A stretch of DNA of 64,000 nt from the human T2T-CHM13v2.0 reference genome, Homo sapiens, in the NCBI RefSeq assembly GCF_009914755.1, contig NC_060938.1; one strand, written 5' to 3'. The notes under the pieces are model-generated. The model did not search any database. It was not told the origin of the DNA and saw only the letters and a program-made list of their open reading frames with translations. The position numbers were made by a program, and so were the translations under genes. Of the stretch, positions 1-64,000 are shown in pieces. Position 1 is the first letter of the stretch, and each line of letters begins with the position of its first letter.

Positions 1-74
1 ATATTTAATCTATGTAAGTTTTTTTCTACTTTTTGAGTGAATTTTGATTTTTTTCCTAGAAATTCATATCTCAC

Positions 75-377
<303 letters not shown>

Positions 378-388
378 CTATGCTTTAA

Positions 389-760
<372 letters not shown>

Positions 761-865
761 TAGTACAGTCCTCCTGTGCAAGATTGTTTTTTGACTGCTT
801 TTTCTTGACAAATCTTGCTAAAGGTCTGTGAATTTTATAATGTATTTTTAAAGAGCCAGATTTTA

Positions 866-1026
866 GCAGTGCATGGTGGCTCATACCTGTAATCCCAGCA
901 CTTTGAGAGGCAAAGGTGGGAAGATCGCTTGAGCCTGTAAGGGGGAGGCTGTACTAAGCTGTGATTGAGCCACTACACTCCAGCCTGGACAACAGAATGA
1001 GACCCTATCTGAAAACCAAAAAAAAC
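866..1026 (+). mobile_element. Alu monomer (FRAM/FAM-like, or left/right-arm recombinant)
   Basis: About 160 bp: left-arm start ggtggctcatacctgtaatcccagc runs into right-arm end ccactacactccagcctggacaacagaatgagaccc plus A-rich tail. Confidence 0.75.
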
Positions 1027-1151
1027 ACAAGTTTTAGCTTGGCTGATTCTATTGTGTGTTTCTTTTGTATTTCATTTGTTTGTTATGTTTTTCCTTTTTC
1101 TTTCTTTGAATTTAACTTGTTCTTTGTCTGATTTATTGACTGATGCTTAGG

Positions 1152-1433
1152 TTTTTTTTGTTTGTTTGTTTGTTTGTTTTGAGACGTAATCTCACTCTTT
1201 CACCAGGCTGGAGTGCAGTGGCACAATCTCGGCTCAAGCAATTCTCCTGCCTAAGCCTCCCGAGTAGCTGGGACTACAGGTGTGCGCCACCACACCCAGC
1301 TAATTTTTGTATTTTTAGTAGAGATGGGGTTTTACCATGTTGGGCAGGATTGTCTCGATCTCTTGACCTCATGATCCACCTGCCTTGGCCTCCCAAAGTG
1401 CTGGGATTACAGGCGTGAGCCACTGTACCCGGT
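1152..1433 (-). mobile_element. Alu (AluS-like) with short internal right-arm deletion
   Basis: (TTTG)n tail, gagacg...ggctggagtgcagtggc; ctcggctca joined directly to agcaattctcctgcc. Confidence 0.85.
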
Positions 1434-1491
1434 CTGTTGATGTTTTTTCCAAGTTCCTTTTCTAATGTTCTCATTTAAGACTATAAATTTC

Positions 1492-1711
1492 CCCATCCTG
1501 GACAACATGGTGAAACTTTATCTCTACCAAACACACAAAAAATTAGCCAGGCGTAGTGGTGTGAGCCTGTGGTCCCAGCTACTCGGGAGGCTGAGGAGGG
1601 AGGCTCACTTGAGCCCAGGAGGTGGAGGGTAGTAAGCCAAGATTGTGCTACTGCACTCCAGCCGGGGTGACAGAGTGAGACCCCATCTCAAAAATAAAAA
1701 ATAAAAATAAA
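1492..1711 (+). mobile_element. 5'-truncated Alu (AluJ-like)
   Basis: catcctggacaacatggtgaaac...gagtgagaccccatctcaaaaataaaaa; flanked by imperfect direct repeat aagactataaatttcccc / aagactatcatttttcccc (probable TSD). Confidence 0.85.
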
Positions 1712-1907
1712 GACTATCATTTTCCCCTTATGAATGGATTTAATTATATCCTACAGTTTTTAATATGTAGAATTGATGATGAATTTGCCTTATTTTATCT
1801 TCAAGCTATGGGCTATTTAAAAGTATACTTTTAGAAAGTTTCTAAAATTGTTACCAGAAATTATGATCTCTCCACTTTCTTTGAAATTTTTTACTTGTTT
1901 TAACACT

Positions 1908-1966
1908 CGTCTATATGGTTAATTTTTGAACTTGTCCGTCTATATGGTTAATTTTTGAACTTGTCC
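1908..1966. repeat. Perfect 29-bp tandem duplication
   Basis: cgtctatatggttaatttttgaacttgtc x2. Confidence 0.95.
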
Positions 1967-2317
1967 ACAGTTTCTTGAAGGGAAGTCTATTTCTGCAGTT
2001 AAATCTCATGTTCTGTATGTGTGCATTGAGTCTATTTTTTCATAATTTTAAATCTTCATCCTCCCTAATTATTTTTATACTTTATTTACTGAGAGATATA
2101 TTAAATATCCTACTAGAAGCATGGATTTGTCTGTCTCCTCATCTGTCAACTTTTGCTTTTTGAGGCTGTACTTGGGTGCATATGATTCAAAAAATATATA
2201 TCTTTTTTTAATTTGAACTTTTATCAAAATGAAATGTTTTCCTTCATTTATGTATGCTTTCAACATTATGTATGATATAGCTATAGTAACTGGTTAGACT
2301 TTGCACTGTGTATCTTT

Positions 2318-2320
<3 letters not shown>

Positions 2321-2354
<34 letters not shown>
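2321..2354. repeat. (GT)n microsatellite
   Basis: About 17 GT units. Confidence 0.95.
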
Positions 2355-2357
<3 letters not shown>

Positions 2358-2627
2358 TCCACTGTGCTGCCCAGGCTATAGTGCAGGGGCTGTTCACAGA
2401 CGTGTCTGTGGCTCCCTGCTGCCTTAAACTCCTGGGCTCAAATGATCCTCCTACCTCAGTCTTTAGAGTGATGTGTGCCACCACTGCCAAATAATTGTTT
2501 TTATTTCTTTAGAGATAGAATTTGGCTATATTGCCCAGGCTGGTCTTGAGTTCTTGGTCTCAAGTGATCCTCTCACCTCTGCTTCCTGAGTCACTGGGAT
2601 TACAGACATGTGCCGCCAAGTCCGGCT
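2355..2627 (-). mobile_element. Old Alu monomers (FAM-like followed by FLAM-like)
   Basis: gcccaggctatagtgcag..gctgttcacag (7SL/FAM-type segment)...aactcctgggctcaaatgatcc; then agagatag...ttgcccaggctggtcttgag...gggattacag. Confidence 0.65.
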
Positions 2628-3099
2628 CCTCTGATACATATTTTAATACCTTTTAAAATCATTCTATATCTTTGTATTTTAAATATGACTTATAAATAGC
2701 ATGGAATGGGATTTTAACAATTTATCCATCTTTAACTGGATTACTTAGTCCATTTGCATGTATTTGTATTCTGACATACTTAGATTCTGTATAGATGGTG
2801 AGTGGTGTGTATGTACATGCATGTGTGTTTGTGTCATTTTGTCACTTTCTATTTATCCTACTTATGTTTCTTTTTTCCTTTCTTGCCTTCTTTTCAATTG
2901 GTGGGATTTTTTTTCTTCTCTAGTCATTTTAAGTTAGTCTTTGTTTATATTCTTTTAGTAACTGTCATGCTAATTTAAATGTGCATATTTAAGTTATGAA
3001 AGTTGAAAATTTATCCTCCTCCTGGGTGATAGGATAACTTAGGAATACTTTCATTGCATTAAACTCCTCTTGAGTTATGCTACAACAGTATATTTTCAA

Positions 3100-3545
3100 C
3101 TTTTTGTTTTGACATAATTGCAGATTCACAGGTGCTTTTAAGAAATAATATAAAGAAATCCAATATAGTCTTCACTCAGTTTCTCCCAATGGTAACGTCT
3201 TGCATAACTACCTTGTTCAGATTTCACCAGTTTTATGTGCACTTTTAGGTTTTTTTGTGTATTTAGTTCTATGAAATTTTATCGTGTACATAGATTAGAT
3301 ACCTAACCACCATCACCATCGTCAAGATACAGAACAGTTCCATCAGAAGGATGGATCCCTTGTGCTACCCATTTTATAGTCACAAACACGTTCCTCACTC
3401 CCTGACCCCTGGCAACCACTAATGGGTTTTTCATCTCTGTGACTTTATTTCAAGAACACATGTAAATGAAACCACACACTGTCTAATATTTTGAGATTGA
3501 GTTTTTTTATTCAGCATAATTATCTTGTGACCCATCAAAGTTGTT
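3100..3545 (-). mobile_element. Ancient L1M (L1MC-like) 3' fragment
   Basis: gcagattcacagg...aagaaataata...ttcactcagtttctcccaatggtaac and cccctggcaaccactaat motifs typical of L1M 3' ends. Confidence 0.55.
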
Positions 3546-3890
3546 TTCATATATTTTATCATTTTTCTTTTTATATTTCATGGGACATTACTTCTATTGT
3601 TTTATACATTTCACATTTGTTTAGTTTTATCCATATATTCACCTGTCTTTTTCCTGCTCTTCATTTCTTCTTATATCCCAGATCTTCCACTTGGGATCAT
3701 TTTCCTCCTGTCTGAAATCTTTTAGTATCTGTTTAGTAATGGTTTCCTTGGGCGAGCTCCCTCAATTTCTGCACATTTTAAGCTCTATTATGTTAGTCTC
3801 GTACTTAATTTTTTTTTTGTGGTATAAGAGGCATACAGGTAAGGAGATCATGAATGTACAACTCAAAATTTTCACATAGTTAACACCTAA

Positions 3891-4238
<348 letters not shown>

Positions 4239-4483
4239 TGATTTTTTACACTATAGATTAGTTTTCCTATTATTCGCTTTATAAATGGGATCTTTTCTTT
4301 TGGCTGCTTTTCTCAGCTTTAGGCTTGTGAGCTCTATCCATGGTGTTGCACATGGCAGTGGTTTGTTTATTGTTGTGTGCACTCAGCTTTACTAATATTG
4401 CACAATATGTTTATCTGTTCTGCTGTTGGCTGACATTCAGGTTCTTCCAAGCTTGGGTCCATTATGAGTAATGCCATTATAAA

Positions 4484-4534
<51 letters not shown>

Positions 4535-4820
4535 TTTGGAGATGGAGTCTTGCTCTTGTCACCCAGGCTGGAGTGCAATGGCACAATCTCAGCTCACTGC
4601 AACCTCCACCTCCTGGGTTCAAGCAATTCTCCCTGCCTCGGCCTCCCAAGAAGCTGGGATTACAGGTGCCCACCACCACGCCTGGCTAATTTTTTTTTAG
4701 TAGAGACGGGGTTTTACCATGTTGGTCGGGCTGGTCTCGAACTCCTGACCTCAGGTGATCTGCCTGCCTCGGCCTCCCAAGGTGCTGGAATTGCAGGCAT
4801 GAGCCAATGTTCCCGGCCCT
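4484..4820 (-). mobile_element. Alu (AluSx/Sz-like) with (CTTT)n-converted tail
   Basis: (CTTT)n at 4484-4537, then gagatggagtcttgctc...cctgacctcaggtgatctgcc; aactttctt repeated at both flanks. Confidence 0.9.
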
Positions 4821-5005
4821 GAACTTTCTTGTCCTTACCTTTTGGTGCACACGTGTGTACTTTAATTTGATCTGTGTCTGGGAGTGCAAGTGCTTTATAG
4901 AGCATGTGTACAGTTTTAGGAGATACTGCTAAAAATTTTGCAGTGGCTGTATCAGTTTACACTCTGCCAGCTGTTGATGAAGGTTCCAGTTGTTTCCCAT
5001 CCTTC

Positions 5006-5341
5006 TGTTATAGGAAAGGTGTCCTGATCTAGACTCCAAGAGAGGGTTATTGGATCTGGTGCAAGAAAGAATTCAGGGCGAGTCCATAGAGTAAAGTGAT
5101 AGCAAGTTTATTAAGAAAGTAGAAGAATAAAAGAATGGCTACTCTATAGACAGAGCAGCCCGAGGGCTGCTGGTTACCCATTCTTATGGTTATTTCTAGA
5201 TAATATGTTAAACAAGGGGTGGATTATTTATGCCTCCTTTTTTTTTTAAGACCATGTAGGGTAAATTTCTGATATTGCCATGGCATTTGTAAACTGTGGT
5301 GGAGCTAGTGGGAATGTAGCAGTGGGAGGACGACCAGAGGT
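5006..5341 (-). mobile_element. Truncated ERV1-class LTR (MER4 group, LTR9/MER61-like; subfamily uncertain)
   Basis: tgttataggaaagg..ccaagagagggtt..caagaaagaattcagggcgagtcc..gcaagtttattaag (antisense AATAAA)..gacgaccagaggtc, then abrupt loss of similarity. Confidence 0.65.
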
Positions 5342-5429
5342 CTACAGGTATTTTTGGTAATCATCTTGAGAAATAAAGACTTCATAAATCATCTTACAGT
5401 TATGAAAATATATAACAACCATATTTCAA

Positions 5430-6235
5430 CTGAATGCAAAGTTGTACCTTTTCATACCCCCACTGTGTTATTAATATCACATATTATCTTTTCTTATTGA
5501 GTAACTATGAACACACATTTATGCAGATTTGTGCTTCATTTTTTAAACTCCATAGCAATATTTTGAAAATTTTGTGCACCATCATTATGACAATAGAGAT
5601 TTCTATACCTGTTTATATATTTACCTTTAATATAGCACTTTCTATTTTCATATGCTGTTATGATGCTGTGCAGCATCATTTCATTTTTGGACTTGATAGA
5701 CTTTTTTTTACATTTCCTTTAGGACTGATCTAGTGGTTAGTAACACACTCAACTTTTATTTATTCTGGAAAGGCTTATTTTTTTTTTATTTCTGAAGTGA
5801 AATTATTCCAGTTGAAGGTTTTTGTTTGGCAGTATATCTTCTTGTTTAATTACCTTGTCATCTGGGGATTTCTCAGCTACTTTTTAAAAATAATCTCTTT
5901 GTTACTTTTCTGCTGTATTTTTTTTCTAAGACTCCTTTTATAAATACAATGGTCTACTTGATGGTGTGCAGTACGTCCCATATTTTTTTCTCTATTCTGT
6001 TTAAATAATTTGTTTTTATGACTCAGTATTTATAACTACAGTGTCATCAATTGTATGATTTTTTTCTGCTTTATTAGTCTGCTTTTGTGACTGTTGATTG
6101 AAATTTTAATATAGTTATTGTGTTATTCAGATTCACAGTTTTTGTTGGTTTCTAAAAATCTTTTGATATCTCATTTTCTTTATGTATCACTTCTAATATT
6201 ATTTTGTTGTCTATGCTCTGTTTTTGTTAATTAAG
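5430..6235 (-). mobile_element. Highly diverged L1M internal fragment
   Basis: T-rich with L1M-like motifs (ctgatctagtggt...ctcaacttttatttattctggaaag); weak. Confidence 0.35.
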
Positions 6236-6238
6236 CAG

Positions 6239-7661
6239 TTTTTTTCTAATTACATTTTATTGAAAACTGCACTGAATGCTAAATGTCCATCTTTACAATA
6301 AACAACTACAGTAACGGTAACTTGCACTAAAACAAAGGATACTTCTGATCGCCATTATTTTTCTGTTTGTGACAATTTTAAAGTTTCTCTTGTGTCACAA
6401 AAACAGGAAGGTACCTAATCAAAAGATCAAAATAGGCCATCTTTTTAAACAAAAAGGCAATGATTCACAAAAGACTATGAACAGAACATGTAACTAATCG
6501 ATGCAAATCAAATAGGATTTGTTAAAATCAGTCACATCCAATACATCTGAAGTGTTCTTGTATAAAATACAACGTGAAGAAAAGAAGACTTTATCAGTGT
6601 CTTAAAAAGTGGATTTCTTCATAGACAATCTGACAAGTTACCATTAAAAGTGTTTCTTGTGACATAAGAAAAAGCAACATTATTTTTCTTGAATCTTTTT
6701 AGTGCAAGACTTTCCACTCAATAAAATAGCAGAGTATCTGAAACTGAGAAAATATTTTTGATTACAAACAGCTTGTGAAACTTAATACTGCTTTTTTTTT
6801 TTGCATTATCGGAGGCTTTTTCTGAACTTACAACCAACTTGCCCACTCAGCATGCAGTTCAGATGTGAGAGACGCTTCTCTGTACAGGAGCCGGTACTGT
6901 CTTCAATCCTATGAGTGCAGGTGTCTACCACAGGCAAACAGTTTACTCCACATTTTCTAATAATGTGATCTTCCTATTAGCAAAAAGCTGTAACCAGTCC
7001 CTGTAGACTGAAGGGACTCAAGTGACAAGATGGGGATTTCCTCCTCATGGTTTTTATTTTGATGTTTGAAGTCCTGATGCAACATTCTGAGCAGGGTGTT
7101 CCTGACCTGCTGTGCCCAAGGGACTGATAAAGGAAAAAGTTCTATTTATTCTTTGTGATTTGACGCACAGATGAAAAACTTAACACACAATAACGGAAGC
7201 TGGTCGTTAATAAATCACACCCTAGTCTTTCAGAGCTTCCGTAAACAGACGACATCTTCAGCTTTCTAACTCTTGTAGTGTTAACACTGCAACATCAATG
7301 ATGCATATGTCCAGAATCAGCTAAAAAGAGCGTCAGATTCTTTTTCTCTTAGTTCATCTATTTTTCACTGTCCTTGTTCCCAAGTGTATCAAAATGATTA
7401 CCTTCCGGCATTCACTACTATTTCTCGTTGGGGTGCTCTCGATTATCCCCGTGATTGTGGGCTGGTTGGGAGAGGGCGCTTGGGAAGTATGTGCCACTGT
7501 CGGGAGGTTGTGAGTCACTGGGATGTCTCCAGGGATGATCCCTTCCATGGACGCAGGAGGTCCTCCTGGAGCCACGCCCACGATGACTGGATGAATTGCT
7601 TGTTGGTCTATTACTGACCAAAGTACAGATGTGACAAAGAATTCCTTGTTCACACAGTTTC

Positions 7662-7663
<2 letters not shown>
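6239..7663 (-). pseudogene. CTBP2: Processed CTBP2 pseudogene fragment (C-terminal coding part plus 3' UTR)
   Basis: Minus strand translates [69 protein letters not shown]/(frameshift)HGDNREHPNEK*, matching the CTBP2 C-terminus as recalled; intronless; about 1.17-kb UTR; AATAAA (tttatt 6256-6261) and oligo-A remnant (6239-6245). The symbol is the parent gene; the pseudogene number cannot be assigned. Confidence 0.9.
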
Positions 7664-11263
<3,600 letters not shown>

Positions 11264-14200
11264 TTAATCTGCCCTGTAGGCAGATCCTAGACAAGAGTTG
11301 CATCACCTGGGTGATCAGTGCAGAGATATTTCACAATGCCTCCTGTAGGCAGAGGGTAGACAAGTGTTACATCACCTAGGTGATCAGTGCAGAGATATTT
11401 CACAATACCCACTGTTGGCAAATCCTAGACAAGAGTTGCATCACCTGGGTGATCAGTGCAGACATATTTCACAATGCCCCCTGTAGGCAGAGGGTAGACA
11501 AGAGTTACATCACCTAGATGATCCGGGCAGAGATTTGTCAAAATTCCCTGTAGGTAGAGATTATAAAAGTGTTACATCACCCAGGTGATCAGTGCAGAGA
11601 TATGTCACAAAGCCCCCTGTAGGCAGAGCCTAAACAAGAATTCTCTCCCTGGGGTGATCAGTGCAGAGATATGTCATAGGCACCTGTAGGCAGAGCTTAG
11701 ATGAGTTACATCACCTGGGTGATCAGTGTAAAGATATGTCACAAAGCCCCCTGTAGGCAAAGCCTAGACAATAGTTACATCAGTTGGGTGATCAGTGGAG
11801 AGATCTCTCACAATTCCCCTGTAGGCAGAGCTTATACAACAGTTACATCACCTGGGTGATCAGTGCAGAGATATGTCACAAAGCCCCCATATGCAGACGC
11901 AAGACAAGAGTCCGTCACCTGGGTGCTCCGTGCAGAAACACGTCGCAATGTCCCCATAGGCAGAGCCTAGAAAAAAGCCCCATCACCTGGATAATCAGTG
12001 CAGTTATGTCACAAAGTCCCTTTAGGCAGATCCTAGACAAGTGTTACATCACCTGGTTGATCAGGGCAGAGATATGTCACAATGCCACTGTAGGCAGAGC
12101 CTAGACAAGAGTTACATGACCTAGGTGATCAGTGCAGAGATACATCGCAATGCCCCTGTAGGCAGAGCCTTGACAAGTGGTATATCACCTGGGTGACCAT
12201 TGCAGGGATATATCAAAAAGCACCCTGTAGGCAGATCCTAGACAAGAGTTACATCACCCGGGTGATCAGGGCAGAGATATGTCACAGTGCCATGTAGCGA
12301 GAACCTAGACAAAAGTTTCATCACCTGGGAGATCAGTGCAGAGATATGTCACAATATCCCCAGTAGGCAGAGCCCAGACAAGAGTTGGATCACCTCGGGA
12401 TCAGTGCAGAGATATGTCTCAATCCCCCTGTGGGGACAGCCTAGACAAGAGTTACATCACCTCGGTTAACAGTGCAGATATATCTCAAAATGCTCCTGTA
12501 GGCAGAGCCTACACAAGTGTTACATCACTTAGGTGATCAGTGCAGAGATATGTCACAATACCCCCTGTAGGCAGAGCCTAGACAAGAGTTACATCACCTG
12601 GGTGATCAGTGCAGAGGTATATGACAAGGTCCCTTTAAGCAGAGCCAAGACAATAGTTACATCACCTGAGTGATCGGTGCAGAGATATGTCACAATGCCC
12701 CCTATAGGCAGAGCCTAGACAAAAGTTACATCACCTGGGTGATCAGTGCAGTGATACATCAACATTCCTCTGTAGGCAGAGCCTAGACAAGAGTTACATC
12801 ATCTAGGTGATCAGTGCAGTGATATGTCACAAAAATCCCTGTGGACAGAGCCTAGACAAGAGTTACATCACCTGAGTGATCAGGGCAGATATTTCACACA
12901 ATGCCCCCATAGACAGAACCTAGACAATAATTACATCACCTGGGTTATCAGTGCAGAGATTATGTCACGAATTCACCTCTAGGCAGAGTATAGAAAATAG
13001 TCCCATCACCTGAGTGATCAGTGCAGAGATATGTCACAAAGACACCTGTAGGCAGAGGGTAGACAAGAGACCCATCACCTGTGTGATCAGTGTAGTGATA
13101 TGTCACAATGCCCTTGTAGGCAGAGCGTAGACAAGAGTTGCATTACCTGGGTGATCAGTGCAGAGAAATGTAACAATGCCCCCTCTGGGCAAAGCCTAGA
13201 AAAGAGTTACATCGCCTACTTGATCAGTGCAGAGGTATTTCACAAAGCCCCCTGAAAGTACAGCCTAGAGAAGAGTTACATCAATTGGGTGATCAGTGCA
13301 GTGATATGTCACAATTTCCCTGTAGACAGAGCCTAGAAAATGGTTAAATCACCTGTGTGATCATTGCAGAGATATGTTACAATACCCTCTGTTGGCACAG
13401 CCTAGAAAAGGGTTACATCTCCTCTGTGATCACTTCAGAGACATATCAAAACGAACCTGTAGGCAGACCCTACAAAACAGTTACATCACCTAGGAGACCA
13501 GTGCAGAGGTATGTCACAATACCCCCGTAGGCAGAGCCCAGACAAGAGTTACATCACCTGGTGATCAGGGCAGAGATATGTCACAATGTCCCCTGTAGGC
13601 AGAGCCCAGACAAGAGTTGCATCACCTCGGTGATCAGTGCAGAGGTATGTCTCAATGCCTCCTGTAGGCAAAGCCCAGACAAGAGTTACATCATCTCGGT
13701 GATCAGTGCAGAGATATGTCAAAATGCCCCTGTGAGCAGAGCCTAGACAAAATTTACATCACCTGGGTGATCAGTGCTCAGACAAGTCACAATGTCCATG
13801 TAGGCAGAGTCTAGACAAGTGTTACATCACCTGGGTGATCATTGCAGAGTGATGTCACAATGCCCTCTGTAGGTAGATACTAGACAAGAGTTACGTCACC
13901 TGAGAGATCAGTGCAGAGATGTGTCACAACGCACTCTGTAGGCAAACATTAGTCAAGAGTTACATCACATATGTGATCAGCGCAGATATATGTCACTATG
14001 TTCCTGTGGCCACGCATAGAAAAGAGTTACATCATCTGGGTGATCAATGCAGAGATATGTCACGATGTCTCCAGTAGGCAGAGCGTAGACATGAGTTACA
14101 TCACCTCGGTGATCAGTGCAGAGATACCTCAAAATACCCCCTGTAGGCAAAGTCTAGACAAGAGTTACATCAACTGGGAGATCAGTGTAGAGATATGTCA

Positions 14201-17200
14201 AAAATCCCACTGTAGGCAAAGCCTAGACAAGTTTTAAATAACCTCAGTGATCAGTGCAGAGATGTGTCCCAGTGCCCATGTAGTCAGAGCTTAGACAAAT
14301 GTCACATCTCCGGATTGATCATTGCAGAGATACGTCACAATGCCCCCATAGGCAGAGCCTGGACAAGAGTTACATCACCTAGTTGATCAGTGCAGAGATA
14401 TGTCACAAAGTCCCCTGTAGGCAGAGCCTAGAGAAGAGTTGCATCACCTGGGTGATCAGTGCAGAGATATGTCAGGATGTCCCCTGTAGGCAAAGCCTAG
14501 GCAAGAGTTACATCACCTTTCTCATCAGTTCAGAGATACGTCAAAACGCCCCTGTAGGTAGAGCCTAGACAAGAGTTACATCACCTAGTTGATCAGTGCA
14601 GAGATATTTCACAATACCCTCTTTAGGCAGATCCTAGAGAAGAGTTGCATCACCTGGGTGATCAGTGCAGAGATATATCAAAATGCCCCCTGTAGGCAGA
14701 GCCTAAACAAGAGTTACATCACCTAGGTGATCAGTGCAGAGATTTGTCAAAATTCCCTGTAGGCAGAGCTTATAAAACTGTTACATCGCCTAGGTGATCA
14801 GTGCAGAGATGTGTCACAAAGCCCCCTGTAGGCAGAGCCTAGACAAGAATTCCCACCCCGGGAGTGATCAGTGCAGAGATATATCACAAGGCCCCTGTAG
14901 GCAGAGCTTAGATGAGTTACATCACCTGGGTGATCAGTGAACAGATATGTCACAAAGCCCCGTGTAGGAAAAGCCAAGACAATAGTTAAATCACTTGGGC
15001 GATCAGTGGAGAGATCTCTCACAACTCACAAGTAGGCAGAGCTTATACAACAGTTACATCACCTCGGTGATCAGTGCAGAGATATGTCATAACGCCCCCA
15101 TAGGCAGATACAAGACAAGAGTCCGTCACCTGGGTGATCAGAGCAGAAATACGTCACAATGCCCCCGTAGGCAGAGCCTAGACAAAAGCCTCATCACCTG
15201 GATGATGAGGGCAGAGTTACATCACAAAGACCCTTTAGGCAGATCCTAGACAAGAGTTAAATCAGTTGGGTGATCAGTGCAGAGATATGTCGCAATGCCA
15301 CTGTAGGCAGAGCCTAGGCAAGAGTTACATGACCCAGGTGATCAGTGCAGAGATACATAACAATGCCCCTGTAGGCAGAGCCTTGACAAGTGGTACATCA
15401 CCTGGGTGATCATTGCAGGGATATGTCACAAAGCAGCCTGTAGGCAGATCCTAGACAAGAGTTACATAACCTGGGTGATCAGTGCAGGGATATGTCACAA
15501 TGCCAGTGTAGGCAGAGTCTAGACAAGAGTTACATGACCTAGGTGATCAGTGCAGAGATACATCGCAATGCCTTTGTAGGCAGAGCCTTGACAGGTGGTA
15601 CATCACCTGGGTGAGCAGTGCAGAGATATGTCACAAGGTCCCTGTAGGCAGAGCCTAGACAAGAGTTATATAACCTGGGTGATAAGTGCAGTGATATGTC
15701 ACAATGCCGTGTAGCCAAAGCCTAGACAAATGTTTCATCACCTGGGAGATCAGTGCAGAGATATGTCACAATGTCCCCAGTAGGCAGAGCCCAGAAAAGA
15801 GTTGGATCACCTCGGGATCAGTGCAGAGATACGTCTCAATCCCCCTGTGGGAACAGCGTAGACAAGAGTTAAATCACCTTGCTTATCAGGGCAGAGGTAT
15901 GTCAAAATGCCAGTGTAGGCAGAGCCTACTCAAGTGTTACATCACTTAGGTGATCAGTGCAGAGATATGTCAAAATACCCCCTGTAAGCAGAGCCTAGAC
16001 AAGAGTTACATGACCTAGGTGATCAGTGAAGAGATACACAGCAAAGCCCCTGTAGGCAGAGCCTTGACAAGTGGTATATCACCTGGGTGACCATTGCAGG
16101 GATATGTCACAAAGCACCCTGTAGGCAGATCCCAGACAAGGGTTACATCATCTGGTTGATCAGTAAAGAGATATTTCAAAATGCAACAGCAGGCAGAGCG
16201 TAAGCAAGAGTCCCATCACCAGGGTGGTCAGTGCGGAAATATGTTGCAATGCCCCCATAGGCAGACCCAACATAAGAGTTACATCACCTGGGTGATCAGT
16301 GTAGAGATATGTCACAATGCCCCCATAGGCAGAGCCTAGACAAAAGTCCCATCACCTGGGTGATCAGTGCAGAGATATGTCACGAAGCCCCTGTAGGCAG
16401 AGCCGAGACAAAAGTTACATCACCGGGATGATCAATACAGAGTGATGTCACAAAGGACCTTGTAGGCAGAGCCTAGAGAAGAGTTGCATTACCTGGGTGA
16501 TCAGTGCAGAGATATGTCACAATACCCCCTTGAGGCAGAGCCTAGACAAGAGTTACATCACCTGGGTGATCAGGGCAGATAGGTCACAAGCACCCTGTAG
16601 GCAGAGCCCAGACTAGAGTTGCATCATCTTGGTGATCAGTGCAGAGATATGTCTCAATGCCTCCTGTCGGCAAAGCCCAGAGAAGAGTTACATCATCTCC
16701 GTGACCAGTGCAGAGATATGTCAAAATGCACCTGTGGGCAGAGCCCAGACAAAATTTACATCACCTGGGTGATCAGTGCAGAGACATGTCACAATGTCCA
16801 TGTAGGCAGAGCCTAGACAAGGGTTACATCACCTGGGTGATCATTGCAGAGTGATGTCACAACGCCCTCTGTAGGCAGACACTAGACAAGAGTTACCTCA
16901 CCTGAGAGATCAGTGCAGAGATATGTCACAACGCCCTCTGTAGGCAAAGACTAGACAAGAGTTACATCACCTGTGTGATCAGTGCAGATATATGTCACTA
17001 TGTCCCTGTGGCCAGAGCCTAGACAAGAGTTACATCACCTGGGTGATCAGTGCAGAGATAAGTCACAATGTCTATCACAATGTCTCCAGTAGGCAGAGCC
17101 TAGACAAGAGTTACATCACCTGGGTGATCACATCAGAGATATGTCACAATGCCCCCTGTGGGCAGATCCCAGACAAGAGTTGCATCACCTCGGTGATCAG

Positions 17201-20200
17201 TGCAGTGATATATTAAAATGCCCCTGTAGGCAGAGCCTAGACAAGAGTTACATCACCTGGGTGATCAGTGCAGAGATATGTCACGATGTCCCCTGTAGGC
17301 AGAGCCTAGGCAAGAGTTACATCACCTTTGCCATCAGTTCAGAGATATGTTAAAATGCCCCTTTAGGCAGATCCTAGACAAGACTTGCATCACCTGGGTG
17401 ATCAGTGCAGAGATTTTTCACATTGCCCCCTGTAGGCAGAGGGTAGAAAAAAGTAACATCACCTAGGTGATCAGTGCTGAGATATTTCACAATACCCACT
17501 GTAGGCAGATCCTAGACAAGACTTGCATCACCTGGGTGATCAGTGCAGAGATTTTTCGCATTGCCCCCTGTAGGCAGCGGGTAGAGAAGTGTTAAATGAC
17601 CTAGGTGATCAGTGCAGACATTTGTCAAAATTCCCTGTAGGCAGAGCTTATAAAAGTGTTACATCACCTAGGTGATCAGTGCAGAGATATATGTCACAAA
17701 GCTCCCTGTGGGCAGAGCCTAGCCAAGATTTCTCTCTCCAGGAGTGATAAGTGCAGAGATATGTCACAAAGCCCCTGTAGGCAGAGCTTAAATGAGTTAC
17801 ATCACCTGGGTGGTGAGTGCAAAGTTATGTCACAAAGCCCCCTGTAGGCTAAGCCTAGACAATAGTTACATTACTTGGGGGATGAGTAAAGACATCTCTC
17901 ACAATTCCCCTGTAGGCAGAGCTTATACAACAGTTACACCACCTGGGTGATCAGTGCAGAGATATGTCACAATGTCCCCATAGGCAGATGCAAGACAAGA
18001 GTCCGTCACCTGGGTGATCAGTGCAGAAATAAGTCAGAATGCCCCCGTAGGAAGAGCCTAGACAAAAGCCCCATCACCTGGATGATCAGTACAGGGTTCT
18101 GTCACAAAGTCCATTTAGGCAGATCCTAGACAAGAGTTATATCACCTGGGTGATCAGTGCAGAGATATGTCACAATGCCACTGCAGGCAGAGCCTAGACA
18201 AGAGTTACATGACCTAGGTGATCAGTGCAGAGATACATCGCAATGCCCCTTTAGGCAGAGCCTTGACAAATGGTACATCACCTGGATGATCATTGCAGGG
18301 ATATGTCACAAAGCAGCCTGTAGGCAGATCCTAGACAATAGTTATATCACCTGGGTGATCAGTGCAGAGATATGTCACAATGCCACTGTAGGCAGAGCCT
18401 AGACAAGAGTTATATCACATGGGTGATCAGTGTAGTGATATGTCACAATGCCGCGTGGCCAGAGCCTAGGCAAAGGTTACATCACCGGGGAGATCAGTGC
18501 AGAGATATGTCACAATGCACTCTGTAGGCAAAACCTAGAGAAGAGTTGCATCACCTGGGTGATCAGTGCAGAGATATGTTACAATGCACCCTGTAAGCAA
18601 TGCCTAGACAAGAGTTACATCACCTCGGTGATCACTTCAGAGATATGTCATAACGCCCCTGTAGGCAGAACCTAGAAATAAGTTACATCACCTGGGTGAT
18701 CAGGGCAGAGATATGTCACAATGCGCCCTGTAAGGAGAGCCCAGACAAGAGTTGCATCACCTCGGTGATCAGTGAAGAGATATGTCTCAATTAGTCCTGT
18801 CGGCAAAGCCCAGAGAAGAGTTACATCATCTCGGTGATCAGTGCAGAGATATGTCAAAATGCCTCTGTGGGCAGAGCCTAGACAAAATTTACATCACCTG
18901 GGTGATCAGTGCAGAGACATGTTACAATGTCCATGTAGGTAGAGCCTAGACAATGGTTACATCACCTGGGTGATCATTGCAGAGTGATGTCACAACGCCC
19001 TCTGTAGGCAGAGACTAGACAAGAGTAACCTCACCTGAGAGATCAGTGCAGAGATATGTCACAACGCCCTCTGTAGGCAAAGACTAGAGAAGAGTTACAT
19101 TACCTGTGTGATCAGTGCAGATATATGTCACTATGTCCCTGTGGCCAGAGCCTAGACAAGAGTTACATCACCTGGGTGATCAGTGCAGAGATAAGTCACA
19201 ATGTCTCCAGCAGGCAGAGCCTAGACAAGAGTTACATCACCTGGGTGATCAGGTCAGAGATATGTCACAATGCCACCCGTAGGCAGATCCCAGACAAGAG
19301 TTGCATCACCTCGGTGATCAGTGCAGTGATAAGTTAAAATGCCCCTGTTCGCAGAGCCTAGACAAGAATTACATCACCTGGGTGATCAGTGCAGAGATAT
19401 CTCACAATACCCCTGTAAGCAGAACGTAGGCAAGAATTACATCAACTGGGAGATCAGTGCAGAGATATGTCATAAATACTACTGTAGGCAAAACCTAGAC
19501 AAGTGTTACATCACCTCAGTGATCAGTGTAGAGATATGTCCCAATGCCCCTGTAGGCAGAGCTTAGACAAGAGTTACATCACCTGGGTGATCAGTGCAGA
19601 GATAAGTCACAATGCTCCCATAGGCAGAGCCCAGACAAGAGTTACATAACCCGGGTGATATGTGCAGAGTGATGTCACAACGCCATCCGTAGGCATAGAC
19701 TAGAAAAGAGTTACATCACCTGGGTGATCCGTGCAGAGATATGTCACAATGTCCCCTGTAGGCAGAACATAGAGAAGAGTTGCATCACCCGGGTGATCAG
19801 TGCAGAGCTATGTCAAAAAGTCCCCTGTAGGCAAAGCCTAGGCAAGAGTTACATCACCTTTCTCATCAGTTCAGAGATATGTCAAAACGCCCCTGTAGGC
19901 AGAGCCTAGAAAAGAGTTACATCACCTAGTTGATCGGTGCAGAGATATTTCACAATACCCCCTGTAGGCAGATCCTAGACAAGAGTTGCATCACTTGGGT
20001 TATCAGTGCAGAGATAGTTCACAATGCCCCCTGTAGGCAGAGGGTAGACAAGAGTTACATCACCTAGGTGATCAGTGCAGAGATTTGTCAAAATTCCCTG
20101 TAGGCAGAGCTTATAAGTTTTACATCACCTAGGTGATCAGTGCAGAGATCTCTCACAAAGGCCCCTGTAGGCAGAGCCTAGACAAGAATTCTCTCCACGG

Positions 20201-23200
20201 GGTGATCAGTGCAGAGATATGTCACAATGCCACTGTTCGCAGAGCCTAGATAAGAGTTACATGACTTAGGTGATCAGTGCAGATACATCGCAATGTCCCT
20301 GTAGGCAGAGCCTTGACAAGTGGTACATCATCTGGGTGATCATTGCAGGGATATGTCACAAAGCACCCTGTAGGCAGATCCTAGACAAGAGTTACATCAC
20401 CTGGGTAAGCAGTGCAGAGGTATGTCACAAGACTCCTGTAGGCAGAGCCTAGACAAGAGTTATATCACCTGGGTGATAAGTGCAGTGATATGTCACAATG
20501 CCGTGTAGCCAGAGCCCAGACAAATGTTACATCACCAGGGAGATCAGTGCAGAGATATGTCACAATGTCCCCAGTAGGCAGAGCCCAGAAAAGAGTTGGA
20601 TCACCTCGGGATCAGTGCAGAGATACGTCTCAATCCCCCTGTGGGAACAGCGTAGACAAGGGTTAAATCACCTTGCTTATCAGGGCAGAGGTATGTCAAA
20701 ATGCCACTGTAGGCAGAGCCTACTCAAGTGTTACATCACTTAGGTGACCAGTGCAGAGATATGCCAAAATACCCCCTGTAAGCAGAGCCTAGACAGGAGT
20801 TATATCACCTGGGTGATCAGTGCAGAGATATGTGACAAGGCCCCTTTAAGCAGAGCCTAGACAATGGTTACATCACCTGAGTGATCAGTGCAGAGATCTG
20901 TCACGGTGCCCCTTTAGGCAGAGCTTACACCAGAGTTACATCACCTGGGTGAGCAGTGCAGAGATATGTCACAATGCCCCCATAGGCACATCCAAGACAA
21001 GAGTCCGTCACCTAGATGATCAGTGCAGAAATATGTGACAATGACCGCTGTAGGCAGAGCCTAGAGAAGAGTCCCATCACCTGGGTGATCAGTGCTGAGT
21101 TATGCCACAATGCCCTCTGTAGGCAGAGCCTAGACAAGATTTACATCACCTGGTGGTTCAGTAAAGAGATATTTCACAATGCCCCTGCAGGCAGAGCATA
21201 AGCAAGAGTTACATCACCTAGATGATCAGTGGAGAGATATGTCACAAGGCCCCCTATAGGCAGAGCCTGGACAACAGTTACATCACCTCGGTGATCAATG
21301 CAGTGATATGTCACTATGCGCCAGTAGGCAGAGCCTAGTCAAGCATTACATCACCTGGGTCATCAGTGCAGAGATATGTCACAAAGCCCCCATACACAGA
21401 GCCTAGACAAGAGTCCCATCACCAGGGTGATCAGTGCAGAAATATGTCACAATGCCCCCTAGGCAGATCCAACACAAGAGTTAAATCACCTCGATTATCA
21501 GTGTAGAGGTATGTCAAAATGCCCCCGTAGACAGAGCCTAGACAAAAGTCCCATCACATGGCTGATCAGTGCAGAGATATGTCACAAAGCCCCTGTAGGT
21601 AGAGCCTAGACAAGAGTTACATCATTTGGTTTATCAGTTCAGAGATGTGTCACAATGCCTATGTAGGCAGAGCCTAGACAAGTGTTTCATCAGCTGGATG
21701 AGCAGTGCAGAGATATGTGACAAGGCCCCTTTAAGCAGAGCCTAGACAATAGTTACATCATCTGAATGATCAATGCTGTGATATGTCACTATGCCCCAGT
21801 AGGCAGAGCCTAGTCAACGGTTTCATCACGTAGGTGATCAGTGCAGAGATATGTCACAAAGCCCCCATACACAGAGCCTGGAAAAGAGTCCCATCACCTG
21901 GGTGATTAGTGCAGAAATATGTCGCAATGCCCCCACAGGCAGATCCAACACAAGAGTTATATCACCTGGGTGGTCAGTGTAGAGATATGTCACAATGCCC
22001 CCGTAGGCAGAGCCTAGACAAAAGTTCCATCAGCTGGGTGATCAGTGCAGAGATATGTCACAAAACCCCTGTAGGCAGAGGCTAGACAAGAGTTACATCA
22101 CTTGGTTGATAAGTTCAGAGATGTGTCACAATGCCCATGTAGGCAGAACCTTGACAAGTGTTCCATCAGCTGGGTGATCGGTGCAGAGATATGTCGCAAT
22201 GCCCCCTATAGGCAGAGCCTAGACAAGAGTTACATCACCTGGGTAATGAATGCAGTGATACATCAAAATGCCCCTGTAGGCAGAGCCTAGACAAGAATTA
22301 AATCATCTAAGTGATCAGTGCAGTGATACCTCACAAAAATCCTTTCAGACAGAGCCTAAACAAGAGTTACATCACCTGGGTGATCAGTGCAGATATTTGA
22401 CACAATGTCCCCATAGACAGAGCCTAAACAAGACTTCCATCACCTGGGTGATCAGTGCAGAGGTATGTCACAAATACCCCTGTAGGCAGAGCCTAGAGAA
22501 GAGTTGCATCGCCTGGGTGATCAGTGCAGAGGTATGTCACAATACCCCCGTAGGCGGAGGCTAGACAAGAGTTACATCACCTGGGTGATCAGTGAAATGA
22601 AACATCTAAATGCCTCTGTAGGCAGAGCCTAGATGAGAGTTACATCAGCTAGGTGATCAGTGCAGTGATATGTCACAAAAATCCCTGTAGACAGAGCCTA
22701 GACAAGACTTCCATCACCTGGGTTATCAGTGCAGAAATGTCACAAATCCCCCTCTAGGCAGAGTATAGAGAAAAGTCCCATCACCTGAGTGATCAGTGCA
22801 GAGATATGTCATGAAGACCCCTGTAGGCAGAGTGTAGGGAAGAGTCCCATCACCTGTGTTATCAGTGTAGTGATATATCACAATGCCGCTGTAGGCAGAG
22901 AGTAGAAAAGAGTTGCATTACCTGGGTGATCAGTATGGAGATATGTAACAATGCCCCCTCAGGGCAAAACCTAGAAAAGAGTTATATCGCCTAGTTGATC
23001 AGTGCAGAGGTACGTCACAAAACTCCCTGAAAGTACACCCTAAAGAAGAGTTACATCACCTGGGTGATCAGTGCAGTGATATGTCACAATTCCCCTGTAG
23101 GCAGAGCCTAGAAATGGGTTACATCACCTGGGTGATCACTATAGAGATGTGACAAATCCCCCTTTAGGCAAAGCCTAGAAAGGAGTTGCATCATCTGGGG

Positions 23201-26200
23201 AATCAGTGCAGAGATATCTCACAATGCACCCATAGGGAGAGCTTAGACAGGGTTCACATCACCTCAGTGATCAGTGCAGAGGTATGTCACAATGCCCCCT
23301 TAGGCAGAGCCTAGACATAAGTTACATCACCTTGATGATCAATACAGAGTGATGACACGAAGCACCTTGTAGGCAGAGCCTAGAGAAGAGTTACGTCACC
23401 TGCGTGATCAGTGCAGAGATATGTCACAATGCCACCTGTAAGAAGAGCCTAGAGAAGAGTTGCACCACCGGGGTGATCAGTGCAGAGATATATTACAATG
23501 CCCCCTGTAGGCAAAGCCTAGACAAGAGTTACATAACCTCGGTGATCACTTCAGAGATATGGCAAAACGCCCCTGTAGGCAGAGCCTAGAAAAAGTTACA
23601 TCACCTATGTGATCAGTGCAGAGATATGTCACAATACCCCCTTTAAGTAGAGCCTAGACAAGAGTTACATCACCTGGGTGATCAGGGCAGAGATATGTCA
23701 CAATGCCCCCTGTAGGCAGAGCCCACACAAGAGTTGCATCACCTCCGTGTTCAGTGCAGAGATATGTCTCAATGTCTCCTGTTGGCAAAGCCCAGAAAAG
23801 AATTACATCATCTCGGTCATCAGTGCAGAGATATGTCAAAATGCCCCTGAGGGCAGAGCCTAGAAAAAATTTACATCACCTGGGTGATCAGTGCAGAGAC
23901 ATGTCACAATGTCCATGTAGGCAGAGCCTAGACAAGAGTTACATCACCTGGGTGATCATTGCAGAGTGATGTCACAATGCCCTCTGTAGGCAGAGACTAG
24001 AGAAGTTACCTCACCTGAGAGATCAGTGCAGAGATATGTCACAACGCCCTCTGTAGGCAAAGACTAGTCAACAGTTACATTACCTGTGTGATCAGTGCAG
24101 ATATATGTCACTATGTCCCTGTGGCCAGAGCCTAGACAAGAGTTACATCACCTGGGTGATCAGTGCAGAGATAAGTCACAATGTCTCCAGCAGGCAGAGC
24201 CTAGACAAGAGTTACATCACCTCGGTGATCAGTGCAGAGATATGTCACAATGCCCCCTGTAGGCAGATCCCAGACAAGAGTTGCATCACCTCGGTGATCA
24301 GTGCAGTGATATGTCTCAATGCCCTCTGTCAGCGAAGCCTGTACAAGTTACATCATCTCGGTGATCAGTGCAGTGATATGTTAAAATGCCCCTGTAGGCA
24401 GAGCCTAACAAGAGTTACATCACCTGGGTGATCAGTGCAGAGATATCTCACAATACCCCCTGTAAGCTGAGCCTAGACAAGAGTTACATCAACTGGGTGA
24501 TCAGTGCAGAGATATGTCATAAATCTCACTGTAGGCAAAGCCTTGACAAGTGTTACAACACCTCAGTGATCAGTGCAGAGATATGTCCCAATGCCCCTGT
24601 AGGCAGAGCTTAGACAAGAGTCACATCTCCTAGTTGATCAGTGCAGAGATACGTCACAGTGCTCCCATAGGCAGAGCCTAGACAAGACTTACATAACCCT
24701 GGTGATCCGTGTAGAATGATGTCACAACGCCCTCTGTAGGCAGAGACTGGAAAAGTTACTTCACCTGGGTGATCAGTGCAGAGATATGTCACAATGCCGT
24801 TTGTAGGCAGAGCATAGGGAAGAGATGCATCACCTGGGTGATCAGTGCAGAGATATGTCACAATGTCCCCTGTAGGCAAAGCCTAGGCAAGAGTTACATC
24901 ACTTTTGTCATCAGTTCAGAGATATGTCAAAACGCCCCTGTAGGCAGAGCCTAGACAAGAGTTACATCACCTAGTTGATCAGTGCAGAGATATTTCACAA
25001 TACCCCCTGTAGGCAGAGGGTAGACAAGAGTTACATCACCCAGGTGATCAGTGCAGAGATATTTTACAATACCTCCTGTCGGCAGATCCTAGACAAGAGT
25101 TGCATCACCTGGGTGATCAGGGCAGACATACTTCACAATGCCCCCTGTAGGCAGAGGGTAGATCAGAGTTACATCACCTAGGTGATCAGTGCAGAGATAT
25201 GTCAAAAAGCCCCTTGTAGGCAGAGCCTAGACAAGAATTCTCTCCCCGGGGTGATCAGTGCAGAGATATGTCACAAGGCCCCTGTAGGCAGAGCTTAGAT
25301 GAGTTACATCACCTGGGTGATCAGTGCAAAGATATGTCACAAAACCCCCTGTAGACAAAGCCTAGACAATTGTTACATCACTTGGGTGATCCGTGGAGAG
25401 ATCTCTCACAATTCCCCTGTAGGCAGAGCTTATATAACAGTTACATCACCTGGGTGATCAGTGCAGAGATATTTCACAGTGCCCCCAGAGGCAGATGCAA
25501 GACAAGAGTCTGTCACCTGGATGATCAGTGCAGAAATACGTCACAATGCCCTCATAGGTAGAGCCTGGACAAAAGCCCCATCACATGGATGATCATTGCA
25601 AAGTTATGTGACAAAGCAACCTTTAGTCAGATCCTAGACAAAGGTTACATCACCTGGGTGATCAGTGCAGAGATATGTTACAATGCACCCTGTAAGCAAT
25701 GCCTAGATAAGAGTTACATCACCTCGGTGATCACTTCAGAGATATGTCATAACGCCCCTGTAGGCAGAACCTAGAAATGAGTTACATCACCTGGGTGATC
25801 AGGGCAGAGATATCACAATGCGCCCTGTAAGGAGAGCCCAGACTAGAGTTGCATCACCTCGGTGATCAGTGTAGAGATATGTCTCAATTAGTCCTGTCGG
25901 CAAAGCCCAGAGAAGAGTTACATCATCTCGGTGATCAGTGCAGAGATATGTCAAAATGCCTCTGTGAGCAGAGCCTAGACAAAATTTACATCACCTGGGT
26001 GATCAGTGCAGAGACATGTTACAATGTCCATGTAGGTAGAGCCTAGACAATGGTTACATCACCTGGGTGATCATTGCAGAGTGATGTCACAACGCCCTCT
26101 GTAGGCAGAGACTAGAGAAGAGTTACATTACCTGTGTGATCAGTGCAGATATATGTCACTATGTCCCTGTGGCCAGAGCCTAAACAAGAGTTACATCACC

Positions 26201-26746
26201 TGGGTGATCAGTTCAGAGATATGTCGCATTGCCTCCATAGGCAGATCCAAGACAAGAGTCCGTCACCTGGGTGATCAGTGCAGAAATATGTGACAATGCC
26301 CCCAATAGGCAGAGCCTAGAGAAGAGTCCCATCACCTGGGTGATCAGTGCAGAGTTATACCACAAAGCCCCCTGTAGGCAGAGCCTAGACAAGAGTTCCA
26401 TCACCTGGTTGATCAGTGTAGAGATATGTCACAATGCCACTGTAGGCAGAGCCTAGACAAAAGTCCCATCACCTGGGTGATCAGTGCAGAGATATGTCAC
26501 AAAGCTCCTGTAGGCAGAGCCTAGACAAGGGTTACATCACTTGGTTGATCAGTTCAGAGATGTGTCACAATGCCCATGTAGGCAGAGCCTAGGCAAGAGC
26601 TACAACATCTGAGTGATCAATGCAGTGATATGTCACTATGCCCCAATAGGCAGAGCATAGACAAGTGTTACATCACTTGGGTGATCAGTGCAGAGATAGG
26701 TCACAATGCCCCCATACACAGAGACTATAAAATAGTCTCATCACCT
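11264..26746 (+). repeat. Beta satellite (68-bp Sau3A family), about 228 diverged monomers
   Basis: Consensus gatcagtgcagagatatgtcacaatgcccctgtaggcagagcctagacaagagttacatcacctgggt repeated head-to-tail in one orientation. Confidence 0.97.
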
Positions 26747-29700
26747 GCACTACAGCCTGTGTGACAGAGGGAGACCCTGTCGAAAGAAAGTAGTGGAATG
26801 GAAGGGATTGAAATGGAATGGAACGGATTGGAGTAGAGTGGAGTGGAATTGAGTGGAGTGGAGTGGAGTGCAGTGGAATGGAATGGTGAAATGAAATGTG
26901 AGCTGAGATTGTGCCACTGCACACCAGCCTGGGTGACAGAGTGAGATACAGTCAAAAGAAAGTACTGGAATGGAATGGAGTGGAATGGAATGTAATGGAG
27001 TTGAGAGCAGTGGAGTGGAGTAGAAAGGAGTGGAATGGAATGGGATGGAATGGAAAGGACAGGAGTGGACTGGAATGGAGTGGAGTGGAGAGGAATGGAT
27101 TGGAGTGGAGTGGAGTGGAATTTAATGGAGTAGAATACAATGGAATGGTGAAATGAAATGTGAGCTGAGATTGTGCCACTGCACTCCAGGCTTGGTGACA
27201 GAGTGAGATACTCTCTAAAGAAAGGAATGGAATTGAATGCAGTGGAATGGAATGGAATGGATTGGAGTGGAGTGGAGTGGAGTGAAGTGGATTGGAGTAC
27301 AATCAAGAGGAATGGAAAAAGGTGGAATGGAATGGAATGAAGAGGAGTGGAGAGGGGTGGAGTGGAGTGCAGTGGGATGGAGCGGAATGGAACGGGATGG
27401 AGTGGAATGGAGTGGAGTGGAGTGCATTGGAGTGGAGAGGACTGGAATGGAGTGGAATGGAATCGGATGTAATGGAATGTAGTGCAGTGGAGGGGAGTGG
27501 AGTGGAACAGAGTGGAATGGAACAGAATTGAATGGAATGGAATAGAATGGAAAGGAATGGAATGGAATGGAATGCAATGGAATAGAATGCAACGCAATGG
27601 AAAGATGACATGTAATGTGAGCTGAGATTGTGCCACTGCACTCCAGCCAGGGTGACAAAGTGATATCCTGTCAAAGGAAAGGAATGGAATGCAATGGAGT
27701 GGAGTGGAGTGGAATGGAATGGGATGGAGTGGAATGGAGTGGAGTGGAGTGGAGTGAAATACAATGGAATGGAATGGGATGGAATGGAATGCAATGGAAT
27801 GGTGAAAAGAAATGTCAGCTGAGATTGTGCCACTGCACTCCAGCCTTTGTGACAGAGTGAGATCCTGTGGAAAGAAAGGAATGGAATGGAATGGAATGGA
27901 GTGCAATGGAATGCAGTGGAGTGGAGCAGAGTGGAGTGGAATTGAGTGGAGTGGAATTGAGTGGAGTGGAATTGAGTGGAGTGGAATTGAGTGGAGTGGA
28001 ATTGAGTGGAGTGGAGTAGAGTGGAATGGAATGGAGTGGAGTGGAATGGAGTGGCGTGGAGTGGAGTGGAGTAGAGTGGAATGGAATGGAGTGGAGTGGA
28101 ATGGAGTGGAGTGGACTGGAGTGGAATGGAGAGGAGTGGAGTGGAAGGGAATGGAATGGAATGCAGTGGAATGGAATGGAATGAAATGGTGAAAAGAAAT
28201 GTGTGACACAGGGAGATCCTGTCAAAAGAAAGGAGTGGAATGGAAGGGATTGGAATGGAATGGAATGGATTGGAGTAGAGTGGAGTGGAATTGAGTGGAG
28301 TGGAGTGCAGTGGAATGGAATGGAGTGGAATGGTGAAATGATATGTGAGCTGAGATTGTGCCACTGCACACCAGCCTGAGTGACAGAGTGGGATCCTGTC
28401 AAAAGAAAGGAATGTAATGGAATGGAGTGGAATGGAATGGATTGGAGTGGAGTGGAGGGAAGTGGAGTGGAAAGGAGTGGAATGCAATGGGATGGAATGG
28501 GAAGGAATGGAATGGACTGGAGTGGAGTGGAGTGGAATGTACTGGAGTGGAGTGGAGTGGAATGTACTGGAGTGGAGTGGAGTGGAATAGAATGGAATAG
28601 AATGGAATTAAATGGGGAAATATAATGTGAGCTGAGATTGTGTCACTACGCTCCAGGCTGGGTGACAGAGTGAGATACTCTTGAAAGAAAGGAATGGAAT
28701 GGAATGCAGTGTAATGGAATGGAGTGGACTGCAGAGGAGTGGAGTGGAGTGGAGTGGAATGGAGACGAATGGAATGAGATGGAATGGAATGCAATGAAGT
28801 GGAGTGGAGTGCAGCCGAATGGAGAGGAATGGAATGGGATGGAGTGGAATGGAGTGGAGTGGAGTGCAGTGGAGTGGAGAGGAGTGGAATAGAGTGGAAT
28901 GGAATAGGATGTAATGGAATGTAGAGGAGTGGAGTGGAGTCGGAGTCGGAGTGTGATGGAATGTAATGGAAAGGAATGGAATGCAATTGAATGCAAAGAA
29001 ATAGAAAGTTGACATGTAATGTGAGCTGAGATAGTGCCACTGCAGTCCAGCCTGGGTGACACGGAGATATCCTGTGGAAAGGAAGCTATGGAATGTAATG
29101 GAGTGAAATGGTATGGAATGGAATGGAATGGAGTTGATTGGAGTTGAGTGGAGTGGAACAGAGTCGAATGGAATGGGATGGAGTGGCATGGAATGGAGTG
29201 GAGTGGAGTGGAGTGAAATAGAGAGGAATGGAATGGGATGGAATGGAATGCAATGCAATGGAATGGTGAAAAGAGATGTGAGCTGAGATTGTGCCACTGC
29301 ACTCCAGCCTCTGTGACAGAGTGAGATCCTTTGGAAAGAAAGGAACGGAATGGTATGGAATGGAGTGGAGTAGAGTGGAGTGGAATGGAATTGAATGGAG
29401 TGGAGTGGAATGGAATGGAATGGAACGCAATGGAAAGCAATGGAATGCAATGGAATAGAATGCAGTGAAAAGGAAAGTTGACATGTAATGTGAGCAGAGA
29501 TTGTGCCACTGCACTCCAGCCTGGTGACACAGTGATATCCTGTCAAAAGAAAGGAATGGAATGCAATGGAATGGAGTGGAGTGGAGTGGAGTGGAATGCA
29601 ATGGAATGGAGTGGAGTGGAATGGAATGGAGAGGAATGGAGTGGAGTGGAGTGGAATGCAATCAAATGGAATGTAATGGAAGGGAATGGAATGGAAGGGA

Positions 29701-32700
29701 ATGGAATGGAAGGGAATGGAATGAAATGGAATGGAGTGGAGTGGAGAGGAGTGGAATGGAATGGAGTGGAATGGAATGGAATAGAGTGGAATGGAGTGGA
29801 AAAGAGTAGAATGGAATGTGGTGGAATGAAATGGAGTGGAGTGGACTGGAGTAGAGTGGAATGGAATGCAGTGGAATGGAATGGAGTGTAATGGAATGGA
29901 ATGGAATGGAACGGAATGGAATGGAATGAAATGGTGAAAAGAAATGTGTGCTGAGATTGTGTCACTGCACTAAACCTGTGTGACAGAGGGAGATCCTGTC
30001 GAAAGAAAGGAATGAAATGGAAGGGATTGGAATGGAATGGATTGGAGTGGAGTGGAGTCGAATTGAGTGGAGTGGAGTGCTGTGGAATAGAATGGAATGG
30101 AATGGTGAAGTGAAATGTGAGATGAGACTGTACCACTGCACACCAGCCTGGGTGACAGAGTGAGATCCTGTCAAAAGAAAGGAATGGAATGGAGTGGAGT
30201 GGAGTGGAAAGTAGTGGAATGGAATGGGATGGAATGGAAAGGAGTGGAGTGGACTGGAATGGAGTGGAGTGGAATGGAGTGGAATGGATTGGAGTGGAGT
30301 GGAGTGGGATGGAATGGAATGGAATGGTGAAATGAAATGTGAGCTGAGATTGTGCCACTGCGCTCCAGGCTGGGTGACAGAGTGAGATACTTTCAAAAGA
30401 AAGGAATAGAATGGAATGCAGTGGAATGGAATGGCATGGAATGGAGTGGAGTGGGGTGAAGTGGAGTGGACTGGAATGGAGAGGAATGGAATAGGATGGA
30501 ATGGAATGGAATGAAGTGGAGATGAGTGGGGTGGAGTGGATTGCAGTGGAATGGAGCAGAATGGGATGGAGTGGAATGGAGTGGAGTGCAGTGGAGAGGA
30601 GAGGAGTGGAATGGAGTGGAATGGAATCGGATGTAAAGGAATTTAGTGGAGTGGAGTGGAACGGAGTGGTATGGAATGGAATTGAATGGAATGGAATGGT
30701 GAAATGAAATGTGATCTAAGATTGTGCCACTGAACTCCAGTCTGGTTGATAGAGTGAGATCCAGTAGAAATAAAGGAATGGAATGGAATGGTGTGGAGTG
30801 GAGTGGAGTGGAATGGAGTAGAGTGGAATGGAGTGGAGTGGAATGGAATGGCATGGAGTGGAGTGGAATGGAATGGAGTGGAGTGGAATGGAGTGGAGTG
30901 GAATGGAATGGAAAGGAGTGGAGTGGAATGGAATGGCATGGAATGGAGTGGAGTGGAGAGAAGTAGAGTGGAATGGAATGGAGTGGAGTGCAGTGGAGTG
31001 GAATGGAGTGGAGTCGAATGGAATGGGATGGAGTGGAATGGAATGGAGTGGAGTGGAGTGAAATAGAGTGGAATAGAATGGGATGGAATGGAATGCAATG
31101 GAATGGTGAAAAGAAATGTGAGCTGAGATTGTGATACTGCACTCCAGCCTTTGTGACAGAGTGAGATCCTGTGGAAAGAAAGGAATGGAATGGAATGGAG
31201 TGGAATGGAATGCAATGGAGGGGAGGGGAGTGGAATGGAGTGGAGTGGAGGGGAGTGGAATTGAGTTGAGTGGAGTGGAATAGAGTGGAATGGAATGGAG
31301 TGGAGTGGACTGGCATGGAGTGGAATGGAGTGGAGTGGATTGGAGTGGAATGGAGAGGAGTGGAGTAGAGTGGAATGGAATGGAGTGGAGTGGAATGGAG
31401 TGGCATGGAGTGGAATGGAGTGGAGTGGAGTGGAATGGAGAGGAGTGGAGTGGAGTGGAAGGGAATGGAATGGAATAGAGTGGAATGGAATGGAATGAAA
31501 TGGTGAAAAGAAATGTGTGCTGAGATTGTGCCACTGTGCTACAGCCTGTGTGACACAGGGAGATCCTTTTGAAGGAAAGGAGTGGAATGTAAGGGATTGG
31601 AATGGAATGGAATGGAATGGAATGGATTGGAGTGGAGTGGAGTGGAATGGAATTGAGTGGAGTGGAGTGCAGTGGAATGGAATGGAATGGAGTGGAATGG
31701 TGAAATGAAATGTGAGCTGAGATTGTGCCACTGCACACCAGCCTGGGTGACAGAGTGAGACCCTGTCAAAACAAAGGAATGGAATGGAGTGGAATGGAAT
31801 GGAGTGGAGTGGAAAGGAGTGGAATGGAAAGGAGTGGAATGGAATGGACTGGAATGGAGTGGAGTGGAATGGAATGGAATGGAATAGAATGGAATGGAAT
31901 GGTGAAATGAAATGTGTGCTGAGATTGTGCCACTACACTCCAGGCTGGGTGACAGAGTGAGATACTCTCGAAAGAAAGGAATGGAATGGAATGGAATGCA
32001 GTGTAATGTAATGTAATGGAATAGAATGGAATGGAGTGAACTGGAGAGGAGTGGAGTGAAGAGGAGTGGAGTGGAATGGAGAGGAATGGAATCGAATGAA
32101 GTGGAGTGGAGTGGAGTGCAGTGGAATGGAGCGGAATGGAATGGGATGGAGTGGAATGGAGTGGAGTACAGTGGAGTGGAGAGGAGTGGAATGGAGTGGA
32201 ATGGAATCGGATGTAATGGAATGTAGAGGAATGGAGTGGAGTGGAGTGGAGCCGAACGGAGTGGAATGGAATGGAAAGGAATGGAATGGAATGGAATGCA
32301 ATGGAAAGGAATGGAATGCAATTGAATGTAATGGAATAGAATGCAATGCAATGGAAAGTTGACATGTAATATGAGCTGAGATAGTGCCACTGCACTCCAG
32401 CCTGGGTGACACCTTGATATACTGTGGAAAGGAAGCTATGGAATGCAATGGAGTGAAATGGTATGGAATGGAATGGAATGGAGTTGAGTGGAGTGGAGTT
32501 TAGTGGAATGGAGTCGACTGGAGCGGAATGGAGTGGAATGGAGTGGAGTGGAGTGAAATAGAGAGGAATGGAATGGGATGGAATGGAATGCAATGGAATG
32601 GTGAAAAGAAATGTGAGCTGAGATTGTGCCACTGCACTCCAGCCTATGTGACAGAGTGAGATCCTTTGGAAAGAAAGGAACGGAATGGCATGGAATGGAA

Positions 32701-34556
32701 GGGAGTGGAGAGGAGTGGAGTGGAATGGAATGGAGTGGGATGGAATGGAGTGGGATGGAATGCAATGGAAATGAATGGAATGGAATGGAACAGAATGGAA
32801 CGGAATGGAATGGAATGGTGAAAAGAAATGTGTGCTGAGATTGTGCCACTGCGCTGCACCCTGTGTGAGAGGGAGATCCTGTTGAAAGAAAGGAGTGCAA
32901 TGGAAGGGATTGGAATTGAATGGAATGGAATAGGTTGGAGTGGAGTGGACTGGAATTCAGTGGATTGGAGTGGAGTACAGTGGAATGGAATGGAATGGAA
33001 TGGTGAATTGAAAAGTGGGCTGAGATTGTGTCAATGCACTCCAGCCTGGGTGACAGAGTGAGATCCTGTCAAAAGAAAGGAATGGAATCTAATGGAGTGG
33101 AATGGAATGGAGTGGAGTAGAGTGCATTGGAGAGGAAAGGAGTGGAATGGAATGGAAAGGAGTGGAGTGGAATGGAATGGAGTGGAGTGGAATGGATTGC
33201 AGTGGAGTGGAGTGGAGTGGAGCGGAATGGAACTGAGTGGATTGGAATTGAATGGAATGGTGAAATGAAATGTCAGCTGAGATTGTGCCACTGCTCTCCA
33301 GGCTGGGTGATGGAGTGAGATACTCTCAAAAGAAAGGAAAGGAAAGGAATGCAGTGGAATGGAATGGAGTGGACTGGAGTGGAGTGGAGGGAAGTGGAGT
33401 GGAGTGGAATGGAGAGGAATGGAATGGGATAGAATGGAATGGAATGAAGTGGAGTGGAGTGGGGTGGAGCGGAGTCCAGTGGAATGGAGTGGAATGGAAT
33501 GGGATGGAGTGGAATGGAGTGGTGGGGAGAGCAGTGGAGTGGAGAGGAGTGGAATGTAATCGGATGTTATAGAATGTAGTGGAGTGGAGTGGAACGGAAA
33601 GGAATGGAATACAATGGAATGCAATGGAATTCAATAGAATGCAATGGAATAGAATGCAATGAAATGGAAAGTTGACATGTAATGTGAGCAGAGATTGTGC
33701 CACTGCACTCCAGCCTGGGTGACACAGTGATATCCTGTCGAAACAAAGGAATGGAATGCAATGGAGTGAAGTGGAATGGAATGAAAGGGAGTGGAGTGGA
33801 GTGGAGTGGAGCAGAGTGGAGTGGAATGCAATGGAATGGAATGGAGTGGAGTGGAATGGAATGGAGTGGAATGGAATGGCATGGAATGGAGTGGAGTGGA
33901 ATGGAATGGAGAGGAATGGAGTAGAGTGGAGTGGAATGCAATGGAATGGAATGTAAAGGAAGGGAATGGAATGGAGTGGAGTGGAGTGGAATGTGGTGGA
34001 GAGGAGTGGAGGGGAGTAGAATGGAATGGAGTGGAATGAAATGGAATGGAGTGGAAAAGAGTGGAATGCAATGCAGTGGAATGAAACGGAGTGGAGTGGA
34101 CTGGAGTAAAGTGGAATGGAATGCAGTGGAATGGAATGGAGTGGAGTGTAGTGGAGTGGAATGGAATGGAATGGTGAAATGAAATGTGAGCTGAGATTGA
34201 GCCACTGTACTGCAGGCAGGGTGACAGAGTGAGATACGTTTGAAAGAAAGGAATAGCGTGGAATGCAGTGGAATCGAATGGAATGGAATGGAGTGGACTA
34301 GAGTGGAGTGGAGTGAGGTGAAGTAGAGTGGACTGGAATGGAGAGGAATGGAATGGGATGGGATGGAATGGAATGAAGTGGAGATGAGTGGGGTGGAGTG
34401 GATTGCAGTGGAATGGAGCAGAATGGAATGGGATGGAGTGGAATGGAGTGCAGTGGAGTGCAGTGGAGACGAGAGGAGTGGAATGGAGTGGAATGGAATT
34501 GGATATAATGGAATTTAATGTAGTGGAGTGGAGTAAAGTGGAACGGAGTGTTATGG
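26747..34556 (+). repeat. Composite satellite: GGAAT/GGAGT pentamer tracts punctuated by 26 Alu 3'-end fragments
   Basis: Recurrent gtgagctgagattgtgccactgcactccagcctgggtgacagagtgagatcctgtcaaaagaaagg about every 150-500 bp between mixed GGAAT/GGAGT tracts. Confidence 0.93.
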
Positions 34557-37500
34557 AATGGAAAGGAATAGAATGGATTCGAATGGAATGGAATGGAATG
34601 GAATGGACTCGAATGGAATGGAATCAAATGAAATGGAATCTAATGAAATGTAATCGAATGGAATGGACTCGAATGGAATGGAATGGAATCAAAAGGAATG
34701 GAAATGGAATGGACTCAAATGGAATGGACTGGAATGGAAGGCAATCGAATGGAATGGAATCGAATGGAATGGAATCAAATGTAATGGACTGGAATGGAAT
34801 GGATTCAAATGGAATGGACAGTAATGGAATGGTCCCGAAAGGAATGGAATGGAATGGAATGGAACGGACTCGAATGAAATGGCCTGGAATGGAATGGACT
34901 TGAATGGAATGGACTCGAGTGAAATGGAATCAAATGGAATGGAATAGAATTTAATGGAATGGAATGGAATGGATTGGAATGGAAAGGAATTGAATCGAAT
35001 CAAATGTTAAGGAATCAAATGGAAGGAAACGGAATGGAATGGAATGGATTCGAAGGGAATGGAATGGAATGGAATACAATGGAATGGAATGACATGGAAT
35101 GGAATGGAATGGATTCGAAAGGAATGGAATGGAATAGACTCAAAAGGAATGGACTCAAAAGGAATGGACTGGAATGGCATGGAATCAAATGGAATGGAAT
35201 GGAATTGAATGCAATGGAATGGAATGGAATGGACTCGAATGGAATGGAATGGAAAGGAATGGAATGGACTGGAATGAAATGGAATTGAATGGAATGGAAT
35301 GGACAGGAATGGAATGGACTCAAATGGAATGGAATCGAAAGGAATGGAATTGAATGGAATGGAATAGAATGGAATGGAATAGACTTGAAGGTAATGGACT
35401 GGAATGGAATGGACTTGAATGGAATGGACTCGAATGGAATGGAAACGAATGGAATGGAATCTAATTGAATGGAATCGAATGGAATGCCAACGAATGGAAT
35501 GGAATCAAATGAAAGGGAATCAATTGGAATGGACTCGAATGGAATGGACTCGAATGTAATGGACTGGACTGGAATGGTATGGAATGGAATTCAAAGCAAT
35601 GGAATGAAATGGAATGGATCCGAATGGAATGGACTGGAATGGACTGGACTGGAATGGACTGGAATGGAAAGGAATGGAATGGAAGGGAATGCATTGGACT
35701 CGAATGTAATGGAATTGCAAAGAATGGAATGGAATGGAATGGAATAGAATCAAACGGAATGGAATAGAATGGAATGGATAGGAATTGAATTGAATGGAAT
35801 GGCATGGAATGGAATCAAATGGAATGGAATGGAATGAATTCGAACGGAATGGAATGGAATGGACTTGAAAGGAATGGACTGGAATGGAATGGAATGGATT
35901 CAAATTTAATGGAATGGAATAGAATGGAATGGAATGGATTCGAATTTAATGGAATGGAATGGAATGGATTGGAATGGAATTGATTTGAATGGAATGGAAT
36001 CGAACGGACTGGAATGGAATGGAATGGAATCGAGTGGAATGGCATAAAATGCACTAGAATCTAATGGAATGGAATGGATTAAAATGGAATGGAATGGACT
36101 CGAATGGAATAGACTAGAATGGAATGGACTCGAAAGGAAGAGGAATCGAACGGAATGGAATAGAACAGAATGGAATCGAATCGGATGGCATGCAATCAGA
36201 TGGCATGCAATTGGATGGAACGGATTAGAATGGAATGGAATGCAATCGAAATTGAATGGAATGGACTGGAATGGAAAGGACTCGCATGGAATGGACTCGC
36301 ATGGAATGGAATGGAATGGAAAGGAAAGGAAAGGAAAGCAATGGAATAGAATGGTACGGACTTGAATGGAACGGACTCGAATGGAACAGACTTGAATGGA
36401 ATGGACTCGAATGGGGTGGAATCAAATGGGATGGAATCAAATGGAACGGACTGCAATGCAATGGACTTGAAAGGAATCGCCTCGAATGGAATGGAATGGT
36501 ATGGAATGGAATAGAGTGGATTGTACTCGAATGTAATCGACCGGAATGGAATGGAATTCAATGAAATGGACTTGAATGGAATGCAATCGAATGGAATGGA
36601 ATGGTATGGAATGGAATGGAATGTAATTCAATGTACTCGAATGGAATGTAATCGAATGGTATGCATTCGAATGGAATGTAATCCAATGGAATGGAATTGG
36701 ATGGAATGGACTGTAGTGGAATGGACTGGAATGGAATGGACTCAAAGGGAATGGATTGGAATGATATGGACTTGAATGGAATGGAATTGAATGGAAGGGA
36801 TTTGAACCGAAAGGAATGGAATTGAATGGAATGGAATGGAATGCCATGGAATGGAATCGAATGGAATGGAATCGAATGGAATGGAATCGAATGGAATGGA
36901 ATCGAATGGAATGGAATCGAATGGAGTGTAATAGTACAGTCTCGAATGGAATCTAATCGAATGGAATGGAAAGGAATGGAATGGAACCGAATGGAATGGA
37001 CTGGAATGGAATGGAATCGAATGGAATGGACTCAAAGGGAATGAAATGGAATGGAATGGACACGAATGGAATGGATTCGAATATAATGGATGCAAATGGA
37101 ATGGATTCAATTGGATGGACTCGAATGGAATGTAATCGAATGGAATGGAATCAAACGGGATGGAATCAAATGGAATAGAATCGAATGGAATGGAATCGAA
37201 TGGAATGGACTGGAATGGAATGGACTTGATTGGAATGGACTCGAATGGAATGGACTCGAAAGGAAATGAATCGAATGGAATGGAATAGAATGGAATGGAA
37301 TCTATTCTAATGGAATGGAATTGAATGGAATACAATCGAATGGAATACAATGGAATGGAATGGAATAGACTGGAACGGACTTGAATGGAATGGAATCTTC
37401 TTGAATGGAATGGATTGGAAGCGACTGGAATGGACTTGAATGGAATGGAATCTTCTGGAATGGAATGAAATGGATTTGATTGGAGTGGACTGGAATGGAG

Positions 37501-38002
37501 TGGACTAGAATGGAATGAACCCAAAAAGAAAGGAATCGAATGGAATGGAATAGAATTGAATGCAATGGAATGGAATGGAATACAATCAAATGGAATGGAA
37601 TCGAGTGGAATGGAATCGAGTGGAATGGAATCGAGTGGAATGGAATGGAATGGAATCGAATACAGTAGACTGGAATGGAATGGACTCGAATGGATTGGAC
37701 TGGAATGGAATGAACTCGAATGGAATGCAATCGAATGGAATGCAATCGAATGGAATGCAATCGAATGGAATGCAATCGAATGGAATGCAATCGAATGGAA
37801 TGCAATCGAATGGAATGCAATCGAATGGAATTAAATCGAATGGAATGGATTGGAATGGAATGGAATCGAATATAATGGAATGGAACATAATGGAATCAAA
37901 TGTAATGGACTCGAATGCAATTCAGTGGAATCGAATGGCCTCGAATGGAATGAACTTGAACGGAATGGAGTCTAATGTAATGGAATCGAATGCAATGGAA
38001 TC
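34557..38002 (+). repeat. Satellite III / HSat3 (GGAAT)n with GGACT/CGAAT variants
   Basis: ggaatggactcgaat and ggaatcgaat variants; almost no GGAGT, no Alu fragments, no HSat2 CATCATC motif. Confidence 0.93.
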
Positions 38003-38033
38003 ATATATATATATATATGTACACACACACACA
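38003..38033. repeat. (TA)n(CA)n microsatellite at the satellite/L1 junction
   Basis: atatatatatatatatgtacacacacacacac. Confidence 0.9.
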
Positions 38034-38039
38034 CCGAGT

Positions 38040-38495
38040 ACATGCCCAGTAGTGGGATTACTGGCTCAAATGGTATTTCCGTTTCTAGATCCTTGAGGAA
38101 TCACCAGACTGCCTTCCGCAATGGTTGAACTAATTCACACTCCCACCAACAGTGTAAAAGCATTCCTATTTCTCCACATCTGCTCCAGCATCTGTTGTTT
38201 CCTGAGCTTTTAACAATTGCCATTCTAAATGGCATGAGATTGTATCTCATTGTGGTTTTGATTTGCATTTCTCTAATGATCAGTGATGATGAGCTTTTTT
38301 TCAGATGTTTGCTGGCTGCATAAATGTATTCTTTTGAGAAGTGTCTGTTCATATCCTTTGCCCACTTTTTGATGAGATTGTTCTTTTCTTGTAAATTTGT
38401 TAAAGTTCCTTGTAGATTCTAGATATTAGGCCTTTGTCAGATGGACAGATTGCAAACATTTCCTCCCATTCTGTAGGTTGCCTGTTCACTCTGAT
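38040..38495 (-). mobile_element. L1P ORF2 C-terminal segment (non-inverted part of a twin-primed L1; 3' end missing)
   Basis: ORF 38101-38352 [13 protein letters not shown]...[25 protein letters not shown]. Confidence 0.9.
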
Positions 38496-39538
38496 CATAG
38501 TATTGGAAGTTCTGGCCAGGGTAATCGGCAAGAGAAAGAAATAAATGGTATTCAAATAGGAAGAAAGGAAGTCGAGTTGTCTCTGTTTGTAGATGACATG
38601 ATTGTATATTTAGAAAACCAAATCGTCTCAGCCCCAAATCTCCTTCAGCTGATAAGCAACTTCCTCATAGTCTCAGGATACAAAGTCAATGTGCAAAATT
38701 CACAAGCCTTCCTATACACCAGTAATAGAGCACTAAATCATGAGTGAACTCCCATACACAATTGCTACAAAGAGAATAAAATAACAAGGAATACAACTCA
38801 CAAGGGATTTGAAGGACCTCTTTAAGGAGAACTACAAACCACCACTCAAGGAAATAAGAGGACACAAACAAATGGAAAAGCATTCCATGCTTATGGATAG
38901 GAAGAATCAATATCTTGAAAATGGCCATACTGCCCAAAGTAATTTGTAGGTTCAATGCTATACCCATCAAGCTATCATTGACTTTCTTCACATAATTAGA
39001 AAAAACTACTTTAAATTTCATATGGAACCAAAAAAAGAGCCCACATAGCCAAGACAATCCTAAGCAAAAAGAACAAAGCTAGAGGCATCATGCTACCTGA
39101 CTTCAAACTATACTACTAGGCCACAGTAATGAAAACAGTATGGTACTGGTACCAAAAGAGATATATAGACCAATGCAACAGAACAGAGGCCTCATAAATA
39201 ATGCCATACATCTACACCATCTGATCTTTGACAAACCTGACAAAAGCAATGGGGAAAGGATTCCCTATTTAATAAATGGTGTTGGGAAAACTGGCTAGCC
39301 TTATGCAGGAAACTGAAACTGGACCCCTTCCTTACATTTTATACAAAAATTAACTCAAGATGCACTAAAGACTTAAAAGTCAGTTCTAAATGTGTAAAAA
39401 CCCTGGATGAAAACCTAGGCAGTGCCATTCAGGACATAGGCATGGGCAAATACTTCATGACTAAAACACCAAAAGCAATGGCAACAAAAGCCAAAATTGA
39501 CAAATGGGATCTAATTAAACTAAAGAACTTGTGTGCAG
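38496..39538 (+). mobile_element. L1P ORF2 RT-region segment (inverted part of the same L1)
   Basis: catagtattggaagttctggccagg (IVLEVLAR)...[12 protein letters not shown]...gacaaatgggatctaattaaactaaagaacttgtgtgcag. Confidence 0.9.
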
Positions 39539-41632
39539 TTTTATTTGGGAATGTGCGTGGGGTACCTCTGAGTTTTAAAAATGAAGAAAGTAAGTAGTCG
39601 TGCTTTTCTGACTCTTTGGTAGACATAGCCTTTTAAGACAGTCATTCTGAGCTGTTATGGTCTTAGGGTTTTCTGTACTACTAAAACTTATTGACGACAT
39701 CTAACCAACGTGAATTAAATTTTTTTTTAAAAAAGAAAATCACCCAAATACACATTAAAAACCTCTTACAACATATGTGCACATTCATAGATACCCTGTA
39801 GAACTTGATTTTGTGTATTAAAACCTTGTAGAAAAGTTCAGACAGTGCACACAATGACTGCAACTTGGTCTTTGCAAAATCAGTGATATATATTTCAGAT
39901 CTATCCACATTGACCCAGCGAGGTGTTTGATTTATTGTATGATCTAATGATATGCCATGTGATGACTGCAGCATATTTAATTATGCTTTTTTCATGCTGA
40001 TACCATATGGTCATAAATATGATGACATACCAGCATAGATATGCTTATGTGGTTGCTTTTATTGATTTATACTATATTAGAAATGAAACAGAAGTATTAG
40101 AAATCCTAGCAAGCATAGCTGTATCTCTCCCATGGCTGTGTTGATTGCAACTGTTTCCCCCTTAAAGTATGTCTTTTTGACATGTCATGACCCTGAGAAA
40201 ATCCAGTGTATGCTTTTCAGAGAATGACAGTAAGGAGAGGAAATGGCTGATGGTCAAAGTGTTACTTGTTCTCTTGGCTCCCCCTCATGAATGTTAAACT
40301 CTAAACTACTCAGGTCACAATTTAGAACCCCTTTGTTGATCCCCACAGAGTGTTCCCGGATGTCAAATGACAAATAGGCCCTTGAAGAAAAAACACCCTG
40401 TAAAGCCATATTGCTCTGGTTTTTGTGTGTGAATGTGTGTGTGTGTGTGTATCTGTGCGTATTTTTTTCTCTTCTGAAAACTGTTAATAGAATAATTTTC
40501 ATTACAAACGAAAATATTTCTGTTCCACATTTATTTCCTGTCTCATAGCACTCTGCTCTTCTTGGATCTAGTAAGGATCTCAGCATTACTTATTTATACA
40601 TGCAAAAAATTACATCATTCTTCATTTTTCATGTCAATTACTGACATGTTTTCAAGTCTTCACAAGTTATTTCTGAAGATGTTGGTTCATTGAGGAGAGG
40701 CAGTGTCATTGTAGTTAAAGAAGTTTTTAAATAGGTTATGTTCAATAACATTTCAGAGCCTGTTTCTCTGGAAGGCATAGACATAGTGGTTTTATGCGTA
40801 GTTAAACATAAAATAGCTCCACAAAGTCTTTTGTACGTGAAAGTGTTCATATCCTGGAAGATTCTAATTTACTACTCAGTACTGTCTCCTGGAGAGGAAA
40901 ATAGGTAAGATAGGCTGCTGAGCCTATGATAATAACTCATGATATGAGGTGAAAGTATAGAGCCAAAATGAGAGATGATACTCAAACCGATGTGAGTGAA
41001 GAACAGCTGTGAAAGTGTCTATGGGAGAGAGAAGGCCATGGCGCTGCTTTTGTGAAGAAGGAATTTGTACACGTTAGTCAAGTGTCTGATACATTTAACA
41101 TTTTAGTAAAGCAAAACCTTATCTTCACATGTGTCAGAATGGGATTGTACAGATGTCAGAATACAGTAGTGGTGAGAATAATGAAGAAATGAAAGTGGAG
41201 GGCAACGTATGAAGTCCACCAATATGGATATTAGATTTATGAATGAAAAAGAGTGTATGTCAAACTGGGCAGAACAAAGAAAGCAGCTAGCTAGGTAATT
41301 TGGAGTCTTCTGATGAGGAGACTTGTGGGGAGTCACTTAATGGAAAGCAGAAGTTAGAAGGATGAGGGTGACCCCCAGGGTTTCACTTCTTCTCCCTAGA
41401 AGTTTTGCACATCAATGATATGTGCTTCGTTCACGTCAGTTAGCATATTGGGATGCAGCTTAATCTAGAAAAAGTTTTTTCTTTAGGAAAGCTGTGCTTG
41501 CTGAAGTAGTTATTTCATACCTGAGAGACCCCTATGGTATATTATTTCAAACTAGCTTTAGAAACAAAGTAGTAAAAGAATGTATATCTTGAGTACTAAA
41601 AAAAAACTACCAATATTCTTGGCAATCATGAC

Positions 41633-41668
41633 ATATCTATATATAGATATATATCTATATATAGATAT
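41633..41668. repeat. 36-bp perfect AT-rich palindrome
   Basis: atatctatatatagatat (self-complementary 18-mer) x2. Confidence 0.9.
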
Positions 41669-41914
41669 AGTACATATGTATATGTATATATTTGGTTGGT
41701 TATTAATAAGAAAAGAAGTCTTGTGATTTAGAGATTTTGTTTACCTTATTTACATGGGAATCTGATTATGCATGATTTCTTTGACATGTATGTTTTTGCA
41801 AAAGTGGAAAAAGATGGCAAAAGAGTTGAACTGCTGAATACGGGAAATGTAGGAATATTAGGAGCCTTCATGAGTACAAAGAAAATGATTTTTTAAATTA
41901 TGACTCTAAGTATA

Positions 41915-44900
41915 ACTGAACTCACTTCAGATGCATTTAGAATATTTGCATAAAAGATGATTTGATTTTGGCTGCTCCAGAAACTACTGGAAGAAGGAAA
42001 GAGTTACTAGAATTCAGATAAACCACAATGACTCGTTACTTCTCTTTGTTACTATTGGGAATCAGAGACATAGATTTTGTTGATATTAGTCATTCAAATG
42101 AAATAAGCATGAATGTGCATACATTGGCTTTGTTTTCCAAGGAGCTAACTTTTGGATACAATAGCAATTTAATGAAAATTCCTTAGAGAATAACATGATA
42201 CTTCAAACCAGACTATTTTAGAAACAAGAATAATGTTGAATTAATTAATTGATTCATAAAATGGTTATCTTCAATGAATATTGGAGTCATTCCCAAATGT
42301 GAAAGCTTATTAATATCTAATGCTTGTAGCAGTTTTATTTTGTAGAAATATGTCAATATTGATAAGTGATGATACTTTTTATTGAGGTTTACATATTATA
42401 CCTTATTGCCGTGAGTGGATGAAAAAACTTTCAGAAGGCTGAACTAGAGAACACAAGAAACTTGGGCAATAATTACACCACGTGAGTCTGAGAAATAATG
42501 AATACTGTCTACTAGGATTCACCAAACATATATCCAAGCTGATCAATTTAGGACAGTTCCACTGAGGAGATGTGAAGTGTACATTCAGCTGAAGCGTCAT
42601 CATAATTGTGTACCTTCTCAGTTATTGGGCAAGTTAAAGAGCATGATGAATGGTTGTAGTATAATAGTGTATTTACTTCTCATCTCTTGCACTAAAGACA
42701 TGTGAGAGCACGTACCACCTGCTTTGACATTGATTCCCAGGTGCATGAGTTGCTCCTCTGTTTTTAGACCACATTTGTTTTTATCCCTCCGCATATCCAC
42801 ATTGATACTGACACTGTTTCATTTTAGTTTTAGACATATGACAAATCATATCGCGTTTGAAATTGTAAGTGTATATTTCATGAAGCCTGTATTGGTGTTT
42901 TCTTCAGTGTGTTTCTGTCATATTCCAGTCCCAAGACACAAAGTATAAAACATAAAAACCTAAACTAATAGGGGCAGGAGGATACAGCTTGATGGTAACA
43001 GTGCATTAATGTATGGATAATTTTATCATATTTACATATGACTGATTATGTATCCCTTTTGCTTTTCAGTGTCTTCTCAGAAACAAGCAGCCTTGAAGGT
43101 AATTACACATTCATTTCTGTTTTGAACTATTAACTATATAGTCTGTGAAATATACTTTATGTATTGATTATTTTGTTTCAAATCCCATTCAGGCTACAAG
43201 TGACAAGAAAGATTCTGTTTCGAATATAGCCACAGAAATAAAGGATGGACAAAACTCTGGGACAGGTAATTTTGCAATACACATTTAATGTCATGTTCAC
43301 TTAGGGTAGAAGAGAACTTCTCTTCCCTGAATAAATCGCAGGGGGCTCATTGAATCTGCACATTCTGATTCAGCAGGCCTGAGATCCTGCTTTTGTAATA
43401 AGTTCTCGGGTGACGCTGATGCTGCTGGTCCTTGGCCATGATCTGAGTAGTAAGATTATATTCTTCCCCACAGTGAAATTGGCAAGAACGATTGGAGAGC
43501 AGTGCAAGATATAACAGGTTAAGGGACAGCATATTCTTGCTTTAATTCTACAGCATGTTTCCATCGTAAAGGGAAGGAGAACGAGATTAACTAATAAAAA
43601 TTATAGGCGTCAGATCATATTATTAAAACCACATGGAAGAAGTGATTGGAATAACCCATAAACAATGTAGAAACAGAACTAAGGAGACGTCTGATGTGGT
43701 AATTATTTTACTCAAGGAAGAAGGATTGAGAGGCAAGAAGGAGGGAAAAGAAGATGTTATTTATGTAATTTTGGGGTTTCTGCTGCAGAAACCTGATGGG
43801 ACTCACTTCAGATGCATTTGGAATATTTGCATAAAAGAAGATTAAATTTTGGCTGCTCCAGGAACTACTGGAAGCAGGATAGAGTGCTAGAATTGTGATG
43901 ACCCACAGTGACTCATTACCCCTCTTTGTTACTATTGGGCATCAGAGATATATGTTTTGTTGGTATTAGCTATTCAAATAGGATAATCATGAATATGCAT
44001 ACATTGGCTTTGTTTTTCAAGGAACTAACTTTTGGATAAAATAGCAATTTAATGAAAATACTTTAGAGAATAACACGATCCTTCAAACCAGACTATTTTA
44101 GAAACAAAATAATGTTGAATTCATTAATTGACTCCTAAAGTGGTTATTTTCAATGAATATCAGAGCAATTTCCAAATGGAAAAGCTTATTCATATCTAAT
44201 GTTTTTAGTAACTTTATTTTGTATCAGTATGCCAAATTTGATGTTTTATTATACTTTTTGATGAGGTTTATATATTATACCTTCTTGCCATGAGTGGATG
44301 AAGAAACTTTCTGAAGGCTAAACTAGAGGATACGAGAAATGCAGGCACATTATGACACCACAGGGGTGTGAGAAATAAGGAATATTATATGCTGGGATTC
44401 ACCAAACATATATTTAAGCTGATCAATTAGGGACACTTCCACAGAACACTTGAGAAGTGTACATTCAGCTAAAGTGCCATTGTCATTGTGTACCTGCTCA
44501 ATTGTCAGTCAAGTTTAAGAGCGTGATAAATATTTGTAGTATAATGGTATAAATCCCTCTGATGACTTACATGAAAAACATGCAGGAGCATTAATCACCT
44601 GCTTTGACATTGATTCCCAAGCGTATGAGTTGCTGCTCTGATTTTAGACCACATTTGTCCTCATCACTTGGCATATCCACATTGATATAGACACTGTTTT
44701 ATTGTAGTAATAGACATATGAAGAATAACATCACATATGAAATTGGAAGTGTTTGTTCCGTGAAGACTATACTTCTGTTTTCTACAGTGTAATTCTGTCA
44801 TGTTCCTGTCCCAATACACAAAGTAGAAAACATCAAAGCCTATGCTAATTCAGGCAGGAGGATACAGCTTGATGCTAACACTGCATGAAGGTATGGATAA

Positions 44901-46460
44901 CTTTATCATATTTACATATGAGTGATTATGTATCCCTTTTGGTTTTCAGTGTCTTCTCAGAAACAACCGGCCTTGAAGGTATTACACTCTTCATTCATAT
45001 TTTGAATTATTAACTGTATAGTCTATGAAATATACTGTATGTATTGATTATTTTGTTTGAAATCCCATTCAGGATACAAGTGACAAGAAAGATTCTGTTT
45101 TGAACATAGCCACAGAAATAAAAGATGAACAAAAATCTGGGACAGGTAATTTTGCAATACACATTTAATGTCATGTTCTCTCAAGATAGAGGAGAACTTC
45201 CCTTCCCCGAATAAATCAGCAGGGGGCTCATTGAAGCTGCTCTTTCTGATTCAGCGGGCCTGAGATTCTGCATTTGTAATAAGTTCTGGAGTGATGGTGA
45301 TTCTGCTGATTTTTGGCCATGATCTGAGTAGTAAGATTATAGACTTCCCTACATTGAAATTGGGAAGAAGAACCACTGGAGAGCAGTTCAAGACATAACA
45401 GGCTGAGGGGACAGCATAATTGTGCTTTAATTCTACAGCATGTTTCCATCAAGAGGGGAAGGAGAACAAGATGAAGTACTAGAAATTATAGGCGCCAGAT
45501 CACATTGCTAAAACCAGAGGGAGGAAGTGATCGTAATAAGCCATAAACACTATAGAAGGAGAAGTAACGAGACCGCTGATGTAGTAATCATTTTCCTCAG
45601 GGAAGAGGGATTGTGAGGCAGGAAGAAGGGAAAAGAAGTTATTTATTTAATTTTAGGGTTTGTACTGAGGAAACCTGAGGGAACTCACGTCAGATGCATT
45701 TAGAATGTTTGCATAAAGGAAGATTTGATTTTGGCTGCTCCAGGAACTACTGGAAGGAGGATAGAGTGCCAGAATTGTGATAAACCACAGTCACCTGTTA
45801 CCCCTCTTTGTTATTATTGGGCATCAGAGATATATGTTTTGTTGTTATCAGTTAGTCAAATGAGATAAATATAAATATGCATACACTGGCTTTGTTGTTC
45901 AGAGAGCTAACTTTTGGATAAAATAGCAATTTAATGAAAATACTTTAGAGAATAAAATGATCCTTCAAACCAGACTTATTTTAGAAACAAAAATAATGTT
46001 AAATTCTTTAATTGACTCCTAAAATATTTATTTTTAATGAATATTGGAGTGATTTCCAAATGAACAACCTTACTCATATCTAATGCTTGTAGCAACTTTA
46101 TTGCATGTAAGTATATCAAATTTGATAATTTTTTATACATTTTGATTAGGTTTGTATATTATACCTTGTTCCCATGAGTGACTGACAAAACTTTCTGAAG
46201 GTTAAACCAGAAAATACAAAAGTGTAGGCTCATTATTATACCACATGGGTATGAAAAATAATGAATACCATATAATAGGATTCACCAAAAAGATATCCAA
46301 GCTGACCAATTCGGGACACTTCCACTGAGGAGCTTTGTACATTCATCTAAAGTGTTATTGTCATTGTGCACCTGCTCAATTGTCAGGCAAGTCAAAGAGC
46401 ATGATGAATATTTGTAGTATAATGGTTTAAACCCTTCTGATGTCTTGTATGAAAGACATG
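41915..46460 (+). repeat. About 1.88-kb tandem repeat (about 2.4 units) carrying the 29+73-nt exon pair (34-aa ANKRD36 repeat)
   Basis: ctcac.tcagatgcattt.gaat.tttgcataaa at about 41921, 43802, 45684; exon pairs offset by exactly 1880 bp. Confidence 0.92.
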
Positions 46461-46702
<242 letters not shown>

Positions 46703-47009
46703 TGATTTTTTTAAATTTTTTTAGCTTTTTAAAAATAAAGATAGAATGTTTCTGTGTTGCCCAAGGTGGTCTGAAATGCCTGGACTTCTCAAGTGATACT
46801 TCTGCCTGAACCTTTTGAGTAGCTGAGATTATAGGAACAAGTCACTGTGCTCTTTTATGTTTTTAATATTTTATAAGTTCCTATTGATTTAAAATGCATT
46901 TTACATTTTGTTTAATAGTGCTTCCTGCTGTTGAACAGTGTTTAAACAGGTATGATTTCACAGATTTTTTAAAGTGATATGTTAACTTAGTGAATAGAGA
47001 GAATAGAAA

Positions 47010-47240
47010 CTAGTATCCGTTTGGTGTTCTCCTCTGTGCTAGACACCATATTACATGCTTAATATTTATCATGTCATGTCATCTCCACACAGTTTTACAA
47101 ACTATTTGTGCTATTATTGCTTTTTTACTAATTAGGCAACTCTGCTTTAAAGAGGTTGAAATATTGGCTCATGATTCCACAGTTAACAGGTAGTCAACCC
47201 ATGATTTGGCCATCATCCTGCCTGGCTCTCTAACCACTTC
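47010..47240 (+). mobile_element. MIR-like fragment (second copy at about 53015-53240)
   Basis: ctctgtgctagacacc...tattattgc..tttac..aggcaactctgctttaaagaggtt.aaat..tggctcatg.ttccacagtta; strand tentative. Confidence 0.45.
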
Positions 47241-49678
47241 ATTTGCCCCTAAGCATAGACGGATACAGACCTATGCAGCAGTGTGATCACGGTACTGGTT
47301 TAACTCAGATCAATTCAGAAAGTCACATTTTGTTATATATTAACTCTCTTTAGAGTGTTCCTTAGAAGCCTGGATACTCTAAAAGTTTGTCCAAATATTT
47401 TGGAAATGGCAGTGGTAACCATATTACATTTTTTTTTAACCATCAAAATTTTAAAGGCAGGCATCAGTTACCTGTGGCCACAGGACCCTAAGATTTTTGT
47501 AAGCAAGACCAGGTCAGTCCTAGAAAAAATATTATCTTACTGTGCATGGAGATTATCTAAAGATAGACCATGTTATGTTAACTATATTTAGCATATATTA
47601 AAAGGATATTTCTAATTCATTTCTCTACTTACTGCCTACCCAGTTAGGATTTCTCTTTAAGTGAGTACCCTGCCTAGTTCGCTGAAGCTTTTTCTTATTT
47701 TCTGGATTCTTTTATTTTCGTTCTATGACATTTTAATAATACTTTCTTGATTTCTTTTTACTTCTCTTCTGCTTTTCTTATGATCTTCTATTATAGTTTT
47801 CATGAACGGCAGCTAAATATTCCCCATTTTTCTATAGACAAAATCAGAGGTGCATAGAATTTCAGAATGTTAAGAAATCCTAGAGACTAAACAAAATATC
47901 CTCTAGTACTTGAATCCTTGCTTAACATCCTGATCAAGTGGTTGTTCAGGTGGAGAACCTGAAACTCAAAGAGAAAAAATTATTTGGATACAGTAAATCA
48001 GAGAAATGAGAATTGCACTCAGCTTTCTTTGTTCAAAACCCAGTCTTCTTTTACATTCTGTCATTGAGCGATTTTAGTTTTAGAAAGAGGGAGTGGCTCT
48101 AGTGAACACAGTGGAAGAGGATGAGAATGGAATGAGCTGTTGAACCCAATGAAAGTGGATAAGAATGGAATTTGCAGGGGACAGCCAAATTTGAAGAGAA
48201 ACAAACCCTTAGTTGCATGGAAATGAGGGTTTTAGGAAAAAATCCGAATTTTTGGCTTTATTACAAGTTTTATAAAGATAAGGGAATTGAAATCACAGGA
48301 TGTCGGGAGCTATCAGGAAAGGCATATTAGAATACGGCATTCAAGGAATTCTGAAGTGGTTGCTGCCTTTTTGTTTGTTTAACTGGAGGAACTGACAAAC
48401 TTCAAGGTTTTATTGAAAAATGTTAAAAGAATTTGAGCCACTGGAAATAGTCTCCGGAGCAGATAGGAATGTGGTATCATCTTCTTCCATCCCAGCTTAC
48501 AGAGGCCTTAGAATCCCTCAAGGACTAGGGAGCTGGAGATTGCTTAAGTACATAAATCTGTGACCCAGAGTGGATGTCTCTTTTTTTCTGACTCTTTTCT
48601 CAATTCTCTCATGTACATGTAGGGTAGGGCAAATGTAGGATTGGCCAGCAAACCAGCAGTGAAGCTTCATTTGGGTAGTTGGTAATATGCGTATGCTTGA
48701 GGTGGATGACTGAGACTAACTTACTTTCCAGAAGCAGAGGAATAGAGAGTTCCTACTCTCAATTATGTTAGCCCGTCTTTTGAGGAATCTGGGCTTTCCT
48801 AGGCTGAAGATGTAGATTGGAGATTGCCACGGATCCCTGCAGAAGAGGGATCCAGAAGTGGGAGCCCATAGGAAGGAAGATATTTAGATAGTGATGAATG
48901 AAATGGAGCTATAAGTACTTAGGAGGGAGACTTTTCCAGCAGTCTCTCTCTTGTGTATCTGAGTGTCTATGAAGGTTCTTAAGCTTGCTGGTTTTTGTGG
49001 ATCTGAATAAGGCAGGCTCTATATAATGACAATAATTGGATTTTAAAATTTTTAATATTTTAATCTTCTGTGAAGAATATTCCCACTAACAACCTAAAAA
49101 CATATACATTTGTACTTTGACTTTTGTACACTCAGCTTTCAAACATTTTCAGTGTTTCAGGGGGCTCCCTGTAGTGTTCTAGGGTGAAGAGAATCAATGG
49201 GCCCTCTTTAAGTACCTTACATGCTGAAGATCCAAGACTCCCATTTTCCAGTGACACAGATTAGTCTTTGAATCAGAAATAGATAATGCAGAAGAGACAG
49301 TGCCTTTTCTACCTTGTTTTAGGTTATCAGGTTTACTGCAGTTCAGTAACAAAAGTTGTGTCAGATATCAACTGGATTTTCAGTTTAGCCTTTAGGGTAG
49401 ATAATTTATAAGGACAAATTATTGTCTGGCCGTGCCGTTATAATGCCTGTCACTATTTGTTATGGGTTTAAGGGTGAGTCTGCATTGGATATTTCATAGG
49501 TTGGGAGAGGTGGAGGCAGAAATAGGTAACTGAAATGTTTTCTAAAACGGAAGCCATATCTTAATTATACCAAGAAATATTATTTAATATGCAGATAACT
49601 GATTTTCCTCAGACTTTGTTTTGCCATTTTTTTGGAGGCGACACGCATGTATAGACTGACGGTTTTTGTTTTCTTTGA

Positions 49679-49825
<147 letters not shown>

Positions 49826-52365
49826 TGAATCTCAGTTTTTATATTATTTTCTTCTAAAACTTAACAGTTGTCTACCTATCATTGTTTTATGTTAGTATTA
49901 AAACTTTTATTAGAGATAACCATTTTAAAGAAATGGGAGGGGTTAATTTTATTTTTTTTTTTACTTTGGCAAATAATAAATAGTTGATAAATTCTTTGAG
50001 AGGTGTGATCTGAAAAAAAATTGCTGGAAAATACACAGTGACAGAAAAATGATGTTTGGGAATGCTTTCCCACAAGAGAGGAGATACAAATTTTGGTCTA
50101 GGCTTATTTGAGTGTTTTTACTTTGAGTTGTATATCATATGAGTATGACTAATAATACCTCTGTTTAAATGAATCTTTAATACATCAGATGACTTATCAT
50201 AGAAATCATGGAATCACTCTGTTACACATAACATGTGGTTTCTTTTTATTTCTTGTACACATGTTTTGATATCATACACTATTTTTGCAGAGAGCTATTT
50301 CCTTATTTTTATTTGTGGCTCTATAATTAGACTAAAATCATATTAGAAATTGTGGAAATGTAACTAGACATGGTATCATGTCCATGTAGTCCCACCTATT
50401 CAAGAGATCAAGCCAGGAGAATTTCTTGAGCCCAGGAGTTTAAGACCAAGCTTGGCAATATAACAAGTGCTTATCTCTAATTTTAAAAAGTTGTGGAAGT
50501 TTAGAAATTTAAATTCTGTTCTCAAATCTGTATTAGAGAAGGTTTACACAGTGTTTTCCAAGGCTTTTTTATTTAGAGTATACTTTAAACTCTTTATTTA
50601 ATTGAAAAATATGCATTTTGTTTAAAATAACCTGTCTGATAAACAGAGACTCTTCATATTCCTATGGTCAGACTTTAATTTCACAAGGCTTTTGCATTGT
50701 AATTAAAAAGAATCCACTCAGGGTCTTTGTATCTCATTCTAAATGTCAAATTTCAGAGGCTTTTGTGCTTAGTTATTGAAAAAATAATTGTAAAGCTCCT
50801 GCATTACTACCAGCAACTTGAAACTAGAAAACCTATTTGTATGTATCCTGGAATACACAGAATAAGATCTTGCATGTAAGAAACATTTTAATAGTTTTTA
50901 ATGTGAATCAACAAACAGGTAAATGGGCTTTTTTATAATAGAATGTTACAGGTAACATAATATGCATGACATATCTAATAATTAAATCTATTAAATTTCT
51001 TGAGTGTTGAATTTATCTTTTCTTCTAATGTTGAGAATGTATAAGTTGAGGTGACATGTTGAGAAAATATGTCATATAGAAGAAAATAAAATTTAGAAAA
51101 GATGAAAAGGAAATAGGAAAGGTGGATACAGCCTGTTTTCTAATATCTTCCAACTGGAAGCTTAGATTAGGATTTTAGATTAAATTTTCTTAAATTTTTA
51201 AAGACCCAATCATTTTCTATTAAATACCTGTTTTTCAGGACATACATTACTCTTTCAAATTCTGAATAAAAATTCTTTCTCCAGCTGTTAAGTTGCTGGA
51301 ATTTTTTTTCCCTCTCTCTGTAGTAAGAATGTTTCAACTTTCAGATCAATCATCATGGTTAACTCTTGGGATGTGTTATTTTATAGTAAACAAATGAAAC
51401 TCTTTCTTACATAAGTATTTACACAAAACAAATTGTCGAGTAAATGCTAACCAGTATTATTAAGCATATATTATGAACACAAGGTTTTCTTTTAAGCTCA
51501 TATTTGATTGACTGGTCATGTCTCTTTTTTTGTTTGTTTCTCCCTCCTTCCCCTTTGTTTAAAAATGATTTACCTCAGTCTAACTTTCTCCTTGCAGCCC
51601 ACATGTCCTTAGTGTCTATTCTTTCATTTCACTTCTGTTTCTATTGTCAGCATACTTAGTTACAGCTTTCTATTTAGTAGCTATGTGTGGCCTTCATTCA
51701 TGAATCATTGCTCCGTAAGGTGGATGGTTGCTTTGTTCTGTCTTTTTTGGAAGGAGCTTAAGTTATACTATAATTTGTTTTTAGCTTTTGACACACTGAA
51801 TAGAAGCAACTTGTACTGTTTCTGATGCCAACCCATTTAAATATAGTACTACTAAAAACTACATTCTCACATTTTTTCCCACAAAATGCAATTTGTACAA
51901 ATATACATCATGCATAGCTATTTTGAAAAATAATGTGATTAATTTACTTTTTTATTATTAGTTTTATTCGGTAATACTCTAAACTACATAGGGTACATTT
52001 TTGTCCTAGTTTGTTGTGGTTAATAAAAGAAACTAATGGATATCATAGTATTTGTATAATAATCAACTGGGGTTGAAAGGAGTAACATTTTGAAAATATC
52101 TGTCTCACCAATCATAACCATCATGCCATGTGAATCTGTAGATAAGTAAATGGCAGACTTGAGGTTTGAATCTACATATGAGTGACTTCAACGTCCATAC
52201 TTTTCCTGTTAGATCATGTTGTAATGGTGGGTATTATCATTATTTTAACTTGCCCCATGTTATTCTTAAACCTATTGTGTTTTTCTTCTAGACTATTTCA
52301 AAACTATACATCCCAGAGAGAAGGATTATTTCTCTATGATCGATAGAAGATGGTAAGCTATTTGA

Positions 52366-52709
<344 letters not shown>

Positions 52710-55700
52710 TTGTGGATTATTATTATTATTTTTATAAGGATAGAGTCTTGCTATTTTGCCCAGGCTGGTCTCAAACTCCTGGGCTTCTCAAGTTATACTT
52801 CTGCCTCAGCCTTCTGAGTAGCTGGAATTATAGGAACAAGACACTGTGTTCTTTTATGTTTTTAGTACTCTGTAGTTTTCTATTGTTGATTTAAAATGCA
52901 TTTTACTTTTTCTTTCATAGTGCTTCCTCCTGTTGAAGAGTGTTTTGACAGGTATGATTTCACAGATTTTTTAAAGTGATATGTTAACTAAGTGAATAGA
53001 GAGAATAGAAACTAGTATCTGTTTAGTGTTCTACTCTGTGCTAGACACCATATTACATGCTTAACATTTATCATGTCATGTCATCTTCACACGCTTTACA
53101 AACTATTTGTGCTATTATTGCTTTTTTACTAATAATAGGCAACTCTGCTTTAAAGAGGTTGAAATATTGGCTCATGATTCCACAGTTAACAGGTAGCCAA
53201 CCCAAGATTAGACCATCATCCTGCCTGGCTCTCAAATCACTTCATTTGCCCCTAAGCATAGATGGATAGAGGCCTATGCAGCAATGGGATCACGGTACTG
53301 ATTTACATCGGATCAATTCAGAAAGTCACATTTTGTTATATATTAACTGTCTTTAGAGTGTTATTTAGAAGCCTGGCTACTCCAAAAGTTTGTCCAAATA
53401 TTTTGAAATGGCAGTGGTAACCATATTACTTTTTTTTTTAATCATCAAAGTTTTAAAGGCAGTTATCAGTTATCTGTGGCCACAGGACCCTAAGTTTTTC
53501 ATAAGCAAGACCAGGCCAGTCCTAGAAAAATATTATCTTACTGTGCTTGGAGAATATCTAAATATAGTCCATGTTATGTTAACTATATTTAGCATATATT
53601 AAAAGGATATTTCTAATTCATTTCTCTACTTACTACCTACCCAGTTAGGTTTTCTCTTTCAGTAAGTACCCTGCCTGGTTCTCTGAAGCTTTTTCTTATT
53701 TTCTGGATTCTTTTTTTTCCTTCTGTGACATTTTAATAATATTTTCTTGATTTCTTTTTACTTTCTCCTCTGCTTTTCTTAGGGTTTATGATCTTCTATT
53801 ATAGTTTTCATTTAAGGCAGCTAAATATTCCCCATTTTCCTATAGACAAAATCAGAGGTGCATAGAATTTCAGAATATTAAGAAATCCTAGAGACTAAAC
53901 AAAATATCTTCTAGTACTTGAATCCTTGCTTAACATCCTGATCAAGTGGTTGTTCAGGTGGAGAACCTGAAACTCAAAGAGAGAAAATTATTTGGATACA
54001 GTAAATCAGAGAAATGAGAATTGCACTCAGGTTTCTTAGTTCAAAACCCAGTCTTCTTTTACATCATTCTGTCATTGAGTGATTTTAGTTTTAGAAAGAG
54101 GGAGTGGCTCTGGTGAACACAGTGGAAAAGGATGAGAATGGAATGAGCTGTTGAACCCAATGAAAGTGGATAAGAATGGAATTTGCAGGGGACAGACAAA
54201 TTTGAAGATGTAGATTGGAGATTGTCATTGATCCCTGCAGAAGAGGGATCCAGAAGGGGGAGCCCATAGGAAGGTATTTAGATAGTGATGAATGAAATGA
54301 AGCTGTAAGTACTCAGGAGGGAGACTTTTCCAGCAGTCTCTCTCTTGAGTATCTGAGTGTTTATGAAGGTTCTTAAGCTTGCTGGTTTTTGTGGACCTGA
54401 ATAAGGCAGGATCTATATAGTGACAATAATTGGATTTTATAATTTTTAATGTTTTAATCTTCTGTGAGGAATATTCCCAGAGTACATTTGTACTTTGACT
54501 TTTTTACACTCAGCTTTCAAACACTTGCAGTGTTTCAGGGGGCTCCCTGTAGAGTTCTAGAGTAAAGAGAATCAATGGGCAATCTAAGTAGCTTACATGC
54601 TGAAGATCCAAGACTCCCATTTTCCAGTGACACAGATTAGTCTTTGAATCAGAAATAGATAATGCAGAAGACACAGTGCCTTTTCTACCTTGTTTTAGGT
54701 TATCGGGTTTACTGCAGTTGAGTAACAAAAGTTGTTTCAGATATCAATTGGATTTTCAGTTTAGTCTTTAGGGTAGATAATTTATAAAGACATATTATTG
54801 TCTGGCCGTGCCATTGTAATGCCTGTCACTATCTGTTACGGGTTTAAGGGTGAGTCTGCATTGGATATTTCATAGGTTGGGAGAGGTGGAGGCAGAAATA
54901 GGTAACTGAAATGTTTTCTAAAACGGAAGCCATATCTTAATTATACCAAGAAATATTATTTAATATAAGGATAACTGACCTTCCTCAGACTTTGTTTTAC
55001 CATTTTTTTGTGGAGGGGACATGCATGTATAGACTGATGGTTTTTGTTTTCTTTTAAGAAACGAACGTGCTCATTTTTGTCATATCTTTTTGCTCTGTAG
55101 GTGTCGCTACCTACTGGATAGTGTTGCACAGCCTGTGACAAAGGATAAGTTTGCTTTGGAATCTGAAGTAGAGTACTGTCTCGTGAAATTAATTTTCTCA
55201 TTCTGAATCTCATTTTTTGTATTATTTTCTTCTAAAACTTAGCGATTGTCTACCTATCATTGTTTTATGTTAGTATTAAAACTTTTATTAGAGATAACCA
55301 TTTTAAAGAAATAGGAGGGCTTAATTTTAATTTTTTTTTTCACTTTGCAAATAAGAAATAGTTGATAAATACGTTGAGAGGTGTGATCTGAAAAAAAAAA
55401 ATACATAGTGACAGAAAAATGTTGTTTGGGAACGCTTTCCCACAAGAGAGGAGATACAAATTTTGATCTAGGCTTATCTCAGTAAGTGTTTTTACTTTGA
55501 GTTGTATATCATATGAGTATGACTAATAATACCTCTGTTTAACTGAATGTTTGTTACATCAGATGACTTATTATGGGAATCATGAAATCACCCTGTTACA
55601 CACAGCATATAGTTTCTTTTTATTTCTTGTACACCTATTTTAACATCATACCATATTTTTGCAGAGAGCTATTTCTTTATTTTTATTCTTGGTTCTATAT

Positions 55701-57801
55701 AATTAGACTAAAATAATATTAGAAATTGTGGAAATTTAACTAGACATGGTATCATGTGCCTGTAGTCCCACCTATTCAAGAGATCAAGCCAGGAGAATTT
55801 CTTGATCCCAGGAGTTTAAGACCAAGCTTGGCAATATAGCAAGAGCTTATCTCTAATTTTAAAAAGTTGTGGAATATTAGAAATTTAAATTCTGTTCTCA
55901 CTCCTGTATTAGAGAGGGTTTACCCTGTGTTTTCCAAGTCTTTTTTATTAAGAGTATACTGTAAACTCTTTATCTAATCGAAGAATATGCATTTTGTTTA
56001 AAATAACAACCTGTTTGATAAGCAGAGACTCTTCATATTTCTGTGGTCAGACTTTAACTTCACAAGATTTTTGCATTGTAATTAAAAAAAAATCCGGTCG
56101 GGGTCTTTGTATCTCATTCTAAATTTCAAATTTCAGAGGCTTTTGTGCTTAGTTATTGAAAAAATAATTGTAAAGCTCCTGCATTCGTATGAGCCACTTG
56201 AAGCTAGAAAAACTATTTGTATGTATCTTGAGTACCCAGAATAAGGTCTTGCATGTAAGAAACATTTTATTAGTTTTTAATGTGAATCAGCAAACAGGGA
56301 AATGGCCTTTTTTTAATGGAATGTTACAGGTAACATAATATGCATAAGATATCTAATAATTAAATCTATTAAATGTCTTGAATGTTCTGAATTTATCTTT
56401 TCTTCTAATGTTGAGAATCTATAAGTTGAGGTGAGTTATGCTGAGAAAATATGTCATAGAATAAAATGAAAATTGGAAGAGATGGAAAGGAAATAGGAAA
56501 GGTGGATACAGCGTGTTTTCTAATATCTTCCAACTGGAAGCTTAGATTGGGAATTTAGATTAAATTTTCAAAGCCCCAACCATGTTCTATTAAATACATA
56601 TTTTTCAGGACATACATTACTCTTTTGAATTCTGAATAAAAATTCTTTCTCCAGGTGTTAAGTTCCTGGAATTCTATTGTTTTTTTTTTTTCCTCTCTCT
56701 GTCACTCTCTCTCTCTCTCTCTCTCTTTGTAGTAAGAATGTTTCAGCTTTCAGGTGAATGATCATGGTTAACTCTTGGGATGTGTTATTTTATAGTAAAC
56801 AATCTAAACTTTTTATTACGTAAGTATTTACACAAAACAAATTGTCGAGTAAATGCTACCCAGCATTATTAGGCATATATTATGAACACAAGCTTTTCTT
56901 TTAAGCTCATATTTGATTGAATGGTCATGTCTCTTTTTTTGTTTGTTTCTCCCTCCTTCCCCTTTGTTTAAAAATGATTTACCTCAGTCTAACTTTTTCC
57001 TTGCAGACCACATGTCTTTAGTGTCTATTCTTTCATTTCACCTCTGTTTCTGTTGTCAGGATACTTAGTTACACCTTTCTATTCAGTAGCTATGTGTGGC
57101 TTTCATTCGTGAATCATTGCTCCATAAAGTGGATGGTTGCTTTGTTCTGTCTTTTTTGGAAGGAGCTGAAGTTATACAATAATTTGTTTTTAGCTTTTGA
57201 CACACAGAATAGAAGCAACTTATACTGATTCTGATGCTAGCCCATTTAAATATATTACTACTAAAAACTACATTCTCACATTTTTTTCCCACAGGAAGTA
57301 ATTCACACAAATATATATCATGCATAAATATTTTGAAAACTAAAGTGATTAATTGACTTTTGATTAGTTTTGTTCAGTAATACTCTAAATTACGTATGAG
57401 TAAATTTTTGTCCCAGTTTGTTGTGGTTAATAAAAGAAACTAATGGATATCATAGTATTTGTATAATAATCAACCGGGGTTGAAAGGAGTAACATTTTGA
57501 GAATATCTGTATCACCAATCATAATCATCATCTCATGTGAATCTGTAGATAAGTAAATGGCAGACTTGAGGTTTGAATCTACATATGAGTGACTTCAAAG
57601 TCTATCCATTTTGTGTTAGATCATGTAGTAATGGTGGCAATTATCATTATTTTAACTTGCTGCATGTTGTTCTTAAACCTATTGTGTCTTTCTTCTAGAC
57701 TATTTCAGAACCATACTTTACGAACAGAAGGACTATTTCTCAACAATCTGCAGAAAAGTGTAAGCTATTTGAAACCTGACTATTGTATTATCTACTGATT
57801 C

Positions 57802-58113
<312 letters not shown>

Positions 58114-58924
58114 TTCTTATTTATTGATTCTTAATTACACGCATTTCATCTACTCTTGACTTTTTTTTTACTGTAGTAGATGCTGCATGTGGCATTGAAA
58201 AAACAAAATATGGAACCTTTTTTTGAAGACCAAAATGTTGATAAGGTAAATGAAGATGTGGTTAAAAGCCAACATAGAATAATCAGAGTCGAGTCCTGTT
58301 CACCAACTCACTCTTATCAGTTAATGATCTCTAGTTTTACAATGGTAAATTGTTTTATTTGGAAAATATTTTTCCCATGCTTTATTCACTTGCCATCTCC
58401 CTGTCTTTATAACGATGACAAGGATCCTATAAAGGAATGGAAGTTCTCCAGGTAATAATAGAAAAGAAGTGTAACAACAAGGGAAATATATGCATGGGAC
58501 CAGGATTCCTAAAAGGTCATGGGAGTAAATGATTGTTAGGTTTGCCATTAGGGAAGGAAAGAAGTAGAAAGCAACCTGAAAGAACAGCTCCACAAATACA
58601 AAGGTGAAGAGGGGAAAGAAGTAAGAATACAGAGTTGAATAAGAGTGTCAAGATGACAAAGATTAGTATAAAACACCTCAAAAACGGTGAATTTAAATGA
58701 CAGTAGAATGTCTCCATATCATATTATAGAATTATTTTAAATATAGATTAGGAAAAGAAAGCCAAGTAATTAAAATAATGCTCAGATTCTTCTGAGTGAC
58801 TTACGGGTGATTTTAATAAAGGATTGGAAGAAAATTTATGGGTGACTATATTTAACATTCTGTTTAACATTTAAAAATAGCCAGGAGAGAATAACTTGAA
58901 TATTTCTAGTTTAAATAAAACATA

Positions 58925-59030
58925 CATATTTAAGGTAATGTGTATCTCTGTTACCCTCATTAGATTATATAGATGGAACAAATCATCACACGTACACTGA
59001 AAATATATGCATCTATTTATTAATTTAAAA
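58925..59030 (+). mobile_element. Short L1MA-type 3' end fragment
   Basis: aaggtaatg..tat..ttaccct...atcacacgtacactgaaaatatatgcatctattt. Confidence 0.4.
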
Positions 59031-59383
59031 ATTCTAAATGGAAAGAAAATTTAATCCTAACTTTTTAAAATTTCAGTAAAGTGATGTCTCATATTTTATC
59101 TAGTGAATATTGTGTTCATAGATCATGCAAAGTAAAATGTGTTTTAGGCTATATCAGATTTTGAATGAATCATTAATTTTTGACTCCTGTTAAAAGTTTT
59201 TTAAAGTAATATTTGGTATATTCCCAAGTTGCTTAACTAATTTATTTCACTTTTACATCATCTTGGCAGCTGTTTTAGCCTTTTTTTGATAATAGAGAAA
59301 ATAAATAAGTAATTAAATAATAGAAAATAAAAAATAATAAAAATTAATAAAAAAATTAATAAAAATTAAAATTTCTGGTTAAT

Positions 59384-59675
59384 TTTTTTTTTTTGAGAGG
59401 GAGTATCGCTCTGTCGCCCAGGCTGGAGGGTGGTGGGTGATCTCGGCTCACTGTAAGGTCCACCTCCCGGGTTCATGCCATTCTCCTGCCTCAACCTCAT
59501 GAGTAGCTGGGACTGTAGGTGCCCGCCATCACGCCCGGCTAATTTTTAAATATTTTTAGCGGAGACGGGGTTTCACTGTGTTAGCCAGGATGGTCTCGAT
59601 CTCCTAACCTCATGATCTGCCTGCCTCGGCCTCCCAAAGTGCTGGGATTACAGGCGTGAGCCACCACACCTAGCC
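59384..59675 (-). mobile_element. AluY with 13-bp TSD
   Basis: AluY diagnostics gggttcatgccattctcc and gtgttagccaggatggtctcgatctcc; TSD atttctggttaat at 59371-59383 and 59676-59688. Confidence 0.92.
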
Positions 59676-60719
59676 ATTTCTGGTTAATATTAAAGGAGGT
59701 TTCTAATTTATGTTCATTGAATGAGAAAAAATATCTTTTTAACCTGGAACCCTCTTAAAGAAATAAATTATTACTTATTTCTGGAGCTAGTCTGACTGAC
59801 CTTGTGCTGATAACCTCTGTACTTAAGAACATACATGTGATGAATGCAGTCAACACTCATGATTGTTTTCTAAACAAAGTACCTATTTTGATAGAATCGT
59901 AAGGAAAGAAATATTGCCAACAGTACACAGAATTATCTCTGGAATATTACTTTTTACTTTTAAAACTATCTCCTGCAGTTGGGACGTTTTTTATTATTCT
60001 CTGGAAGCATTATTAACTTTAGTATTTATAGTTATACCTTGCACATAAATTTATTCAGCTCTAAAACTCAGGAATCCTTTTGACTTGATGTTTAAAATAA
60101 ATTTCTTCTCTCTTCATGTGAGTATTGAGTCATGAGTGACAGGCATAGTGTATTTGAAGACAAGTAAGTCTTCAGCTTGCATAGTCATATGATTATTTTA
60201 CTTGATCCTTTCTCTGATTTTTAACTATTATCTTTATGGCATAAGTAGGCAATTAGAGCTATTAGTATATCATTTCAGGAGAATCAGAAAACCATATGAA
60301 CTTTAAAATAGATTTTGCATTTCTCTCTTATATGTTAGAAGTACTTAAAATGCCTTATAATTCTATAATAGAATAAATATTTGTGCAAGTTAAAAACTTT
60401 TAAGATGATTTTTTGAAAATGAGCTTTCTTAGGACACCTTGACTTACTGGTTTAGATAACTGTTTTCATTAAGTTCAAAAATGCAGATGACCATAATATT
60501 CCAGAAATAAATATCTGCATACATTTAGAAAATATATTTTATATCTTTTAATCCAGTATAGAAATATATAATTGAAATTTTGAATCACATGTTTTGTTTT
60601 CTTTTTATTTTCAAAACTTCAGGGTTCTACATAGGTTTAAATTATTGAATCCTACCAGTTTAGTATACTTTACAAATGTTGACCTTCTCAACAACATATG
60701 GTTTTTTTGAGTAAGGTCA

Positions 60720-61620
60720 TCTATTTCTACTCCAAATGTATTTACCCAGATCAGTCTTCTAAGTCCCCTTTGTGCCTCAAATTTAATATGTCTCAAACTG
60801 CCTTCCAGATTCTTTCCTGACTCTTTGTAATCCATGCTGTCATCTCACTTCCCAATTTTAGTAAATAACACCAAGGAGGTAGCAATGAAACATTGAAGCA
60901 GAAAAACTGCACTCCAGGTTTCCCTCACATAGCCAATCCAGTGACTCACCAATTTTTGTATTTTCTACCTTTAACCACTTCTCATATCTTATTACTGTAA
61001 TACACTGTCGGCCCTATACTTTTGGAATGTTCGTTTTTGTTTCTTTCTTCTCCCCATGTTTATCTATCTATATATGTCTTTCAGGGTGACCTTTCTTAAA
61101 CATGTTTACTTTGATCTAAGTCATCTGTTTATGGCTGGACCCTCATTACATGAAACAAACATTTACATTCTAGCATAACACTTATTTTGTGGTTTGGCCT
61201 GTTTCTCCCATTTTATCTCTCCACTCCACTTTCTCTGTCTGTGTCCAAGTTTTACCACGTTATTGTGGTATTTCTTATTGGCTATGCTGTTTCATGCTTT
61301 ATTTTTTTGCACATGCTGCCCTCACTAGAAACACTTCACACTCTTACTCTTCCCTTGTCTATTTTAAAAATAGAACCCTAAATTTGCAGTTTCTCAGAAG
61401 CTTCCCAAGTAGAATTGTTATTGCCTTTGTGCTATCACTGTATTTTATTGACTTGAATTGTAGAAATAATGAATTGTGTCTTTCTGCTTTTGTTTGTTTT
61501 TATAAATTTCTTTTTTCACTTGATAAATAAATAAAATTGGTATTTTATTCATATTATCAGATTTTCCAGTATAGATCTTATGAATTTATAGACACGGAAA
61601 ATGTTTCTTGAATTACTGAC
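60720..61620 (+). mobile_element. Very old L2-like 3' fragment
   Basis: cctcaaatttaatatgtctcaaactg...catctca..gtaaataacacc; ends aaatgtttcttgaattactgactga; weak. Confidence 0.4.
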
Positions 61621-62558
61621 TGATTAAGTAGTAAATATGACATTTTCTGAAGATTTCTTTTTTTTTTTTTAATAGGAAAGAAAAGCACTACCAGCAACTG
61701 GACAAAAAGCAAATGGTATTGGTATTATAAAAAGTGCTCCATGAGAGCAATCAAATAATGATAATGTTGTATTTTGTGTACAATAAAAGATGGTGAGGTA
61801 GTGAATATAGCTGAATAATTTTCTATGCTTTAATAATATAATTTTTGAAAATAAATATAACTAATTTAAATATAATTTAAAATAAATTTAAAATTAAATT
61901 AATTGTTAAATTACATTAAATTATAAGCCTAATTTTAATTAAATTATAGTTATAATTTATTAATTTTAATAGTAAATATAATTTAATTTAAACATACTTT
62001 TTCTTAAAACTTTGGTGAACACTTAAACTTGTAGATCAAAATATAATATTCATTGTTGAGAAATGGACATTAGTATATTTACAAAAAAATGTGAGGTGGG
62101 ATTGTGTAAATTAAGAAAGCAGCTGGCTAGGTATTTGGAGGTTTCTGATGAGGAAACTTGAGGGAACTCACTTTATGTAGACTCAGTATATTCCCACTCA
62201 AAGAGAAGATTAAATGATTGCTGCTTTGGAGCTTACTGGAGGCAGAGGGTAGAAGAATGACAGGAAACCACAGAAACTCATTTCTTCTCTCTATAGGGGT
62301 TACACATCAATGATATGTGCTTCATTCATGTTTGTTAGTGAACTGGGATGCACTTGGATATCAAAACATTGGCAGTTTTCTTTAAAACAATGCTGTTTTT
62401 GATGAAATAGCCATTGTATAAAAGTACCTCAGAGGCTGCTATGCTATAGCATATCAAACTGACTAGAAAAAAAACAAACGAGAAATTTATTTCTTTAGTA
62501 CTAAAAGTGTAACTGTCAATAATCATGGCAAATATTTTGATATGTAAAAGTTGATTAA

Positions 62559-62870
<312 letters not shown>

Positions 62871-63140
62871 TCAATGGTGATTCAGAGATTTTTGGTTACA
62901 TTTTGTAAATGAAAATCTGAGTACTCATTAGTTATTTGATGTGTAACATATACTTTTTTTGCATAAGGGAATGAAAAGATGGCAAGAGAACTAAAGTTGA
63001 GAATCCAGAAGTTGAAAATATCAGAAGTCTTCATGACTGTGGATAACATGAGTATTTTTAGAAACGATTTTTCTCCAAGTAGATATCTAAACTAATGATT
63101 GAGAGCATTTCCTGCCAGCAGAAGCGAATGATACATTTTC

Positions 63141-63441
63141 TTTTCTTTTCTTTTTTTTTGAGACCGAGTCTCGCTCTGTCACCCAGGCTTGAATGCAGTT
63201 GCGGGATCTCATCTCACTGCCAACTCCGCCTCCCGGGGTTCACGCCATTCTCCTGCCTCAGCCTCCTGAGTAGCTGGGACTACAGGCGCCTGCCACCAAG
63301 CCCAGCTACTTTTATGCATTTTTAGTAGAGATGGGGTTTCACGGTGTTAGCCAGGATGGTATCGATCTGCTGACTTCGTGATCTGCCCGCCTCGGCCTCC
63401 CAAAGTGCTGGGATTACAGGCGTGAGCCACCGCGCCCGGCC
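63141..63441 (-). mobile_element. AluY with 17-bp TSD
   Basis: gggttcacgccattctcc, gtgttagccaggatggt; TSD gcgaat(g/a)atacattttc at 63124-63140 and 63442-63458. Confidence 0.93.
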
Positions 63442-64000
63442 GCGAATAATACATTTTCATGCTCTCTCATTGCAACTTCATAGTTTCTAACATTTATTCT
63501 TCTGGGGTCCGCTTTGGTTCTCTCATTTGACGTCACTTTTTTTGGCTTCATCCAGCAGATTCGCATTCGTAGAAATACTTTTCTATGTTACTTGTAGTCA
63601 TGTGAAACCTAATCTCACCCTTGCAATCTGGACTGCATGTTTTATAGAATCTATATTGTGATTTTTCATGTGTATATTCCTGTCATGTTTGTGTGTTAAC
63701 CAAAACAAGAGCAAAGCAACCCAAAGCCTAATGGGTAACAATTTCAAGGGCAAGGACGAAGATTTCAGCTGGATACAAACACTGCATGATTGATGGTAGG
63801 CTATGTCATATTTCCCTGTAGTCAATTTTGTGTTCCTTTTGTTTTTTCGTGTCTCCTGAGCAACCACCTTTATTCACGGTAAGCATATTTTCTTTAATTA
63901 TTAACAAAATGCTCTGTGATATATACATGATATATTAATCATTATGTTGTCAAACCCATTCAGCATACGGTGAAAGACAGAGATCACATTTCAACTAGAT

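What the first reader, a model, noticed from the sequence alone, without database searches (positions are those of the whole stretch)
26747..34556. Repeat-spacer satellite: 26 Alu 3'-end fragments separated by variable GGAAT/GGAGT tracts
Seen: a 55-60 bp element (gtgagctgagattgtgccactgcactccagcctgggtgacagagtgagatcctgtc+aaaagaaagg), equal to the terminal part of an Alu right arm, recurs at about 26747 (partial), 26899, 27161, 27618, 27815, 28201 (deleted), 28346, 28628, 29022, 29279, 29491, 29948, 30118, 30340, 30712, 31119, 31517, 31713, 31916, 32372, 32614, 32832, 33017, 33273, 33685, 34187. All are on the same strand, intact copies share the same 5' breakpoint (..gaaatgtgagctgag or ..gacatgtaatgtgagc), none has a TSD, and they are separated by about 100-450 bp of two-variant pentamer sequence. 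Inference: these are not 26 insertions but one Alu-fragment+pentamer unit amplified as a composite satellite monomer, which automated masking would split into simple repeats and Alu scraps. Known context: GGAGT-rich satellite III subfamilies and Alu-containing satellites (DYZ2/HSat1B) exist; I cannot confirm whether this organisation has been described.
Basis: partly seen in the sequence, partly recalled or inferred. Interest (0 to 1): 0.8.

Follow-up and report, generated by a model that had tools for sequence, protein, structure and literature searches.

The report
Alu-tagged satellite III array, chr14p
This stretch is an ordinary block of human satellite III DNA whose repeat unit carries one captured scrap of an Alu element, a family-wide feature already noted in the complete-genome papers, although its likely source locus on chromosome 15 may be new.

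Summary
There are 26 same-strand copies of an Alu 3'-end fragment at the listed positions (26745-34251), embedded in GGAAT/GGAGT pentamers. They are not separate insertions: 24 of 26 share both junctions and a non-Alu flank.

- Five fragment subtypes recur in fixed order, giving a ~1.3-1.8 kb higher-order unit present about five times.
- The whole block is duplicated on chr13 and chr15 (99%), chr22 and distal Yq.
- The same junction occurs 2,459 times in the genome, with hits on 15 chromosomes.
- 451 of 491 sampled copies keep the 5' junction.

This is GGAGT-rich HSat3, most like subfamily 3A4 (pTRS-47/pR clones). T2T papers already state that HSat3 units include TE fragments and that HSat3-associated Alu fragments on Y and the acrocentrics cluster together. 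Verdict: real, single-origin, already known in kind.

One possibly new lead: a unique array on chr15 at 28.64 Mb starts with a full Alu, has (GAAAT)n spacers, shares the junction and is closest to the family consensus. It may mark the progenitor.

The parts
24004..26713 (+). Beta-satellite-like array (69-bp monomer, 341-bp higher period) that abuts the HSat3 block. Context, not part of the composite.
   Evidence: TRF. The GATC-containing 68-69-bp unit is read. The beta-satellite name rests on the 68-bp definition quoted.
26745..34560 (+). GGAGT-rich HSat3 array carrying 26 Alu modules. Each module is about 77-79 nt: flank GGTGAAATGAAAT, a 56-nt Alu 3' core, then (A/G)AAAGAAAGG.
   Evidence: 56-nt core. 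GGAGT/GGAAT ratio 0.81.
26745..28168 (+). Higher-order copy 1: modules u01 (26745-26790, type E, cut by the beta-satellite junction), u02 (26889-26962, A), u03 (27151-27225, C), u04 (27610-27682, B), u05 (27805-27879, D).
   Evidence: Coordinates. Types from the alignment, nearest neighbours, and paralogue labelling.
28169..29946 (+). Higher-order copy 2 with one extra module: u06 (28203-28233, E, 5'-deleted), u07 (28336-28410, A), u08 (28618-28692, C), u09 (29014-29085, B), u10 (29269-29343, D), u11 (29483-29554, extra B).
29947..31515 (+). Higher-order copy 3: u12 (29937-30010, E), u13 (30108-30182, A), u14 (30330-30404, C), u15 (30702-30776, degenerate, in the B position), u16 (31109-31183, D).
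31516..32830 (+). Higher-order copy 4: u17 (31506-31580, E), u18 (31703-31777, A), u19 (31905-31979, C), u20 (32364-32435, B), u21 (32604-32678, D).
32831..34560 (+). Higher-order copy 5, incomplete: u22 (32821-32893, E), u23 (33006-33080, A), u24 (33263-33337, C), u25 (33677-33749, B), u26 (34177-34251, C-like), then the last GGAGT-rich spacer.
34561..38000 (+). Adjacent HSat3 of another type (CGAAT/GGACT variants) with no Alu modules. The end at about 38000 is approximate.
   Evidence: Sequence. Pentamer fraction 0.37-0.51 up to 38000 and 0.01 beyond. Near matches (1-2 mismatches) to the published 3A1/3A2 marker 24-mers.

Best explanation
Window 26745-34560 is a block of classical human satellite III (HSat3) of the GGAGT-rich kind, most like subfamily HSat3A4. 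Its repeat unit contains one captured Alu scrap.

A single ancestral junction was created once. It consists of about 13 nt of GAAAT-type flank, the last 56 nt of an Alu with all its CpGs already decayed, and a short A-rich tail remnant. That junction was then copied passively along with the surrounding pentamers by unequal exchange or replication slippage. The sequence of events was:
1. Early copies diverged into five subtypes.
2. A five-module unit of about 1.4 kb (E-A-C-B-D) was then amplified as a higher-order (nested) repeat.
3. Spacers kept growing and shrinking by whole pentamers.
4. The finished block, together with its beta-satellite flank, was spread among acrocentric short arms and distal Yq by segmental exchange.

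Shown: the single origin, the five-type order, the pentamer-quantised spacing, the paralogues and the genome-wide spread. Inferred: the recombination mechanisms, and that the fragment is a neutral passenger. It lacks the Alu left arm, and therefore, from general knowledge of Alu architecture, the Pol III promoter boxes. Also inferred, at about even odds: the module began as an Alu 3' end plus (GAAAT)n-tail minisatellite like the one still present on chr15 at 28.64 Mb, one period of which was captured into HSat3.
For: - Local copies: 26 + strand copies with E down to 3e-35. 24 of 26 have the same 5' junction and flank, and 25 of 26 the same 3' junction.
- Higher-order structure: mean distance between copies dips at lags 5, 11 and 16 (0.128-0.132, against 0.165-0.197 at other lags). 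Nearest neighbours fall at higher-order lags in 21 of 26 cases (permutation mean 8.65, maximum 20, 0 of 2000 reach 21). Within-type distance is 0.108 and between-type 0.187.
- Pentamer quantisation: 20 of 25 unit lengths and 17 of 20 anchor distances in the window are =2 mod 5. Pooled over the window and the 16 other non-paralogous HSat3 regions (four of which gave no anchor matches), 135 of 249 are =2 mod 5 (chi-square p 8e-41).
- Genome-wide: the 5' junction 32-mer, which includes 16 nt of non-Alu flank, occurs 2,459 times at <=3 mismatches, and the 3' junction 34-mer 1,325 times. Reversed-pattern controls gave 0. Twenty sampled 10-kb regions each hold 13-31 copies, all on one strand per region. 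Of 491 copies, 451 keep the 5' junction, 467 the 3' junction and 431 both.
- E-A-C-B-D order recurs on chr13, 15, 22, Yq, 16 and 1, and partly on chr3, 4, 9 and 14.
- The block is colinear with chr13 and chr15 at 99.0%, chr22 at 92.5-94.8% and Yq at 88-96%.
- Family: of 28 published subfamily-specific 24-mers containing GGAGT-GGAGT, 21 are 3A4 and 7 are 3A5. 2 of 8 tested 3A4 markers occur exactly in the array, and 0 of 2 tested 3A5 markers. GGAGT-poor HSat3 samples (chr9 60.0 Mb, chr15 9.0 Mb) lack the module.
- Prior print.
- Origin lead.
Against: - The higher-order unit is irregular: lengths of 1442, 1778, 1569 and 1315 bp, one extra module and one degenerate module. Simple offset autocorrelation shows no sharp period.
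- The most common published 3A4 marker 24-mer is absent from the window. The arrays that do carry it have a derived 1-nt deletion in the module that the window lacks. Membership in 3A4 proper is therefore only weakly supported.
- The clone sequences (pTRS-47, pR-1/2/4) could not be obtained.
- The one-clade test against dispersed Alus is merely not rejected (p-AU 0.51) and has little power on 56 nt.
- The T2T-Y preprint reports no local homogenisation and no clustering of HSat3-Alu fragments by subgroup or chromosome, and derives them from AluY of PAR1. I did not test PAR1 Alus.
- For the origin lead, no TSD brackets the chr15 array, no transitional spacers were found, and the 56-nt core alone is a generic decayed Alu end (434 matches at <=3 mismatches).
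Confidence: 0.9

Rival explanations
1. HSat3-first origin. A 5'-truncated Alu (or an Alu later deleted at its 5' end) landed inside a pentamer array, and the GAAAT GAAAT flank is just two mutated pentamers. The chr15 28.64 Mb array is then an early offshoot that was joined in register to a resident Alu by homology-driven repair, and its spacers were later replaced by (GAAAT)n grown from the flank.
For: - The flank G(G/A)T-GAAAT-GAAAT can be read as degenerate pentamers.
- No TSD brackets the chr15 array, so in-situ growth from one insertion is not shown.
- The family is vastly larger in HSat3 (2,459 junctions) than at chr15 (25 copies).
- No transitional spacers were seen.
Against: - It needs an in-register join to a full Alu plus complete spacer replacement (0 GGAAT, 0 GGAGT and 197 GAAAT in the chr15 spacers).
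- The founder would have to be consensus-identical, which only 1 of 491 HSat3 modules is.
- The head Alu keeps an A-rich tail start (ATAAAAAATGAAATG) that looks like an original A-tail turning into the microsatellite.
Confidence: 0.3
2. Twenty-six independent Alu retrotranspositions, or repeated targeted insertions, into a pentamer array.
For: None beyond the resemblance of each copy to an Alu 3' end.
Against: The breakpoint, upstream flank, downstream flank and strand are identical in 23-25 of 26 copies. No copy has its own TSD, and there are no A-tails of varying length. The same junction occurs thousands of times elsewhere.
Confidence: 0.01
3. The module is kept because it does something, for example as a protein-binding or transcription-related element or a phasing signal inside HSat3 arrays.
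For: - Junction-flank columns are as conserved as the Alu core across 491 copies.
- The module persists in arrays on 15 chromosomes.
- HSat3 is transcribed under stress at other loci (review passages).
Against: - Core divergence is high and similar everywhere (8-13% from consensus).
- Deleted and truncated copies persist (u01 and u06).
- A whole sub-clade carries a 1-nt core deletion.
- The largest HSat3 arrays sampled lack the module entirely.
- No functional data were examined here.
Confidence: 0.04
4. Assembly artefact: a collapsed or mis-joined satellite region.
For: Acrocentric short arms are hard to assemble (general knowledge).
Against: Chr13, chr15 and chr22 each carry 26 copies, and the inverted Yq sample 25, with nearly the same spacings. 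Identity is graded (99% down to 88%), which is not what a collapse would give.
Confidence: 0.01

Closest known systems
HSat3 subfamily A4 (Altemose 2014), represented by clones pTRS-47 (1366 bp; chr14, 22), pR-1 (1529), pR-2 (1556), pR-4 (1026) and pE-2 (584)
   Same: - Pentamer-derived, GGAGT-rich satellite on acrocentric short arms and Y.
- Kilobase-scale repeat units of similar size to the E-A-C-B-D unit here (1.3-1.8 kb).
- 2 of 8 tested 3A4 marker 24-mers are present exactly.
   Different: - The commonest 3A4 marker is absent from the window.
- Arrays that carry it have wider module spacing and a 1-nt core deletion.
- Whether those clones contain the Alu module is not stated in any text I could read.
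HSat3-associated Alu fragments described in the T2T-Y preprint (10.1101/2022.12.01.518724) and the statement in the T2T centromere preprint (10.1101/2021.07.12.452052) that HSat3 units include TE fragments
   Same: The same phenomenon: Alu fragments interspersed in HSat3 on Y and the acrocentrics, forming one group that is deeply separate from the DYZ2 Alu. My data agree.
   Different: - In the passages I read, those texts do not give the fixed junctions, the non-Alu flank, the five-subtype order or the chr15 array.
- They report no clustering by chromosome. Here the copies cluster by position in the higher-order unit.
- They derive the fragments from AluY of PAR1, which I did not test.
HSat1B / DYZ2 (2.4-2.5 kb unit containing one Alu)
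   Same: A satellite whose unit contains an Alu-derived part that was amplified passively.
   Different: An unrelated unit. The Yq12 sample shows a ~2.4-kb period with no pentamers. Only the Alu core matches (profile positions 34-98), it differs at many sites, and it has no shared flanks.
Alu-tail microsatellites and minisatellites (general class; recalled, no paper read here)
   Same: The chr15 28.64 Mb array looks like an Alu whose A-tail became (GAAAT)n. The Alu 3' end plus tail was then duplicated in tandem 25 times.
   Different: If it is the source of the HSat3 module, one period of such a minisatellite was captured into a megabase-scale satellite family. I found no such proposal in print.

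Membership tests
HSat3 (classical satellite III) | Derived from tandem (GGAAT)n = (CATTC)n pentamers | tested here: met
   TRF period 5 across 26966-38000. Exact GGAAT/GGAGT words cover 43-53% of bases from 27001 to 36000 on the + strand and about 0-1% on the other strand.
HSat3 (classical satellite III) | Pericentromeric or acrocentric short-arm location | tested here: met
   The window is C14:3,410,001-3,474,000 (hub annotation). Paralogues lie on the proximal parts of C13, C15 and C22 and on C24.
HSat3A4 (Altemose 2014) | [quoted passage not shown] | tested here: inconclusive
   The top marker is absent. 2 of 8 further 3A4 markers are present exactly (28573, 29388), and 0 of 2 3A5 markers. 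Only 10 of the several thousand listed markers were tested. Each marker occurs on only 1-1.6% of 3A4 reads, so two hits in 7.8 kb fits 3A4 but is thin.
HSat3A4 (Altemose 2014) | Distribution on chr13, 14, 15, 21, 22 and Y | tested here: met
   Paralogous blocks on chr13, 15, 22 and Yq. The module is also found on chr21. Module-bearing arrays also occur on non-acrocentric chromosomes.
pTRS-47 higher-order repeat | 1366-bp tandem unit, sequence identity to the clone | not testable with these tools
   The unit here is 1315-1778 bp. The clone sequence and the paper are not held.
HSat1B / DYZ2 | About 2.4-2.5 kb unit made of an AT-rich part plus an Alu part | tested here: not met
   The window units are pentamer-based. 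The DYZ2 sample shares only the Alu core, with many differences and no flank.
Independent Alu retrotransposition | Own target-site duplication, own A-tail, variable truncation point | tested here: not met
   The junctions and flanks are the same in 23-25 of 26 copies.
T2T 'composite satellites' (units made entirely of TEs) | Unit composed wholly of TE pieces | tested here: not met
   Only 56 nt of each 171-502-bp unit is Alu-derived, and the rest is pentamer satellite. The definition is as quoted.

The most novel reading that the evidence does not exclude
All the thousands of Alu modules in GGAGT-rich HSat3 descend from one period of an Alu-tail minisatellite. The euchromatic array on chr15 at 28.64 Mb is the surviving progenitor locus, or its closest relative. 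That array has a full Alu, then 24 further copies of its last 56 nt, each separated by (GAAAT)n. If so, the non-pentamer flank of every module is a relic of that tail, and the birth of this HSat3 clade can be dated and ordered against a single identifiable Alu insertion.
Probability: 0.4. Interest if true: 0.5.

Novelty: already known. Interest (0 to 1): 0.25.

Why it matters
As given, the finding is ordinary. It is a correctly read piece of HSat3, in which an embedded Alu fragment is a known family feature.

It still has some practical value. The module is a fixed, non-pentamer landmark every 170-500 bp. That makes otherwise featureless pentamer arrays alignable, reveals their higher-order units, and separates sub-clades (for example by the 1-nt core deletion).

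If the chr15 lead holds, a whole HSat3 clade spread over 15 chromosomes would trace to one datable Alu event. That would give a direct handle on when and how classical satellite subfamilies arose and spread from the acrocentric short arms.

Tried and rejected
- Plain offset autocorrelation and a k-mer distance spectrum gave no sharp period, because spacers vary in length. Whole-unit global alignments gave only a blurred picture. The order became clear only from the module alignment.
- The 27-mer pattern (8,607 hits) was set aside as a copy-number estimate, because decayed dispersed Alus can match it.
- Searching Dataset S2 of PMC4022460 for Alu-core, flank or frequent spacer 24-mers gave nothing. 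A control search showed that the file is searchable. So the module is simply not among the subfamily-specific markers.
- The identity of the chr15 head Alu's last 56 nt to the family consensus was dropped as stand-alone evidence, because two ordinary dispersed Alus (chr4, chr8) match as well. They do, however, keep the terminal TC and plain A-tails.
- A TSD around the chr15 array was sought and not found.
- An upstream/downstream direct repeat around the module (AAAAGAAATG / AAAAGAAAGG) was considered as a TSD. I dropped it because it cannot be told apart from tail remnant plus degenerate pentamers.
- Transitional GAAAT/GGAAT spacers were sought in the short Y units and not found.
- Papers that could not be read: Choo 1990, Choo 1992 and Jarmuz 2007. 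Bandyopadhyay 2001 was not sought by id; I saw it only as a citation and in Table S1.
- The Hoyt et al. repeat preprint had no occurrence of HSat3 or 'Alu fragment'.
Only four regions, and later two short ones, were obtained. As a result, subfamilies A1, A2, A3, A6 (DYZ1) and B1-B4 were not sampled.
Full report
**What is there**

Reading 26400-29400 shows a 69-bp tandem array ending at about 26713. After it come GGAAT/GGAGT pentamers, regularly interrupted by a sequence that resembles an Alu 3' end. TRF reports the 69-bp/341-bp array at 24004-26713 and a period-5 array from 26966 to the end of the range I gave.

A blastn of one copy (27151-27225) against the whole 64-kb window returns 37 rows. 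Of these, 26 are + strand copies between 26745 and 34251. The other 11 are dispersed Alu ends on both strands, elsewhere in the window. The dispersed Alus align only from query position 9-13 onward, so the 9-10 nt upstream of GTGAGC in the satellite copies are not Alu sequence.

Exact GGAAT/GGAGT words cover 43-53% of bases from 27001 to 36000, 37-41% from 36001 to 38000, and about 1% beyond. At about 34560 the array changes to a pentamer type with CGAAT and GGACT variants and no Alu fragments.

**One origin, not 26 insertions**

In the alignment with flanks, 24 of 26 copies have the same 5' breakpoint preceded by GGTGAAATGAAAT. Five copies carry the variant TGACATGTAAT. All but one have the same 3' end...GATCCTGTC(A/G)AAAGAAAGG, followed by pentamers. 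Copy 1 is cut at the beta-satellite boundary, and copy 6 has lost its 5' half. No copy has flanks of its own, so none has its own target-site duplication.

**Higher-order structure**

The alignment shows five subtypes, which I labelled E, A, C, B and D. They recur in that order: [u01-u05], [u06-u10 plus an extra B], [u12-u16, with a degenerate copy in the B position], [u17-u21], [u22-u25 plus a C-like copy].

- Nearest neighbours lie at lags 5, 6, 10, 11, 16 and 21.
- Mean distance dips at lags 5, 11 and 16 (0.128-0.132, against 0.165-0.197 at other lags).
- 21 of 26 nearest neighbours fall at higher-order lags. The permutation mean is 8.65, and none of 2000 permutations reaches 21.
- Within-type distance is 0.108 and between-type 0.187.
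- The higher-order copies measure 1442, 1778, 1569 and 1315 bp.
- Simple offset autocorrelation misses this structure, because spacers differ in length.

Spacer length changes are quantised. Twenty of 25 unit lengths and 17 of 20 anchor distances in the window are =2 mod 5. Pooled over the window and the 16 other non-paralogous HSat3 regions (four of which gave no anchor matches), 135 of 249 are =2 mod 5 (p about 8e-41).

**Genome-wide family**

The window's own genome can be searched.

- A 101-nt query spanning pentamer, junction, Alu and pentamer finds copies at 91-99% identity on many contigs.
- The 5' junction 32-mer, half of which is non-Alu flank, occurs 2,459 times at <=3 mismatches. 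The 3' junction 34-mer occurs 1,325 times. Reversed controls gave 0.
- The listed hits lie on contigs 1, 3, 4, 7, 9, 10, 13-17, 20-22 and 24. Contig 24 is 62.46 Mb long and is taken to be Y.
- I fetched twenty 10-kb samples. Each holds 13-31 copies, all on one strand per sample.
- Of 491 copies, including the window's, 451 keep the 5' junction, 467 the 3' junction and 431 both.
- The flank columns are as conserved as the Alu core.

The E-A-C-B-D order recurs on chr13, 15, 22, Yq, 16 and 1, and in part on chr3, 4, 9 and elsewhere on chr14. Chr7 has a three-module unit, and several arrays show undifferentiated modules.

The window block, with its beta-satellite flank, is colinear with chr13 and chr15 at 99.0%, chr22 at 92.5-94.8% and distal Yq at 88-96%. 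Chr1 and chr16 are older relatives at 77-81%.

**Which known family**

Altemose 2014 (PMC4022460; passages, Table S1, and searches of Dataset S2) defines HSat3A4 on chr13, 14, 15, 21, 22 and Y. It links that subfamily to clones pTRS-47 (1366 bp), pR-1, pR-2, pR-4 and pE-2.

- None of the 14 top marker 24-mers is exact in the window.
- Of the 28 listed markers that contain GGAGT-GGAGT, 21 are 3A4 and 7 are 3A5.
- Of 8 such 3A4 markers tested, 2 occur exactly in the array. Neither of the 2 tested 3A5 markers does.
- Module-bearing arrays have GGAGT/GGAAT ratios of 0.34-0.84.
- GGAGT-poor samples from the large chr9 and chr15 arrays (ratios 0.03 and 0.07) lack the module.
- The Yq12 sample is DYZ2, whose Alu matches only in the core and differs at many sites.
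- Arrays that carry the top 3A4 marker (chr14 8.30 Mb, chr17, chr10) share a 1-nt deletion in the module core, and their modules are spaced more widely. The window's array and chr15q lack that deletion.

I therefore file the array as GGAGT-rich HSat3, 3A4-like. Exact subfamily membership remains open.

**What is in print**

[quoted passage not shown] It cites Bandyopadhyay 2001.
[quoted passage not shown] It reports no local homogenisation and no clustering by chromosome, and it derives the fragments from PAR1 AluY.
- I found no text giving the fixed junctions, the flank, the five-type order or a chr15 source (searches; passages; no hits).
- The original clone papers were not held, and bioRxiv supplements are closed. 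A description there cannot be excluded.

**A lead on origin**

One sample, chr15 at 28.64 Mb on the long arm (cytogenetic band not checked), is not pentamer satellite at all. A full-length Alu begins at L032:3621 and runs through ...ggaggttgca|gtgagctgag... to ...gatcctgtc. It continues into ATAAAAAATGAAATG and a (GAAAT)n tract. Then 24 further copies of the last 56 nt follow, each separated by (GAAAT)n, with a period of about 90-140 bp, ending at about L032:6717.

*For a shared origin with the HSat3 modules:*
- The internal junction, ...AATGATGAAATGAAAT|GTGAGC, differs by one base from the HSat3 flank ...AATGGTGAAATGAAAT|GTGAGC. It includes the same irregular three-base unit.
- The GAAAT-spacer form is confined to this one locus: 6 of 8 hits, with the other 2 being G-variant copies on Y.
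- Its spacers contain 0 GGAAT, 0 GGAGT and 197 GAAAT.
- Its copies lie 2.6% from the global module consensus, against 8-13% for every HSat3 array, and its own core consensus equals the global one.
- Only 1 of 491 HSat3 modules is consensus-identical, against 3 of 25 at chr15. A recent offshoot from a diverged HSat3 copy is therefore unlikely.

*Against, or neutral:*
- No TSD brackets the array.
- The 56-nt core is a generic decayed Alu end. There are 434 Alu-body-joined matches at <=3 mismatches and 3 exact ones.
- The two other exact ones, on chr4 and chr8, are ordinary Alus that keep the terminal TC and plain A-tails.
- No transitional spacers were found.

I put an Alu-tail-first origin at about even odds, and at roughly 0.4 that chr15 is the surviving source locus. 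The HSat3-first alternative stands at about 0.3.

- Breakpoints are homogeneous, and there are no individual TSDs.
- Holding 94 modules in one clade against 11 dispersed Alu ends and 2 DYZ2 copies is not rejected (p-AU 0.51). The test is weak on 56 nt.
- Novelty is refuted by the existing descriptions, although I could not check whether a named family model contains exactly this unit.

**Verdict**

The single-origin interpretation is correct but understated. The structure is a known kind of HSat3, so interest is low, apart from the chr15 lead.

Noticed in passing
L032:3621-6717 (G000:C15:28,638,621-28,641,717): A unique array outside the pericentromere. A full-length Alu is followed by 24 further copies of its last 56 nt, separated by (GAAAT)n. 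It shares the junction and flank of the HSat3 modules and lies closest to their consensus. It is a possible progenitor locus.
   Followed up: partly
window 26735-26765: The junction between beta satellite and HSat3 falls inside the first Alu module (...catcac|ctgcactacagcctg...). Both partners contain CCTGGGTGA-like words, so a microhomology-mediated join is plausible. The same boundary is present in the chr13, chr15, chr22 and Yq paralogues.
   Followed up: partly
window 26745-34251 (module core): At all six positions where near-matching dispersed Alus still show CG (listing), the module consensus reads TG and never CA. The founder was therefore fully CpG-decayed, and on one strand only. The Alu consensus itself is recalled, not tested.
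   Followed up: no
L012, L022, L023, L024 (C14:8.30 Mb, C17:22.51 and 27.82 Mb, C10:38.98 Mb): These arrays carry the top published HSat3A4 marker. They share a derived 1-nt deletion in the module core and have wide module spacing (about 230-1200 bp). This marks a distinct module sub-clade.
   Followed up: partly
G000:C22:5,964,747-6,002,695: Exact 3'-junction hits are spaced 12,620, 12,660 and 12,635 bp apart, which suggests a higher-order periodicity of about 12.6 kb on chr22.
   Followed up: no
L018 (C24:10.92 Mb) and L020 (C7:57.73 Mb): Other nested units are built from the same module. The Y pericentromere has a clean five-module unit of about 1.27-1.33 kb (spacings about 180/122/385/190/400). 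Chr7 has a three-module unit of about 1.7 kb.
   Followed up: no
window 34561-38000: A second HSat3 type (CGAAT/GGACT variants; near matches to the 3A1/3A2 markers) directly abuts the Alu-bearing array. It ends at about 38000, before the ANKRD36B-like pseudogene region.
   Followed up: no
window 25500-35300: The whole stretch, comprising beta satellite and both HSat3 types, is a segmental duplicate. It is 99.0% identical to chr13 at 9.96 Mb and chr15 at 5.31 Mb, which fits recent exchange among acrocentric short arms. An inverted copy lies at distal Yq (62.06 Mb).
   Followed up: partly
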